Virus record (IMG/VR): IMGVR_UViG_3300038393_000909
Location: 1-64,000 of that record
Source: a virus
DNA: 64,000 bases
Reading direction: 5' to 3' (one strand)
The position numbers and the translations under genes were made by a program. The notes below the pieces were generated by a model that was given only the letters and a program-made list of their open reading frames with translations, had not been told where the DNA came from and searched no databases. This document shows, piece after piece, positions 1 to 64,000 of this stretch (its first letter is position 1; each line of letters starts with the position of its first letter).

Positions 1-10
1 TATCCGGCAT

Positions 11-63
11 GGGGTCAAAACCGCACTTTCGCAACCTGAGATAGGTAAATGGGGGTCAAAACC
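11..63 (+). repeat. 12-bp direct repeat GGGGTCAAAACC x2 at the left edge of the window
   Basis: Copies at 11-22 and 52-63 in a non-coding leader. Confidence 0.6.
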
Positions 64-339
64 CCTGTAGGAAGCGAAATTTTCTTACTTGCGAGGGGTG
101 GTCGGGATAGCGCAAGCCTATCAGAGCGTCAGCGAATGATAGATGGCGCCTATCGAATGGCGTACCCGGACAGGGTGCTAAGCCCCTAAGTCCTTCATTT
201 CCTTAGGGAAGCCCCGGACACGCTCTCAAGTCCGTGTCTCTTTCCCCTTATACAGTCTGTCTCTCTCTTAGTTGTCCAGCCAGTGATGGGACATGCGGTT
301 TCGGACCCCATTCCCTGCACATTTCCCGGAGATTTCGAT

Positions 340-621
340 ATGTCCGACGATCCAGCCCTGTACCGCCGCAAGGGCCTGTTCCTAGCTCACCTTGCCGACA
401 GCATAACGGCCGACGGGTTCGACAACGAACGTGCCCGCGAGCTGGCCCTTGAGCTAAAGGCTGCCGCCTCGGAGCTGAAGCAGTTGCAGGAGCTACTGGC
501 CTCCCTGAGCGACGAGAGCCGCGAGGCCGTCCAGGCTGCCCAGAAGTCCGACGACTACGACGGCGCCTATGAGGGCTTCTGCGACGGTATGCGCGCCCTT
601 CGATACGCCGACGACTACTGA
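340..621 (+). CDS. hypothetical early protein
   Basis: ORF with GGAG RBS; first of a tightly packed co-directional series. Confidence 0.6.
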   Translation: MSDDPALYRRKGLFLAHLADSITADGFDNERARELALELKAAASELKQLQELLASLSDESREAVQAAQKSDDYDGAYEGFCDGMRALRYADDY

Positions 622-635
622 CCGGAGGATTCGAT

Positions 636-833
636 ATGCGCTCCACAACCCGTGACGCCCTGTCTGAGGGGCTGTCTCGACACTTCGCATACCGTTGGGC
701 GGATGGGTCCGTTCAACGGGCTCGGCTTACCCCTGAGCAAGCGGCGGAGCATGCGGCTTGGCTCCGCTCATATCCGCTTGTCGCCCGACGCCTCTACGTT
801 CGGGACGTTCTAACCGGTCGCTTCTGCGCCTAA
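636..833 (+). CDS. hypothetical protein
   Basis: GGAGG RBS, packed ORF. Confidence 0.55.
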   Translation: MRSTTRDALSEGLSRHFAYRWADGSVQRARLTPEQAAEHAAWLRSYPLVARRLYVRDVLTGRFCA

Positions 834-850
834 CCCGGAGGATTCCAGCC

Positions 851-1075
851 ATGGGACAGACACGGACTGTCGAGGAAGAGCGCGCGAGCCGGTACGGCGG
901 AACGTATACGGCCTTCGTGAAGGAGGTCCGTTGCTGCGGGCAATGGCTCCGGTGCGACCGCTTCACCGTCACCTGTGACGGGTGCGGTACCGACTACAAC
1001 CAATCCGGCCAAGCCCTCGCTCCGCGGGAATTCTGGGGCGAGGAAACCGGCGAGCATTGGTCTGAGTGCTACTAA
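851..1075 (+). CDS. small Zn-ribbon-like protein
   Basis: CC..C and CxxC motifs, GGAGG RBS. Confidence 0.55.
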   Translation: MGQTRTVEEERASRYGGTYTAFVKEVRCCGQWLRCDRFTVTCDGCGTDYNQSGQALAPREFWGEETGEHWSECY

Positions 1076-1086
1076 GGGAGCCAGCC

Positions 1087-1368
1087 ATGGATGACAGCCA
1101 CATCACGATAACCGACAACGGCGGCATGTCGTTTGTCGGCGCCGATGCGGTCGACCTGTACCGCGTTATGACGCTGCGCAGCTCGATCGATCTACACCGC
1201 AAGTGCGGGCTCATCCCGACGCGCGGCGTCACCATAACCAAGATGTTCAAGCTGGCCGGGCAATACACCGGGCAGACGTACAAGCGCGGGCAGCACGAAC
1301 GCGCCATAGCGGACCTGACCGTCTGGATTGAGACGATGAAGTCCGCCCTTCCAATCGAGAAGCGCTAA
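1087..1368 (+). CDS. hypothetical protein
   Basis: GGGAG RBS followed by CCAGCCATG start. Confidence 0.6.
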   Translation: MDDSHITITDNGGMSFVGADAVDLYRVMTLRSSIDLHRKCGLIPTRGVTITKMFKLAGQYTGQTYKRGQHERAIADLTVWIETMKSALPIEKR

Positions 1369-1877
1369 GGGGCCAGCCATGAGACAGACACTAGCCGAAC
1401 GCCTCGCATTCGAAGCGCAACTGGCCGCCGACCTGGAAGCCCTGGTTGCTGAGTTCCGAGGCTACTTCGCCGCACTCGAGGCTGAGTACGGCCCGTACGT
1501 TTCCCCTCGCCTACCACTCGAAAGGATCTAACCGTGGCTAACGGAGCCATATCGCAACACGTCGCCAACGTCATTCGCCGCGCCATCCGCGCCAACCAAA
1601 GGGAGCTAACGCCCATGAACGATCACGACGCCATGCTCGCCATTCAAGAGTTGATGGACGGGGTTGAATGGTCCCCCGACACGCTGGACGCAATCGCACA
1701 GATCATGGTCGCGGCCGGGTATCGGCTCCGCGATCTGAACGAAGTTGATATCGAGGAAAGCGACGCATAAGGAACCGCACGTGCAAAGCATTCGCGATCC
1801 ACCACGCGCGGACTAAGAGAGATTCACACTGTCAAATAACCTGCGTATCATAGTCCATATTAGGCTGGAGGTCAACT

Positions 1878-2177
1878 ATGTCTTTGTCAAGTCACGCGAA
1901 AACCGCACTCGACGCCTGCTATTCGACGCGCGGAACAAGCAAGGGCATGCTGAAAGCCAAGGCCCCGCCATCGAACACGCTCGAATATGCCGCTTGGCAA
2001 GGCGCCATGCTCAGCGTCAACCCCTATAAGGCCAGCATTGCCGGTCTGATCTTTATGACACCGGAGCAGCGCGCCATCGCGGATGAGGTGACCGCCTACT
2101 TCGACAGCCTGCCCAAATCGCAACGCATCGCCGCCCAACGGGATCGCCGCTCGCTCGAAGCGCTTGGCGTCTGGTAG
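1878..2177 (+). CDS. hypothetical protein
   Basis: GGAGG RBS, ORF track. Confidence 0.6.
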   Translation: MSLSSHAKTALDACYSTRGTSKGMLKAKAPPSNTLEYAAWQGAMLSVNPYKASIAGLIFMTPEQRAIADEVTAYFDSLPKSQRIAAQRDRRSLEALGVW

Positions 2178-2464
2178 GAGATTCGCAATGACCGTAGCAG
2201 AACTGATCAGGGAACTTGAGCGCTTCCCGAAGAATATGCCTGTCGTCAGACTCCGGCATGGCGAGTACGTCACGCGATGGGAAACCATGGACGGCCACTG
2301 GTTTCAAACCGTTCTCGTTAGGCGGTCTGACAGCCCCTTGAACGCCGGATCGTACTATGAGGCGAGGTCGAAGGATGAGGCCGAAGGGACGGCAATCGAG
2401 GCGCTAGAACTCTAGCCTCGCGTCTGATTACTTGCCAATACATTCGAATTACTTGTAAGGAGGA

Positions 2465-2704
2465 ATGCAAATGGCCCTAACAACGATCGGTGTGCACCGG
2501 CCCACGCGGATGACAGCCGCGGTGCGCGAGTTCCCGAACTCTCTCAACCCGTTCTGCACGATCGAGATGAAGTTCCACGACGAAGGGGATGAGCGATTCG
2601 AGCTGTGCGTCTACCTCGCGCCTGAGCAGGCCGCATACGCCCAACGGATCGCAGCTGCGATCAACGAAGCTGTCTCCGCCGATACCGTCCCACAAGCTGC
2701 CTGA
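2465..2704 (+). CDS. hypothetical protein
   Basis: AAGGAGG RBS, preceded by a copy of the 20-bp motif. Confidence 0.6.
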   Translation: MQMALTTIGVHRPTRMTAAVREFPNSLNPFCTIEMKFHDEGDERFELCVYLAPEQAAYAQRIAAAINEAVSADTVPQAA

Positions 2705-2714
2705 GGAAGAAACC

Positions 2715-3107
2715 ATGTCCGCTTTCATCGTGAGCAACAAGCACATCAACGCTATCGTGTCATGGTCTGCGGCTAATAACTATGGGCGCCGACCGTCCCT
2801 TGAAGAATGCCATGATGCCGGTCGCATGCTGATGGCTGAGAACTGCAAGTCGGTTGGATACCGATACGCGCACATCCCTGGCATGGTTCAGGAATGCGCC
2901 GACGCGCTAGAGGGTTACGCCTTCAAGCCCGATACGACGAAGCGCAGCGCAGTCGAGATCATCAAGGCGTGCGAGTGTCTGGCCTACCAGAGCAGCGAGC
3001 ACGATGAGTGGGAGAGCAGCGAGGCTAAGCGGCTCCTCGATACGGTGAAGGATCGCGCTATCGACAAGCTCCCCGGCTATGACGCCGCACCGTGGGGCAT
3101 CAACTAA
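2715..3107 (+). CDS. conserved-looking phage hypothetical protein (MSAFIVS... YQSSEH..W)
   Basis: RBS and coding-like composition. Confidence 0.65.
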   Translation: MSAFIVSNKHINAIVSWSAANNYGRRPSLEECHDAGRMLMAENCKSVGYRYAHIPGMVQECADALEGYAFKPDTTKRSAVEIIKACECLAYQSSEHDEWESSEAKRLLDTVKDRAIDKLPGYDAAPWGIN

Positions 3108-3149
3108 CCGCGCACCGTCACACTTTACTCAGCCCAATGGAGGTAGGCA

Positions 3150-3512
3150 ATGGACATCAAGATAATGCAAGCTGACCAAGTCGAGCGCAACGGTTACGCC
3201 ATGTTCAACGGCAACGATCACTTGTGTGTCGACGTTCCGGATGGCAACTTCACTATTACGGCGAGGACATCTGAAGGCAAGCGGGTGACATTTGCCTTCC
3301 TGTGCTACGAGAATGACAAACCCCCGAAGTGTGTAGACGTGACATACCACGATAACGGTACGACGCGGACTAACGGCGATAAAGTACTGCCGACCTTCGA
3401 TGTTATCTCGTTTGGTAAGGGTGGGAGGTTCCTCTACGACTCTCGTAAGGAGCAGCCTGATGGCGACCAGAAGCCCGGCATCGTCACCCTGTTGATGGAT
3501 GACAAGAACTAA
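3150..3512 (+). CDS. hypothetical protein
   Basis: GGAGG RBS, ORF track. Confidence 0.6.
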   Translation: MDIKIMQADQVERNGYAMFNGNDHLCVDVPDGNFTITARTSEGKRVTFAFLCYENDKPPKCVDVTYHDNGTTRTNGDKVLPTFDVISFGKGGRFLYDSRKEQPDGDQKPGIVTLLMDDKN

Positions 3513-3561
3513 TCACGCCTACGTATTCGAATAAAAGCAAACAGCCTCAAGGAGTTGAACC

Positions 3562-4353
3562 ATGTCTAACGCCTACATCATCTGGGAAGGTGAGTCGCAG
3601 ATCGATGGCTCCCCAATCTTCGCCGTCGTCACCGGGCTAGAGACGGGCGGCAAGAACACCAAGATCGGCAAGATGGCAGCGGTCTACATCCTGCGCGCCG
3701 ATATGAGCCCGATGCAGGCGTCGCAGACCGGCGCCGACTATGCAATCTGCGGCGACTGCAAGCATCGTGGAACGGTCGAAGTGCGCGACGGTGTGCACCG
3801 GAACGTCGGACGGTCTTGCTATGTAACTTTGTTTCATGGTCCGCGCGTCGTCTACAAGGCATATAAGGATGGCGTCTATCCCCGTGCTGGCCTGAGCGTG
3901 ATCGCAGAGGCGATGCGCGGCGCCCTGGTACGGCTCGGCGCCTACGGTGATCCGGCCGCCGTCCCGCTCCACGTCTGGCAGACCGTGCTGGCGCATGTGA
4001 AGGATGCGACCGGCTACACGCACCAATGGCGTGAGCATCCCGAACTGGCCGCGTACTGCATGGCCTCCTGCGATACCAGCCAGGAACGAGAGGAGGCGAA
4101 GCGGTTAGGCTTTCGTACCTTTCGCATCCGCACAGCTGAAGCGCCGACGCTGAAGGGCGAGGGCAAGTGCCCGGCCAGCAAGGAGATGGGCAAGGTCACC
4201 CAATGCAACGCCTGCATGCTGTGCTCTGGCACGAGCAAGGGGCACAAGTCTGACATCACAATCGTCGCGCATGGCCCTGGCGCCAAGCACTTCAACCCGG
4301 AGCCGATCAAGATCTTCCCCTGGCCCGGCAACGTCAATCCGATTGCAGCCTGA
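3562..4353 (+). CDS. Cys-rich phage protein, possibly Fe-S/radical-SAM-like fold
   Basis: CGDC, CYV, RLGAYGDP, GYTHQW, CPA..CNACMLC motifs. Confidence 0.6.
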   Translation: MSNAYIIWEGESQIDGSPIFAVVTGLETGGKNTKIGKMAAVYILRADMSPMQASQTGADYAICGDCKHRGTVEVRDGVHRNVGRSCYVTLFHGPRVVYKAYKDGVYPRAGLSVIAEAMRGALVRLGAYGDPAAVPLHVWQTVLAHVKDATGYTHQWREHPELAAYCMASCDTSQEREEAKRLGFRTFRIRTAEAPTLKGEGKCPASKEMGKVTQCNACMLCSGTSKGHKSDITIVAHGPGAKHFNPEPIKIFPWPGNVNPIAA

Positions 4354-4363
4354 TGGAGCCCCC

Positions 4364-4642
4364 ATGATGAGCACGAAGCATACACCTGGACCTTGGTCGG
4401 TCGAACGTGACGGCAACGGAGAGTTGGCGATCTACGCCTATCGCACTCACCTTACTCACGGAGATAGTCCGCTCTCACTGGAGACGCGAGAGGCGAACGC
4501 CCGGCTTATGGCCGCAGCCCCGGAGATGCTGGCAGCTCTTCGCGAGGCTTACCTTTCGCTGGAGTGCCGACATCATACCCAGGTCACAACGACAATAGTG
4601 AAAGCCGCGATCGACAAAGCAGAGGGCAAGACCAATGGCTGA
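4364..4642 (+). CDS. HTPGPW...ANARLxAAAP family phage protein
   Basis: Characteristic motif pair; paralog at 25586-25927. Confidence 0.7.
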   Translation: MMSTKHTPGPWSVERDGNGELAIYAYRTHLTHGDSPLSLETREANARLMAAAPEMLAALREAYLSLECRHHTQVTTTIVKAAIDKAEGKTNG

Positions 4643-5018
4643 ATTCTATCTCGTGATGTGCAAGGACACCAACGGCGAGGTGTTCTCCTGGGAGACACAG
4701 CAAAAGGACGCATCGCACGCATCGACCGTCAAGTTCATCGCCGACGGCAATTGCGAATTCGAAATTCACCGTGTCGTCGCGATCGATCTCGAGGCCGGGA
4801 CGTCACGCGATGCGAGTGAGGAAATCGCCCAACACATTCACTGGCTCTCACATGAGAACGCGGAGGAGATGACGGAGGAGGTCGTCGCCTTCTGCGAGCG
4901 GCATGGGTTCGACACCCATAAGGACCCGGAGCCTCACGAACTCTGGGATGATCCCGATCACTACTACTACAGCGGCCGTGCCGACCATGAGCGAGCGGCC
5001 TATCGCGGCTACTTCTAG
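4635..5018 (+). CDS. hypothetical acidic protein
   Basis: ORF overlaps the upstream stop codon. Confidence 0.6.
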   Translation: MAEFYLVMCKDTNGEVFSWETQQKDASHASTVKFIADGNCEFEIHRVVAIDLEAGTSRDASEEIAQHIHWLSHENAEEMTEEVVAFCERHGFDTHKDPEPHELWDDPDHYYYSGRADHERAAYRGYF

Positions 5019-5037
5019 GACCAACAGGAGGAACATC

Positions 5038-5373
5038 ATGAAGAAGATCGTTATCGCCACCGTCGCCCTCGCCTGCCTGACGCTGCCGGCCAGGGCAGAT
5101 GAGAAGCTAGACCTCGCCGTAAGGCTTATCGCGGCCAGTGCCTTCGTCAAAGACTACTGCGCCGGCATGAAGCCGAACCTGTTGCTGGTCAACGCAGCGG
5201 TCAACAAGCTCGGCGTCGATATCGACCGGCTCAAGAAGAACTCCGGTAAGATGATGCAGGGCGAGATGATCATTGGCGCCCTGGCTAACGACACCAAGTC
5301 GAACTGCAAGGCCATGTGGGGCATGTTCGGTGACGACGGCACTGTGATCGCCGGCATCGTCGAGAAGGAGTGA
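5038..5373 (+). CDS. secreted/periplasmic hypothetical protein
   Basis: Signal peptide MKKIVIATVALACLTLPARA. Confidence 0.65.
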   Translation: MKKIVIATVALACLTLPARADEKLDLAVRLIAASAFVKDYCAGMKPNLLLVNAAVNKLGVDIDRLKKNSGKMMQGEMIIGALANDTKSNCKAMWGMFGDDGTVIAGIVEKE

Positions 5374-5644
5374 GCGCACATGAGCCATGAGGGGCCACAC
5401 GACAACCCAGATGCCTGCTCCTACCCCAGGCCGCCACCATGTACAGCAGACTACATACCCAATCGTTTGCATTTATTCGGAGGATTAAGGCGTGCGCTAC
5501 GTCGTGATGGTGATCTGCACCACGGAATGGAAATTTGTTCCTATCACCGGCCTGCTCTCGAGGGAGGAAGCCGAGATCGAACTCAAGAAGCAGCGCGGCC
5601 CGGCCTTCATCGGTCGGTGTTCCGTACAGTGAACAGGCCTGATC

Positions 5645-5986
5645 ATGAATTGGTCAACCACGGCGCAGAATGCGTGGTATGTTGTGACCGCGCACCGCGC
5701 GCTCTGCCAGAAGAACGACAAGCACAGCAAGGCCTTAGCCGATCGATGTGAACAGACGCTGATCGACGGTCTGCTATCGGATTACCCTCTGCCAGAGGGC
5801 GCCGACATCACTGACAAGCCAGATGCGAATCAGATAACGCTCACAGCCGAGAGGCTGGCGACCGTGCCGGAGGCCTGGGTGCCGATGGTGGTGATCGAGC
5901 ACCTGATCACGCAGCACCATGTCCGCTTCAACCGTAAGCTAGGAGCGTGGCAGCGGTTCCAGAGGCGCTACCTCATGGACTTCTAG
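5645..5986 (+). CDS. hypothetical protein
   Basis: ORF track. Confidence 0.55.
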   Translation: MNWSTTAQNAWYVVTAHRALCQKNDKHSKALADRCEQTLIDGLLSDYPLPEGADITDKPDANQITLTAERLATVPEAWVPMVVIEHLITQHHVRFNRKLGAWQRFQRRYLMDF

Positions 5987-6018
5987 ACCTGGAGGAGAGA
6001 ATGCAACCTGCGGTGTAT

Positions 6019-6090
6019 GCAACCATGGCTACGCTTGTACGCGGTCATGAGCGTTGACAGACACCGACCGCCAAGCCATAACCATGGTTA
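6019..6090 (+). promoter_or_regulatory. sigma70-type promoter with flanking AACCATGG(C/T)T palindromic operators
   Basis: TTGACA (6054-6059), N17, CATAAC (6077-6082); GCAACCATGGCTAC at 6019 and perfect TAACCATGGTTA at 6079-6090. Confidence 0.6.
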
Positions 6091-6130
6091 CGGAGTGGGC
6101 CGATAAGGAATTTATCCACAGGCCGCTTGC

Positions 6131-6730
6131 GTGGATCGCGAGCGCGGCCTAACTCTGTCTGACGAGAACGAAGGGGGAACGTCCGTGTGCTGCGCCAATC
6201 GGAAAGCACAAGATGTGCCAGCGGAGACGGCCAAGTCTCTCACATGGCTGGTCGGTGTGGCACCGTACCAGATGGATGCCCTCTGTCTCGAGTCTGCGGC
6301 GCCGAGCAAGGTCGAAGCCTGGAAGCGCCAGCACGGTCACAGCTTCAACGTCATCGTCACGCCAGCGCATCTGAACTGGCTTAACCTGCCACTCTCCCGT
6401 GAGAAGCGCCACCTGATCAATATGGGTATCAAGCGCAACGCCAACGCGGTACTCAAGCCACGCAAGGGGCGACCACAGAAGCAGGAGGTGCCAACCTTCG
6501 AGGTCAACGCCATCATCCGCCGGGTAGCTCGGATCCACGAGCTGACGGCCGAGGAGATCCTTATACCGAACCGGACCCGGACCGTCGCCAGGGCGCGAGC
6601 GCACGCGATCTTTCTCCTGAGGAAGGAGTTGAGCCTGTCACAGCCAACGATCGCGCAGCTGCTTGGCTATAAGGACCCAAGCACGGTAAGAAGCGTTCTC
6701 ACGAAGACGCTGGATGAAATTCTGAGGTAG
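6131..6730 (+). CDS. protein with C-terminal DnaA domain IV-like HTH (start uncertain)
   Basis: RVARIHELTAEEIL..RTRTVARARAHAIFLLRKELSLSQPTIAQLLGYKDPSTV. Confidence 0.7.
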   Translation: MDRERGLTLSDENEGGTSVCCANRKAQDVPAETAKSLTWLVGVAPYQMDALCLESAAPSKVEAWKRQHGHSFNVIVTPAHLNWLNLPLSREKRHLINMGIKRNANAVLKPRKGRPQKQEVPTFEVNAIIRRVARIHELTAEEILIPNRTRTVARARAHAIFLLRKELSLSQPTIAQLLGYKDPSTVRSVLTKTLDEILR

Positions 6731-6732
6731 AC

Positions 6733-6990
6733 ATGGATGAGGGCGAGCGCCGGAACGCGACGCGGAAGGTGCTATCCGGCCGCGATGTTGAGGTGTGGCG
6801 TCTCAGTCGAGGACTCGATTACGGATCAATGGGTAGAATGCTCGGCGTCACGGCGCAGTCCGTCAAGAAGTACGAGAGCAGCGGCATGTCGAGGAAGGAT
6901 GCTCTAGCCCTTGCAGCCATCGACGAAGGCCTAGAACCATACAAGCCGACCGAGGAAGATATACAACTCGCAGAGGAGGCGAAGAAATGA
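6733..6990 (+). CDS. XRE-like HTH protein
   Basis: WRLSRGLDYGSMGRMLGVTAQSVKKYE. Confidence 0.7.
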   Translation: MDEGERRNATRKVLSGRDVEVWRLSRGLDYGSMGRMLGVTAQSVKKYESSGMSRKDALALAAIDEGLEPYKPTEEDIQLAEEAKK

Positions 6991-7379
6991 GACCGAGAGC
7001 CATCGGTACTGCGCATGGCCCGTTCGATATAAAGCTCAACCCGCGATTTGATAAGCGCCTCGATGGATTGATCAACGACTTGGCGACGATCGCGCTACAG
7101 ATTCAGGAGCCGCTGCAGGAAGCGCGGGATCTCTTGGAGGAACTGCAGAGCCACATCGAGGCGGAGACTGAGCGTACGCAGGTTCGTAAGGAACTGGGCG
7201 AGCTGCGGTCGAACCCGGTCGAGGTCGATGGTGCTACCATCTGGCTGGGAAGCCTCGCCGTCCTTGCTGAGGCGTCCAACCCGCGTGGCGTGATGCGATC
7301 CCTCGAGACGGTCAACGAGGTGATCGATGCGATCAAGTACGGCCTCCAGGGTAAGGAGGTCGGCCACCCCGAGGAGTGA
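6987..7379 (+). CDS. hypothetical coiled-coil protein
   Basis: ATGA overlap with the upstream gene. Confidence 0.55.
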   Translation: MRPRAIGTAHGPFDIKLNPRFDKRLDGLINDLATIALQIQEPLQEARDLLEELQSHIEAETERTQVRKELGELRSNPVEVDGATIWLGSLAVLAEASNPRGVMRSLETVNEVIDAIKYGLQGKEVGHPEE

Positions 7380-8549
7380 CCGACCCAAGTCTCAAGGAGG
7401 AAAGCGCCACTAAGCAAAGCGCGCATCCTCTATGCCACGCCGTTTGCAATCGTGCAAGCGGTTCGATTCGATTTCTCGAGAGCCAGCCATGTACGAGAAG
7501 ACGGTGAGGTATGGCGAGTCGGGCGTCATGAGCGACGAGCGGTTCGAGATCAAGGCCGTGACCCACGACGAGGAAGGGATCCACTGGGGCGCCAACAGCT
7601 TCGTTCGCCTACGCGATGAGGATAGCGGCGAAGAGTGGACACTCGACCAGGAGAAGGCTCAGAAGCTGGCGAACGCCCTGCTCGGAGCCGTGCGTTACCT
7701 TAAGAGATGGAGCTGATCATGAACCCCGACATCGACCGCCTGTGCTCAGCCGCACAGCAGCCCGCCTATGCCTACGCCCTCAAGGTTACCTCAGAGGGTG
7801 CCGGTGGATGCGGGGCTGAACTCGAAGCCATCGTCCGCGCCATCCTGACCGAGATGAAGACTATGAGCGTTCACATGCTCCAAGCCAGGGTGTCGGCTGA
7901 GAACCCCGCCTTCATATGGAGCGATGTCATCGACCGGATATTGGAGGGGAACTATGACTGAGACCGCACGCGCCCAGCTGGTGCGCTACCTGCGCCGCGA
8001 GATCAACGCCTTCGATCCCGAGGTGGATGAGGCTGATGCGGGATGTATCGAGTGCACATGCGGCACGGTCCCGATCCACCTGGAGACTGGACTGTGTGAG
8101 CGACATGAGGCCGAGGCGATCCTGCTGAAGATGAAGAGGACGCGATGAACGCAGACAAAAATAGTTTCGGATACCCAGCGCCTGAAGTTCCCTGCCGCGT
8201 ATGCGGTGGGTTTAAGAACAACCAGAGCGAGCCGCGCTTTGGGTACGTGGTCTGCGAGGATCACCAGGACGTACAGCCCATACACATACCACTCGAGGCG
8301 CCGAAGAGAGGCAAGAAGGATTGAGATGAACGTAGACATGACACGGCTGTGTGAGGCAGCCAAGAGGGCTCAGCCCGGTCTTACGCTGCCTGGATGCCGC
8401 GACGTCGTGCATGCCGTGCTCACCGAACTGCGGGCTATCTACAGCGAACGCCGGGACGACGACGTGGCGGACTTTGTGGCGTCGTTCCTTCTCGATAAGA
8501 TAGTGATGCTGCTCATCACGGAGCCGCTGGTGGTTCACAGCAACGACAA

Positions 8550-9173
8550 GTGAGAGGAGATGAGACGATGGGCACCCTACGCTTTGCAGAGATCCCTGAA
8601 GGCCGCGCACCGCTCTTCCTGAAGTACCAGGGTGAATTCCGCGAACAGCCTGGCTACCTCGATCTTGATGAGAACGGAAACGTCGAGGTCGGCACTAATC
8701 CCGAGATCGGCAGAGCCATCCCCGTAAGCGTGTGGAACCGTCGCACGGTTCGCTGGACCATTCCAGGCACGGCCAAGGGCGTCAGCCTCTCCGTCCTGCT
8801 CGAGCAGCTCAAGCCGCTACTGGAGCGCGTGCACGCCGGCCACTCCGTCGACTGGGACGGCAGCAACCACGTTGGCACATTCACGGACGATGCCAGCGAT
8901 GCGATCGACGCGGTTGAGGCCGAGATCGAACAGTTTTTCCAGGACGGCGACAACTGCGTCACCCTGTGGGACGCAAGCGACTGGCTGTTCACCGGCCGCA
9001 ACGACGAGCAGGACGCGCGCAACCTTGGTGTGAAAGCTGACATGACTGACGGGCAGCTTGAGACGCTGGCCGAGCAGTTCGGGCGAGAGGCCGAGGCCGA
9101 CGACGCATTCTTAGATGGCGATATCGCCAGCATGCTGCGCGATCTGCGTGACCGCCTGCGCGACGCGGCCTAA
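8550..9173 (+). CDS. hypothetical acidic protein
   Basis: ORF track, RBS. Confidence 0.6.
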   Translation: MRGDETMGTLRFAEIPEGRAPLFLKYQGEFREQPGYLDLDENGNVEVGTNPEIGRAIPVSVWNRRTVRWTIPGTAKGVSLSVLLEQLKPLLERVHAGHSVDWDGSNHVGTFTDDASDAIDAVEAEIEQFFQDGDNCVTLWDASDWLFTGRNDEQDARNLGVKADMTDGQLETLAEQFGREAEADDAFLDGDIASMLRDLRDRLRDAA

Positions 9174-9214
9174 TTCACCACCCCCACACGCGCATATCTA
9201 ACTGGAGAACAGCG

Positions 9215-9574
9215 ATGCCGCTCAATCTTTCAGAGCTTGAACAACATGGCCTGGGCTACGTGGCGCAGCTGGTCCGCGGCGGGCGCTACATTCCCGACAG
9301 CGTCCTGGTCCCGGCAGGCGAAGGTCGATACACGGAGGCGCGCGAGGCGTATCATGAATGGTGCCTGACGGACGCGTGCCGCGAGTTCACCAACGACGTG
9401 CTCGACAACGTGGCTGAGTATGGCGGCTGGAAAGATCCGACCGATCCGGCAGAGGTTCATGCCTACCTCGACAGCGCCTGGGCAGACCACGAGAACTGGC
9501 GCGAGTTGACAGAGGACGAGAAGCAGGCAGCCGCGCGCATCACGGCAGAGAAGGTCAAGTCCCGACTTGCATAA
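9215..9574 (+). CDS. hypothetical protein
   Basis: GGAG RBS. Confidence 0.6.
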   Translation: MPLNLSELEQHGLGYVAQLVRGGRYIPDSVLVPAGEGRYTEAREAYHEWCLTDACREFTNDVLDNVAEYGGWKDPTDPAEVHAYLDSAWADHENWRELTEDEKQAAARITAEKVKSRLA

Positions 9575-10097
9575 GCTGCGGCGCTGAGGCGGCGAAGTCA
9601 CAGGAGCCTACGAGTTCGAACCCGTAGGCCACGCACACCCCATCCACGATCGACGCGAGCGCCCGCCTGCACATCTGCTGCACAGCCCGGCGGGTGATCT
9701 TCTCGTCGGGGCTCAGGATCCTCCTGAGGGCGTCGTCTGGGTATCCACGCAAGTGACCAGCCAGGGTCTGACGCTTGAGGCCGACGCGGTTCCCATCGAC
9801 GAACCGCAGCCACGACAGAATCGTCAGCACCCGTTCCCATTCCGTTAGGTCGAGGACGCAGGTTGCAGGCGGTATGTCCCGCAGCATCGAGGGGTGCTGC
9901 TTCAGGGCAGTGCCGAGACCGGTGACGCGGTCGTTCAGCGCCATGACATAGCGGGACGGACGCGCGTCGAAGCTCATCAGCGCGGCACCCAGTAGCGCCT
10001 CGACCACATCCTCATGGCTGCACTGGCCCTGCTTCTCGGCAGCAACCACGAGCGCGGCGCGCTGCAACCATTCCAGAACCATATCTGTTTGCGACAT
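9555..10097 (-). CDS. hypothetical protein, possible transcription regulator; probable paralog of 16172-16735
   Basis: Shared L(S/D)WLRF motif and C-terminal HTH-like segment. Confidence 0.5.
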   Translation of the reverse strand: MSQTDMVLEWLQRAALVVAAEKQGQCSHEDVVEALLGAALMSFDARPSRYVMALNDRVTGLGTALKQHPSMLRDIPPATCVLDLTEWERVLTILSWLRFVDGNRVGLKRQTLAGHLRGYPDDALRRILSPDEKITRRAVQQMCRRALASIVDGVCVAYGFELVGSCDFAASAPQLMQVGT

Positions 10098-10107
10098 GGA
10101 GGAGACC

Positions 10108-10992
10108 ATGATTCGAATCGAGATCGGCCAGCACGGTGGAGCACCGGCCACGATGGACATCGAGGAGCTGCTCGCGACGCGGCTCCTGGTTCAGGGCAAC
10201 TCTGGCTCGGGCAAGAGCCACCTGTTGAGACTCGTGATGGAAGGCAGCGCCAACAAGGTGCAGCAGGTCATCATCGATCCCGAGGGTGACTTCGTGAACT
10301 TCGTCCAGTTCGGTCACGCCGTGATCGACGCATCCAAACCCGATCGTCCGCTTGCCGAGCTGGCCCGCTGCGCTCGTGAGCAACGGGTGAGCTGTGTGCT
10401 AAACCTCGAACACCTGGACGTCGGTTCCCAGGTCAAGGCGGCGGGTGAGTTTCTCGAGGGCCTGTTCGATGTTGACCGGGAGCACTGGCACCCCATCCTG
10501 GTCGTGGTCGACGAGGCCCAGCTGTTCGCGCCCCAGGTGAGCGCCGGCCTCGGAGAGGGGGAACAGCGGGCGCTGCAGGCTATGACCAACCTGATGTGCC
10601 GTGGACGTAAGCGGGGTATGGCCGGCGTAATAGCCACGCAGCGCCTCGCCAAGCTGCACAAGAACGTCGCCGCAGAGGCGACCAACTTCCTGATGGGCCG
10701 GACCTACCTCGACATCGACATGCGCCGAGCCGCCGACCTGCTGGGCATCAGCCGGCGTGACGCCGAGATGTTCCGCTCCCTCAACACCGGAGAGTTCTAC
10801 GCGCTCGGCCCCGCCCTCACCCGATCGCCCACCAAGGTCCGGGTCGGTGCCACCCAGACGCGCAGCCGTGCGCAGAACGCCAAGCTGAATTCCGGCTGGT
10901 CGCCCAAGCCCCTCGTCGTAGAGGCCAAGACCCATGCCGGTATCCTGGGGCGGCTGGTTCGCCCCCGTGCACTCGAGGACCTGAGGAGCTGA
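10108..10992 (+). CDS. HerA/FtsK-superfamily (DUF87-like) P-loop ATPase
   Basis: Walker A GNSGSGKS, IIDPEGDF, Walker B VVVDEAQ, RGRKRG, ATQR. Confidence 0.85.
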   Translation: MIRIEIGQHGGAPATMDIEELLATRLLVQGNSGSGKSHLLRLVMEGSANKVQQVIIDPEGDFVNFVQFGHAVIDASKPDRPLAELARCAREQRVSCVLNLEHLDVGSQVKAAGEFLEGLFDVDREHWHPILVVVDEAQLFAPQVSAGLGEGEQRALQAMTNLMCRGRKRGMAGVIATQRLAKLHKNVAAEATNFLMGRTYLDIDMRRAADLLGISRRDAEMFRSLNTGEFYALGPALTRSPTKVRVGATQTRSRAQNAKLNSGWSPKPLVVEAKTHAGILGRLVRPRALEDLRS

Positions 10993-10996
10993 TGTC

Positions 10997-11227
10997 ATGC
11001 GCTTACTCTCCACCTTGATCCTGCTCGCCGTCTCTGGGCCCGCTCTCGCCCAGGGCGCCATGCCGATCCGCAAGGAGAAGGGGCAGACCTGTCCCACCGG
11101 CTACTACGCCAGCGGGGACTTCTGTGCGCCCTTCAAGGACGCCAAGCCAGCGGTCGCTCGGCGTAAAGGCGAGAGCTGCCCGACCGGAACGTACGCGTCG
11201 AGCGGCGGCTGCGTATCGTTTCGCTGA
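10997..11227 (+). CDS. small secreted Cys-repeat protein
   Basis: Signal peptide plus two CPTGxYAS repeats. Confidence 0.7.
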   Translation: MRLLSTLILLAVSGPALAQGAMPIRKEKGQTCPTGYYASGDFCAPFKDAKPAVARRKGESCPTGTYASSGGCVSFR

Positions 11228-11248
11228 TCGACTCACCGGTTCGGCGCC

Positions 11249-11620
11249 CTACTGGACGGACGACGGGGCGCCGGCCATGGTCTTGAGGATGTCGTCGACC
11301 AGGGAGTCGTCATCCTCACCTGCGAGATGATCGCGCATGCTGGCGGCGGTCATCTTGAACGCCTCGGCGAAGATCTCGAACACGATCTGATCCGCCTCGC
11401 GAAAGCCTTCCTGGAACACGGTCGCGAGCGCCAGGAGAACATCGCCGTTTGATGCAGGGCGGTGGCGCTCGATGACGTCCATCAGCTCATTGCACATGCT
11501 CGAGACCTTGGCGGTGTCGCAGGTCTCGGCGATCTCGGTGACGACGAAGCCGGCGCGCTCCACGATCTCGAGGGCGAGCGACATGGTCTCAGGGTTCGGT
11601 GCGTCGGCTGGGCCCATCAT
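11249..11620 (-). CDS. hypothetical acidic protein
   Basis: ORF track. Confidence 0.5.
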   Translation of the reverse strand: MMGPADAPNPETMSLALEIVERAGFVVTEIAETCDTAKVSSMCNELMDVIERHRPASNGDVLLALATVFQEGFREADQIVFEIFAEAFKMTAASMRDHLAGEDDDSLVDDILKTMAGAPSSVQ

Positions 11621-11745
11621 ATCCACGGTCTCCTGATGGGCTTCGGCCCGTTGCACGTTTGCATTAATTGGAGTAGCATTCGAATTGCGCGCCGTCAAGA
11701 GCGGACAGCTCCGGCCGCCAATGACCAACAGCCTAACTCAAGGAG

Positions 11746-12312
11746 GTGTTCATGGTTTCGAAACCATGGTTCCGTCTGTACCACGACCTCGCCGACGACC
11801 CGAAGGTGATGCGTCTGAAGCCCGCTGCGTTCCGGTCGTGGATCGTCCTGCTCTGCCTCGCTTGCCGGAACGATGGCCGCCTTCCGCCCGTGGAGGACAT
11901 CGCCTTCACCCTGCGCACGGACGAGGATGCGGTGGAGAGGATCATCGCAGAGCTGATGCTCGCCGGCCTCATCGACGAGATCGACGGCATCCTTCGCCCG
12001 CACAACTGGGACGGTCGCCAGTACCAATCCGACGTCGACAAGACGGCAGCGGAGCGGAAGCGCCGCCAGCGTCAGCGTGACCGTGAAGCGGCTGACACGC
12101 GTGATACCGACCGTGACACCAACCGTGATGTGGAGCGTGACATGAACTTGGATGACACGCGTACAGAGCAGACCAGAGCAGACACAGATCCAGAGGCAGA
12201 AAGAATCACCAGCCAGGGGAGAGCTGAAGGTTTAAGGGTTAGCTCTACACGCGAGGGTCCGGCCAAGCTCCAGGCCTGGGAGATGCGCGCTCCGTTCAAG
12301 GGAGCCGCGTGA
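11746..12312 (+). CDS. phage replication initiator/replisome-organizer-like protein
   Basis: PWFRLYHDLADDPKV N-terminus, wHTH, HNWDGRQY..AERKRRQR; lies upstream of the helicase. Confidence 0.75.
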   Translation: MFMVSKPWFRLYHDLADDPKVMRLKPAAFRSWIVLLCLACRNDGRLPPVEDIAFTLRTDEDAVERIIAELMLAGLIDEIDGILRPHNWDGRQYQSDVDKTAAERKRRQRQRDREAADTRDTDRDTNRDVERDMNLDDTRTEQTRADTDPEAERITSQGRAEGLRVSSTREGPAKLQAWEMRAPFKGAA

Positions 12313-13796
12313 TGGCGCTGCGTTATAAGCTCCACGATCATCAGGGTCAGGCGCTGAGCGAACTCAGATCCTCACTCCTGGCTGGTTTCCGTCGGCCGAT
12401 GCTCTGCGCTCCGACCGGGAGTGGCAAGACGATCCTGGCCGCGTCGCTGATCGACGGCGCCCTGTCGAAGGGCAAGCGCGTGATCTTCACCGTCCCGAAC
12501 CTCTCGCTGATCGACCAGACGGTGGAGCGGTTCGTCGACCAGGGGATCACCGACGTCGGTGTGATCCAGGCCCAGCATCCGCTCACCGACCTCTCGCAGC
12601 CGGTGCAGATCGCCTCGGTGCAGACGCTCATGCGCCGCAAGATTCCGCCGGCCGACCTCGTGATCGTGGACGAGGCGCACAAGTGGTTCGATTTCTACGA
12701 GCGCTGGATGAACATGGCGGACTGGCGCAACGTCCCGTTCATCGGGCTGTCGGCAACGCCCGGCACCAAGGGGTTGGGCAAGCACTACAACAACCTGATC
12801 CACGTCTCCTCGACGGCCGAACTGATCGAGAAGGGGCTCCTGTCCCCGTTCAAGGTCTATGCGCCGTCGAGCCCCGACCTGTCGAAGGTGAAGATCGTGG
12901 CGGGCGACTACGACGAGGGTGAATTGTCGGAGGCGATGCAGCCGCTGGTCGCCGACGTGGTCGAGACCTGGATGAAGCTCGGCCGGGGGCGTCCAACTCT
13001 GTGCTTTGCGGTGGACCGGAACCATGCGAAGAAGCTGCAGGTCCAATTCGAATCGCATGGCGTGCGTGCCGGATACGTCGATGCCTTCACCGGGCCCGAC
13101 GAGCGCAAGCGCTTGATGCAGGACTTCCGCTCCGGTGCGGTCGAGGTGATCTGCAACGTCGGTGTGCTCACGACGGGCGTTGACGAGGATGTGCGGTGCC
13201 TGATCCTGGCTCGACCAACCCGTAGCAAGATGCTGTTCGTGCAGATCATCGGTCGTGCCCTGCGCACGGCCAAGGGCAAGGACTATGGTCTGATCCTCGA
13301 TCACTCGGACACCCATCTGCGACTCGGGTTTGTGACCGACATCCACTTCAACGAACTGAACGACGGCACCAAGCCATCGCAGGACACGGTGGCGGGTGAG
13401 GAGCCGAAGCCGAAGAAGTGCCAGCAGTGCGGGTTCGTGCGCCCGCCCAAGACGAAGACCTGCCCGGCCTGCGGGTTCGAAGCCAAGCCCAAAGGCAGCG
13501 AGATCGAGTGCGAGGACGGGGAGCTGATCGAGATCACCCCGAAGAAGAGCGCCCTCCCCTCTCGCGAGGAGCAGCAGCGGTGGCTGTCGATGCTGATGCA
13601 CATCGCGCAGGAGAAGGGTAAGCCACCGGGCTGGGCGACGGGGCGCTACTTTGACAAGTGGAAAGTGTGGCCCAACGGCTTGGATAAGAGTAAGACGATG
13701 GAGCCCACCGCAGACGTGAAGGGTTTCGTCCAGCACATGAACATCAAGAACTTTCACCGCAGGAAGAAGGAGGGCAACCGTGCCGCGAGTGCATAA
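12309..13796 (+). CDS. SF2 DEAH-box helicase with C-terminal Zn finger (RadD/YejH-like)
   Basis: APTGSGKT, DEAH, SATP, QIIGRALR, CxxC..CxxC. Confidence 0.92.
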   Translation: MMALRYKLHDHQGQALSELRSSLLAGFRRPMLCAPTGSGKTILAASLIDGALSKGKRVIFTVPNLSLIDQTVERFVDQGITDVGVIQAQHPLTDLSQPVQIASVQTLMRRKIPPADLVIVDEAHKWFDFYERWMNMADWRNVPFIGLSATPGTKGLGKHYNNLIHVSSTAELIEKGLLSPFKVYAPSSPDLSKVKIVAGDYDEGELSEAMQPLVADVVETWMKLGRGRPTLCFAVDRNHAKKLQVQFESHGVRAGYVDAFTGPDERKRLMQDFRSGAVEVICNVGVLTTGVDEDVRCLILARPTRSKMLFVQIIGRALRTAKGKDYGLILDHSDTHLRLGFVTDIHFNELNDGTKPSQDTVAGEEPKPKKCQQCGFVRPPKTKTCPACGFEAKPKGSEIECEDGELIEITPKKSALPSREEQQRWLSMLMHIAQEKGKPPGWATGRYFDKWKVWPNGLDKSKTMEPTADVKGFVQHMNIKNFHRRKKEGNRAASA

Positions 13797-14406
13797 GGAT
13801 CTTACCGGCTCTGCGATAGGAGTTCTTCGGGTGATCGAGAGGCTTCCGAGCAATGACAGACGGCATGTCATTTACAAGGTGATGTGCAATAATTGTAACC
13901 GATCTAAGAACATGATCGCTGACAATATCAGAAGGTCTGCAAAGTCTTGCCAGAATGGATGCTGGTGTAAATCATCCAGTTACAAGAATGGAGCAACATT
14001 GCATCCATGCAACAAGGTCTGGGAAGGAATGATGCGTCGCTGTTATAGCGATAAGCACGAAGCGTATCATCGATATGGCGGTCGTGGTATAAGCGTATGC
14101 GAGACGTGGAGATCGGACCCGTTCAAGTTCTTTGCTTGGCTTGAGAAACATGGTTGGCATGAAGGTCTGCAGGTTGACCGTATAGATAATGACGGAGATT
14201 ACAGTCCAGGAAATTGCAGACTGGTAACTTCCATTGTAAATAACAATAATAAGTCTACTAACGTTAGGGTGAGCGTAAACGGCATAGAGATGACTGTTTC
14301 TGAAATATCAAGAGCGTACGGCATTTTGCCATCGACCATTAAGTATCGCATCGATCGTGGCTACAATCCAATTGTGAGACTCAGAGCGGAGCGTAGAAGT
14401 GTCTAA
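13780..14406 (+). CDS. HNH-type homing endonuclease
   Basis: YGGRGISVC..W, VDRIDNDGDYSPGNCR; AT-richer than flanks; overlaps both neighbours. Confidence 0.85.
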   Translation: MPRVHKDLTGSAIGVLRVIERLPSNDRRHVIYKVMCNNCNRSKNMIADNIRRSAKSCQNGCWCKSSSYKNGATLHPCNKVWEGMMRRCYSDKHEAYHRYGGRGISVCETWRSDPFKFFAWLEKHGWHEGLQVDRIDNDGDYSPGNCRLVTSIVNNNNKSTNVRVSVNGIEMTVSEISRAYGILPSTIKYRIDRGYNPIVRLRAERRSV

Positions 14407-15448
14407 GGCAGCTGATCTTGCTCGAGGAAGATGGAAGGATATCCTCCTTACTGCCGGCGTTCATTCTAGCCAACTCACGGGAAAGCACGGCCCATGCATC
14501 ATCTGCGGCGGCAAAGATAGAGCGAGGTTCGACAACATCGAAGGTCGTGGCACTTTCTTCTGTTCGAATTGTGGTAGTTTCGATGGCTTCCAGGCGATCA
14601 TGAAGCTCAAGGGGATCAGCTTCAAGGAGGCCGCCCGCATGGTGGAGGATAACCTTGGGGACGCCGAGTTCGAATCCCCGAAGGCGAAGATCAGCGAGGG
14701 GCTCCGGCGGAGCAAGCTCAACAACCTCTGGGGCCGGAGCTACCCGATCGAGCGTGGTGACCCCGTCGGGCGCTATCTCACGACCCGTCTCAACGGGCTC
14801 GAGGTGTTCCCGGACTCGCTGCACACGGTGGACGAGCTAGAGTACTGGGACGGCTCGACCTGCGTCGGGACTTGGCCAGCCATGGTGGCGATGGTGATGG
14901 CTCCTGCGCCCTCCAAGGCACAGCTCAAGGCACTCAGGTCGGACGGCTCCAACTGGGAACACACGCCGGTCACGATCCACCGGACCTGGGTGACCAAGGA
15001 CGGGCAGAAGGCACCGCTCGACGATCCCCGGCGGCTGATGCCGGGCGACACGCCGGTCGGCTCCTACATCCCGCTCTCGCCATCGGAGAGTGTGATGGGC
15101 ATCGCCGAGGGTATCGAGACCGCGCTCGCTGCGACCAAGCTGTTCGGCATCACATGCTGGGCAGCGATCAACGCGCGCAACCTCATGCACTGGAACCCAC
15201 CACCACGCACCGAGCACGTCGTGGTGTTCGGGGATGCAGATCGTAGCTACACCGGACAGGCGGCGGCCTACGAGCTGGCCCGGCGCCTGTCGCTGCAGGA
15301 GAAGATCGAGACCCAGGTGCGGATTCCGCCGACGCTGGGCACGGACTGGAACGACGTGCTGCTGAGCACCGGGGACAAGCTCGTGTCGATCGAACGTGAG
15401 AAATCTGCGGCGGCTCGCTTGCATAAATTGGAACAGGGCTGTAGATAA
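14399..15448 (+). CDS. DNA primase (Zn ribbon + TOPRIM)
   Basis: HGPCIICGGKDRARFDN..C..CG, AEGIETAL, FGDAD, DWND. Confidence 0.88.
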   Translation: MSKAADLARGRWKDILLTAGVHSSQLTGKHGPCIICGGKDRARFDNIEGRGTFFCSNCGSFDGFQAIMKLKGISFKEAARMVEDNLGDAEFESPKAKISEGLRRSKLNNLWGRSYPIERGDPVGRYLTTRLNGLEVFPDSLHTVDELEYWDGSTCVGTWPAMVAMVMAPAPSKAQLKALRSDGSNWEHTPVTIHRTWVTKDGQKAPLDDPRRLMPGDTPVGSYIPLSPSESVMGIAEGIETALAATKLFGITCWAAINARNLMHWNPPPRTEHVVVFGDADRSYTGQAAAYELARRLSLQEKIETQVRIPPTLGTDWNDVLLSTGDKLVSIEREKSAAARLHKLEQGCR

Positions 15449-15511
15449 TTCGAATGGACGGCGCGGGTACGGCCCTGGCGCGCCTCATCCTATCGTCTCA
15501 GGAGGTATGAC

Positions 15512-16012
15512 ATGGCCAACAGCATCAATAAGGCGTTCGTTCTTGGGAATCTTGTGCGGGACCCCGAGGTCCGGCGCAGCCAGAGCGGTGAATCCATCGT
15601 CAGCCTTACCGTGGCGACGAACGAAAGCTGGAAGGACAAGGCGTCTGGCGAGTGGAAGGAGAAGTCTGAGTTCCATCGTGTCGTGATCTTCAACGAAAAC
15701 CTCGCGAAGCTTGCCGAGGATCGTCTTCGCAAGGGATCGAAGATCGCACTGGAAGGGCAGCTCCAGACTCGTAAGTGGACTGACAACGCTGGTGTGGAGA
15801 AGTACTCCACCGAGATCGTGCTGCAGCGATTTCGCGGCGAGCTGGTTATTCTCGACGGCGCCGGCAATGGCGAGCGAGCGGAGAGCGGCAGCAACGCTGG
15901 CTTCAGCGGCCGTCGTCCGAGCCCGGCAGGCGGTGGACGCCCGAGCGGCAACCGCAACCAGGACGCGTTCGACTTGGACGACTCCATCCCCTTCGAAATG
16001 CCGTGGAAGTAA
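15512..16012 (+). CDS. ssb: single-stranded DNA-binding protein
   Basis: NKAFVLGNLVRDPE, EGQLQTRKW, C-terminal DDSIPF. Confidence 0.95.
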   Translation: MANSINKAFVLGNLVRDPEVRRSQSGESIVSLTVATNESWKDKASGEWKEKSEFHRVVIFNENLAKLAEDRLRKGSKIALEGQLQTRKWTDNAGVEKYSTEIVLQRFRGELVILDGAGNGERAESGSNAGFSGRRPSPAGGGRPSGNRNQDAFDLDDSIPFEMPWK

Positions 16013-16171
16013 CGGCTGAGGATTAAGATTCCGGCCTGGAGAACACCTCGCTCAGGGGTGGGGCCGGATCGGGCCGACACGCAGGATCCACGCGGACGCT
16101 TTGGGGTGTGTGCAATCCTGTCCGTGCTGCGTGTCGGCCCGTTCGAATTCATGCAAGCCAGTAGATGGGCG

Positions 16172-16735
16172 ATGTCAGAGGCTGACCAGCAGTTACGGTG
16201 GCTGGCTCGAGGAGCCGAGCGGGCGCAGGCGATCCACGGTGACCGGGCCCGGCACACGCATGCCGTCTGGGAAGCCATACGCGAGGGCCTGGAGCTGGTC
16301 GAGCAGACCGAGGACCAGGAGAAGCGCTGGCTTTCGTCGGGCTCCCGGTGCTCCCTGGCCGCGCTCCAGGGAATGAACACGCAGGAGGCCCTCGAGCTGG
16401 AGATCGAGCAGCTGATGGCCGCCATGGGCACGCAGCCCACGCGCGTCGACCGCAGGCCGGCGACCGGTGACCACGCCTACATGATGGACGTGCTCGACTG
16501 GCTGCGTTTCTGCGTCTCGAAGAACGACCCCGACAATCGCCTGGGCAAAGCCGCAGCTGCGATGATGAAGGGCGCAGGTCCCGAGACGGTATCCAAGATC
16601 ATAGGGCGCAAGGTTAGCCGGCAGACGGCGGCCGACATGCGCGACGTTCGAATCCCGCGGGCGATCCTGAAGGGGTTGCGCGAGAGCTACGGCATCGTGC
16701 CGGGCGACGGGGTCACATTCGTAGAGCTGACCTAG
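16172..16735 (+). CDS. hypothetical protein, possible regulator
   Basis: LDWLRF motif shared with 9555-10097. Confidence 0.55.
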   Translation: MSEADQQLRWLARGAERAQAIHGDRARHTHAVWEAIREGLELVEQTEDQEKRWLSSGSRCSLAALQGMNTQEALELEIEQLMAAMGTQPTRVDRRPATGDHAYMMDVLDWLRFCVSKNDPDNRLGKAAAAMMKGAGPETVSKIIGRKVSRQTAADMRDVRIPRAILKGLRESYGIVPGDGVTFVELT

Positions 16736-16745
16736 GAGGATATCA

Positions 16746-16924
16746 TGTTCGACATCAAAGCGATTCAGAAGGACGCCGAGGAGGAGCTGTACGCCGAGCG
16801 TGCCGAGCGTGCCAAGTCTCGCATCAAGGCGAAGCTCATCGAGATCGAGCGGGCGAAGAAGATCGTCGCCAACCTCGAGGCCGAGTACGCCCTGCTGCTC
16901 AAGGACCTTGGCAGCGATGGCTGA
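16746..16924 (+). CDS. small coiled-coil protein
   Basis: AGGAGG RBS; MFDIKAIQKDAEEELYAERAERAKSRIK... (below the ORF-track cutoff). Confidence 0.6.
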
Positions 16925-17498
16925 CCTCTACGGCTCGCCACGCCACGAAGGCTTCCTCTCGCAGCCGGTGCGGGTCTACTTCGCCGGCTTCGAGAGCGAC
17001 ACCTGGAAGCTCCAGGAGGCGGGTTGGTCCCTCTCGGCCGAGCAGGACATCATGAGCATGTCCATGCGGCTGGCGATGCGCCACGAGGGCCTGCAGCTCT
17101 ACGGAATCTCGGACCACCAGCGATGGGACTACTGGGATCGGATGGGCAACCGGATGCCGCCGCTGTTCGTGCGGCACATGGCGGCCCGCATGTACGTCCA
17201 GATGGTTGAGTCGTCGCCGTTCAGCTTCGAGCCGATCGACGCACGGCCGATGTACGCACCGAGTAAGACCTCGCGCATCGAGGATCTCATCCACTTCGCA
17301 CCAGCCATGGTTCGAACCAAGGAGATCATCCTGCCTGAGGCGACCGTGCCACAGCTCATGGAGCAGATCCTGAAGATGCAGGAGCCCGGCCGTCAGGAGC
17401 GTCTCAAGGCACAGCTCGCCGAGGAGCGGGAGGGCATCCGGCTCGACGCTATCCCCCGCCAGAAGTTCCACGCCCAGATCCTGAGCATCGCCGCATGA
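16917..17498 (+). CDS. hypothetical protein
   Basis: ORF track. Confidence 0.6.
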   Translation: MADLYGSPRHEGFLSQPVRVYFAGFESDTWKLQEAGWSLSAEQDIMSMSMRLAMRHEGLQLYGISDHQRWDYWDRMGNRMPPLFVRHMAARMYVQMVESSPFSFEPIDARPMYAPSKTSRIEDLIHFAPAMVRTKEIILPEATVPQLMEQILKMQEPGRQERLKAQLAEEREGIRLDAIPRQKFHAQILSIAA

Positions 17499-17867
17499 AT
17501 GTCGAACCCCAGGTCTGGCACGTCTTCGTGTTCATCACCCTCGCCATCGCCTGCTGGGGAGAGTGGATGGTGCGGTACCTGAATCCCTATGGCGGGATCG
17601 GTGCGAAGGCCGACGCCTACGTGTGCGGCGCCATCTGCGTAGTCCTCATCCTGCTTTTGTGGGGTGTCTACTTCTCGACAATGGGAGCGGCGCGATGATC
17701 GCCGGGATCGTAGTCGGCATGGGGATCCTGTTAGCCATAGGCATTGGTGTCGGTCTCGGCTTCATCATCGATGCGGCGTCTCGCCGGTCGCCACTGCTCG
17801 GCCTTGCCGTGTACTGCGTCGCCTTCTGCCTGTTCTGCGGGTGGATAGGCGCAGGTCTTGGGTACTG

Positions 17868-18560
17868 ATGCGCGAGATCGTCCTCGACACCGAGACCACC
17901 GGCACCGATCAGAAGAACGATCGCATCGTAGAGATCGGGGCGGTCGAGCTGCGGGACGGCGTCAAGACAGGACAGACGTATCACAGTTTCGTGAACCCCT
18001 CACCGCGTCAGGTCCATCCTGGAGCGCTGCGGGTTCACGGTCTCAGCAATACATTCCTGGCTGGTCACCCCCGGTTCAGCCAGATCGTGGATGAATTCCT
18101 CGCCTTCATCGGAGAGGATCAGCTCGTCATTCACAACGCCCCGTTCGATATCGGCTTCCTCAACGCGGAGCTGGCGCGGCTCGGACGCGGACCTCTAAAC
18201 AATCCCGTGCACGATACACTTGCGCACGCGCGCAAGGTGAAGCCGGGCGGCAGACACAACTTGGATACGTTGTGTCGCCATTTTGCCATAGACGTATCGC
18301 ACAGAGTACTGCACGGTGCACTGCTCGATGCCGAGATCCTGGTCGACGTATACATCGCCCTGCAAGGCGGTCGTCAACGTGCACTGGAACTGTCTTTGAG
18401 CGGCAGCGTTACGATCGAGAGGCAACATTCCGCCGTGGGCGTACAGCGAAGGCCTAACAGACCCTTGACGGATAATGAATTCAAAGCGCATGAAGCGTTC
18501 GTGAGCGCCGCGATCGGCCCGCACGCTATCTGGCACAGCTACGCCACCACTGCAGCCTGA
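17868..18560 (+). CDS. dnaQ: DNA polymerase III epsilon-like 3'-5' exonuclease
   Basis: REIVLDTETTG, HNAPFDIGFLN, HGALLDA. Confidence 0.92.
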   Translation: MREIVLDTETTGTDQKNDRIVEIGAVELRDGVKTGQTYHSFVNPSPRQVHPGALRVHGLSNTFLAGHPRFSQIVDEFLAFIGEDQLVIHNAPFDIGFLNAELARLGRGPLNNPVHDTLAHARKVKPGGRHNLDTLCRHFAIDVSHRVLHGALLDAEILVDVYIALQGGRQRALELSLSGSVTIERQHSAVGVQRRPNRPLTDNEFKAHEAFVSAAIGPHAIWHSYATTAA

Positions 18561-18849
18561 GGGTTGTTTCCAGCCATGGTTCGGTTTGAACTCAGGTACC
18601 GGGATTCGATTATCCGGTACGAGCATAACCTGTTCGTCGCCGAGTCCATCAGGCCGGACAAGTACACCCTCGAGCTGGCCTCGAGCCGGATCGATCCGGT
18701 GCAGGACGCTATCGACACGATCAACGCCGCCGCCATGGGCCTTGTCCCAATGCCGGAGTGGCTCGCCTGCTGGGTGAAAAGGCCCCGGCACTGCCGCATC
18801 GTGTTCGAGCGCGGAAGCTACACGATCCTGTCGGCCGGTCTGGTCGGCG

Positions 18850-19230
18850 TTACAATTCCGTCACTGGCACAAGCGTGACTCGAATCCCGAGCGGCGCCTC
18901 ACCCCAGAGGCAGCCGCCCGCTTTGTTACTCTTGTCGTTCTCGATCACGCCCGTGCGCTGGCACAGGTCGAGGATCGCCTTCATCGTGTAATTGTCGAGA
19001 TCCTTCTGTCCCCGGCCGTTGGGGGACATGCGCGAGATGACCATGAACGGGCCTGTGATCTTCATCCAGCCCTTGCCTCGCGCCTGAGACCTGACCAGCA
19101 GCGTCGCGGCCTCGATCCACTTCTCATACTCGGTGCGCTTCACCAAGGCTGGCTTGCCCCGGATGATCGCCGGCCTCCAGATCTTGTTGAGGCTCGGCGG
19201 GAGCGGCAGGTCGAGGGTGATCGGTTGCAT
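18850..19230 (-). CDS. rusA: RusA-like Holliday junction resolvase
   Basis: LPLPPSLNKIWR, DLDNY, GVIENDK. Confidence 0.8.
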   Translation of the reverse strand: MQPITLDLPLPPSLNKIWRPAIIRGKPALVKRTEYEKWIEAATLLVRSQARGKGWMKITGPFMVISRMSPNGRGQKDLDNYTMKAILDLCQRTGVIENDKSNKAGGCLWGEAPLGIRVTLVPVTEL

Positions 19231-19661
19231 CTCTATACAGTTTCCACCCAGGGTAGATCACCCTGGGCCCATGGTGATTACTGTTATCGTCCCCGGATCC
19301 GAATCACTCGTCCGCAAGGGCCTCGACGACGGGGCCCCACAGCGCTTCGAAGGTTTGCATTACTTCCTCGATCACGAAACCGTTGCGTCCCGCGAGCAAG
19401 AATGCCGCACCCATCAGATTGCAAATGGACATCTTGACGAGGGCCTTGTCGCCCTTGGTGCTGGCCTGAATTTCGTCAGCAATCAGAGACACTTGGCTCT
19501 TGATGTTGATACCGAACTGCTCGTTCATAAGCCCTTGCGCCCCTCAGAACCGCGCAACCGGCTGCGCGATTTTCGTTGTACGAAATTGCTAATTCCTACT
19601 TGCATCGCGTCTGCTCACCCCATATGAGTGAATAACCCCAGGCTGAAAATTTTAGCAGGGG

Positions 19662-19687
19662 AATTGGAACTCGTAATTGGAACTCGT
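19662..19687 (+). repeat. 13-bp tandem repeat AATTGGAACTCGT x2 in the divergent control region
   Basis: Exact tandem copies containing the AATTGGAAC half of the genome-wide motif; upstream of the repressor. Confidence 0.7.
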
Positions 19688-19809
19688 AGGGGATAGATGC
19701 GTAGACGCAGGTGCGAAGCGGGCTGCCGTTCCGCATACGTTTCAGCGCGCCGGAAGTCAATCATTAATGCGCATGAGATACAGGGGATCGACCCCGCGTG
19801 GAGCTTGAT

Positions 19810-20784
19810 ATGAGCGTGCAACTGACAGCCGAACAGGAGATCGTCCGCAACAGCATCCGTCAGTGGATTCGCGGCATCTGCGATAAGAAGGGCTACAAGC
19901 CCGCCAACCTCGCGAAGGAGAGCGATTTGTCCGCATCGACCGTGCTTCGTCTCCTGAACGATAGCGATTATCGTTGCACGCCAAGCATGACGACGCTGCA
20001 GAAGATCTCCTCTGCGACTGGGTACGCTCTTCCTGACTCCCTTCTTAATTCGAATGCGCCGTTCACGATCTACACCGGGGCGCAGCCGGGTCGTAAGAGC
20101 AACGCCGAGAAGGCGGCGCGTGAGACGCTCCATCTTCCCCGAGCTAAAGAGGCTCAGAGCGAGGAGGAGGTGATCGCGCAGAACGTCGAGCGCCTGAACA
20201 AGGGCATCGCCGAGCTAATGCCGAACAGAGATCGGACTGAGGTCTCCCATGGCACGGGTGCTGGCAAGGCTAAGGCCTTCGCTGACGCGGTCGTGAGCAG
20301 GGCGCGTCCGGCCGAGCGGGAGAATCCGGTCGAGGAACCCGCTCGGTTGAAGGCAGAGGTCGAGATCGAGCCTCAGCCGAGGGTATCCAACTCCGGTGCG
20401 CGCATGATCCCGCTCTACACCACGTCGGCGTTCCCGGCTTCGTTCCAGGCACGTCGAGGTGATACGAAGTCTCCGGTCACCGAGTGTCCTGAGATCCTTG
20501 GCGAGGACACCACGGCGTTCGCCGTGAAGATCGGCGACAACACCCTTGGCCCGGTGATCAAGCCCGGCTCCCTGGCGTTTGGTTCTCGGTATCGAGATCC
20601 TGCGGCGGGCGACACGGTCTATATACGTCGGACGGACGGGCGATCGTTCGTGCGTGTCTGTGCCGACATCAATGAGAACGGTGTCGTTGTCGTAGACGGG
20701 AGTCGAAACGAGACGCTTATAGCTTTCGATGACATCGAGGATGTGGGTGTGATCGGACTCGTCGAGATGGTCGGGTTCTTCTAG
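19810..20784 (+). CDS. CI-like repressor: XRE HTH + long linker + degenerate S24 domain
   Basis: ANLAKESDLSASTVLRLLN HTH; FAVKIGDNTLGP..PGS..DPAAGDTV C-terminal domain. Confidence 0.75.
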   Translation: MSVQLTAEQEIVRNSIRQWIRGICDKKGYKPANLAKESDLSASTVLRLLNDSDYRCTPSMTTLQKISSATGYALPDSLLNSNAPFTIYTGAQPGRKSNAEKAARETLHLPRAKEAQSEEEVIAQNVERLNKGIAELMPNRDRTEVSHGTGAGKAKAFADAVVSRARPAERENPVEEPARLKAEVEIEPQPRVSNSGARMIPLYTTSAFPASFQARRGDTKSPVTECPEILGEDTTAFAVKIGDNTLGPVIKPGSLAFGSRYRDPAAGDTVYIRRTDGRSFVRVCADINENGVVVVDGSRNETLIAFDDIEDVGVIGLVEMVGFF

Positions 20785-20864
20785 GCCGTTTGCATGTTTG
20801 CTTGAATTCAAGCGCGTCGCAAACGGAGTTGCGCTACTGCAAACGCTGAGCGCAAATGCGCAAA

Positions 20865-20896
20865 GCCCTCGCCCTAACCGGCGGGGGTTTTTCTTT
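20865..20896 (+). terminator. rho-independent terminator
   Basis: GCCCTCGCC-loop-GGCGGGGGT followed by TTTTCTTT. Confidence 0.75.
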
Positions 20897-20962
20897 GTCC
20901 ACAGGGTTGGAACGGCTTGCTGCCTGTTTGCATTAGTTGTAACGAAGGGGAGGAGGTGGCCG

Positions 20963-21826
20963 ATGCAAATCAACATGCGCCGTTTGGTCGGCGTCGGTAT
21001 GAGCCAGGAGGTTCGCGAGGCACGCCAGGGCTGCATCGGTGGCTCGGACGCCCGTATCATCATGTCGGGCGATCAGAAGGCGATCGAGACCCTGTGGCGT
21101 GAGAAGCGCGGTGAGAAGGTGCCCAAGGATCTCTCCGAGGTCATCCTCGTCCAGCTCGGCAACGTCACCGAGAACCTGAACCTCGCCGTGTTCGAGGGGC
21201 AGACCGGTTCATTCGTTGCGGGCGAGCAGACACGGCCGGCGTACGAGGAATGGCCTATCGCCATGTCGACGCTCGACGGGCTCAAGTTTAATTCCCAGGA
21301 TGAATTCCTGGCTGGTGTCTCGCCGCTTGCAATCGTCGAGGCGAAGTTTGCCTTGCCGTTCCGGTGGACGCTGCAGACATCGATAGACAAGCACTACGCA
21401 CAAGTACAACATAACATGATGGTCACCGGTCTCAAACGTGGCTGGTTGTCTATCATCACGGGCGGTGGCCAGTACGCAAAGGTTGAGATCGAAGCTGACT
21501 ACTTCTACCAGATGGCGCTGCTCGATGCTGAGCAGGAGTTCTGGAAGTGTGTCGAGACTGGCCGGCGTCCTGGTGCACCTGAGATCGATGTACCTGTCCT
21601 TGAGGTCGTCGACGAACCGATAGACATGAGCACTAACAATGCCTTCGTTGATTTGGCTATCACTCTGCAGGAGACCTGTAAGTTCGCAGCTCAACATGAG
21701 AAGGCCAAGAAGGACATTAAGGAGTTGATGCCTAAGGGAGCCAAGATTGCGTTCGCAAGGGGCGTGACGATCTCCAGGGCTGTTAACGGGCGCATGACGG
21801 TCAAGGTAGACGGAGAAGCTGCGTGA
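20963..21826 (+). CDS. YqaJ/lambda-exonuclease-like recombination nuclease
   Basis: IGGSDA, LWREKRG, STLDG, EAK, YAQVQHNMMVTG. Confidence 0.88.
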   Translation: MQINMRRLVGVGMSQEVREARQGCIGGSDARIIMSGDQKAIETLWREKRGEKVPKDLSEVILVQLGNVTENLNLAVFEGQTGSFVAGEQTRPAYEEWPIAMSTLDGLKFNSQDEFLAGVSPLAIVEAKFALPFRWTLQTSIDKHYAQVQHNMMVTGLKRGWLSIITGGGQYAKVEIEADYFYQMALLDAEQEFWKCVETGRRPGAPEIDVPVLEVVDEPIDMSTNNAFVDLAITLQETCKFAAQHEKAKKDIKELMPKGAKIAFARGVTISRAVNGRMTVKVDGEAA

Positions 21827-22024
21827 TCCTGCCCCTGATCGTTTGCATTTCCGCATACATGGCTCTTGCTTTTGCCATGGCATTGGCATTAATTGGAATG
21901 GCAGGCGTCGCAGCGGACGCTGTCGGTATCCTCCCCTCCTCCCTGGTGGCGCCCTTCTACGGGTCGGCACTCATCGGAACGGCAGGGGCAAACATCATCG
22001 CACACAGTCTCTAAGGAGGACGCA

Positions 22025-22897
22025 GTGGCAGAGGTCAATTCCAACCTGAAGATCTGGGAGAAGGTCCAGCGCACTGACCCGAAGCGGACTAAGCCGTTCA
22101 AGGGTGCTGGTGGTTTCTCGGGTACAGCGATCAATGCAACCTACCTCGCACAGCGTGCGACCGAGGTGTTCGGTCCCATGGGCCTTGGCTGGGGCATGAA
22201 CATCATCGAGGAGAAGATCCTCGACTTCGGTGATGACAAGATCCACTCTCTGCGTGGCGAGCTGTGGTACGTTCTAGACGGCAAGACAGGATCGATCCAG
22301 CACTTCGGTCAGACGAAGATCTGCGGAAAGAACAAGCACGGTGCCTTCGTCGACGAGGATGCTCCGAAGAAATCACTCACCGACGTGATGTCGAAGTGTC
22401 TTAGCCTTCTCGGCTTCGGAGCTGACGTTCATCTTGGGCTCTATGATGACAACCGGTACGTGACGCATATCACGAACCAGATCGCTGATGAGCGCAGGGC
22501 TGCCCGTGAGGAATCTAAGGCTTCCAAGGATGCTGATGCCGAGCCCAAGGAAGATGCCAGCCAGGGTGATGGTGAGCAGCAGGCCAGCGACAACGTTGTC
22601 CCCCTGCAGCGCAAGGCCAAGGCTGAACCCGAGGTCCAGGCCGACCCGCAGACCGGTGAGATCGGGTCCGAGCCTCTCGACCTCGATGCCGAGATGACGG
22701 CGGCCGACGTGATCAAGAAGAAGATCGACGCCTACGACGATGCCAAGGCGCTCGGTGAGTACATGAACGATCGCGAGACCCAGGCGGACATGTTCCGTCT
22801 CGGCAAGGAAGTCCGTGAGCAGGTTCGTGACTACGCGATCAAGCGTCACGTCGAGCTGCGAGCCAAGGCGAAGGCCGCCGCCATCCCGGCCGAGTGA
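22025..22897 (+). CDS. single-strand annealing protein (Rad52/Sak-like)
   Basis: ATEVFGPMGLGWG, DEDAPKKSLTD..K..S.LGFGADV; lies next to the exonuclease. Confidence 0.7.
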   Translation: MAEVNSNLKIWEKVQRTDPKRTKPFKGAGGFSGTAINATYLAQRATEVFGPMGLGWGMNIIEEKILDFGDDKIHSLRGELWYVLDGKTGSIQHFGQTKICGKNKHGAFVDEDAPKKSLTDVMSKCLSLLGFGADVHLGLYDDNRYVTHITNQIADERRAAREESKASKDADAEPKEDASQGDGEQQASDNVVPLQRKAKAEPEVQADPQTGEIGSEPLDLDAEMTAADVIKKKIDAYDDAKALGEYMNDRETQADMFRLGKEVREQVRDYAIKRHVELRAKAKAAAIPAE

Positions 22898-23277
22898 GGA
22901 GACCTGACATGTCCAAGCCAACCGCAGAGAACCTGATCGCCGCCGAGGTGGAGCGCCAGCGCGCCATGTGGGGCGAGAGCAATGAGCGGGCCGATGCCAG
23001 CCAGGGTGAATTGATGCATGCCGCCATGGCGCAGCTCGACGCCCTGTACGACAAGCAGGCCGGCATCGGTGATGCCTTCGACGCCCCGCCGGCTGTCTAC
23101 CCGCTGAGCTGGGGTGGTTTCCGGGACTACGGTAGCGACATCGCCAACCTCGTGGTCGCCGTCGCCTTCCTGACCAACGAGATCGCTCGGAAGCTGCGGG
23201 CCGGCGAGGACTACACCCGCAAGTCGCGTAACCCGGATACGCAGCCATACACGGCCGACCAGCCGGCAGCGGTCTGA
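22894..23277 (+). CDS. hypothetical protein
   Basis: ORF track. Confidence 0.6.
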   Translation: MRRPDMSKPTAENLIAAEVERQRAMWGESNERADASQGELMHAAMAQLDALYDKQAGIGDAFDAPPAVYPLSWGGFRDYGSDIANLVVAVAFLTNEIARKLRAGEDYTRKSRNPDTQPYTADQPAAV

Positions 23278-23776
23278 GGCAGTTATGGGCGCACCGGTCC
23301 TTACGGGAAGGCGGCGCTACCGGATTCAGAAGCGGGTGTTTCGCCATCCGCTCCTGGTCCTGCAGCTCGAGGTCCAGGGCCTGCGGTGCCGCTACGCAGG
23401 CTTCGTCGACTGTGAGTACGAGCGCTGGTGGATCGATGCGGGTCCAGAGCACATCACCATCACCGGGGAATCGAAGTGACACCGCAGTCGGAGATCATCG
23501 GGTTCGAGCGGAAGATCGAGCTGATGCGGGAGCTGGGAGATCTGAGTGTGGAGCCGGTTGCCCCATTCCACTGGCTGGTAAAACACGTCTACGTGATCAT
23601 CGACCATCCCGACGGCTCGAGTACCGTGCCACAGGGGCAGGATACGAATCCGTATGGGGCGATCGAGAACCATTTCGCGATCCTCACGCAGCCCGGTGTG
23701 CATGTCATGACAGGGAAGCCGGACCGCTTGGTCGAGTGGGACCGGATCGGATGGCGAGACATCATCTAGATGCCAA

Positions 23777-23804
23777 GCGCAAGATAATGCGGCTTAGCTT
23801 GCGT
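23777..23804. other. 11-6-11 inverted repeat, dif/Xer-core-like site
   Basis: GCGCAAGATAA-TGCGGC-TTAGCTTGCGT shortly after a stop codon. Confidence 0.35.
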
Positions 23805-23829
23805 TCGGAATGACCCCGAGGAGGATGAG

Positions 23830-24096
23830 ATGAGCGAGTTATCCGAGATCCCCGACAACCCGCCCGGCTACGGCGACACCGTAGGACGCTGCATCTCGTT
23901 TGACCTTGGCAAGGTGCTCGCGGATGCGATGCGCTTCTGTGACCTAGCTGCCGGCGAGGGCCTGATGCTCAGGCATGATGCGGGCTTCTATCTGGACGCT
24001 GCCGACATCTGCGTGGAGTTCGCCAAGGCGTCGGGTGTTGAGCTTGGCTCACCGGAATACGAGGCGGCCGTCGCGGCGCTTGCGCGCAGCGCATAG
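23830..24096 (+). CDS. hypothetical protein
   Basis: GAGGAGG RBS. Confidence 0.6.
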   Translation: MSELSEIPDNPPGYGDTVGRCISFDLGKVLADAMRFCDLAAGEGLMLRHDAGFYLDAADICVEFAKASGVELGSPEYEAAVAALARSA

Positions 24097-24104
24097 GCCC
24101 GGCC

Positions 24105-24132
24105 TGTCGGCAAAACGGTCCTTATGCCGACA
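24105..24132. repeat. 28-bp res-site-I-like palindrome A1
   Basis: TGTCGGCAAAAC-GGTC-CTTATGCCGACA. Confidence 0.7.
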
Positions 24133-24153
24133 CAGAGGGGCATCGAACTTTTT

Positions 24154-24207
24154 TAGGGCAAATGGCCCTCATGCCCGTTGACAGGGTAGGGCAGATGGCC
24201 CTATAAC
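24154..24207 (+). promoter_or_regulatory. sigma70 promoter overlapped by two TAGGGCA(A/G)ATGGCCCT operators
   Basis: TTGACA 24178-24183, N18, TATAAC 24202-24207; operators at 24154-24169 and 24187-24203. Confidence 0.8.
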
Positions 24208-24251
24208 AGGTTCATCAGCAAGGGCGAATGAGCCCGGCGATGGAGAGCAAG

Positions 24252-24479
24252 ATGACCAAGCGCACTTTCCGGGTCGAGCAGGCTTTCGAATACGGGATCG
24301 GCAACGGCGTCAACGGCGCGGGCCGTCGCCCGAAGGTCACCGGCTTCTACGTCATTGAGAACGAGACCGGCCGGAAGGTGATCGGCGTCACCGCTTCCAG
24401 CATGAAGCCCGCCGCCGTTGATTGGGCTCGCAACAAGGCCGAGCAGCACCTCGACCATATCAGCCGGATGTACGCCTAA
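24252..24479 (+). CDS. hypothetical protein
   Basis: First gene after the promoter, GGAG RBS. Confidence 0.6.
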   Translation: MTKRTFRVEQAFEYGIGNGVNGAGRRPKVTGFYVIENETGRKVIGVTASSMKPAAVDWARNKAEQHLDHISRMYA

Positions 24480-24534
24480 CCACGCAACCGGGCGGGCTCA
24501 GACCCGCCCAACCTCTCATTCGAGGAGATGCGAA

Positions 24535-24732
24535 ATGCCGATGGATCGGTGGGGCTACTACGACGAGCAGGAGGCGCAGGCGCTCGACGCGCGAAACAAG
24601 CGCCTCGTCGAGCGGCTGAAAGCCGGCCTGCCAGACGACACGGCCGAACGGCTGGAACTCGCCAGACAGCGGGCCGCCGGAAACGAGTTCTACGCCCAGG
24701 CGCAAGCGGACAGTGAGATCCCGCTTGATTGA
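24535..24732 (+). CDS. hypothetical protein
   Basis: GAGGAG RBS. Confidence 0.55.
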   Translation: MPMDRWGYYDEQEAQALDARNKRLVERLKAGLPDDTAERLELARQRAAGNEFYAQAQADSEIPLD

Positions 24733-24907
24733 TGATCAATGGCACGTCGAAGTTGAGCAACTCCGCGCCGCGCACCGGGCCGCCGAGGCGCTGATCTATT
24801 CCCTGTTGGGCGACGAAGACGACGAGGACGAGCAAGCCAAGAAATTGCTCGCTTGGTCTAACGCCGCAGCAGCGCTCGACCACTCTACCACCGAGGAGAA
24901 TTAGGCG

Positions 24908-25102
24908 ATGGGCCAGATTGATCGAACCAAGCTCGCGAAGCTCGATGGGCTGATCCAAGACCTGCTCGACGAGATCGAGGACGCGGGCGAAGACGATGTG
25001 GCGGCCGAAGCGCTGTTCGAGCCGCTGAGCCAAGCAAGCGCGGCCCTGCATGCGGTCCTGACAACCTACGCAGTTCTGACGATGCCGCCCGCCAATGGCT
25101 GA
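24908..25102 (+). CDS. hypothetical protein
   Basis: GAGGAG RBS. Confidence 0.55.
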   Translation: MGQIDRTKLAKLDGLIQDLLDEIEDAGEDDVAAEALFEPLSQASAALHAVLTTYAVLTMPPANG

Positions 25103-25316
25103 CCGGCGCATCTACAGCCTCGACGAGCTTGAGGCCATGGCCGCACCTGACGGCACGCGCGGCGACTACCGCAGCGCCTCCGCCTGCCGAGCCCATCGCG
25201 ACGGTGACTGCTTCTGGGCGAAGTGCCCGCAGATTGCCGACGACGAGCCGAACGCTACTGGGCGCCACTGCCCTTTGGACGAGCCGCCGTTCCGGGCGGG
25301 GGACGAGGACGAATGA
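25095..25316 (+). CDS. small Cys/His-rich protein
   Basis: CRAHRDGDCFWAKCPQ..GRHCPLD. Confidence 0.6.
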   Translation: MADRRIYSLDELEAMAAPDGTRGDYRSASACRAHRDGDCFWAKCPQIADDEPNATGRHCPLDEPPFRAGDEDE

Positions 25317-25555
25317 CCGCCGCCCAGCTCCGCGACGCCCTCAAGTCGCTCGGGCTCTCGCAATCAGCGGGAGCCCGCCTCCTCGGCGTGGACGGCAGGA
25401 CCATGCGCCGCTGGTGCGCCGAGCCCGGCCCGAGCGCCCGCGAGGTGCCGCCGCCCGTCGCCCGGTTCCTCTGGCTCATGCAGGCCGCCGGGATCGGCCC
25501 CGCCGAGGTGGAGCGGCTTCTGGAGCCGTTCCTTCGCGAAACCGAAACCCCGTGA
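25313..25555 (+). CDS. XRE-like HTH regulator
   Basis: MTAAQLRDALKSLGLSQSAGARLLGVDGRTMRRW. Confidence 0.8.
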   Translation: MTAAQLRDALKSLGLSQSAGARLLGVDGRTMRRWCAEPGPSAREVPPPVARFLWLMQAAGIGPAEVERLLEPFLRETETP

Positions 25556-25575
25556 AAACGGCCGAATACCCGACA
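25548..25575. repeat. 28-bp res-site-I-like palindrome A2
   Basis: CCCCGTGAAAAC-GGCC-GAATACCCGACA, overlapping the HTH stop codon. Confidence 0.65.
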
Positions 25576-25585
25576 TCAGGAGAAG

Positions 25586-25927
25586 GTGATGAGTGAGCAC
25601 ACGCCGGGGCCTTGGTGCAACATGATTGGCAACGCCATCGGGGCCTATGGCAGCGTCGATACCTATGGCGGCGCAGTGCTGATCCCCGTCGCGCGCGTCG
25701 AGCAGACCGGAGAACAACAGGATAGCGACGGGCGCGTCTTCACGCTCGGCGGCTCCAGTGAGGCAAACGCCCGGTTGATCGCTGCCGCGCCCGATCTGCT
25801 CGCGGCGCTCAAATCCGCCCGCGCTCAGCTTGAGAGCTACGAGGAAGCTCGCAGCGGCGAAAGCTACAACGACACGCAGATCAATGCCGCCATCGCCAAG
25901 GCCGAGGGCAGCGACCACAACATCTAG
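25586..25927 (+). CDS. HTPGPW...ANARLIAAAP family protein (cassette between A2 and A3)
   Basis: Motif pair; RBS directly after site A2. Confidence 0.75.
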   Translation: MMSEHTPGPWCNMIGNAIGAYGSVDTYGGAVLIPVARVEQTGEQQDSDGRVFTLGGSSEANARLIAAAPDLLAALKSARAQLESYEEARSGESYNDTQINAAIAKAEGSDHNI

Positions 25928-25929
25928 TG

Positions 25930-25957
25930 TGTCGGGATACTGGTCGTTTTCACGACA
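25930..25957. repeat. 28-bp res-site-I-like palindrome A3
   Basis: TGTCGGGATACT-GGTC-GTTTTCACGACA, 2 bp after a stop codon. Confidence 0.7.
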
Positions 25958-25977
25958 TCGAAAATGGAGGCCAAGCT

Positions 25978-26268
25978 ATGAGCGATCATAATTATGTCGT
26001 TGGACGTGTCGTGTTCGGCAGCGTCTCGGACAGTCTCTATCGCGAGGCACTAAAGCAGCGTGACAACGAAACGGCACGGGCCAGCGAGAGCGTGGCTGAA
26101 GTGGCTCGCTTGCGCGCCGAGAACGCCCGGTTGCGCGAGGCGCTAGAGGAGGTCCGCGATTGGCATCCGATGTTCAATGGCGGAGTAAAGCGCGACACAG
26201 CGGAAGATCTCGTCGGCTATATCAAGTACCTCCAGGGTGTCGCGTACAACGCGCTAGTAAAACCCTGA
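25978..26268 (+). CDS. hypothetical protein (cassette between A3 and A4)
   Basis: GGAGG RBS after A3. Confidence 0.65.
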   Translation: MSDHNYVVGRVVFGSVSDSLYREALKQRDNETARASESVAEVARLRAENARLREALEEVRDWHPMFNGGVKRDTAEDLVGYIKYLQGVAYNALVKP

Positions 26269-26269
26269 G

Positions 26270-26297
26270 CGTCGGAAAACTGGCCGTTTTCCCGACA
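26270..26297. repeat. 28-bp res-site-I-like palindrome A4 (extra half-sites at 26342 and 26370)
   Basis: CGTCGGAAAACT-GGCC-GTTTTCCCGACA, 1 bp after a stop codon. Confidence 0.72.
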
Positions 26298-26385
26298 TCG
26301 CGCCGGGTCGGTCCCGGAGCCCATCAAAACAGCCCCGATCCTGTCGGGAAAACGTGTCAGCCTATCAAATGTCGGAGAAACGGTA

Positions 26386-26622
26386 ATGGCGAGCAATCCC
26401 GACGACATCTTCGGACCTTGGGATGGGCCGCCCGATCTGGTGAGCGCCATTGCAGCCGAGGTCATGGGCTTGAAGTGGACCCGTGCCGACACCGAGGACG
26501 AACACTGCGACCGCTACGGCGAGGTGCAGGAGGTCGTTGCCGCGACCATCGCCCGGATGCTGGCCGAGCACCCGACGCACGATTTCCTAGCGGCCTTCTC
26601 CCCCGCCCCGGCCGGGGAGTGA
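26386..26622 (+). CDS. hypothetical protein
   Basis: Stop codon abuts empty site S0. Confidence 0.6.
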   Translation: MASNPDDIFGPWDGPPDLVSAIAAEVMGLKWTRADTEDEHCDRYGEVQEVVAATIARMLAEHPTHDFLAAFSPAPAGE

Positions 26623-26647
26623 GACGGAGACGGTATCCCCCATACCA
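26623..26647. other. empty att-like core site S0
   Basis: GACGGA-gacggta-TCCCCCATACCA. Confidence 0.75.
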
Positions 26648-26664
26648 GCAACAGGAGAGCGAAA

Positions 26665-26829
26665 ATGGAACAGCACAAGATCATCGAAGCGGCAGACACG
26701 CCCGGCAGCATTGGCCCCGGCGACATCGCCCTCACGATCCAATGGCCAGACGGCACGGAGACCGTCGAGCACGTCTCAGAGCAGGCCGCACGGGTGCTCG
26801 GGTACACCTATCCCGACGAGGACGAGTGA
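26665..26829 (+). CDS. 54-aa hypothetical cassette gene X1
   Basis: AGGAG RBS; MEQHKIIEAADTPGSIGPGDIALTIQWPDG... Confidence 0.65.
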   Translation: MEQHKIIEAADTPGSIGPGDIALTIQWPDGTETVEHVSEQAARVLGYTYPDEDE

Positions 26830-26835
26830 GACGGA

Positions 26836-27278
26836 TGGGATTGCGGACATTTCGGCAAGTATTGCTGAGGAGCATTAAATGAAAGCGGCGCACCTTGAAT
26901 ATCTGAAACGTATTGCGACCGATTTAGACCAGATTGGCGCCACAGGCAGAGCTAACCAATTACGGTATATCATCGGTCAACTGTCCGCCCAATCCGCCGC
27001 GCATGATAGGGCCGATGTTGGGGCCGGATGGGTGCTCGTTCCAGCGGAACCGATGCCGGAAATGGTTGCCGCATGGTGGCGCGTAAAGAACACCGGCTCG
27101 ACGGAGCCGGGCGAGACCGGCGAGGATCGCAGCGATTGCGCCGCATACCGGGCGATGGTCGCCGCCGCACCTCGACCGCCGGCAAAAGTTGGGGCCTGAG
27201 TTGGGGCCGGGCCGTTATGGGTTATCCCATAACGAAATTACTTCAACGGCTTAGCGAAGATTTCCGATTTCTGGGATT
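26836..27278 (+). mobile_element. mini integrative element E1 (duplicated 7-mer TGGGATT)
   Basis: 7-mer at 26836-26842 and 27272-27278; arm pairs at 27005/27017 and 27188/27200; IHF-like box at 27239-27256. Confidence 0.75.
26879..27199 (+). CDS. E1 cargo ORF (WVLVPAEP..EM..YRAMVAAAP domain)
   Basis: GAGGAG RBS; reads through the arm repeats. Confidence 0.65.
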   Translation: MKAAHLEYLKRIATDLDQIGATGRANQLRYIIGQLSAQSAAHDRADVGAGWVLVPAEPMPEMVAAWWRVKNTGSTEPGETGEDRSDCAAYRAMVAAAPRPPAKVGA

Positions 27279-27302
27279 TCCCCCATACCAAGAGAGGAAG
27301 CT

Positions 27303-27590
27303 ATGACGGCCTTAGAATACCTCAATGAGGCGGCCACGCCCGGCCAATGGTTCGCCGGGCATTGGGGCGGCCAGTGCCATAAGAAGCACAGCCACTCGGG
27401 CCGAGGTGGTGCCGATCCGTGTGTCTATGAACCTGTTCGGTATGACGGCCCCGAGAACGGCATAGCGACAGAGGATGGCAGATCTGTCCTTGCGAGTAGC
27501 TATGACGGGTTCGAGATGCTGCCTGCCAATGTCGAGTTCGTCGTCGCGCTCGTGAATGCTTTCCGATCCGGCAAGCTCGTGGAGCGGTAG
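27303..27590 (+). CDS. hypothetical cassette gene X2 (ATPGQW..NVEFVVALVNA)
   Basis: GAGG RBS after CCCCCATACCA. Confidence 0.7.
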   Translation: MTALEYLNEAATPGQWFAGHWGGQCHKKHSHSGRGGADPCVYEPVRYDGPENGIATEDGRSVLASSYDGFEMLPANVEFVVALVNAFRSGKLVER

Positions 27591-27603
27591 GCAATTCGAC
27601 GGA

Positions 27604-28079
27604 AGCGATCACGGGCAATTCGGCAAGCATTACACGGGAGTGACAAGTTATGGCGGCTGACCTCGCAGAACTCCGAAGGATGTGCGGAGAATTGGACAAC
27701 CGCGGATACAGTGCGGAAGCGCAAGAGTTTCGCGAGGCCATCGCCGAAATCTCCGCCCTACGCGCCGCGCAGGTTGGGGCCGGTGATGGGGCCGGATGGA
27801 AACCGATTGAGACAGCGCCGAAGTGTGGCAAGCGCATCATCGGATGGGTGCCAGGGTGGGAATACGCCCGCTGCTACGCATTCGTCACAGCCGGCGGCGA
27901 ACCGTTCGGGTGGCGCAACGAAGCCGGTCGCGTGATGGAACACGAACAGCCGACCCATTGGCTGCCGTGGCCCGAACCGCCGCCCGCTGTTGGGGCCGAT
28001 GTTGGGACCGGCACTGATCTACCCGCGTCTGCCTCCTGATACTTCAAGGGCTTAGCGGACATTTCAGGAAGTAGCGATC
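27604..28079 (+). mobile_element. mini integrative element E2 (duplicated 7-mer AGCGATC)
   Basis: 7-mer at 27604-27610 and 28073-28079; arm pairs at 27773/27785 and 27989/28001; IHF-like box at 28040-28057. Confidence 0.75.
27650..28039 (+). CDS. E2 cargo ORF with DUF551-like domain
   Basis: WKPIETAPK...PTHWLPWPEPP. Confidence 0.7.
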   Translation: MAADLAELRRMCGELDNRGYSAEAQEFREAIAEISALRAAQVGAGDGAGWKPIETAPKCGKRIIGWVPGWEYARCYAFVTAGGEPFGWRNEAGRVMEHEQPTHWLPWPEPPPAVGADVGTGTDLPASAS

Positions 28080-28103
28080 CCCCCCATACCAAGCGAGGAA
28101 GCG

Positions 28104-28250
28104 ATGAGCGACGAAACGAAGGCCAAGCTGATCTCTGAGCTTGCCCAACTTCTAGAGGCTCTGCGGACAGGCGAGCTGGACCATTTCGATGTCGGAGACT
28201 GGCTTGAGGATAACGGCAGCCGCGTGCTCGCCGCGCTCAAGGCCGAATAG
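28104..28250 (+). CDS. 48-aa hypothetical cassette gene X3
   Basis: GAGG RBS; MSDETKAKLISELAQLLEALRTGELDHFDVGDWLEDNG... Confidence 0.65.
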   Translation: MSDETKAKLISELAQLLEALRTGELDHFDVGDWLEDNGSRVLAALKAE

Positions 28251-28259
28251 TTCGACGGA

Positions 28260-28681
28260 CGGGGCCACGGAAATTTTGGTAAGTAATCAGCGATGGTGGT
28301 AAATTATGATGGTGTCGCGGAATACATTGGTAATGATTGCGCAAGTTGCGGAGGAGCAAAATCGCAGCAGATTAAACACACCTGTTCGGGTTGAGGCGGG
28401 CGAACTGTCCGCCAATCACGAGGGAGGGGTTGGGGTGAATGTTGGGATGGAAAAGAGCATCGAAACCCGCGCAGCGGATGCCCTGGATGCGATCTACGAG
28501 GAGACGATGAGCAAGCACGTCAACATCGCGAGTTGCAGGGATGCACGTCGCGCTATCATCGTCCAAGCTATTCGCGATGCGCTGGCAGATGTTGGGGTAA
28601 ATGTTGGGGTAAGTGCCCCGCAAGCATAGCCCGGAGCCTGATACTTCAGGCACTTAGCGAGCACTTTGCGCGGACGGGGCC
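28260..28681 (+). mobile_element. mini integrative element E3 (duplicated 7-mer CGGGGCC)
   Basis: 7-mer at 28260-28266 and 28675-28681; arm pairs at 28429/28441 and 28591/28603; IHF-like box at 28642-28659. Confidence 0.75.
28306..28629 (+). CDS. E3 cargo ORF
   Basis: Arm repeats are read as VGVNVG twice. Confidence 0.55.
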   Translation: MMVSRNTLVMIAQVAEEQNRSRLNTPVRVEAGELSANHEGGVGVNVGMEKSIETRAADALDAIYEETMSKHVNIASCRDARRAIIVQAIRDALADVGVNVGVSAPQA

Positions 28682-28704
28682 TCCGAAATACTAGGGAGAG
28701 AGCA

Positions 28705-28920
28705 ATGCAGTGGACCGTATGGGACGAAGACGACGTTGACGGCGATCCGCGGTGTGACCCGCTCGCCCGCGCCTGCAAAGAATGGTTCATCGGCATCTGG
28801 CCCGCCGACAAAGACGAGCCGCTAGTTCGGATCTGTGTCGGCGGCCGGGATGGCGAACACACCGCCCATCACCTCGCGGACAGCTTGAACGACGCGAAGG
28901 CATTCCCGCCGGCAGTATGA
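28705..28920 (+). CDS. hypothetical cassette gene X4
   Basis: GGGAG RBS; stop codon overlaps empty site S4. Confidence 0.65.
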   Translation: MQWTVWDEDDVDGDPRCDPLARACKEWFIGIWPADKDEPLVRICVGGRDGEHTAHHLADSLNDAKAFPPAV

Positions 28921-28939
28921 CGGACAAGGGTTCCGCCAT
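28917..28939. other. empty att-like core site S4
   Basis: ATGACGGA-caagggt-TCCGCCAT (7/8 inverted repeat around a 7-bp spacer). Confidence 0.7.
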
Positions 28940-29000
28940 CAGGTGGATGGTGCCATGAATAGGTGATCCGCGGCTTGACGCTGCGGAACTCCCGTGGCAT

Positions 29001-29020
29001 CGTTTGCATTAATTCGAACG
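29001..29020 (+). promoter_or_regulatory. consensus copy of the genome-wide 20-bp motif CGTTTGCATTAATTCGAACG
   Basis: Exact reverse complement at 47641-47660; about 15 degenerate copies elsewhere. Confidence 0.8.
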
Positions 29021-29281
29021 AGGCGATCATGTCGGAAGCGGACGAGTTCACACGCGTCGCACTGGAGGTGATCGAGCTGTTCCCATCAACACCGGACGAG
29101 CTGCGTGAGTGGTTCATGCTCGAGGTCGGGACGCATCGGAAGCCAGGGCGTGCCCAGCTCGAGTATGGGCTGAAACCGATTCAGGTCTACCGACTTGAAC
29201 AGGCATGCCGCCGCAAGGTCGAAGAGTATGACGCATGGTCCGCCATGCTCGACCGCGCATTCGCATAGGAGAAAGCCAGCC

Positions 29282-29737
29282 ATGAGTAGCGAGTGCCCTC
29301 CCCTGATGCTGAGCGTGATGCCCAACGGCCTGCTCAAGCCGCTCAACCGCTTCGACCAGGAGCACATCTCCAGCCGTTACGCCGTCGGCTCCCGCGTTCG
29401 CGCCAAGATCACCCAGCCGCGCTCTGTTCCCCGCCACAGGCTGTACTGGTCCGTGCTCGCCGAGGTGGTGACCGCCACGGGCGACAGGTGGTGCGACGTC
29501 GAGGACCTGCACGAGTCGGTCAAGATCCGGCTTCGCATGCTGCGCGGTGTCTCGATGCTCGGTGGTGGCGTTCGCTACGTCACCCAGTCAATCAGCTTCG
29601 AATCGATGGACGAGGGGCAGTTCAAGACCTTCTTCGACAAGGCCATGGCCGTGATCACCGAGGACACCGGCATCGACACGCAGGCGATCCTCAAGGAACT
29701 AACGTCTAAGAGTGAGACCCGTGAAGCAGTCGCATAA
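29282..29737 (+). CDS. DUF1367/NinB-like recombination-associated protein
   Basis: PRSVPRHRLYW, SISFESMDEGQFKTFF. Confidence 0.7.
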   Translation: MSSECPPLMLSVMPNGLLKPLNRFDQEHISSRYAVGSRVRAKITQPRSVPRHRLYWSVLAEVVTATGDRWCDVEDLHESVKIRLRMLRGVSMLGGGVRYVTQSISFESMDEGQFKTFFDKAMAVITEDTGIDTQAILKELTSKSETREAVA

Positions 29738-30042
29738 GAACCACGCGCAGCGCAACCCAATGCACTTCAAGGCTGCCATGATACGGGCGGCCTTCGTCGT
29801 CAGGACAGACGCGCGCATGATCGGCCTGCCCAAGGTCCGTGAGCCGGTGATCGAGGCTGCGGCCCTGAGGGCGATCGGCATCGACGAGGCGACCATCGAG
29901 GCGCGCCACTACAACAAGCTCTACAAGGATAGCCAGGACGTGGTGTTCGAGGTGTTCGAGCGCGCGATCTCCGAGGCACGCGAGGAAATTTCTGCGTTGC
30001 CGCCTATCCGTTTCGCTTGACGGTCCATTCGAATTAATTGTA

Positions 30043-30540
30043 ATGAATGAGCAGCCACAGAGCAGCGCACCGCCAGTCGGGTTTCGGAAAGCGATCCCCA
30101 CCAAGGTAAAGCTGCAGGTCGTTTTGCGTCAGGGTGGCATCTGCAAATCATGCGGACAACGGATCGAAGAGGTTGAGAACTGTCGATTCGACCATGTCCC
30201 TGCGATTCAGCTTAGAGCCTGGGATCCTATCGCAAACGATACCACGCCGAGCGTAAACAACCCGGATTTTATCAACGCTCTTCACGAAGATTGCCACGCG
30301 ATCAAGACAACTGGCCGCCGCGGTGAGAGCCGTCTGAGTGCCCGAGACGGAGACGTCGCCGCCATCGCCAAGGTGCGGCGCCTGACCCGGAAACAGGAAG
30401 CCTACCGTCAGCGCCTGCTGGCCAAGGACGATCCTGACGCCGAGGAACCAGAGACCAAGGCGAAGCCGAAGTACCGGTGGCCGAAGAGAAGTTTCAGTTC
30501 GAACCGCAAGAAGGCCGAGGCGCGGCCTGAGGAAGGATAG
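30043..30540 (+). CDS. HNH endonuclease
   Basis: RQGGICKSCG, FDHVP, NNPDFINALHEDCHAIKT. Confidence 0.8.
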   Translation: MNEQPQSSAPPVGFRKAIPTKVKLQVVLRQGGICKSCGQRIEEVENCRFDHVPAIQLRAWDPIANDTTPSVNNPDFINALHEDCHAIKTTGRRGESRLSARDGDVAAIAKVRRLTRKQEAYRQRLLAKDDPDAEEPETKAKPKYRWPKRSFSSNRKKAEARPEEG

Positions 30541-31275
30541 ATGTTCGATATCTTAGCCCCGCTTCGGCGACTTGGAATCCTGCCATCCAAACCTGCAGCG
30601 GAGGCCGAAGAGCCTGTGCCGTTCAGCGTCTCCTGGATGACGATCAACGAGATCATCGAAGGCACCGACATCACCAACGCGACCATGAACCTGCGACTGC
30701 GTCGCCTCGGTGCGACCCGGCGCAAGAGCGACGTCGTCAACTCCCGTGGTCTGCGGATGAACGAGTACGCCGTGACCCCTGCCATGTTGCGGGCTCTGCG
30801 TGGATCGACCGCCGAGTGGGCGAACCACCTCACCACCGTCGTCATCCCCCAGGACAAGCAGCAGGCCAGCCATGGTTAAGATCACGGCAAATCTCCGCAA
30901 CGCCCAGATCCACCGCCAGTTCAACGGCGACGAGTTCATCAGCGGCAACGTCTACGGCGATACCTACGATCGCTGGCCGGACGGCACGCGGATCAACACC
31001 AGCAAGATCATGGGACGTGATGGCGACGTGTTCAGCACCCGCCCCGGACACAACTACCGCGTCGAGAACTGGGTGAGCACCGATGTCGTGGCCTGAAGCA
31101 TTCGCAATCGCGGCAGTCAACGTCTGCCTCGTTGGTATGATCTGGGCATTAGGCCGATGATCGCAGAGATATCCGAGGCTGCAGTCGCTGTTGGCCTCTA
31201 CCTCTTCGTGACATTCGTCGCACTTCGCGTCGGCCGCGCCCGATTCGCATAACACCTAACACTATAAGAGCTATC

Positions 31276-33429
31276 ATGCTGATCCCCCCTGGAACAAAGC
31301 CTGTCAAGTTCACGCTTACGAAGAAGTATCGTGACGAACTTCTCAGCCGTACCGTTGGCTGGAACATTCCCGGCCTGTCCGAATTTACTTTCATCCGTAC
31401 TTACTCGCGCCGCAAGGAGAACGGCAAGCTTGAGTCCTGGAACGAGTGCGTGATCCGGGTCATCGAGGGGATGTTCACCATCCTCAAGACCCACGCCAAG
31501 CTCAACCTGACCCCCTGGGATGACAAGCGCGGTCAGAAGCTCGCCCAAGAGGCGGCCGATCGGATGTTCGTCTTCAAATGGCTGCCGCCGGGCCGCGGAC
31601 TCTGGATGATGGGCACGGACTTCATCTGGGAGAAGGGCGCTGCCGCACTGAACAATTGCGGGTTCGTGAGCACGGACGCGATGGGGGCCTCTGTCGAAGA
31701 GACTGTGCGTCCGTTCACGTTCCTCATGGACATGAGCATGCTCGGTGTCGGTGTCGGATTCGATACCAAGGGCGCCAAGAACGGGATTCGCGTTCTCGGC
31801 TTCAGCGATGACGTCGAGACCTACGTGGTCGAGGATACCCGCGAGAGCTGGGTCGACCTGATCGGTACGACCATCAAGCACGCGATCTACGGTCTGCCCC
31901 GCATCGTCCCGGATACCTACAAGGTGCGCGGCCCCGGTCAGCCGATCCGTGGCTTTGGCGGCGTGTCCTCTGGTCCTGGTCCGCTACTCGAGTGCGCTAA
32001 GGCTGTCGCTGCCATCCTAGAGGCTCGCCGTGGCCAGGATCTGACCACAACCGACATCGTCGACATCCAGAACCTGATTGGCAAGTGCGTCGTCGCAGGC
32101 AACGTGCGCCGTACGGCCGAGATCGCCTTCTCGGATCCCGACGACGAGGCCTTCTTCCAGATGAAGAACTGGTCGACCGCTCCGGTCGAGACCGGTGGCC
32201 GCGCGCCCGACGAGCTGAGGCTGATCTCGGAAGAGGACTACGACGCCTACAACGCCAACCTCTGGAACACGACCAACGGCATCGCCAAGGCGATCGTCGA
32301 GAAGTACCAGGATGAGGACTGGGCGTGGAAGTTCGGTGGCTGGCGCTGGGCATCGAACAACTCGATGTTCGCTACCGTCGGACAGGACTACAAGCCTTAC
32401 GAGGCTTCGATCAAGGAAGCAGGCGAGCCTGGGTTCGCGTGGCTCGATCTCATGCGTTCCCATGGCCGGCTGAAAGATCCTGCCAACAACAAGGACTACC
32501 GCGTCAAGGGCGGCAACCCGTGTCTCGAGCAGTCGCTGGAGAGCTATGAGCTGTGCTGCCTCGTCGAGACGTTCCCGTCCTACCATGAGGATTACTGGGA
32601 CTATCAGCGCTCTCTGAAGTTCGCCTACCTGTACGCCAAGACCGTTACCCTGATGGGTACGCATGACGAGCGTACCAACGCAGTGATGATCCGCAACCGG
32701 CGCATCGGCTGCTCGATGTCCGGCATCGCGGACGCCATCGCTAAGTTCGGCCGCACTCGTTACATGCGAGAGTTCTGTGACCGAGGCTACGAGTACATCT
32801 GCTACGTCGACAAGAAGTACAGCGAGTGGATGGGCGTCCCGGAGTCGATCAAGAAGACGTCGATCAAGCCGTCCGGTACCACATCTCTCGTGGCTGGTGT
32901 CTTCGGTCCTGGTCTGCACTTCGCGAAGATGGCGACGGGCTACCGTCTGATCCGAGTCGCTGCCAATAGCGAACTACTACCGATCCTTGAGGCTGCCGGC
33001 TTCCGCGTCGAGCCGTCTGCTACAGACCCGATTCGTACCGCCGTGGTCTACTTCCCCTGGCTCACGCCCGAAGGGATCGTGACTGAGGACGAGGCGACCA
33101 TCTGGGAGAAATTCAAGATGGCTGCCGATTTGCAATACTGGTGGGCTGACAACCAGACGTCGTGCACCGTCGAGTTCTCGAGGGAGGAAGCCGATCGCGG
33201 TGAGATCGCGCGGTGCCTGGAAGCCTTTGACGGTCAGCTGAAGGGTATCTCCCTGCTCCCGTCCTCGAGCGGTGGTGCGTACCTGCAGATGCCGTTCACG
33301 CCTGCGCCCAGGGCGGAGATCGAGCAGTACGTCACGCAGCTTCTGCCTCTGGACTTCTCGAGCCTGACACAAGAGGGCGAAGGAGCGGATGCAAACAAGT
33401 TCTGTGACTCCAGCTCGTGTGTGATCTAA
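31276..33429 (+). CDS. nrdJ: class II (B12-dependent) ribonucleotide reductase
   Basis: PPGRGLW, LNNC, GNVRRTA, GGNPCLEQSL..YELCCL, IKPSGT, C-terminal FCDSSSC. Confidence 0.92.
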   Translation: MLIPPGTKPVKFTLTKKYRDELLSRTVGWNIPGLSEFTFIRTYSRRKENGKLESWNECVIRVIEGMFTILKTHAKLNLTPWDDKRGQKLAQEAADRMFVFKWLPPGRGLWMMGTDFIWEKGAAALNNCGFVSTDAMGASVEETVRPFTFLMDMSMLGVGVGFDTKGAKNGIRVLGFSDDVETYVVEDTRESWVDLIGTTIKHAIYGLPRIVPDTYKVRGPGQPIRGFGGVSSGPGPLLECAKAVAAILEARRGQDLTTTDIVDIQNLIGKCVVAGNVRRTAEIAFSDPDDEAFFQMKNWSTAPVETGGRAPDELRLISEEDYDAYNANLWNTTNGIAKAIVEKYQDEDWAWKFGGWRWASNNSMFATVGQDYKPYEASIKEAGEPGFAWLDLMRSHGRLKDPANNKDYRVKGGNPCLEQSLESYELCCLVETFPSYHEDYWDYQRSLKFAYLYAKTVTLMGTHDERTNAVMIRNRRIGCSMSGIADAIAKFGRTRYMREFCDRGYEYICYVDKKYSEWMGVPESIKKTSIKPSGTTSLVAGVFGPGLHFAKMATGYRLIRVAANSELLPILEAAGFRVEPSATDPIRTAVVYFPWLTPEGIVTEDEATIWEKFKMAADLQYWWADNQTSCTVEFSREEADRGEIARCLEAFDGQLKGISLLPSSSGGAYLQMPFTPAPRAEIEQYVTQLLPLDFSSLTQEGEGADANKFCDSSSCVI

Positions 33430-33990
33430 TGGTTGCTAGAATCGACCTTGCCGGCAATCGATATGGAATGCTGCAAGTAATTGATCAAGCGCCAACCAGC
33501 AGAGGATCCACAATGTGGAATGTCATCTGCGATTGCGGGAAGAAGGGAGTCGCTTATGGCTCCCACCTTGTCCGTGGGAATACAAAATCCTGCGGATGCG
33601 GCATGGGAAAAGGCCGGAAACGCGAGTCGATTCTGGTCTGGATGTGGTGGACTAAGCGGCGCAAAATGGGCGGTTATTAGGAACAGGTACAAATACCGTA
33701 AGTCTAGATCATTCCATGACTTCGATATCACCGTCGAATATGCATGGGCTCTTTATGAGAAGCAGGGTGGTAAGTGCGCCCTTACTGGTCTGCCAATCGA
33801 GTTGGGTCACAAGCAGACAGATCCATCCACCGCATCTCTTGATCGTATCAACTCGAAGATCGGCTACGTCGAGGGCAACGTCCAGTGGATACACAAGGAC
33901 ATTAATAAGATGAAGAACATATTCGATCAGGATTACTTCATCGAGATGTGTAAGCGCGTCGCTGATCATTCTGCAGGCTGTCAGCTCTGA
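33429..33990 (+). pseudogene. frameshifted HNH homing endonuclease
   Basis: N-terminal part (WNVICDCG..TKSCGC) in the frame of 33429; C-terminal part (QGGKCALTG, ASLDRINS..GYVEGNVQW) in the +1 frame; junction near 33605-33620. Confidence 0.7.
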
Positions 33991-34419
33991 GGTGCTCGAC
34001 CTCGCCTACATCGCTTCCGTGTCGGTCATCCTAGTGATGGCCGGCGCGGTCCTACACACCGAGTACACCCTCAAACACAACCAGCCAGGGAGGAAGCTAT
34101 GAACATGAACAAGCCGACTGAAGTGATGCCGACGCTCGCCGAGGCCATGGCGCATTTCACCGCCGTGGGCCCGCTCATGACTGAGCGCGTGTCGTCCCAG
34201 GCCGAGTTCGAGGAAGCCATCGGGCGCCACTGGATCGAGGGCCGCCGGCTTGTGGACGTGAACACCGCCGGGCTGCCGGCCGGGTACTATCGTATCGTGT
34301 TCGGGCCCTATAACGCCTTCAAGGCCTGAGCCGCTCGAGCCCAATCGATCGGAGAATTCGAATGGCCGGGCTTGCTGCGCTCGGCCGTTTGCATTAATGA
34401 GAACGAAGCGGAGGACGCG

Positions 34420-34878
34420 ATGCTCATCGAATTCAAACACCTCACCGAGACCAGCCGGGCGCCGACCAGGGCTACTGAGGGCGCTGCAGGTTTCGATCTC
34501 TACGCCGACCTGATGCAGCACGGCCAGAGCGAGGCCGTCATCGAAGCCGGATTCCGCGGCTTGGTTCAGACAGGTATCGCGATTGCCCTACCGAAGGGCT
34601 ATGTCGGAATGGTTTGCCCGCGCTCGGGCCTAGCGCTCAAGCACGGCATCACCGTCCTCAATGCCCCCGGCATCATCGACAGAGATTATCGCGGCGACGT
34701 CGGTGTCATCCTGCACAATGCAAGCCCGAACCCGTTCGTGCTCAAGCACGGCGACCGCATCGCCCAGCTGGTTCTTGGCATCATCCCGTACGAGCCTGTC
34801 CTATCGTCTGTGGATGACCTAGACGCGACGGCGCGCGGCGCTGGAGGGTTTGGTAGCACCGGAATGGGTGCGAACTGA
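34420..34878 (+). CDS. dut: dUTPase
   Basis: AAGFDL, PRSGLA, PGIIDRDYRGD, RGAGGFGSTG. Confidence 0.95.
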   Translation: MLIEFKHLTETSRAPTRATEGAAGFDLYADLMQHGQSEAVIEAGFRGLVQTGIAIALPKGYVGMVCPRSGLALKHGITVLNAPGIIDRDYRGDVGVILHNASPNPFVLKHGDRIAQLVLGIIPYEPVLSSVDDLDATARGAGGFGSTGMGAN

Positions 34879-35438
34879 TGGGCCTGGGATCAGCCATGGC
34901 TGGGGGCAATCCCCAGGACGAGCGGCAGGCGAATGACTTTTATGCCACGCCGCCTAGCGTGACCGTAGCACTACTGCAGCAGGAGGAATTCGGACCCAAG
35001 ATCCACGAATGCGCGTGCGGAAACGGAGCCATGTCTATGGTCCTCCAGCTGGCCGGCTACGAGGTGGTCTCGACTGATATCCGCCCGCTCGGGTTCGGCT
35101 CAAAGCAGGATTTCCTCACGCTCGAGAAGCCCTTAGCAGATACGGTGATCACCAACCCGCCCTTCTCGAAGGCTGCGGCGTTCATCGAGCATGGTCTCGG
35201 TACGCTCAAGCTTCGAAAAATGGCTCTTGTGTTGAAGAGCACGTACTGGCATGCAGCCGGGCGCCGCAATTTATTCGAACGGTTCACCCCGTCCGCGGTT
35301 TACCCTCTGCTATGGCGACCCGACTTCCTCTCGAAGGGGCGGCCAACCATGGAGATCATGTGGTGTGTGTGGGACGCGGCGCATACCGGCGCCACGATCT
35401 ACAGGCCCCTCCCGCATCCCGACAAGGTGAAGCCATGA
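34878..35438 (+). CDS. N6-adenine/N4-cytosine DNA methyltransferase-like protein
   Basis: DFYATP, ECACGNGA, ITNPPF. Confidence 0.8.
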   Translation: MGLGSAMAGGNPQDERQANDFYATPPSVTVALLQQEEFGPKIHECACGNGAMSMVLQLAGYEVVSTDIRPLGFGSKQDFLTLEKPLADTVITNPPFSKAAAFIEHGLGTLKLRKMALVLKSTYWHAAGRRNLFERFTPSAVYPLLWRPDFLSKGRPTMEIMWCVWDAAHTGATIYRPLPHPDKVKP

Positions 35439-35562
35439 CCGCTGCGATTGCACTCATCTCCGCTTCTATCGGTGGCAGCCTCGGCGCCCTGACCATGGCT
35501 CTGATCATCGGCGGTGGTCAGCGCAAATCGAATTCGAACGACTAGCCGATCGAGGGGGTCCG

Positions 35563-35937
35563 ATGCCGTTTGCCAAGCGTGAGGGTACCGACAGGAATGT
35601 CCGCGAACCCTACACCGAGGAAGAGATCCTCAAGGCGATCGACATGAAGTATCGCCTGAAGCTTACGTGGCCGATGATTGCAGATCGCCTGGGTCGATCA
35701 CCGGCCTCGCTTGCCGTTTATACATCCCAGTATCGCAAGGGGAAGCTGACCTTCGGCCGCCACAAGTCGCGCCTGATCTATGAGGAAGTTGCTCAGGCTC
35801 TGATCGACGGAGCGAAGATGCAGGACTGCGTGGTCCAGTTTGGCGTCAAGCGCACGACCCTTGTCATGGGTCTCAGGCGCTACGGCTGGGATCAGGAGAC
35901 GATCGAGGAAGCTCGTCAGTACAGGAAGGCAGCATGA
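35563..35937 (+). CDS. double-HTH DNA-binding protein
   Basis: WPMIADRLGRSPASL. Confidence 0.6.
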   Translation: MPFAKREGTDRNVREPYTEEEILKAIDMKYRLKLTWPMIADRLGRSPASLAVYTSQYRKGKLTFGRHKSRLIYEEVAQALIDGAKMQDCVVQFGVKRTTLVMGLRRYGWDQETIEEARQYRKAA

Positions 35938-36818
35938 CGACGATCACGGCCAAGGTTATCGAGCACTCGGTCTCACGCCACGGTATCGAACTAGCGACTC
36001 TGCAGCTCCGCTTCCCACGATTCGTGCTGGCAGAGTTCAACACGCACCGGGTTTTCTCGCGCAATGCTCGGTCGAGTCGAGCAGTGCCGGTCGAGCGTAT
36101 GATTCAGGAGATCGAGACCGACCCGGTGATCCCGCTCCACTGGGGTGCGAACCAGAAGGGCATGCAGGCCAGCCAGGAGTGTGATGCCGAGGTCGAGGCC
36201 TGGAACTACCTGGGTTGCCCATCCGGTCCGTTCTTGGAGGAAGTTACGAACCGTGAGGCTTGGCTTCTCGCTCGTGACTGGGCCGTCGACTCAGCAAAGG
36301 CATTTGCAAAAGCTGGCTACCACAAGCAGGTCGTGAACCGGCTGCTCGAGCCGTTCATGCACATTGACGTCCTGGTGTCGTCTACGAACTGGTCGAATTT
36401 CCTCGCACTGCGCGATCACCCGGACGCCGAGCCGCACATCGCCATCCTTGCCCGTGAGATCAGGGCGGCACTCGATGGCTCGACGCCCTGGCTGCTGCAG
36501 CCCGGCGACTGGCACCTCCCCTACATCTCGACCGAGGAGCGCAACGCTCACGACCTCGACACCCAGCGTAAGCTCTCTGTCGCTCGGTGCGCACGGATTT
36601 CCTACACGCCGTTCGATGGAAACGGATCGATCGATGCCGAGCTGGCCCGGTACGAGTCCCTAGTCGGGTCTGCGCCGATACACGCGTCTCCTTGCGAGCA
36701 TCAAGCAACGCCGGACTACCGTATTCCCTATGCACCGCACTGGAAGCATGCAGACCAGCACCGCAACTTTAGGGGCTGGCGACAATTTCGTGCCATGATT
36801 CCGTGCGATACTCTCTGA
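35934..36818 (+). CDS. thyX: FAD-dependent thymidylate synthase
   Basis: AEFNTHRVFSRNARSSRA, HKQVVNRLLEPF, SVARCARISY, HASPCEH. Confidence 0.9.
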   Translation: MTTITAKVIEHSVSRHGIELATLQLRFPRFVLAEFNTHRVFSRNARSSRAVPVERMIQEIETDPVIPLHWGANQKGMQASQECDAEVEAWNYLGCPSGPFLEEVTNREAWLLARDWAVDSAKAFAKAGYHKQVVNRLLEPFMHIDVLVSSTNWSNFLALRDHPDAEPHIAILAREIRAALDGSTPWLLQPGDWHLPYISTEERNAHDLDTQRKLSVARCARISYTPFDGNGSIDAELARYESLVGSAPIHASPCEHQATPDYRIPYAPHWKHADQHRNFRGWRQFRAMIPCDTL

Positions 36819-37154
36819 TGTACTGATCCGAGTTCTCAATGATCACCCTGACCAAGACCCAGCGCGAGAACGCTGACCAACTCAGAACCATCCTCGATCA
36901 GGTGATCAAGGGAAACCAAGCCACCACCATACCTGTCGAGGGTGGCATGGTCATGTACGATGTCGTGGTTGTGATGGATGCTCTGGCGCGTACCGTCGCG
37001 AACATCCTCGACATCTCATCCACCGAGGTGCGCCGCCAGCAACGGCTCAACTACTTTGAGAAGGTGCTCCTCGACACTCTGTATGCGAGCGACAAGAAGA
37101 ATCGACCAACTGATTCTACCTAGTCGTTTGCATTAATTGGAATAGGAACCCTCC

Positions 37155-37631
37155 ATGCGACCCAAGACCTACCTCGCCGCCCTGGCTCTGGCCATGGTGG
37201 CTGGCACGGCACAGGCCCATGTGGTCAAGCACCGCCATCATCGTCACCATCACCACGCCTACAGGCACCAGGATACCGGAGCAATTCAGCAGCAGGTCAC
37301 CAGCGCAGCGCTCCGTCACGGTGTCCCCGTCGCCCTGGCGCACGGCATCGTCCGCGCTGAGAGCAACTACCGCTGCCACGTCAAGGCTTCAGACGGCCTC
37401 AGCCAAGGCATCATGCAGGTTCGGCCACAGACGGCCCGCAGCGTCGGGGTCTACGGCTCCATGAACGACTGCGCCAATAGCCTCGAGGCCGGCATGCGCT
37501 ACCTCAAGCAGGCGTTGATCAAGGCCGGTGGTAACTGGGGCTGGGCCGCCACAATGTACAATCGCGGAATCGCAGCCAAGGCTACGATGTCTAGCTACGC
37601 TGCCCGCGTCCTGCGCCTCGCCCATCAATAG
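37155..37631 (+). CDS. secreted SLT-family lytic transglycosylase
   Basis: Signal peptide, His-rich linker, AESNY, GIMQV, YNRG. Confidence 0.85.
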   Translation: MRPKTYLAALALAMVAGTAQAHVVKHRHHRHHHHAYRHQDTGAIQQQVTSAALRHGVPVALAHGIVRAESNYRCHVKASDGLSQGIMQVRPQTARSVGVYGSMNDCANSLEAGMRYLKQALIKAGGNWGWAATMYNRGIAAKATMSSYAARVLRLAHQ

Positions 37632-37703
37632 CTCCACCACTGGCTGGGAACAATTCGAACAGCCCTGCGATTTCCCGTTTGCATTCCTCGTCACGGCGGG
37701 CTA

Positions 37704-38282
37704 ATGCAAACGGGTCACCCAATACCGACGGAGGGATCTGTGGTTCCGAGCCAGGACCGCCGGAAGCCGCGCAAGCCGCCCATCGGCGCGCTCACGCAGG
37801 ACGCGAAGAACGCCATCATCCGCGATCGGATCGCCGGACGTCCCGCCCGCGACATCGCGAAGGACTGGTTGATCAGCCAGAACTACGTCTGGGTGCTGAC
37901 CCGGCACGTCGCTCACTTGGTGCCGAAGAAGATCCCGCGCGGTAAGAGGGCCGCCATCAAGGCCGCAGAGAAAGAGGAACAGGATCGCGCCATCCTCGCC
38001 AAGCTCCTGGCCGGTGTCCCGCGCAAGAAGGTCATGGCTGAGTTCGGCGTCTCGCGCATGAAGCTTGTCCGTGTGATGCGGCAGTACGGAGACGGTGTCG
38101 TGCTCGGCTATGAGAATCCTCTCGAGGAGGAGATCCTCAATGCCTACGACGCTTGCAAGAAGCCGCACCGCGTGGCGATCCAGGTCGGCGTCGATCCCAA
38201 GACCGTCTACCGCGTCATCTATCGGCGCAGGCGGCTCCAGAATGCGGCGAACAACAACGCGTTCCTGAGGGCGGCGGCATGA
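37704..38282 (+). CDS. multi-HTH DNA-binding protein
   Basis: Three HTH-like segments. Confidence 0.6.
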   Translation: MQTGHPIPTEGSVVPSQDRRKPRKPPIGALTQDAKNAIIRDRIAGRPARDIAKDWLISQNYVWVLTRHVAHLVPKKIPRGKRAAIKAAEKEEQDRAILAKLLAGVPRKKVMAEFGVSRMKLVRVMRQYGDGVVLGYENPLEEEILNAYDACKKPHRVAIQVGVDPKTVYRVIYRRRRLQNAANNNAFLRAAA

Positions 38283-38948
38283 GCACGGCTGCGATCCAGC
38301 GTCTGGAGATGCTGCGGAGGTTTAAGAGCCGTGAGTGGGAGGTGCTGGCGCAGCTGGGGCTGACGAAGCCGCAGGACTTCAGGATCGTCAACTGGCTGGT
38401 CGACAAGGGCTGGCTCGAGACACACCCGGTGAGGTTCCTGACCCACGCGCGCATCACCGACACCGGCTTCGATATCCTCGCCCAGGCCGGGGGCGATGTA
38501 ACTGGGTGGGGCTGAGCCGTGAAGCAGTCTGAGATCGAAGCCTACATGGAACAGAAGCGGCGCGACCGTGAGGACATTGAGGTCGCCAAGGGCGAGCGCA
38601 TCTTCGATGTCATCAAGGCGGCGCTGGTAGCCGAGTCTCAGCACTACGAGTGGGAGCGTCCGCCGCACTACCGCGAAGCGATGATCAAGCTTCGCGAGGT
38701 CTTCGAAGAAGTCGTGCGCGAGGTGCTCGTGGATGATCGCGTCATGACTCGTGTCGATTGGGATTAGTGACCAGCCATGGATAAGTACGACACCACCGAC
38801 ATCCTCCACCGCCTCAAGGCACAAGCCCGCACCGCCCAGGTCGAGGGCCGCTTCGTGCTCGCCAACACCCTGACCCTGGCGGTGGCCGAGATCGATCGCC
38901 TGCGCGCCGAGATCGAACGCCTGAAGCGGATCAGCGCTGAGGTGAGCC

Positions 38949-39302
38949 ATGTCTGCGGCCATGACGATTACTGACGATACCCCGCTGCGTCTGGCGGACG
39001 CGGTTGTAATTGCATTTCCCCATGGAGGCATGACTGAGGCCGGGCTGCGCAGGGAGGCCAAGCGCGGGCGCCTTGAAATCGAACGGATCGCCGGTAAGGA
39101 CTTCGTCACCCTTGCCGCGATCCGAGAGATGAGAACCCGATGCCACGTCCAGCGAAGGGCGCAAGACTCTGGCTCAGGCCCGAGCGCCTCGACGATCAGG
39201 GACGCGTGCGTGAGCGATCGACATGGATCATCCGGGATGGATCAAAGACGGTCAGCACGGGATGCGCTCCTGAAGCGCGTGCGGACGCTGAAAAGTGCCT
39301 GA
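38949..39302 (+). CDS. excisionase (Xis-like)
   Basis: PLRLADAV..AFPHGGMTEAGLRREAKRGRLEIERIAGKDF; overlaps the 5' end of the integrase. Confidence 0.75.
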   Translation: MSAAMTITDDTPLRLADAVVIAFPHGGMTEAGLRREAKRGRLEIERIAGKDFVTLAAIREMRTRCHVQRRAQDSGSGPSASTIRDACVSDRHGSSGMDQRRSARDALLKRVRTLKSA

Positions 39303-40441
39303 GCGCCTACATTGAGCAGAAGTACCGCCCGGCGCGCAGGCGGCGTGAGATCGAGGAGATCGGGATCGCTGACGTCCTGGCGATCTACCTCGAGGATACC
39401 CGCGAATCCCAGGCCAACAAGCGCGCCTTCGACGGGCGCATCGAGCGCCTCGCTGAATGGTGGGGCGAGAAGACGCTGTCCGAGGTCACGGGCGAGACGT
39501 GCCGGGCCTATGTCGAGCACCGCGCATCCGCCGAGCGACAAGCGGTCAGTGGCAAGCGCGGAGCCGTCGGGAGAAAGGGCACCAGCGGCGGAGCGCGCCG
39601 CGACCTTGAGGACCTGCGCGCGGCGATCAATCATCACCACGGACAAGGACTCCACCGCGAGGCCATCCGCGTGATCCTGCCCGAGAAGGGGGCGGCCCGC
39701 GATCGATGGCTGACCCGGTCCGAGGCCGCGCGCCTCGTCTGGTTCTGCTGGCGCTACCGCGATACCCAGACCTGGAACAAGGGCACGCGCGCCGGCAAGA
39801 GCGTCGTGACCAACAAGCGGTCGCTGCGCCATATCGCGCGCTTCATCCTGATCGGGCTCTATACCGGGACGCGGGCCGGGGCCATCGCTTCAGCCTCGCC
39901 CTATAAGAGCGCCGGTCACTCTTGGGTCGATCTCGAGAGCGGGCGGTTCTACCGGCTCGCCGAGGGCAAGAAGGCGACGAACAAGCGACAGCCGACCGCG
40001 CGCATCCCATCGCGCCTGCTCGCCCATCTCAGGCGATGGTCCAGAGCGACGCAGGGCAAGGACGGGCCGCCCGTCATGCGGACCCATTTCGTCGAATGGA
40101 GGGGCAAGCCGGTCGGGTCGGTGAAGGTCGCTTTCGGCCGGGCCGTGCGCGCGGTCGGCCTGGGCGATGACGTGTCGCCCCACACCCTGCGGCACACCGC
40201 CGCGACGTGGCTCATGCAGCGCGGCGTCGACAAATACGAGGCGGCCGGATTCCTCGGCATGTCGCTCAAGATGATCGACGAGGTCTACGGCCACCACCAT
40301 CCCGATTTCCAGGACAGCATCGACGCGGCGTTCGCGACCCGCAAGCCGGCGAATCAGGGTCCGCACCGCTTCGCCGGACGGCACGTTTCTGTTGGCATAA
40401 CTGTGGGCGTAGAGGGTGACGCCGCCAAGGATATGGTGTAA
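39140..40441 (+). CDS. int: tyrosine integrase
   Basis: YTGTRAGAI (R), KR, SPHTLRHTAATW, VYGHH (Y). Confidence 0.93.
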   Translation: MPRPAKGARLWLRPERLDDQGRVRERSTWIIRDGSKTVSTGCAPEARADAEKCLSAYIEQKYRPARRRREIEEIGIADVLAIYLEDTRESQANKRAFDGRIERLAEWWGEKTLSEVTGETCRAYVEHRASAERQAVSGKRGAVGRKGTSGGARRDLEDLRAAINHHHGQGLHREAIRVILPEKGAARDRWLTRSEAARLVWFCWRYRDTQTWNKGTRAGKSVVTNKRSLRHIARFILIGLYTGTRAGAIASASPYKSAGHSWVDLESGRFYRLAEGKKATNKRQPTARIPSRLLAHLRRWSRATQGKDGPPVMRTHFVEWRGKPVGSVKVAFGRAVRAVGLGDDVSPHTLRHTAATWLMQRGVDKYEAAGFLGMSLKMIDEVYGHHHPDFQDSIDAAFATRKPANQGPHRFAGRHVSVGITVGVEGDAAKDMV

Positions 40442-40620
40442 GTACTTGAGAATGTTGGTGGGCCCGGCAGGACTCGAACCTGCAACCAGACCGTTATGAG
40501 CGAGACGGTGATACGTTAAGTATTTGAAATCATTCGATCGATTGCGTGCAATCAATGCCGATTGGCGCGTTTTGTTCTCATTCTCAGCGATCGTTTCTGT
40601 GGGATAACTGTGGGCGTAGA
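40384..40620. other. attP: arm repeats - IHF-like box - tRNA core - IHF-like box - arm repeats
   Basis: CGTTTCTGT(TGGC/GGG)ATAACTGTGGGCGTAGA at 40384-40413 and 40592-40620; TAAGTACTTGAG at 40439 and TAAGTATTTGAAAT at 40517. Confidence 0.85.
40456..40502 (-). other. 3' half of a CAT-anticodon tRNA (tRNA-Ile2/Met-like) = attP core
   Basis: Reverse complement CGCTCATAACGGTCTGGTTGCAGGTTCGAGTCCTGCCGGGCCCACCA; no 5' half present. Confidence 0.85.
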
Positions 40621-41550
40621 ACGAATGGACACCGAAGAAAACGACACCCTCTACGCCGACGCGCTCCTCGGCCGCGACCCAAACTGGAACATGATCGACG
40701 AGCTTGAGAAGCGCGGGCTCGGTCGATGGACAGGCGGCTTCCATGACCGTTGGGACTGGAACCCTGGAGCGGTCAGGGCTCTGCCGGTCGATGAGCAGAA
40801 GGCCCTGTACGAGCGGATCAAGGAGGCATGGGGCCGATGACCGACACAATCCGTCAGACCGTGGAAGCCTTCATCGACGGCCTGCGTGACCGACATCCCC
40901 TCACCATCACCGACGACGTCGACATCGCCGTCACAGCGAACCTTGAAACGCAGGAGCTATTCGTGAAGCTGAGCGGCAAGACGCCGTATGGGAATGCGTA
41001 TCTAGCTAAGGTGCTGGAACGGATGGGAGAGTTGGAATGACCGCGGCAGGCAGACTGTTTACGATCGCAGCAGCAGCTGCATGGATCGGGTTATCCGTCT
41101 GGACGCTCTTGGCTCTCTACCGCGCGGAAGACACAGTGCAGCCACTGCCACCCGGTGCGACCCTGGTCGCCATCGTCGGGGTCATGTCCTGGGCTCTTGA
41201 GTGCGGCAATCGCCTGATCAAGGCCGTGCGAAGCCTGTGTTCTGGTCTACCGGAGATGCCAGCATGACCGACACGAGAGACCGCACCGCCCTGAAGCGCG
41301 AATCCGTCGACCAGATGCTCGCGGTTATCAGATCCGGCGGCCAACCGTTCCCTGGTTATCGGGTCGAGCTGCCGGCTGACTTCGACCTGGAGGAGGCCTA
41401 CCGCACGGGTGCAGTGGAGGTGATGGTCACATTGCCGCCTACGCTGGATCGATTCGAGTTCGACACAGGATGGCTGGAACCAAAGGGCGCTTGACGCCCA
41501 CCCTCCGTGCAGATATTAGCCAATTGGCTACGATCGAATCGGAGAAACCC

Positions 41551-41928
41551 GTGGAGCCGCCACCAATGCACGATGCCGCAGCAGACCGCGTCGTCAAGAT
41601 CATCGAGACATTCCGGTCCGTGGATCACCTCATGGGAACGGGATCGATCATGGTCTTCGTGGCGGTGGCCAGGGAGCCAGGGCTGACGGCCGATGACTAT
41701 ACCAAGCGGACCGGCTCCATCCGCCCAGTGATCTACAGGCTGCTGGCCGAGCTTGGCGGATCGACGCGCCGAGCGGATCAGGAAATCGGGCGCGGCTTGG
41801 TCGATGTGATCCCGCACCCAGAGGACAAGAGGCAGAACCTCTACCGTCTAACTCCACGTGGTGAGATCCTGTGGAGGAAGGTGCTGCAGGCTGCGAGCCT
41901 CGAAGAAGCCAGCCAGGAAGGAGCTTGA
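41551..41928 (+). CDS. MarR-like winged-helix protein
   Basis: GLVDVIPHPEDKRQNLYRLTPRG. Confidence 0.75.
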   Translation: MEPPPMHDAAADRVVKIIETFRSVDHLMGTGSIMVFVAVAREPGLTADDYTKRTGSIRPVIYRLLAELGGSTRRADQEIGRGLVDVIPHPEDKRQNLYRLTPRGEILWRKVLQAASLEEASQEGA

Positions 41929-41973
41929 CCGTATCCTCCCTGGCCCTACAGCCTAGCAGGCCCACCAGGGAGT

Positions 41974-42486
41974 TTGATGATGTCGTGGCAGAAGGTTCGC
42001 AACAGGCGCATGCTCATGCTGGCGCCGTTCCTTCTTGGCGTGGTCGTGATCGGCCAGCTCTATCCCGCAGACTGGAGCGAGGCGAACGCGCAGGGCGCTC
42101 AGCCTGCAGCCGCCAGTGGCACTCCAGACCTTGAGGCCGCAAGCAGGGATGCGAGGGTGGTATCCCCTGACGTCTTCACTGACAACTTCGAGCAGTATGC
42201 CGGCTCCTGGGTGCGCTTCCAGGACCACAGCCTGCACTGTGGCCAGACGCGGGACCGAACGAAGCAGTGCTTCAATACTGACGGGACAGCGGCCGTGCTC
42301 GTCTTCTTCGACAAGCTCGCGACTCTCGAGGCTAACGGCTGGACATCGCCGAAGGAGTTCGGTCAGTACGATCGCAGCCTCGCGTGCCCGAACCCTCTGT
42401 TCTATTTCTCAGGCGCGGTACCCACGACCAACCCGCACGCTGTCGGGGTCTCGGTCGAGACATTGTACTGCGCCTCTCCGCACTAA
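41974..42486 (+). CDS. membrane-anchored/periplasmic hypothetical protein
   Basis: N-terminal TM segment, Cys pairs. Confidence 0.55.
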   Translation: MMMSWQKVRNRRMLMLAPFLLGVVVIGQLYPADWSEANAQGAQPAAASGTPDLEAASRDARVVSPDVFTDNFEQYAGSWVRFQDHSLHCGQTRDRTKQCFNTDGTAAVLVFFDKLATLEANGWTSPKEFGQYDRSLACPNPLFYFSGAVPTTNPHAVGVSVETLYCASPH

Positions 42487-42489
42487 GTG

Positions 42490-42765
42490 TCAGTCCTCGA
42501 ATCCGAGGCGATCCAAATAGCCCTGGAGATCCTCGTAGCCACCGACGTGGTCGCCCTTGTGCCAGATCTGAGGAACCGTCTTGAAGCCGGCGTCGATGAG
42601 GCGCTGGCGCTCGTCGGGGTTCTGGCTCAAGTCGACATAGGCATGTCCAAGTCCGCGCTCGTCCAGGAGCCTCGTGGCCAGCACACAGAACTTGCAGCTC
42701 GGACGGCCGACCACCACGAAGGCATGGCCGCGCTCGCTGACGTAACGCAAGGGCTTGTCGGTCAT
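42490..42765 (-). CDS. glutaredoxin
   Basis: CKFC, TVPQIW, VGGYEDL. Confidence 0.9.
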   Translation of the reverse strand: MTDKPLRYVSERGHAFVVVGRPSCKFCVLATRLLDERGLGHAYVDLSQNPDERQRLIDAGFKTVPQIWHKGDHVGGYEDLQGYLDRLGFED

Positions 42766-43014
42766 ATCACTCTTCCATCGCCGCCGTGATCACAGCCGGC
42801 CAGCGTTCGATCATCTCGTTGTTCATCTCGGCAGCCATCGACCCGGTGATGTCGAACATCGCCTCGAGCGCACGCAGGGCGGCGTCGACAGACTTCTCAC
42901 GGCGCTGGCGCATCACGATCGCCTTGACCCGGTCGGTGGTGTTGATGGCGAAGTTCGTCCAGGCATCTGGATCGATCACCTCAGCGAGGTGACGGACCTT
43001 CTCGGGGATTCGCA

Positions 43015-43506
43015 TCATGTGGTCTTCGCCTTGGGGATGGTCTCGCTCCATTCCCGCTTGAGCGCCATGACCTTCTTCATGACCTCCTGGTATCCGTCGA
43101 TCTTGTAGCGATCGTCGATCAGTGATCCAAAGGCTTCGGCGTCGAGGAGGATGATGGCGCTCGCTGCGATGTGAGCGAGGTGAGGGATCTTGCTGTCGTC
43201 GGCGAGGTCGATGCCAGACTTGTACTCGTCGAGGTGCCTCTCCATTGCGGAGATGTACGTGTTTGTCGGGATAGGAACTGATCGCCAATTTACGGGCCCA
43301 TATTTCCAGGCCCCCTGCTCCAGCGCCGCAAGGATCCAGAGCTTGGCGATCGGCGACATCAGGTGCGGCTCAGGCTTCAGGCGCCCTGCCCCGGTCTTCG
43401 GGTTCTCGGCAGGCTTGGTGCTCAGCTCGAACCGCTGCTGCTGGATCGGTGGATCTTTTGGTCGATCTGCCCAGCACCCTATCGTCTCGAAGCCGTCCAT
43501 GAACAT
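43015..43506 (-). CDS. dATP/dGTP diphosphohydrolase-like (DUF5664-type) protein
   Basis: NPK..G..K, GAWKYGPVNWR, AMERHL, DSKIPHLAH. Confidence 0.75.
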   Translation of the reverse strand: MFMDGFETIGCWADRPKDPPIQQQRFELSTKPAENPKTGAGRLKPEPHLMSPIAKLWILAALEQGAWKYGPVNWRSVPIPTNTYISAMERHLDEYKSGIDLADDSKIPHLAHIAASAIILLDAEAFGSLIDDRYKIDGYQEVMKKVMALKREWSETIPKAKTT

Positions 43507-43577
43507 GCGAATTACCCTTGCCTTCTGGCTGGTTCTTCATTAGCAATAATGCAAACGGAGAGCAAGGCACAATTCGA

Positions 43578-43994
43578 ATGGACACCCTCAAGCGCCGAGT
43601 TCGTGACGCGGCATGGTGGCTCCGGTACCGGGTTCAGCCAGAGCATCGCTACCACGTCGTCGACACCGGTCTGAAGCCGGGGTTCCACGACATCGTCGAC
43701 GTCATGCTTCACGCCAACATGGCGCTGCTCGACCGGTACATCGGCGAGTGCGGCGGCGCGATGGATGTCCAGGACAAGATCGAGTCTCTGCGCAAGGAGG
43801 CCGACTACCTGGAGAGTGAAGGCTTCGACGATCAGGCGCTACTGATCTACCGTCAGGCTGACTGCATGGAGGACGCGCTCGCGATTCACCTGTGGTGGAA
43901 CCTGCAGCGTCCTATCGATGGACGTGCTGATCATAAGACTGACCAGAACATGCTGCACCGTCTGATCGATCTGCGCCTCACGCTCTGGACCTGA
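43578..43994 (+). CDS. hypothetical protein
   Basis: ORF track. Confidence 0.6.
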   Translation: MDTLKRRVRDAAWWLRYRVQPEHRYHVVDTGLKPGFHDIVDVMLHANMALLDRYIGECGGAMDVQDKIESLRKEADYLESEGFDDQALLIYRQADCMEDALAIHLWWNLQRPIDGRADHKTDQNMLHRLIDLRLTLWT

Positions 43995-44263
43995 TGTGAG
44001 TGAGGTCCACGACCTGGAGGCATTCTTCCGCGCCAAGCTCGCCGAGCTGACCGAGAAGGTATCGCCCGACGGGATGGCTGGGATGATCGCGAAGCTGCAA
44101 GCCGAGTACGTCAGGCAGTTTCATATGCGATGGGGGATCGCCATGGTACAACAGGGCGACGAGATCGTGCCAGCCAGTTATGCGGATGCTGAGAAGCTCG
44201 AGGCACTGCACGACACCGACGAGCGCGACTGGATGTTCGATCCGCGCACGCTCGGACGGTTCG

Positions 44264-44614
44264 TCAAGTGACTGGATTGCTCCACGCGCTGGTGACGACA
44301 GGGACGGTCCCGTCGTTCTGAATCGTGAACCGCCCATCCGACAGGGTGGCGCGCACGCTATAGGTGTAGCCACCATGTGTCGCGTTCGCAGCGACCTGCT
44401 GCTGCGGCGTGACCTGGAAGACATAGCGGTCACCCGTGAGCGTACCGTCCTCCGGTGTCGACAGGTCGAGGACGACCTGCCCGCCCTTCAACAGTCTAAG
44501 CGAAACCAACTGAACCGTGACGCCGGACACCGAGATGGGCACGCCATTCTCGTCGTTGACGACGCCACGGATTTCCCAAGTCTCTCCGATCCTCAGCCGT
44601 TCGTTCATCTTCAA
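44264..44614 (-). CDS. putative virion accessory (beta-sandwich-like) protein
   Basis: Late-operon position, beta-rich sequence. Confidence 0.5.
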   Translation of the reverse strand: MKMNERLRIGETWEIRGVVNDENGVPISVSGVTVQLVSLRLLKGGQVVLDLSTPEDGTLTGDRYVFQVTPQQQVAANATHGGYTYSVRATLSDGRFTIQNDGTVPVVTSAWSNPVT

Positions 44615-46869
44615 GCCTGTCTTCGTGATGGTGTAGGTCTCAGGCTGAGTACGTTCAGCTTACCGTCGAGGTCTGAGATGTTCATCGTGCCGCTCAGATC
44701 TGTGACGTGTAAGCGGCCGTCGAGTTTGGCCACCTTCAAGCGGCCGATCAGCTCAAGCATGGACATGCGCCCGTCGAGTTCGACCGCCGTCGCCGAGCCC
44801 GTCGCGGCATCCGGGAGGCGCCGGGTCGACGTGATCTGGGAGATGGCCGCGGACAGAACCTGGGCTGCCGAAGCCGTGTCTCCCGTGGAAGCGCTGCCCT
44901 CGGTGATCAGTGTCAGGACTTGGTGAGCATCCACATTGGCTGGCAGGAACTCACCCAGCGTGGCTGCAGTGTCCTGAGAGATCGCATCGAGGATCTGCGC
45001 GGCCGTGACGCTGATTCTTGCCCGGTCGACACCAGACGTGCCGCACGGTGACAGAACCGCGGTGACTGCCGCCGAGGCTGTGATCTTGATGCCACCGACT
45101 TGGACCGTCGACAGAGCGCCCTGCGTCGCGGCTGCGCTGGACGAGACGCTCGCCGAGCCGGCGGTCGTCGCCCTGCCCATGACCTGAGACGCGTAGGTGG
45201 ACGAGACCGCGGCTCCTGAGGCTGTGCCATCGGCAGCCTGTTGCGCCTCGAAAGCGGTAACACCGGCCACCGCCTTCAGAGTGCCGCCAGAGATGGCCTG
45301 CGCGGTGGTCTGGGCGGCTGAGACGGCGCTCGTCGGTACATCGCCAAGGCTGACGCTACCGGCCGTCACAGGCCCGCTGAGAGCCTGGGAGGTGGTGATC
45401 CTGTCCGGCGTCTTGGCCGAGGCCGCCTGCGTTGGTGCGCTGGTCGCCTGAGCGGCGTTCGCCCCTACCCCGCCAGCCAGGGATGCGGACTGACTGCCCG
45501 GGAGCGGCTGGTTCGCGCTCGCGCTGGAAGCGACACTGGCCGTAGCTGCTGACCCGGCGGCGCTTGTCTGCTGGGACGCGCTGACGTTGCGATCGAGGAC
45601 GGCGTTCCCGATGGCACCGGAAGTATGAACCTCGGGCATCGCCTGGGCTGCGCTGGTCTCGCTTGCGACGACCGAGAGGGTCGCAGCGTTCGCGATAGCG
45701 CCCGTCGTTCCAGCAGCCACACCCATGCCGACGACCGTTGCGGTACCGGCAGTGGCCGGAGCACTGAGGATCTGACCGGCGCTCGCCGTGGCCTGACCAC
45801 CAACCGCTGCGATCTGTCCGGGGCTCGACAGGGTCTGGCTGGACGTCTCGGTTTGGACAGCCGATGCCGTCGCGCTCTGACCGGGTGCGTTCGTGACCTG
45901 AGACGCGGATAGCTGCTCACTGGCGCTGGCGGTCGCGGTCTGCGCTGGACTCGACCCGATCTGTGTCGCGTCACCCTGCGCCACCACGGAGCCAGAAGCC
46001 GCGGACGATGCCGCGCTCGTTGTCTGCGATGCGCTCAGACCGGCCTGCGGGATCCCGGCGTTCTCCGCGGACGCAGTTTGCGTGACCGCGTTGGTCGACT
46101 GGGCCGCGTTGCCGGTGACCGAACCTGCAGCCGTTGCAGACTGAGAGGCCGCGCTCGCGCCCTGGTTCGCAGTCGCCGCCGGCCTGCAGGAAGCCGTCGC
46201 GCTGGTAATCGGGCTCCGGAGGATCTGAGTGGCCGACGTCTTCACGCCAACCGAGGTGGACGCGGCCTGGATCACCGCGCTCATCGTCTGCGCAGCGGAT
46301 TCGTTGGCCGGCTGCCCAGATGATCCGCTGGCCGCCGGGTCGAACGAGATCATCTGCAGCCACGTACCGCCATCGGTCGTTACCGTAGCGGTCGGGCCGT
46401 TAGAGAATATGCCGTACCCTTCCGTGTACCACTGACTCTCTTTTACGAAATTCGTGATACCGGATGTAAAGTTGACCGGCGAGTCGGCGTCCGACGAGGC
46501 AAAGACGATCCCGCCATCCGCGACAGCAATCGATCCCGATGTAACGTTGTCGGGACCATTACGAAAATAGACTGCGCGGTGACTTGTCTTGATGCCAGTG
46601 GCAACCCAGACGCCGTCGACTTCGATGCTGGAATCGCCTGTGATCGCTCCCGACGTTCCAGTTGGAATGTTCGCGTAGGCGATGAAGTAGCCGTTGTTGG
46701 CTGGATCCATCAGGACAGTCGGAACGACGCCAGCGATCTTGAGATTCTTCTCGTTCGCGCTGCAGATGCCTAGCACGACGACCATGCGGTCCGCAGATGG
46801 AGTACCCATCTGGAACGTGCCGTCGCCGTTCCAAGCGCTGTAGACGAGCGTGGCCGTCGGAAGAGGCAT
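44611..46869 (-). CDS. Ala/Ser/Thr/Gln-rich repetitive fibre-like protein
   Basis: About 25-aa quasi-repeats (SASQ...ATAS); globular N-terminus. Confidence 0.7.
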   Translation of the reverse strand: MPLPTATLVYSAWNGDGTFQMGTPSADRMVVVLGICSANEKNLKIAGVVPTVLMDPANNGYFIAYANIPTGTSGAITGDSSIEVDGVWVATGIKTSHRAVYFRNGPDNVTSGSIAVADGGIVFASSDADSPVNFTSGITNFVKESQWYTEGYGIFSNGPTATVTTDGGTWLQMISFDPAASGSSGQPANESAAQTMSAVIQAASTSVGVKTSATQILRSPITSATASCRPAATANQGASAASQSATAAGSVTGNAAQSTNAVTQTASAENAGIPQAGLSASQTTSAASSAASGSVVAQGDATQIGSSPAQTATASASEQLSASQVTNAPGQSATASAVQTETSSQTLSSPGQIAAVGGQATASAGQILSAPATAGTATVVGMGVAAGTTGAIANAATLSVVASETSAAQAMPEVHTSGAIGNAVLDRNVSASQQTSAAGSAATASVASSASANQPLPGSQSASLAGGVGANAAQATSAPTQAASAKTPDRITTSQALSGPVTAGSVSLGDVPTSAVSAAQTTAQAISGGTLKAVAGVTAFEAQQAADGTASGAAVSSTYASQVMGRATTAGSASVSSSAAATQGALSTVQVGGIKITASAAVTAVLSPCGTSGVDRARISVTAAQILDAISQDTAATLGEFLPANVDAHQVLTLITEGSASTGDTASAAQVLSAAISQITSTRRLPDAATGSATAVELDGRMSMLELIGRLKVAKLDGRLHVTDLSGTMNISDLDGKLNVLSLRPTPSRRQA

Positions 46870-46936
46870 CGCCGATCCTTAAGAGAAGGCCCCGGCGGCA
46901 CCGGGGTTATTGTTCGAAGGGCCGGGCGCCGCGATC

Positions 46937-47341
46937 TTACGGCTCAGTCTTTGTGAACGAGTTCAGGTTGACCGTCTGGTTCTGGGCGATGTTCGGGTTG
47001 TCGATGGTCATGTCGGGCGAGCCGGTGTTGCCGACCGTTCCCTGCTCGTGACAGGTCGTGCCGGACGAGTCGTAGACCCGGTAGAAGGTCGCAGTCGTGC
47101 CGGTACCGGCCGCAGCCGTACCCGTGCCGGACTTGGCGCCGCCGAGCATGTCCTTGGTGCCGTTCGAGGCAGCGGCCGGGGCGATGGTCACCTCGACGAG
47201 GAGGTTATTGCCCGACAGGGCGGTCGCGGCGTTGGTCGGCATCGTGCCGGAGTAGAGACGGAGCTTGGGCGAGGCACCCCAGGTCGTGGAGATGGCGTCG
47301 AGACGTGCGTTCTTGACGGCGGTCGTGGTCGTAACAGACAT
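46937..47341 (-). CDS. putative virion structural protein
   Basis: KNARLDAI..LRLYSGT.P..A; Thr/Gly-rich. Confidence 0.65.
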   Translation of the reverse strand: MSVTTTTAVKNARLDAISTTWGASPKLRLYSGTMPTNAATALSGNNLLVEVTIAPAAASNGTKDMLGGAKSGTGTAAAGTGTTATFYRVYDSSGTTCHEQGTVGNTGSPDMTIDNPNIAQNQTVNLNSFTKTEP

Positions 47342-47661
47342 GGTTCTCTCTGTTGATCAACGAGACGAACACCAGCCATTCCAGCCAGTGTTGGTGAAGG
47401 GGTCTGTGTCCCGCGTCAGATGTCGCGGCCAGCGTGCTCCATATCCACGCACTTGAACCGGTGGTCAGGCGAGATGAAGCGGAAGGGATTCTTGCGCACG
47501 TAGTCGGCCATGAGTTGCTGAGCACCGATGGCGCAGCCGACAGGTAACCGAGCGGCATCGTCCATGCTGATGTTCTGCTTGGAACAGTCGGCAGGCGACA
47601 GCAGCAGGCACGAGACGAACACGAGGATCATGGCGGGCTCCGTTCGAATTAATGCAAACGA

Positions 47662-48732
47662 CTAGGCGAAACGACGGGCGAGTTCGAGCATCGAGATGAA
47701 CTTGGTGCCGAGGACACGGCCGCCGTGGACATCGATCTCGTAGACGCCGTAGCTCCAGCCAGTGGTTGCGAGCCGGGCATACTGCGCGACGTACCCGTGC
47801 GGCATGGCGGAGCCGAGGTTCAACACCGTGACGTTGAAGTTATGGATGCCGATCTTCGGGACAGTGATCTCGTTGCGTCGGTGCGTGTGGCCGAATATGA
47901 TGGAACAGGCCGCATCGTTGGCGATTGTCCGCTCAACGTTCTTGCCGCCCATGGGCAGGTTCATCACGTTCAGCGGCACATGAACGAAAGAGCACCCCTC
48001 GATATGCGCGTACTCGCCGTAGTCGTAGGTCTGCCAGCCATGGTTGTGAAACAGCCCGGTGACGCGGGACCACAGAGCATTCTCCATCTCAGGCGTCGCG
48101 TTCTCGAACTTCAGGACCCTGGCCTCGTGGTTGCCGAAGGTGATGTGATGCGGCGGCATCTCGGCGAGTGGCACCTCCTGGGCGATGAGGTCCAGAGACT
48201 CCTCGACCGCCTCAAGGTCATCGAGGAATGACGGCTTCTGCCGACCCTTGAGGGTATCGTTCTTGTCGTGAGTCGAGCACGAATCCCACGATCCCCAGTC
48301 GCCGATCTGCACGACGTGGTCGTAGGCCCCCTCCCCGATCAGACGTCCGATCCAGGTGAAGCGGGACAGGTCGGAGTTCGGCTGGACGTGGGTGTCGCCG
48401 ATGGCCAGGATCCGCTTGGGGCGATCGACGCCAGCCTTGATGCGGACGCGCGGCTTCTCATCCAGCACCACCCGTGGCTGGCTCTTCTGGGCCGGGTTGT
48501 ACAGGTCCCAGTCCGGCACGTAGCTCTCGAGGAGGTTGTCGTTAAACCACAACTCCTTGCGCACCCATTTGGCGTAGGTGGATGTGGCCACACCGTCACG
48601 ACGGCAGGCTTCTTCGAGCGCGGACCCTTGCCCACCCGCAACTCCAGGCGGTGCGAATCCTGCACGCAGCAGACCTTCGACGAGGGTCTTCCTGCGCCCG
48701 CGCTCATCGCGCGAGAGCGTACCTGCCGCCAT
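47662..48732 (-). CDS. calcineurin-like metallophosphoesterase with N-terminal HTH
   Basis: IGDTH, IGDW, GNHE, FGHTH. Confidence 0.88.
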   Translation of the reverse strand: MAAGTLSRDERGRRKTLVEGLLRAGFAPPGVAGGQGSALEEACRRDGVATSTYAKWVRKELWFNDNLLESYVPDWDLYNPAQKSQPRVVLDEKPRVRIKAGVDRPKRILAIGDTHVQPNSDLSRFTWIGRLIGEGAYDHVVQIGDWGSWDSCSTHDKNDTLKGRQKPSFLDDLEAVEESLDLIAQEVPLAEMPPHHITFGNHEARVLKFENATPEMENALWSRVTGLFHNHGWQTYDYGEYAHIEGCSFVHVPLNVMNLPMGGKNVERTIANDAACSIIFGHTHRRNEITVPKIGIHNFNVTVLNLGSAMPHGYVAQYARLATTGWSYGVYEIDVHGGRVLGTKFISMLELARRFA

Positions 48733-48735
48733 ATC

Positions 48736-49239
48736 TCAGCCTCTACTCTTCTTTGTCGGGACCAGGACGTGGTCCTCACCGGACGGGGCGACGGCATCGG
48801 CTGGGCACATCGGCACCAGCTGCTCCATCTCTCCACCGCCCAGGATCTTCCAATCGTGCGTCATGCCACCCTTGGCCTCGAGCCAACCGGCGACCTTGGG
48901 CGGGAGGTTGACCATGATGGCGCTCGTCCAGCCACCGTCATCCTCGTAACCCTCGGTCCCCTTCCGGCCGCTGTAGGCCCGGTGGAACGCGAAGAAGGCC
49001 CGAGGTGTCGCGCACATCAGGCCTTTCTTGGCGAGCATCAGGGTCAGCGTGCAGGCCGAGTAGCATGGCCCGTCGACCACGATCTTCTCGCCGCGCATCT
49101 CGTGCGATTGGATCTCCACCCAGAACTCTTCGACGACGCCGCCGCTGTTGTAGGTGATGACCGTCGTTGCCTCGGCCGTGCTGGAGACCAGCGCGGTGGC
49201 TAGGGCGAGAGCGTGGAGAGCAGACCGGGTCGGGCTCAT
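48736..49239 (-). CDS. secreted ClpP/crotonase-fold-like protein
   Basis: Signal peptide, SGG, GPCYSACT, FAFH. Confidence 0.55.
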   Translation of the reverse strand: MSPTRSALHALALATALVSSTAEATTVITYNSGGVVEEFWVEIQSHEMRGEKIVVDGPCYSACTLTLMLAKKGLMCATPRAFFAFHRAYSGRKGTEGYEDDGGWTSAIMVNLPPKVAGWLEAKGGMTHDWKILGGGEMEQLVPMCPADAVAPSGEDHVLVPTKKSRG

Positions 49240-49288
49240 GGCAGCCTCTATAGCATGGCGTTCGAATTAATGCAAATGGATAGGCGTG

Positions 49289-49792
49289 TCAACGGTGCGC
49301 CGGCAGGATGCGGAAAGGGACGTCCGGGGCGACTACGACCTTCGGGGTGTACTGCTGGAAGATGTTCGGCACGGTGATGGGACCGACATGCAGCGGGCAC
49401 TCGTAGGACAGGATAACCCGGTAGGCAGCCTTGCCGGGTTCCATCTCTCGGGTAATCGGAACCTTCACGTCGATCTCTTCCGGCTGACCGGGGAACGTGA
49501 TCGGACCCGTCGCTTCCTTGTAGTCGCGCGATACTTCATGCCACGCCCCAAGGCCGTCGATGATGACGCGCAGGCGGGTCAGGGCGCAGACGCGCAGACG
49601 GTCGAAGGTGTAATGGATCCGTAGGTCCTTATCCTGCCGGACGACCGGTGTCTCGGTGAATGAGGCGTGATACCGAACCGGGTCGCCGTAATCGAGACCG
49701 CAGAGCAGCATGTACCCGAAGATGAGGATCACCGTTACGGGATAGATCAGCCAGAAGGCTCTAGAGAGTCGACACGCTTGTTCGGATGGCAT
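49289..49792 (-). CDS. membrane-anchored protein in the lysis region
   Basis: N-terminal TM segment. Confidence 0.55.
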   Translation of the reverse strand: MPSEQACRLSRAFWLIYPVTVILIFGYMLLCGLDYGDPVRYHASFTETPVVRQDKDLRIHYTFDRLRVCALTRLRVIIDGLGAWHEVSRDYKEATGPITFPGQPEEIDVKVPITREMEPGKAAYRVILSYECPLHVGPITVPNIFQQYTPKVVVAPDVPFRILPAHR

Positions 49793-49801
49793 GGTGCAGT
49801 C

Positions 49802-50146
49802 CTAGGCGTTTGATCCAGGCCTCATGAGGCCCACGATCTTCATCGGGATCTGGCGGACTTCGTGCTCGACCGAGGCCATGCGCTGGGTGATCCGCGCCTC
49901 CAATTCCCGCATGTCGTCCTTCTTGACGTAGCGGTCGGCGATCGTGAGCTGGAACGAACCATGGTCGCGGTCGCCCTCGTCCTGCTTCTCCTCAACGGAT
50001 CTGAGCCGCTCGACGAGGCTGTCGACGCGAGCCTTGAGCGAGTAGAAGCTGCCGATGTGGCCAATCACGACAACGATGCCGACAACAATCGACGTTATAT
50101 TAACCTGCCAGTCGATACTGACCGGTGGAATACCTGAGGTGGCCAC
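49802..50146 (-). CDS. TM + coiled-coil lysis-region protein
   Basis: One TM segment followed by a coiled coil. Confidence 0.55.
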   Translation of the reverse strand: MATSGIPPVSIDWQVNITSIVVGIVVVIGHIGSFYSLKARVDSLVERLRSVEEKQDEGDRDHGSFQLTIADRYVKKDDMRELEARITQRMASVEHEVRQIPMKIVGLMRPGSNA

Positions 50147-50161
50147 GGCATATCTTTCTGA

Positions 50162-50575
50162 TTATCTAAAAACGCGTTTGATCACGCTCGAGACGCCGCT
50201 GACGCCGATTACCGAGCCGATGATCGTCCACTGTAGTTGGTCATAGGGCGGCGGAAGTTTGGCGATGCCCCAGCCGAACCGGAACACCGAGTCGAGAACG
50301 ATCATCGCGAAGTGAAAGAGCGCGAACCCGAAGGCGGTCGGGATCATCCAGGCTGTCCAGAGCGACTCCTCGATCTTCGCACGCTCGGCGGCGATAACCT
50401 TGCGCTCCTCGACGTAAGCCGTGAGCTGGGCCTGGGTGATGCTCACATCCCCGGTAACGTTCTGGCCGTTGACCGTCACGGCGTCGGAGGACTTCTGTTT
50501 GAAATACTCCAAGACGGGGGTGACGATTCCGGATCCGAGGAGCTTGATCAGGAAGGAGCCGATCAGAGCGAGCAT
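50162..50575 (-). CDS. holin-like membrane protein
   Basis: TM segments, downstream of the endolysin. Confidence 0.55.
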   Translation of the reverse strand: MLALIGSFLIKLLGSGIVTPVLEYFKQKSSDAVTVNGQNVTGDVSITQAQLTAYVEERKVIAAERAKIEESLWTAWMIPTAFGFALFHFAMIVLDSVFRFGWGIAKLPPPYDQLQWTIIGSVIGVSGVSSVIKRVFR

Positions 50576-50829
50576 CAGTTCCTCTCCTGGCTGGTTTCCT
50601 CAGGCGGCGGTGGCAGACGACGAATGGTGATGCCGACGAAGATCCGAGCCAGCGCCAGCCACGCGGAGAATTTGGCACCCGGCATCCAGTCCGGGAGAAT
50701 CGCGTTGACGTCGACACCAGCCAGGGCATCGAGCATGTCGGGCAGCGCCAGGAGGACGGCGACCACGTAGATCCGCCAGCCCTTAGCATAGGCGTACCAT
50801 GCCCTGAGATGATCGTGGAACCGGTTCAT
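50575..50829 (-). CDS. holin-like small membrane protein
   Basis: Two TM segments, adjacent to the lysozyme. Confidence 0.55.
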   Translation of the reverse strand: MNRFHDHLRAWYAYAKGWRIYVVAVLLALPDMLDALAGVDVNAILPDWMPGAKFSAWLALARIFVGITIRRLPPPPEETSQERN

Positions 50830-51419
50830 CGCGCGAACCTCTGCTTGATGAGCGCCCAAATTCCCGGAGACGGCGCGGGAGCAGGAGCGGGAGCGGCTGC
50901 GGGCGGGACCGGGATCACACCACCCTTGGGCAGGGCGATGGGCTTGGCATCGCTGTCACGGCCCTTGGGCAGGCTGACGCTATAGGGCGTAAGGAACTGC
51001 AGGCGCTCGGCCCGGCGCCGGGTCAGGATCGACGCGGGCTTGTTCCACTGGAGGATCGCTTCAGCGCACCCAGCCTTGTCGCCAGCCATGAACTTACGCA
51101 GGAAGGTGGAGTGTGCGAAGTTGACGGGCCCGATGTTATAGCAGATCGACACGAAGGCATCGAACTCGTTCTGGGTGATCGTGTTGATCTTCGGACCGAG
51201 CGCGTCAACGACGGGCTTGACGTACTTGAGTACGGCCTTGGCAAACAGTTCGTCCGACTGAGCGGCGGTGATCTTCAGACCGGGCGTTACCTTAATCAGG
51301 CCGGATGCCGTGGTGACCCCCACTGAGATCGTCCAGACTCCGACAGAATCTTTATACGCGGTCAGCACATTGCCCTCACGCGACTCGAGTGCCGCGCGAC
51401 CGATCGCTGAGAGTTCCAT
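50826..51419 (-). CDS. endolysin, GH24 lysozyme
   Basis: REGNVLTAYKDSVGVWTI, QNEFDAFVS..YNIG, RRRAE. Confidence 0.92.
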   Translation of the reverse strand: MELSAIGRAALESREGNVLTAYKDSVGVWTISVGVTTASGLIKVTPGLKITAAQSDELFAKAVLKYVKPVVDALGPKINTITQNEFDAFVSICYNIGPVNFAHSTFLRKFMAGDKAGCAEAILQWNKPASILTRRRAERLQFLTPYSVSLPKGRDSDAKPIALPKGGVIPVPPAAAPAPAPAPSPGIWALIKQRFAR

Positions 51420-51452
51420 GGTTGCCTCGTGTGAATTAATTCGAACCTGTCA

Positions 51453-52499
51453 TCACGAAGCAGAGAGCGTCGTTGCCTCGATGCTTGTGACGATACCGGT
51501 TGTCTTCCTGTAGCTGTGCGTCACGGTCTGGATGATGTACGCCCCATCGATGGCGTAGCGCATGCCGGAGATGTTCATGTTCTGATGAACACGGATCGTC
51601 GGGTCACCCTTGGCAAGCGTGAGTGTGATCTGCGCCCTGAGCTGCTCAAGGAAGTTGATCCGCGCCTCAGCCGCCGCCTTCGCCTGCTCCTGTGTCTGGA
51701 ACGTACCAGGGAGTGTGAAGAACTTGTCCGGGTTCGAGAACTCGTTGCCGATCAACGGAAAGTTTGACAGGCTCGAGCCACTCGCCTGCGCCTGCTCGTA
51801 CTTGCGCGTGACGTTGTCCTTGTCATACCACGCGGCCTGTGCGCCAGAGTAGGCGGCGCGCGACTGGATCCAGACATCCCACTCGCCGAAATCTTCCGGC
51901 GTGAGGTTGACGCTACCCGACTCGGAGCCGGACGTGGTCGACGCCGACCCGCGCTTCACGACGCTGACCCGGCCATTCTGGTAGACCGCAGATGCCCCGT
52001 AGGTGCGCGCCAGTTGATCGATGATGTGAAAGCCGGACTGGTTGTTCTGATTGAATGCCGGGACCTTGATCGAGCCGATGCTCGGATCGACATCTGCTGT
52101 GATACCGCTCTGTCCAGCGATCTGCTTGATGATGTCCCCGACCGTCTGGTCGAGGTAGTTGGTGATCTTCGGAACCTTGAGCGCGCTCGACTGAGAAACG
52201 CTGGTACCGACAACCTTGATCGAGCGCGGTGGGCCGATCAGGTGAACTTCGTTGATCGTGAACTCACCGAAGTCCGAGAGCCCCGTCTCCTTGTAGCCCA
52301 AGAGGAACGAGACCTTGTCCTCGATCTGAGGCAGAGCAAGCGCCCAGTCGCGGTCGTCGAAGATGAATTCGATACGACCCATCTCGCTCGCCTCCGTCTG
52401 CTGAACCTGAACCTGGACGAGCCTGTCCTGGAACTTCGACGTGACATCGACCCCGTCCTTCACAACCTGAAAGATCGGTGTGTAGCCGGTGGTCAGCAT
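51453..52499 (-). CDS. P2 GpD-like baseplate hub / late control protein D
   Basis: LGYKETGL, QSGFHIIDQLA, IDGAYII.TVTH; synteny. Confidence 0.85.
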   Translation of the reverse strand: MLTTGYTPIFQVVKDGVDVTSKFQDRLVQVQVQQTEASEMGRIEFIFDDRDWALALPQIEDKVSFLLGYKETGLSDFGEFTINEVHLIGPPRSIKVVGTSVSQSSALKVPKITNYLDQTVGDIIKQIAGQSGITADVDPSIGSIKVPAFNQNNQSGFHIIDQLARTYGASAVYQNGRVSVVKRGSASTTSGSESGSVNLTPEDFGEWDVWIQSRAAYSGAQAAWYDKDNVTRKYEQAQASGSSLSNFPLIGNEFSNPDKFFTLPGTFQTQEQAKAAAEARINFLEQLRAQITLTLAKGDPTIRVHQNMNISGMRYAIDGAYIIQTVTHSYRKTTGIVTSIEATTLSAS

Positions 52500-52502
52500 G
52501 GA

Positions 52503-52730
52503 TTATCCCCAGAGGTTGATCTGCGGAAGGATCCGCGGCTGGCTGGATGTGACGGGAATGTCGGGAATCGTAATCGTCAGGCCGGGATCAAGGAGGATGC
52601 CTTGCTTCTCCAGGCCTGGATTGGCCTCGAGGATCTTCTCGACCTGACGGTTTTCGAGGGTGCCATAATAGTCCCAGGCGATCCGGGACAGTCGGTCCCA
52701 CAGCTTGGTGATGTAGGTCGTGGTGGCCAT
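52503..52730 (-). CDS. P2 GpX-like tail protein (LysM-like)
   Basis: D.L..IAWDYYG, ILEANPGL, INLW. Confidence 0.88.
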   Translation of the reverse strand: MATTTYITKLWDRLSRIAWDYYGTLENRQVEKILEANPGLEKQGILLDPGLTITIPDIPVTSSQPRILPQINLWG

Positions 52731-52738
52731 GTGAATCC

Positions 52739-53212
52739 TCAGAGGAAGGATGAGAGCGGGCCACCCGTGTTGAGGTCGTCGCCGTAGAGCTGCAGGTCGA
52801 GCTGGAAGTCGACGCGGTGACCGGTGCCGTCTGGAGAGATCTTCTGCTCGGCCCGGCTGAGCTTCATGATCACGTACTTGTTTGACGACACAGTACCGGT
52901 GACGACCATGCCGTTTGTATTGGTCAGGGCATTCGTGTACCGGATCAGCGACAGCGGTTTGCCGTCACGGATGGCGAGCTTGATCGCCTCGAGTGTCTTG
53001 ATGCCGCCGAAGATTTTGGGGTAGACCCGACCAGCCAGGGTAAGGGTCTGTGCGCCTGGGCCGGTGAACTGCATCGCAGGATCGCGACTGAGCCTCCCTT
53101 GAGAGACCCAGCCGCCGGTAAACTCTTCCTGCAATGTCTCGAACCCGAGGCTATCGCCTCCGAGAGTGGGACTCTCGAAGATGATGTTCCCCAAGCTGAT
53201 GAGCTGGGACAT
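52739..53212 (-). CDS. P2 GpU-like tail protein
   Basis: PAMQFTGPG..TLTLAG..YP. Confidence 0.85.
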   Translation of the reverse strand: MSQLISLGNIIFESPTLGGDSLGFETLQEEFTGGWVSQGRLSRDPAMQFTGPGAQTLTLAGRVYPKIFGGIKTLEAIKLAIRDGKPLSLIRYTNALTNTNGMVVTGTVSSNKYVIMKLSRAEQKISPDGTGHRVDFQLDLQLYGDDLNTGGPLSSFL

Positions 53213-53221
53213 GGGGTTTCC

Positions 53222-56200
53222 TTACGCGTAGTCGAACTCGACGTCGTGAGCACGACGGTTCATCGACTGTTGCAGCGTCTTGTTGAGCGCCTTGGCGTTG
53301 GCTTCTGGATCGCTGACCGGGTTCTGCATGTGGATGTGCACGTCACCGTGATGGTTGTGCGTGGCACCCATCATCGAGTCACCCATGCGCGAGCCAACGG
53401 AATCGGCCAGCGTAGTCGGGGTCGTGATCTTCTTCTGCTCCTCGAGCCACGGACGGGTGCCGTTCCACTCGAAGTGCATCGGATCCTTGCGGCCCTTCCA
53501 GTCCATGCCCCAGATGAGGCCGTACTTCTTGGCCAGAGCCCGCACGTTCTCAGGCATGTCGGTGATCGTCGTGCCCAGCGGGTTGTTGCCGGGGTTGAGA
53601 TCGATCGCATTGCCGTAGGCGTGCTGCGAGAGCCTTGAGCCGCCCCTGATATTCCGGGGGCTGAAGCCGCCCAGGGACTTGATGTTATAGCCCTGAGCCT
53701 CAAGCTCGCGGATGAACCCCTGGAACGACGGCAGAGCCGCGTTGTTCACGCGTGTTGCCTTGCCGTTGGCCGCAACGAGCTGACCGAGGTTCTGCCCGAC
53801 GCCGCCGTACTGTCCGTTCATCAAGTTGGCGCGGACCGGTCCAGCTGTCGTGTCACCACCAGCGACGCCCGGTTGCCAGCCCTCGCGCTTCTGCATCGCG
53901 TCGAGGATCGCGACCCGTTGCTCCGGCGTCATGTTCTCCATGCGGGTGTTGACGTCGACACCAGCCGCACGAGCGAGTTCCGCCGCGTAGGAATCCGGGT
54001 CATTGCCATCACTACCTGGAGCCCAGCGCGCGATGGCACCCGCCAGGGTCTTGTGCTTGTAGCCTTCCGAGTTGAAGAGCAGGCTCTCCTGAGCCTTACG
54101 GCCCACGTCGTATGACGGGAAGACTGCGAAGCCTTTGTCGTCAGCTCCCGTGGCGCCCATGGAGCGAGCGTAGGCACCGAACTTGATGTTGCCGGGGTTA
54201 TTGTTTCGCCAGCTGCGGGAGCCGTTGCCAGAAGCGCCACCGCTACCGCCGCCAAGTCCAAAAGCACGAGCGATACGATTGCCGACACGACCGAAGAACC
54301 CTGGGCCGGATCCGTTTGAGCCTGGAGGATTATAGCTACTCGGACTAGCCTGGATCGTCGATCCATCTGGACCGGTATTAACGCCCGGCAAGTCATCCTG
54401 GACGTTCGATTGGCCCTTCGGCTTGGCACCGTGAACGATGCCATCGCCCCTGTAGTAGTAGAGCAGGCCTGTCAGAACCGCGCCTGCGAATGCAGCAACA
54501 GCTCCTGCCGAGATCGCGGCGATGCTGACAGCAAGCGCGCCATCCGTGATGAGGCTGGCAAGGACACCACCTTCAACAGAACCCGCTAGAGCGCCGCCAG
54601 CAGCCTTCGGAACCCAACCGAACATGGTCGATAGGGTCTTGAACCGATTGGCCAGAAACAGGAACTTGCCGATCTGCCAGAGAAAGCCGCCCGTTCCCGC
54701 CAGGATACCCATGATACCAGCCAGTGGGGCTAGAGCATGGAGCGCGAAGGTAAGCGCCAGGAAGGCGCCCGCTATGAACGCGATCTTCTTCCCATCAATC
54801 TTTCCGACGAACAGCTCAAGAACCCACTTGAACGGGGTGAGTATGGTAGCGGCCCACTTGAACGCAGTGAATACGGCCTTGATACCCTCCGTGAACGCTG
54901 TTCCGAGCTGGCGCCACCAGATGATCGTGCTTCCGTCAAAGTCCTTCGGCTTACCGAACAGGCCCTCAAGAAGCTCACCGAATGTGTCGTAGCCGAGCCC
55001 CTTGATGAGACCGCGGGTGAACGCTCGGAAGTTTTCCTTCAGACTGCCTGCGTTCTTCGCCCACTCAGCCATGAAGTTCGCCAGCGGACCGATGATGTCG
55101 TCCTTGAGAACGTCACCAATCTCGTAGAAGAACTTATGCGTCGACTCGGTGATCTGACCGAGCTTGTACTCGAGGCTCTTCTGGTATTCTTTCTCGAGCT
55201 GCTTGCGCAGGTCGCCGTTGTCCTCGCGTCTGGCGTTCTCCATCGCCTTCTTGAGGATCTCGGGATTGTCGATCAGATTGTTGATCGCCCGCGTATACTG
55301 AGGACCGAGGACCTGAGCGATGGCGTAGTTGCGGTCGTTGATGTCGGCGATGTTTCCGAAGCTCTGAATGAGATTCGTGAACCCCTCGTTGGGGTTCGCC
55401 TTCATCGTCGCCTGAAGGTTGGAGTACGATCCATACCCGAGCTGGCGCGGGACGCGCAGCCACCGGTCACGCTCGTACGAGAAGTGCTGCCGGCGCTTGT
55501 CCTTCTCCTCGACGGCGAGGTCCGAGAGGTGCTCGCTCGAGAGCTGCAGCATGCGTGACGCCATCGAACCGGACAGACCGGAGGCCGTGAGCGCGGCACC
55601 GAGGCCGAGGATGGTGTTGTTGTTCGTAATGCCAAGCGAGCGGCCAGCGCCAAGACCGCTCTGCATGAACGCCATCATGCGGTCGGGGGTGGTGCCGATG
55701 CCTGAGGTCGAGAGACGCTCCAGGGTGCCGACGAGGTTGCCGGCCTTCTCCATTGCATCTGGCTGGCCGTGCCACGGGCCGTGGAACTCCTGGGCCAGGG
55801 CGTAGCCGACCTGACCGGCGACGTGCTCCATCTTCTCGCCGAACACCTTGGCGGTGCTGAACATCATCTCGGCGAACGGCTTTGACATCGCGTCCGGGAT
55901 GCCGTGCGCCATGGCCTCGGCCGCACCATCCAGGAGGTGATCAGACGGGGCGCCGAGAGCGACACCGCGATCCATCGCCCAGTTGCGATCCGAGCGCGCG
56001 TTACTCTCAGCAGCCGAGACCGAGTAGCCACGGCTCAGGTAGCGGAACCGAGCGTCCGTCTCAGCGCGATCGAGATGCTCTGCAAGCTCGACAGCCTTGT
56101 GACCACCGCGCTCGACGAGTGCAGCACCAGCTGTGGCAGCGAAGAGCGGCGACGAGAAGAACGGGTGGGAGAAGCTGCGGATTGCGTGACGGCCGGAGTT

Positions 56201-57022
56201 GTACGCACCACCGAGCGCCCCGAGCATCTCCTTAGGCAGGCGCGCGTGCTCCTGACGCAGAGCATTGAAGCGCTTGGCGACGCCTGCGACGAACCGCTGG
56301 TTGGCCCGCTCCTGATCCTTCTCTTCCTCAACAGCACGAGCCCGGTTGATCCGCCGGCCGCGCTCCATGAGGTTGTCCCACCACTTGTGGGATGCCTCCT
56401 TCTCGGCGTCCTGCTTCTTCCAGACAGCCTTGGCGGAATTGAACTGCTGATCGCGCAGGCGGTCCTCGGCTCGGCCCGCTTTCGCCGCGGCCTTGACCCG
56501 CTCCTCGATATTGTCGAGACCTGTTTTGAAAATATCGCTTTCGAACTTGCGCCAGAATTGCTGGGTATGAACCTTCTCATCGGCAAGCTTTCTCTCGGCG
56601 AGTCTCAGCTTCTCCTTGGCTTTCAGTTCATCAGCAGAGATATCGGCCGCCACCTTACGATAGGCATTGGCATCCCTGACGCGAGCAGCTGCAGTCTTCG
56701 CACTGCTCTTGGTGAGTTCCTTCTCGCTATCGAGATATTTAGAAAGTCTATTTTCCGCTATGCGCCAGCCATCGGAAACGTTGCGTCCGTGCTTGACCGC
56801 ATCCTTCAGAGACCCAGCTAGAGAATTATTTATCTCTCTAAAGCCGGTGTTGAACTTCCTGATGTCGGCAGCTAGGCTGTCTGGAATAAGCTTCTTGGGT
56901 CCGTTGCCGAGGTTCTTGAGCTGCTGACCGAGCTTGTTGACTTCACCTTGAAGTTCTTTGACGACTTTACTGGCATCGTCTTCCGCGCGTAAGCGGATTG
57001 TTGCGTCCATCTCACCAGACAT
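53222..57022 (-). CDS. tape measure protein with lysozyme-like and M15 peptidase domains
   Basis: Helical repeats; RNNNPGNIK; SQHAYGNAID..DPMHFE. Confidence 0.88.
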   Translation of the reverse strand: MSGEMDATIRLRAEDDASKVVKELQGEVNKLGQQLKNLGNGPKKLIPDSLAADIRKFNTGFREINNSLAGSLKDAVKHGRNVSDGWRIAENRLSKYLDSEKELTKSSAKTAAARVRDANAYRKVAADISADELKAKEKLRLAERKLADEKVHTQQFWRKFESDIFKTGLDNIEERVKAAAKAGRAEDRLRDQQFNSAKAVWKKQDAEKEASHKWWDNLMERGRRINRARAVEEEKDQERANQRFVAGVAKRFNALRQEHARLPKEMLGALGGAYNSGRHAIRSFSHPFFSSPLFAATAGAALVERGGHKAVELAEHLDRAETDARFRYLSRGYSVSAAESNARSDRNWAMDRGVALGAPSDHLLDGAAEAMAHGIPDAMSKPFAEMMFSTAKVFGEKMEHVAGQVGYALAQEFHGPWHGQPDAMEKAGNLVGTLERLSTSGIGTTPDRMMAFMQSGLGAGRSLGITNNNTILGLGAALTASGLSGSMASRMLQLSSEHLSDLAVEEKDKRRQHFSYERDRWLRVPRQLGYGSYSNLQATMKANPNEGFTNLIQSFGNIADINDRNYAIAQVLGPQYTRAINNLIDNPEILKKAMENARREDNGDLRKQLEKEYQKSLEYKLGQITESTHKFFYEIGDVLKDDIIGPLANFMAEWAKNAGSLKENFRAFTRGLIKGLGYDTFGELLEGLFGKPKDFDGSTIIWWRQLGTAFTEGIKAVFTAFKWAATILTPFKWVLELFVGKIDGKKIAFIAGAFLALTFALHALAPLAGIMGILAGTGGFLWQIGKFLFLANRFKTLSTMFGWVPKAAGGALAGSVEGGVLASLITDGALAVSIAAISAGAVAAFAGAVLTGLLYYYRGDGIVHGAKPKGQSNVQDDLPGVNTGPDGSTIQASPSSYNPPGSNGSGPGFFGRVGNRIARAFGLGGGSGGASGNGSRSWRNNNPGNIKFGAYARSMGATGADDKGFAVFPSYDVGRKAQESLLFNSEGYKHKTLAGAIARWAPGSDGNDPDSYAAELARAAGVDVNTRMENMTPEQRVAILDAMQKREGWQPGVAGGDTTAGPVRANLMNGQYGGVGQNLGQLVAANGKATRVNNAALPSFQGFIRELEAQGYNIKSLGGFSPRNIRGGSRLSQHAYGNAIDLNPGNNPLGTTITDMPENVRALAKKYGLIWGMDWKGRKDPMHFEWNGTRPWLEEQKKITTPTTLADSVGSRMGDSMMGATHNHHGDVHIHMQNPVSDPEANAKALNKTLQQSMNRRAHDVEFDYA

Positions 57023-57045
57023 CGCGCGCCCTCAAGGTGAAGCCC

Positions 57046-57222
57046 TTAGTGTTGTTGCGGATTGTTCTTGCGTTCGTTCAGCTCCTTGACCGCATCCGCG
57101 AAGAGCCAGAACTCATCGACCTCCAGATCCCAGATCTCGGAGGGAGGCCACTTCAGGCACTCGGCGATGAGGAACGTGTCGGTCAGGATTCCTGAGAGGC
57201 GGGGAGCATGAGTTTCAAAAAA
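57046..57222 (-). CDS. GpE' extension via -1 programmed frameshift
   Basis: Slippery TTTTTTG at 57216-57222 (minus strand); the -1 frame encodes ...KWPPSEIWDLEVDEFW. Confidence 0.8.
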   Translation of the reverse strand, partial: FFETHAPRLSGILTDTFLIAECLKWPPSEIWDLEVDEFWLFADAVKELNERKNNPQQH

Positions 57223-57458
57223 TCCTCAGCCCATGCCTTCATCGGGATGAAGTCCTCGAAGTCGATCTGGGACACGACCAGGGGGTCGATCTGCATCAGG
57301 TCGGCGAGCATGTTCTCCATCGCCTGGACGCTGTCCTTGTCGACGCCCTTGATGAACTTGCGCACGTCGAGCACCTTGGGGCGACGCGCAGTGAATTCCT
57401 TGTACTCCTTGCCCCGGAACTCGAACGGGTACTGGAGAACGAAAACCTTGTCAGCCAT
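57183..57458 (-). CDS. tail assembly chaperone GpE
   Basis: LQYP, RRPKVLD, IDFEDF; lies between the tube and tape-measure genes. Confidence 0.85.
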   Translation of the reverse strand: MADKVFVLQYPFEFRGKEYKEFTARRPKVLDVRKFIKGVDKDSVQAMENMLADLMQIDPLVVSQIDFEDFIPMKAWAEDFLKLMLPASQES

Positions 57459-57539
57459 AGTTATTCACACCGTTTGTTTTAATTGGAAGGGATGCCCAGC
57501 CAGGGGTCAGACCGAGGCTGGGCGTTGAGGGTCAGGCGA

Positions 57540-58118
57540 TTAGGCGCGAAGCGGCGCGGCCTGCGAGACCGTGTTGGTCGTCGAGGCGTTGGTCGCGATG
57601 TTCAGGGCGCGGCGGGCGCCGGCCGTGTTGTCGACGTTGCCGGTGAAGCGCTTGCCGAACGCGTCGATCGCCACCACGGGGGTGCCACCGACCGTGTGGA
57701 CGTACTTGTAGACCGACATCTTGACGGTCTGCTTCGGGGGCTTGCCCGGCGCGACCTGATCGGTCTTCACCGAAGTGATGCCGCCCCACACGTCGATCTC
57801 GACCGTCGCCTCGGCGCCGTTGGCGGTGAAGGTGTAGCCGTAGAACTGCAGGTTAGTGTTCATCGAGTTGGCGTCGTAGCCAACCGCCGCCCAGGTATCG
57901 TCATCCCAGGACAGGAGGTCGAAGGACAGTTCCATCTTCTCCAGACCCACCGGGATCTGGACGGCCATGTCCATGCCGCCGCCACGGAACTCTTCCGTCT
58001 GGACGTTCAACTCGGGGAGCTGGATGTTCGCGACCGTACCGATCTTGCCGACACCGTTGAGGAAGACAACGAAGTCCTGCAGAATCGAAGCGTCGCGCAG
58101 GTTACCGTAATTTGCCAC
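57540..58118 (-). CDS. major tail tube protein (P2 FII-like)
   Basis: LPEL...EEFRGGGMD...GLEKME. Confidence 0.9.
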   Translation of the reverse strand: MANYGNLRDASILQDFVVFLNGVGKIGTVANIQLPELNVQTEEFRGGGMDMAVQIPVGLEKMELSFDLLSWDDDTWAAVGYDANSMNTNLQFYGYTFTANGAEATVEIDVWGGITSVKTDQVAPGKPPKQTVKMSVYKYVHTVGGTPVVAIDAFGKRFTGNVDNTAGARRALNIATNASTTNTVSQAAPLRA

Positions 58119-58200
58119 TGTGTAAATCTCCACGCGGAACGAGAGAAGCCGCGCAAGGTCAGGCGACCCAGGCGGCTTCCGTTGTGCTGACGATCAGCGA

Positions 58201-59643
58201 TTAGGTGCTCGAGGCGAGCGTCGTCAGGGACGCGAATTCCTCGATGAAGTCGTTGTAGTAGTTGATGTTCCGGCGGGTGCGGAAGATCATGTGCTCGATC
58301 GAGGCCGGCGGCTCGAGGTCGTAGTCGATCGTCAGCTGGCCGGTCGAGAAGGTCGCCGGGGTGTTGACCGACGGGTCGACCCAGCAACGGCCACCGATGA
58401 GCGCGCCGCGGGCGACGAGGAGATCGATGTAATCCTGGACCGAGGACTGGATGTTCTTCAGCAGCGGGATCGAGAACGGCTTGTCCATCGCCTCGACCTC
58501 GGCGGCCTCGACGGCCTCGTAGATCATGTCGGCGGTGCGGCGGACCGAGAGCTGGGCCCACAGCGGATCGGAACCGGTGCCGCGCAGGCCCCAGAACTTG
58601 TAGCCGTTGTTATGGATCACCGGGGTGATCTGGTTCTGGTTGAGGAGGTTGGCCTCGCAGTTCGGGTCGTTCGGCATCCAGTCGATCGGGCGGGCAGCGC
58701 CACCGATGTTCTGGATCAGACGGTTCGAGAACGAGTACCAGAAGCCGAACTGGTCATCGACGCGGGCCTGGAGGCCGGCAGCGTAGGCGGAGGCCGGACG
58801 GGTCACGTAGCTCGAGCTGGTCGTGTCCCACTTCAGGACGCCGGGATCGAGGAAGGCGAGGCGCTGCGAGCCGTAGTCACTGCGGGCCGCGATTGCCGCG
58901 TCGTAGTCCGTGCCGGGGCCGTCGATGAATGCCACCGCGCGCAGGCGGTCGACGATCGAGGACAGGGCCATGCCGACCGGGTTAGCCGCGTAGCCGACGA
59001 CAGCCTCAGCGGTCGCGCCCGTGCCGGCGCCCGTGATGGTCACGGTCGGGGTGCCGGTGTAGCCGAAGCCGGGATCGGTCACGACGATCGCCGAGACCTT
59101 GCCGCCGACGATGGTGGCGATACCCTGCGCCTGACGACCGCCGTCAGCGGGAGCGCTGAAGGTCACGGTCGTGGTGGCGTCGACGTAGCCGGTGCCCTGA
59201 TCCGTGACGTGCGCGGAGGCCACGGCGTTGGCCGGGCGATCCGAGGTCAGGCCGGGGGCGATGAGCAGCTTGGGCACGACGCCGAGCAGCGGCCGGGCGT
59301 TGAGCAGCGACCACAGGCCGGTCTTGCCGACGCTGGAGCCGACCGTGTTCGACCACGTCTCGGCGGCGGTGTCACCCTCGGCGACGCGGGTGACGACCAC
59401 CACGGAGGCCTGCTGCGAGTAGATGCCGTCGATGGCATCGAGCAGGGTACCGTCGGTCTTCAGGCTCGCGGCCTTCAGGGTGTTGGCGAACACCGCGACC
59501 GGGGTATTCAGCGGGAAGACGGCCGGGTCGGCGTTCGGGGCGGTGCCCACGAGGCCGATGACGTTCGACTTGCCCGTGGTGACCGGACCGGCGCCGTCGT
59601 TCAGTTCGACGGTCTCAAGACCGTGGAGGTAATTCACGCTCAC
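58201..59643 (-). CDS. tail sheath protein (P2 FI-like)
   Basis: YLHGLETVEL, VIGLVGTAP, GYKFWGLR, VRRTADMI. Confidence 0.95.
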   Translation of the reverse strand: MSVNYLHGLETVELNDGAGPVTTGKSNVIGLVGTAPNADPAVFPLNTPVAVFANTLKAASLKTDGTLLDAIDGIYSQQASVVVVTRVAEGDTAAETWSNTVGSSVGKTGLWSLLNARPLLGVVPKLLIAPGLTSDRPANAVASAHVTDQGTGYVDATTTVTFSAPADGGRQAQGIATIVGGKVSAIVVTDPGFGYTGTPTVTITGAGTGATAEAVVGYAANPVGMALSSIVDRLRAVAFIDGPGTDYDAAIAARSDYGSQRLAFLDPGVLKWDTTSSSYVTRPASAYAAGLQARVDDQFGFWYSFSNRLIQNIGGAARPIDWMPNDPNCEANLLNQNQITPVIHNNGYKFWGLRGTGSDPLWAQLSVRRTADMIYEAVEAAEVEAMDKPFSIPLLKNIQSSVQDYIDLLVARGALIGGRCWVDPSVNTPATFSTGQLTIDYDLEPPASIEHMIFRTRRNINYYNDFIEEFASLTTLASST

Positions 59644-59657
59644 GTGTTTGTTCCTGC

Positions 59658-59691
59658 AAACGAAAAGAGCCGCCCCGGTTGAGAAGCGGCT
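59658..59691 (-). terminator. rho-independent terminator
   Basis: Minus strand: AGCCGCTTC-loop-GGGGCGGCT followed by CTTTTCGTTT. Confidence 0.65.
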
Positions 59692-59728
59692 GCGGGAAGG
59701 CGGTGGCTGTTCGAATTAATTCGAACGA

Positions 59729-60226
59729 TCAGACGAGCTGAGACGCGGCGGTCCAGAGCGCCTTCATCTGGTCCTCGGTGCGAGGCGGGCTCAGCGCGGC
59801 GGCGAGCGCCATCGTCAGGGGGTTGGAGAAGTTGAAGGTGGTTGCACCAGCCAGGAGCATCTTGGCATTGAACTGATCACTGGCTGGAAGCTCGGCGATC
59901 ACGCTCTCGAGCTTCGCAGGGATAGCACCGGTCTGGACGGCGGCGAGCGCCTCGTCCTGGGTGATGTCGCCCTCGATCGCCAGCTGCTGGAAGAACTGCC
60001 GGTCCGAGATCGTCTCCGGTACCGGCGCGGGCGGCGCAACGTAGTCCGCGATCACAGCCTTGCCGGAAGCGACGAGCGCGAACAGCGCATCGTGTTCCTT
60101 GTTGCCGGGCGCCATGCCGACGAAGAACTCGACCGGGCCTGAGAAATTGCCGAGCACGTCGCCGGCCTCAAGGATGACCTTGACCTGCGTGTGCGCGGCG
60201 TCTGTGTATTGGGCTTGCATGGTCAT
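59729..60226 (-). CDS. tail fibre assembly/chaperone-like protein
   Basis: PVPETISDRQFFQQL motif; follows the fibre genes. Confidence 0.65.
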   Translation of the reverse strand: MTMQAQYTDAAHTQVKVILEAGDVLGNFSGPVEFFVGMAPGNKEHDALFALVASGKAVIADYVAPPAPVPETISDRQFFQQLAIEGDITQDEALAAVQTGAIPAKLESVIAELPASDQFNAKMLLAGATTFNFSNPLTMALAAALSPPRTEDQMKALWTAASQLV

Positions 60227-60229
60227 AGG

Positions 60230-61291
60230 TTACATTCTCGCGTTGAAGCCGTAGAGGTAGCCCACGCCGCCTATATCTCCTGCCCCGTTCGAGCTGAGAA
60301 CGAAGCGGACATAAGTATTAGACGACGTTCCTACCGGTTGTGGATAGCCGCTTGCATTGCCGAACTGCGTTCCGGCCGCAACCAGCGCGGTGGAAGGAGC
60401 GACACGCATCTGCACGGGCGCGTACATCGGGGTCTCCATGACCTGACTACCGCCCGATGCGCTCCACCGAGCGTTGCCATAAACCAGGGCATAATACCGC
60501 TGGCACAACCGCAGCTCATCGTCGTACCGCCGCGCGAGCAGCGGCAGCATGCTCTGCGAGATCGGGATGACGCCGGGGAACATGACCGCGCCCGAGATCA
60601 CCACGTTGTTGCCGACCGTGGCGGCGAGGTTGGTCACGTCGGAGCCGGCGAGGATGTTGCTGCCGGACCAGACGCCGGCCGTGCCTTGGTAGGTCGCGCC
60701 CACGCCGAAGCACCAACGAACCTGCATAGACAGGGCATTGGTCGTCAGCAGCGACTGCGCTGTGTCGCCGGGGATCGTCAGGTATACGAACTGGTCCGTA
60801 TTGGCAGACGCCGTAAATCGGGCCGCGTAACTGCGGACAACCGCTGGCGTGCTGTTGACGATGGTCAGCCCAACATACCCGGTGATCGTGATGCTCGGCC
60901 TGATCATGAACGCCAGCGTCACCGTCTTGGCATTAGCGCTCCCGTAGGCCAGACGGGCTAGGTTGGTCCCTTCAAGGGGCTGCACGATCTGGATATTGTC
61001 GCCAGCGCCCAACGTGGCTTCTGCGGTTGTGATGGCGAGTTTCAGGCCGTTGGGAATGTCGGGCTGGCTCGGAAACGGGCTTTGGACCTGCTGGAAGGTG
61101 GCGGCCCATGAACCGGCGCCAGAGATCTGCCACTGATCCGTTGCATATGCGCCGGACGACGGGGCTACCGCCGTCGCCGTCGTCCCGTACTGCTGCGAGA
61201 CGTTGTGAAAGCCGTTGATCAGGAGGCTGTGCCCCTGCATCGCGGACAGGTCAGCGCCCTGAAGCAGGGCCTGTTCTAAGGAACGGGTCAT
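60230..61291 (-). CDS. tail fibre/receptor-binding-like protein 3
   Basis: LING.H..SQ, ELRLCQRYY. Confidence 0.7.
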   Translation of the reverse strand: MTRSLEQALLQGADLSAMQGHSLLINGFHNVSQQYGTTATAVAPSSGAYATDQWQISGAGSWAATFQQVQSPFPSQPDIPNGLKLAITTAEATLGAGDNIQIVQPLEGTNLARLAYGSANAKTVTLAFMIRPSITITGYVGLTIVNSTPAVVRSYAARFTASANTDQFVYLTIPGDTAQSLLTTNALSMQVRWCFGVGATYQGTAGVWSGSNILAGSDVTNLAATVGNNVVISGAVMFPGVIPISQSMLPLLARRYDDELRLCQRYYALVYGNARWSASGGSQVMETPMYAPVQMRVAPSTALVAAGTQFGNASGYPQPVGTSSNTYVRFVLSSNGAGDIGGVGYLYGFNARM

Positions 61292-61294
61292 GGT

Positions 61295-62599
61295 TCAGAG
61301 CCTCGCGTTGGCAGCAAAGATACCGAAGGCGTAACAAGTAGTGTTGGCCGCGTTCGCTTGTATAGTAGAATTGAAGCCGTCTGCGTAGTTGACGCTACTA
61401 TCGACGTAGATATTGCCGGCGACGTTACTATTGGTCACAGGGGAAACGAGCGAAACACTCGGGGCAACTCGCTTTGTGGCCTTGTAACAGACGCGGCTAC
61501 TGTAGAAGCCGCCCACGCCCCCAGTAGTGGCAACAACGCCCGCGCCGATCTGCTCATAGTACCGCTGGCACTTCAGCAGATCTTCGGCGTAGCTTCCCAA
61601 CTCAAACGGCGGGATCACGCCGCTCTGCAGCCCGGTCACGTCGTAGAGCCCGACGTCGAACAGGTCGAACGTGGCGCCGTTGGTCGCCATGAGGTTGGTG
61701 CACGAAGCAGTGGCGATAACCGCCCCGGCCTGCCAGCCAGCAACGCCTTGCACGCCACTGCCCGCGCACAGGGTGACATAGACCGACAGGCCGCGGCCGT
61801 TGGAGCTATCCCAAGTTCCAGTCTGGTCGGCTTGAAGGGTTACGGACTTAATGACGTCCTGGCCGACTTCGCCTTGAGCAATCGTGACACTGCCAACCCA
61901 CGAACGGGTCCCGACACCGTTCAGGACGGCCACGCCGAAAGTGCCGGCTACGCTGGATCGGCAACCGAGCCGGATAGCGACTGTCCGAGGCGTGATGGTG
62001 CCAAGCCGCAGATCTGCGATATCGACACCTTCAATCATCGTCTGGAACACGAGCTGATCTGTCGTGCCAGGGCTGGCGTTCGCCGCGGTGACGGTCATGC
62101 GCAGGCGGTACGGCGAACCGCCTGGGGTCTGGACCGCTACCCGCTGCGCCGTAGCCCCACCCGTGGCACCCTGCCGATACGCAAGGAAGCCGTCACTCGG
62201 GAACTGCGGTGACCCGCTCGCCAGCGTCAGCAGGTTGTTGCCGTTCTCCTGCGACACCCGCATGCCGGGGTCGATGATCCGGTTGCGGCGCTTCGTGTAG
62301 AGCGCGTCCGCTTGGCTCATCGTGTACGTATTCGCGGGGCTGAACGGCGCCTGCGCGAGGATCTGTACTTCGTCGTCGCTCGACAAAGCCCTGTTGAACA
62401 CGATGGTCGAGCCATCGGTTGCCGTGTAGTTCGGCGGCGAAACCAGTCCGCTGTTGAGGAACACGTCGACCATGCCCGGCGTGTAGCCGAGCGGGTAGCC
62501 GTTGGCGTCCGGTCCCGAGAACGTGGTCTGCCCTGCGGACGCGACAAAGCGGTTGAGGCTCCGCTGGCCGAGGCCGGGAGCCTGTCCGATATACGACAT
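61295..62599 (-). CDS. tail fibre/receptor-binding-like protein 2
   Basis: MSYIG, AGQTTF repeat, DLLKCQRYY. Confidence 0.7.
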   Translation of the reverse strand: MSYIGQAPGLGQRSLNRFVASAGQTTFSGPDANGYPLGYTPGMVDVFLNSGLVSPPNYTATDGSTIVFNRALSSDDEVQILAQAPFSPANTYTMSQADALYTKRRNRIIDPGMRVSQENGNNLLTLASGSPQFPSDGFLAYRQGATGGATAQRVAVQTPGGSPYRLRMTVTAANASPGTTDQLVFQTMIEGVDIADLRLGTITPRTVAIRLGCRSSVAGTFGVAVLNGVGTRSWVGSVTIAQGEVGQDVIKSVTLQADQTGTWDSSNGRGLSVYVTLCAGSGVQGVAGWQAGAVIATASCTNLMATNGATFDLFDVGLYDVTGLQSGVIPPFELGSYAEDLLKCQRYYEQIGAGVVATTGGVGGFYSSRVCYKATKRVAPSVSLVSPVTNSNVAGNIYVDSSVNYADGFNSTIQANAANTTCYAFGIFAANARL

Positions 62600-62602
62600 G
62601 GA

Positions 62603-63676
62603 TCAGAACTCCGCGGTGGCCGTCCAGTTGCAAGCCCACCAGTAATTATAGTTTCCGGAAGCCAACGTGGCGTCAAAGTAAATGCTCTGGTTATTTGCGG
62701 CAAACATCCCACCAGCGGTGGGTTGAACACCGTTATTGCCACCGGCAGTGATGCGGCCAGTATTTAGGGCATAGTCACTATACGACATGGTTGGCTGTAT
62801 ACGCATTGCCACCGGAAGAGTTTGCGGTGCGCCGACATAGCTTCCGGTATAACCATTGGAGCCGTTGTCGCCTCCGATGCCGCCGCGCATATGCCCGGTC
62901 GCAAAATACCGCTGGCACCGCAGCAGCTCGATCTCCCGCGGCACCCGCTCGAAGCCGGGAAACTGATCGCCAAACCCAGGGATCACTTCCTTGACCTCAA
63001 GGTCTGCGAACTGAACCGTGAGGGTTTGCAGGCCGAGACTGTTGGTGCGGGCATTCCAGTTCGAGCCGGCCGATAGCCAGAAATTGACGTTGACCGCGTC
63101 GTTGGCTGTGCCGATGATCTTGCCGGCAATTGACGGAACGTTCACAACAACCTGAAACGGCGCCCAGGACGCTGTGAGAGCGATGGTTCCGGCATAGGTA
63201 TCAACTTCAGCAGAACCGGATGTTCCAAAGGCCTGCGCAAACTCTACGGCAACGTTGCCAGATCCGGAGATGCGACGCGCCATGCCACGCACGACAACTC
63301 GCTTTCCAGCGAAGCGCCGCACACCTTCGATCGCTTGCGAGAGAATGGCGTAATCACCGGCCGAACTTTGGCCAGCGACACCGAACTGACCAAAGAATTG
63401 GCTCTCGGACGCGATGTCGCCGATCGCGAAGGCTTGCCGGCTGTGCGCCATCGAGCCGCTGGTAGCAGTGTAGATCCAGCGGTCAGCTCCGTACCCGCTC
63501 CCCGAGAACGACGTGCCGCGCTGCCAGTGATCGAACGCGCCGTTGATCAGCGCATTCGAGAAGCGGTCGAGGGCGACGTTGCCCCCGTCGAGGCGGCGAT
63601 ACATCTGATCGCCGAGCGGCTTGATCTGGTCAGCCGTGAACGGGACCGTGGCGGGCTTATAGCCGACGTAAGACAT
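62603..63676 (-). CDS. tail fibre/receptor-binding-like protein 1
   Basis: NALINGAFDHWQRGTSF, ELLRCQRYF. Confidence 0.7.
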   Translation of the reverse strand: MSYVGYKPATVPFTADQIKPLGDQMYRRLDGGNVALDRFSNALINGAFDHWQRGTSFSGSGYGADRWIYTATSGSMAHSRQAFAIGDIASESQFFGQFGVAGQSSAGDYAILSQAIEGVRRFAGKRVVVRGMARRISGSGNVAVEFAQAFGTSGSAEVDTYAGTIALTASWAPFQVVVNVPSIAGKIIGTANDAVNVNFWLSAGSNWNARTNSLGLQTLTVQFADLEVKEVIPGFGDQFPGFERVPREIELLRCQRYFATGHMRGGIGGDNGSNGYTGSYVGAPQTLPVAMRIQPTMSYSDYALNTGRITAGGNNGVQPTAGGMFAANNQSIYFDATLASGNYNYWWACNWTATAEF

Positions 63677-64000
63677 CAGCTCAGCTCCAGCACGCTCATG
63701 AGGGCGTCGGCCGTGGCTCCGCCGTTGACAACAGCAACGATGTAATCGTTGTACTGAAGGACAACCTTCTGATCACCGCCGACGGCAACAAGAGTTCCAG
63801 CAACTGGAAGTGGAGCACCTTTGACCAAATAGCTGATAATTGTGTTTCCTACGTTGCCGATATATAGATCCACAGTTCCAGCAACGTTGGACGTATTTGC
63901 GACGCTTAAGCCGATGACAGTTCCGGTCACGCCAGCAGCAACCGTATATCCGCCGATTCCGACAGCAGTCGTGACGTTGCGGCTTGCGAGCCGCTTGAAA
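63676..64000 (-). CDS. virion structural protein (5' end outside the window)
   Basis: The frame stays open to the window edge. Confidence 0.6.
   Translation of the reverse strand, partial: FKRLASRNVTTAVGIGGYTVAAGVTGTVIGLSVANTSNVAGTVDLYIGNVGNTIISYLVKGAPLPVAGTLVAVGGDQKVVLQYNDYIVAVVNGGATADALMSVLELS

Follow-up and report, generated by a model that had tools for sequence, protein, structure and literature searches.

Frame-locked spacing in a mosaic, probably shuffled array of small phage genes

The stretch of DNA analysed here, referred to as the window, comprises 64,000 nucleotides, positions 1 to 64,000 of the IMG/VR virus record IMGVR_UViG_3300038393_000909. The region in question, 26836-28681, belongs to an array of small genes that is the accessory early-gene region of a temperate, Bradyrhizobium-phage-like myovirus. 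Three units, named E1, E2 and E3, begin there with their left 7-mers at 26836, 27604 and 28260, and each is a single open reading frame (ORF) that bears a ribosome-binding site (RBS) and fills the unit. They share two pairs of a short repeat, the left and right arms, and an 18-nt box near the right end, and they stand among ordinary cassette genes and short junctions:

26623-26664, + strand: unoccupied junction J1, with GACGGA, the 7-mer GACGGTA, then a TCCCCCATACC leader, an RBS and the next gene
26830-26842, + strand: left copy of junction J2, GACGGA and the 7-mer TGGGATT
26843-26878, + strand: E1 leader, with the RCGGNNAWTTYGGYAAGYAWT motif and the RBS GAGGAG
26879-27199, + strand: E1 gene, 106 aa (P0001), an N-terminal module followed by a domain
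27005-27028, + strand: E1 left arm pair, in frame (DRADVGAG)
27188-27211, + strand: E1 right arm pair, with a TGA between the arms that leaves the second arm outside the ORF
27213-27234, + strand: E1 palindrome with a 9-bp stem, in place of the usual tail, the 39-bp spacing being retained
27239-27278, + strand: E1 trailer, with the 18-nt box, a 15-nt spacer and the right 7-mer TGGGATT
27303-27590, + strand: ordinary cassette gene C, 95 aa, with a CCCCATACC-type leader
27598-27610, + strand: left copy of junction J3, GACGGA and AGCGATC
27650-28039, + strand: E2 gene, 129 aa (P0002), with an N-terminal helical hairpin and arms at 27773-27796 and 27989-28012
28040-28079, + strand: E2 trailer, with the box, a 15-nt spacer and the right 7-mer AGCGATC
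28104-28250, + strand: ordinary cassette gene D, 48 aa
28254-28266, + strand: left copy of junction J4, GACGGA and CGGGGCC
28306-28629, + strand: E3 gene, 107 aa (P0003), with arms at 28429-28452 and 28591-28614
28642-28681, + strand: E3 trailer, with the box, a 15-nt spacer ending in GCGGA and the right 7-mer CGGGGCC
28705-28920, + strand: ordinary cassette gene E, 71 aa
28919-28944, + strand: unoccupied junction J5, GACGGA CAAGGGT TCCGCCATCAGG

Contigs of four related uncultured soil phages (G001 to G004) carry five further units with the same geometry, one of which, G3a, is shifted by 12 bp. G003, G004 and G002 have the 7-mer of J1 at their own first junction, and G002 has that of J5 at one junction; J3 is unoccupied in G001, G003 and G004. 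The tail of E3 is shortened by a TAG four codons ahead of the ancestral TGA, where unit G1a of G001 has GAG. The second domain of E1 finds its match in the C-terminal portion of phrog_12449 and phrog_5913. The palindrome that replaces the E1 tail was considered as a copy of a genome-wide 20-bp palindrome and rejected as such on comparison.

The offsets between the motifs of E1-E3 had been counted by hand in the original prediction, and a script reproduces every number. The left and right 7-mers are TGGGATT at 26836 and 27272 (E1), AGCGATC at 27604 and 28073 (E2) and CGGGGCC at 28260 and 28675 (E3), so that the units measure 436, 469 and 415 bp from 7-mer to 7-mer. All three units have TCCGCC at +148 and the start of the left arm pair at +169. 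The arms have a period of 12 bp, equal to four codons; the second right arm starts 39 bp ahead of the box (27200/27239, 28001/28040 and 28603/28642), which in each unit ends 15 bp before the right 7-mer. The consensus first written for the left ends was one T short and matches none of the three, whereas the corrected RCGGNNAWTTYGGYAAGYAWT matches all of them. Finding the same 7-mer at two fixed positions has a p of 6e-5 per unit. Three exact matches to the box occur in the window, where chance would give 0.09 even if two mismatches were allowed, and eight of the window's ten copies of GTTGGGG fall inside the three units. Across the window and the four related phages the geometry is kept in seven of eight units; in G3a the arms lie 12 bp, one repeat, nearer the left end.

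The DNA between the motifs had been described as otherwise dissimilar. This holds for the middle part (138-192 bp) and for the E1 tail, which are truly unrelated, but the rest is related. The N-terminal coding part aligns ungapped at 39-54% identity, and the conserved parts of the units are 39-64% identical overall. The E1 and E2 proteins match each other by BLASTP (37.5%), and the 27-nt tail is homologous among relatives, that of E1 being the unrelated one. The view that the units look functional and are not decaying duplications is borne out: each has an intact ORF and an RBS, and close pairs give pN/pS values of 0.2-0.5, albeit from small counts.

All units are built on one gene plan. Each begins with a family-specific leader of 43-46 nt, after which come an N-terminal helical-hairpin module of 41-42 codons and a first repeat pair, made of two GTTGGGGCC copies that lie in frame with a 12-bp period and read VGxxVGxx. 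The swapped middle domain stands between this pair and a second one. The gene closes with a tail of 13 codons (39 bp), whose terminal TGA adjoins the TACTTCA box, and a fixed trailer of 33 nt completes the unit. The TGA adjoins the box directly in five of the seven complete units. Every constant distance within the ORF is a whole number of codons, including the 123 nt from the ATG to the arms, the 12-bp arm period and the 39 bp to the stop. Even the variable middle segments, which measure 159, 192, 138, 144, 105, 171 and 180 in seven units, are all multiples of 3. The spacing had been attributed to selection for a helically phased intasome. That interpretation does not survive, as the distances are whole codons and show no 10.5-bp phase: taken modulo 10.5, the distance from left to right arms gives scattered values (0, 3, 4.5, 4.5, 4.5, 6 and 7.5), and modulo 3 it is always 0. 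The identical spacings follow from common reading frames and untranslated ends, and it is the frame that sets them, not the helix. Base-exact geometry is to be expected of such a plan, in which the coding parts would admit no indels and copies would exchange only homologously and in register. Two details count against this coding-based explanation, namely that the 33-nt trailer is non-coding, yet gap-free in seven of seven units, and that the 39-bp spacing is kept across the E1 palindrome. More generally, where short motifs are codons, their exact spacing is no sure sign of a phased protein-DNA machine.

The proteins belong to one family, across which the N-terminal modules align gap-free. AlphaFold models residues 5-45 as a helical hairpin with pLDDT 80-95, and the arm region has values below 50. 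A profile search of 1.84 billion proteins gave 27 matches, about 20 of them small proteins in which two VGxxVGxx linkers enclose a varied domain, with the module in front and the tail behind. One member carries three linkers and two domains, and the same architecture occurs in at least 20 protein clusters, so far only in soil and rhizosphere phages. The arm peptide VG[VA]xVG[VA] is conserved in distant members too, always where domains meet and within a stretch predicted to be disordered. The middle domain of E2 matches DUF551 (PF04448) with 14.6 bits (cut-off 22, E = 0.064), which is below the Pfam gathering threshold, and P0013, P0014 and P0023 show by eye the pattern WxPIEtAPK...W(M/Q)PLP. 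Searching the ESM Atlas with the N-terminal module gave no informative match (best 0.84), and no viral locus was found with P0024, P0014 and P0012 as queries. The common module may provide the variable cargo domains with a shared address or a means of binding a partner. The family is a candidate host-takeover or counter-defence set, and the shared module could lead to a common partner.

Comparison with related phages reveals a mosaic. Where two units share a segment of high identity, it stops at an arm edge, near +27/33 or near +130, and contigs from soil and rhizosphere are joined to this stretch precisely at arms and junctions. The chimera G2b combines an E2-type left end (7-mer AGCGATC) with an E3-type right end (CGGGGCC), and in G2a an E-type 5' half is fused to a 3' half from an ordinary gene. 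Among isolated phages the closest is Bradyrhizobium phage BDU-MI-1, whose sheath is 65% identical; it is without the array, as its single junction-like match falls within a CDS on the opposite strand. A blastn search of 26000-29500 against 50,697 phage records gave no match. Scanning viral contigs for the box pattern gave 109 matches, three of them real relatives, and the matches in genome contigs (13) and metagenome contigs (8) are chance matches only. A scan of viral contigs for arm pairs returned, among the matches listed, unrelated VGVG simple repeats.

The junctions have their own regularities. When empty they read GRCGGA-N7-TCCGCC, an imperfect inverted repeat around 7 nt whose GRCGGA/TCCGCC stem is only 3-6 bp long, and neither a sigma-70-like promoter nor a terminator was found at them on the + strand. 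At the J4 junction, with CGGGGCC, G003 has no unit and G001 has G1a, the downstream gene being 85% identical. The left and right 7-mers are identical in E1-E3, G1a, G3a and G4a and different in G2b; they are tied to end subtypes across phages, and the first and last ~25 nt of the units correlate with the position of the junction rather than with the cargo. Nor are the duplications peculiar to E-type units: in G004 they also surround an HNH_3 gene and one further gene, and in G002 a block of two genes. They are exactly 7 nt long in E1, E2 and the G2 block and range overall from 7 to ~14 nt.

On this evidence, E1-E3 are probably paralogous mosaic members of one small modular phage protein family, in a gene array shuffled in the manner of the promoter-early stem-loop (PeSL) arrays. 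Middle domains would be exchanged among related phages and paralogues by recombination across the two repeat pairs, which would account for the dissimilar middles; the two in-frame GTTGGGGCC copies before and after the interchangeable domain may form a flexible linker. Whole genes would be exchanged across the short conserved junctions of GRCGGA, 7-nt spacer and leader, and a gene added at a junction would come to have that junction's 7-nt spacer on both sides. Short-junction gene shuffling is a known way of phage evolution. The exchange itself would be due to general or phage-encoded homologous or short-homology recombination and not to a dedicated site-specific enzyme; a YqaJ-type exonuclease is encoded in the window. 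The exact 7-nt duplication speaks against homology: exchange driven by homology usually requires a longer stretch, and 7 nt is the length expected after a staggered cut or a 7-bp crossover.

That last observation leads to the model of the original prediction, which is now unlikely, of site-specific cassettes of an integron- or lambda-like kind. Here a tyrosine recombinase would exchange strands within the 7-nt spacer of GRCGGA-N7-TCCGCC, a cassette would enter only a site with the same spacer, and the GTTGGGG pairs would be arm-type or accessory sites building a phased complex. The identical 7-mers on both sides of each unit, with a duplication of exactly 7 nt in several cases, suit this model, as do empty sites that resemble a C-O-C' core around 7 nt, the tracking of end subtypes by the 7-mers across phages and the DNA-level conservation of the arms. 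A tyrosine recombinase (PF00589) is present in four of the five genomes, the window's only one lying at 39140-40441, 10 kb from the array. The genome without one, G004, is rated 100% complete and has the array and duplications with only a serine recombinase (PF00239). The arms, moreover, are in frame with a four-codon period and show no helical phase between pairs. Joined (circularised) ends would read c-N7-b, without the inverted half-sites required in the core of a tyrosine recombinase and with a variable c, and the left end begins with RCGGR, direct and not inverted relative to GRCGGA. The length range of the duplications, the unlike 7-mers of G2b and the lack of a folded, attC-like same-strand partner of GTTGGGG also argue against it. 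No circle joint, empty-site form or other recombination intermediate appears in the assembled contigs of the source sample, which is weak evidence as it covers contigs only. An equally improbable variant is a two-level, sequence-addressed cassette system, in which a recombinase or a structure-guided single-stranded DNA mechanism would cross within the GRCGGA-N7-TCCGCC spacers, the spacer being the address, and the in-frame GTTGGGGCC pairs would be dedicated DNA sites for domain swapping. If true, this would be a built-in domain-shuffling device for an early-protein family. Least probable are non-autonomous miniature transposons of the MITE or MPME kind, inserted at junctions with a 7-bp target-site duplication and mobilised in trans. 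At 415-469 bp with one small ORF, the units are like the 439-bp MPME1 (PMC3029335), exact 7-bp direct repeats flank them, and an occupied site can be compared with an empty one (G001 versus G003). No terminal inverted repeats were found in a search of the units, however, and no transposase candidate was seen. The ends are a gene leader and trailer whose outer ~25 nt follow the junction and not the cargo, the same duplications surround unrelated genes without these ends, and the units are mosaics, not near-identical copies, that occur only at array junctions.

Somewhat more plausible than these, though still doubtful, is that the genes are merely hosts to cis-acting nucleic-acid signals within coding DNA, formed by the GTTGGGGCC pairs and perhaps by the 18-nt box as well. 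Candidates would be a Chi-type recombination hot-spot, an RNA signal, or an iteron-like binding site for a regulator or a partition or replication protein of the phage. In 20 of 20 cases Val-Gly in the arms is encoded by GTTGGG, a dicodon that is otherwise rare (2 of the 101 Val-Gly pairs in long genes of the genome), and this fixation is beyond what coding alone explains. One-base non-synonymous variants (D-R, D-G, A-G and V-R), found in 10 of 30 arms, look like DNA-level constraint or homogenisation, and the second right arm of E1 is perfect though past the stop codon. Twelve sites in one orientation lie within 1.8 kb, against only four further GTTGGGG copies in the 98-kb genome; two minus-strand copies near 95.3 kb are unrelated to the units. 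The clustering of breakpoints at arm edges is also what a hot-spot would give. Against such a signal, the motif is conserved as a peptide in distant members, among them the one with three copies between two domains, and its invariable position at disordered domain boundaries fits a linker. Concerted evolution by repeated exchange would keep rare codons too. Scans of the units and the array for Rfam families, promoters and terminators gave no match or signal. Leader offsets 7-20 can pair with offsets 139-152, the best register in five of eight units and one also predicted by RNAalifold, but with no compensatory change and a covariation term of -0.08; a 5-bp AAGUA/UACUU pairing of box to leader was rejected, as it fails in E2 and G2b.

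Several known systems place the shuffled modular family in context. MPME1 and MPME2 of mycobacteriophages are likewise ~440 bp long, lie within phage genomes and have one ORF of ~120 codons, but their copies are identical, with 11-bp inverted repeats and 6 bp added at one end and no duplication (PMC3029335). The present units, by contrast, are divergent mosaics without inverted repeats. The array resembles lambda-type attP in its identical 7 nt at both ends and its direct-repeat arm motifs at fixed distances. Unlike attP, its arms are linker codons without phase between pairs, its joined ends have no inverted core, its duplications are non-specific and, as G004 illustrates, not every carrier genome has the cognate tyrosine integrase. 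Integrons (attI/attC, IntI) also consist of ordered, same-orientation single-gene cassettes separated by short sites. An attC site is an imperfect inverted repeat with the core GTTRRRY and an inverse core; here there are no attC hairpins, and GTTGGGG is without an inverted partner near the units. Nor does an IntI-type integrase adjoin the array or a promoter come to light; each gene has its own RBS and leader.

At the protein level, the closest likeness is to polymorphic families. In CDI/Rhs toxins a conserved demarcation motif (VENN or PxxxxDPxGL) precedes the swapped domain, and the T4 internal proteins have a common N-terminal targeting sequence. A constant N-terminus, a short motif whose DNA is the crossover point and unrelated, interchangeable domains are common to these families and the present one. 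In contrast, the proteins here have only 90-220 aa, their motif is duplicated on both sides of the variable domain and no toxin/immunity pair is seen; the likeness is one of domain plan, not of demonstrated targeting or cleavage.

The shuffling is best compared with PeSL modular shuffling in the hyperplastic regions of T4-type phages (Arbiol et al. 2010, PMC2839356; Comeau et al. 2014, PMC4122927). Both are arrays of small accessory genes of unknown function, each bounded by a short conserved intergenic sequence, at which related phages gain, lose or replace single genes exactly, and in both an inserted gene lies between two boundary copies. The PeSL motif comprises an early promoter and a terminator stem-loop, whereas here 6 nt, a 7-nt spacer and a ~20-nt leader make up a much shorter boundary, which shows neither a sigma-70 promoter nor a terminator. 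Mini-circles have been shown for PeSL, while the present comparison covers assembled contigs only, with no circle joint in them. The present phage is a GC-rich temperate myovirus, and its array has a second, in-frame level of exchange inside genes that is without counterpart in the PeSL description. It is probably a clear example outside the T4 group of accessory-gene reshuffling at two scales, with whole genes exchanged at junctions and domains at a repeated in-frame linker.

The base-exact geometry of E1, E2 and E3, the three units at 26836-28681, is confirmed, and a script recovered all offsets of the original prediction. The left 7-mers start at 26836, 27604 and 28260 and their second copies at 27272, 28073 and 28675. 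Counted from the start of the left 7-mer, the offsets are +148 for TCCGCC and +169 for the arm pair (GTTGGGG-type 7-mer copies with a 12-bp period). On the right, 39 bp separate the start of the second arm from the box, an 18-nt motif beginning TACTTCA, and 15 bp separate the end of the box from the 7-mer. Within the window, neither the box nor the left-end motif occurs outside E1-E3 (chance expectation 0.09 and 0.00, respectively). The left-end consensus had been written one T short. Each unit contains one open reading frame (ORF) with an RBS:

26879-27199, plus strand, E1 ORF, with RBS
27650-28039, plus strand, E2 ORF, with RBS
28306-28629, plus strand, E3 ORF, with RBS

Read in the ORF frame, the conserved geometry is gene anatomy. 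The ATG lies 41-42 codons from the arms, an arm pair is a four-codon unit (VGAx) occurring twice, the 39-bp interval (13 codons) comprises the second arm and a tail, and a TGA stop directly precedes TACTTCA in five of the seven complete units. In E1 a TGA falls between the two right arms, and in E3 (28609-28629) a TAG takes the place of the GAG of unit G1a (locus L137), four codons ahead of the ancestral TGA; two of the three units thus either can do without the C-terminal tail or are losing it.

Five further units occur on four IMG/VR contigs of related soil phages (G001-G004). Right-hand geometry is kept in all seven complete units and left-hand geometry in seven of eight, the exception being G3a, in which TCCGCC is absent and the arms lie closer to the left end by the length of exactly one repeat (12 bp). 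The middle segments of seven units measure 159, 192, 138, 144, 105, 171 and 180 bp, every one divisible by 3. Inter-arm-pair distances modulo 10.5 are scattered (0, 3, 4.5, 4.5, 4.5, 6 and 7.5), so the arm pairs stand in no helical phase to each other. The proposal that spacing is selected for an intasome is thus not supported, the distances being whole codons; the view that the units are functional rather than decayed is supported.

The encoded proteins have N-terminal modules that align without internal gaps, and the middle segments of E1, E2 and E3 are mutually unrelated. The E1 middle matches the C-terminal part of phrog_12449 and phrog_5913, the E2 middle bears a weak likeness to DUF551, and no match was found for the E3 middle. 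An AlphaFold model of the E2 protein predicts a helical hairpin at residues 5-45 (pLDDT 80-95), with pLDDT below 50 from the arm region onward. When a profile of the N-terminal module was searched against 1.84 billion representative proteins, 27 matches were obtained, about 20 of them small proteins of the same plan. One of these, P0024 (218 aa), has three VGVNVGV linkers separating two unrelated domains; the linker can therefore chain several cargo domains. This arrangement and the recurrent plan identify the arms as inter-domain linkers of a protein family.

Between units, stretches sharing 85% identity or more break off near +27/33 (leader) and +130, at the outer borders of both arm pairs, and inside the box and trailer. 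For instance, the 96% identity of E2 and G2b runs to the final base of the left arms, beyond which they are unrelated; G1a joins the N-terminal module of E1 to the leader start, arms, tail and trailer of E3; and in G2a the 5' half is E-type and the 3' half is that of an ordinary gene, free-standing in G001. Contigs from three other soil or rhizosphere runs fit the stretch piecewise only, with piece ends at arms and junctions. In the probable source sample (run X1), a contig with a loose end at 27286 runs from TGGGATT into the post-unit sequence of G003; thus at least two array variants co-occur in one sample. In-register exchange would keep every distance and is enough to produce a conserved scaffold with dissimilar filling.

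Gene anatomy leaves unexplained the uniform arm DNA, the post-stop arm and palindrome of E1, and the gap-free trailer. All 20 arms encoding Val-Gly use GTTGGG. In the long genes of this genome, that dicodon makes up 2 of 101 Val-Gly pairs, and GTT and GGG account for 12% of Val and 13% of Gly codons; ten other arms have one-base differences that alter the amino acid. E1 has one perfect arm 3' of its stop codon and, as its tail, an unrelated palindrome whose 22 bp give the right length; the 33-nt trailer is gap-free though non-coding. Exchange and conversion recurring across the arms would homogenize them and are the likeliest cause of the uniform arm DNA; that the arms serve in cis as a binding site, recombination hot-spot or RNA signal appears unlikely. 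The E1 palindrome (27213-27234, CGTTATGGG-TTAT-CCCATAACG) is perfect, replaces the usual coding tail and leaves the spacing at 39 bp; of the changes that a variant contig from soil shows in it, one is compensatory (27218/27229) and two break the stem. The leader (offsets 7-20) may pair with offsets 139-152, in the coding region near TCCGCC; this register is the best one in five of eight units (26843-26856 with 26975-26988 in E1; the same offsets in E2, G2a, G2b and G4a). In it 95% of cells pair, a share that drops to 24-52% with a slid partner; no compensatory change supports the pairing, no pair being altered on both sides.

The window covers the first 64 kb of one viral contig of 98,228 bp (61.6% G+C) encoding a tail sheath, class II ribonucleotide reductase, helicase, YqaJ-type exonuclease and tyrosine recombinase. 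The sheath protein is 65% identical to its counterpart in Bradyrhizobium phage BDU-MI-1. The source of the DNA is a soil metagenome, and further runs from soil and rhizosphere contain partial relatives. A 20-bp AT-rich, CGTTYGMATTAATKCRAACG-like palindrome marks many gene boundaries (about 17 sites within 2441-59727, e.g. 59708), with a copy at 29001 directly past the cassette array. Closely preceding the array are 12-4-12 palindromes, TGTCGGGAAAAC-N4-GTTTTCCCGACA (24105-24135, 25548-25580, 25930-25960 and 26270-26300), and half-sites near 26342 and 26370. They also precede the arrays in loci L089 and L047, are conserved at this place in G001 and G003, and resemble operators or other regulatory sites that would control array transcription.

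Across the array, junctions follow a common plan. A stop codon and a few bases precede GRCGGA (replaced by TTCGATTTC at the TGGGATT junction); a spacer of 7 nt and then a leader follow, the leader being of ordinary type (YCCSCCATACC, RBS) or E-type. Spacer order is largely shared across phages (GACGGTA, TGGGATT, AGCGATC, CGGGGCC and further ones) and the flanking genes vary. Some relatives have empty AGCGATC and CGGGGCC junctions; the gene downstream of the empty CGGGGCC junction of G003 is 85% identical to that downstream of unit G1a in G001. Duplicated 7-mers also surround non-E genes: GACGGTA brackets an insertion carrying an HNH_3 endonuclease gene in G004, where GGGGGCA brackets another gene, and a two-gene block in G002 lies between TGGGATT copies. 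The HNH_3 insertion, at the array's first junction (L140, 5034-5709), consists of the free-standing gene followed by an AT-rich stretch, bracketed by two copies of GAGACGGTAGA(A/G)CC.

The non-E duplications, the variable duplication length (7 to about 14 nt), the differing left-end and right-end 7-mers of G2b, the lack of terminal inverted repeats in the units, and G004, which is rated complete and has a serine but no tyrosine recombinase, speak jointly against unit-specific att sites and transposon ends. The serine recombinase of G004 (C1, 6791-7195) is 207 aa long; the other four genomes encode a roughly 430-aa tyrosine recombinase. The same observations, with the shared junctions, favour a general cassette array of the promoter-early stem-loop (PeSL) kind. 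Taken together, the stretch shows modular shuffling of a known sort in a new form, alongside a family of polymorphic proteins that swap domains. At PeSLs of T4-type phages, a gene between two boundary copies can be gained or lost through exchange between the copies (PMC2839356).
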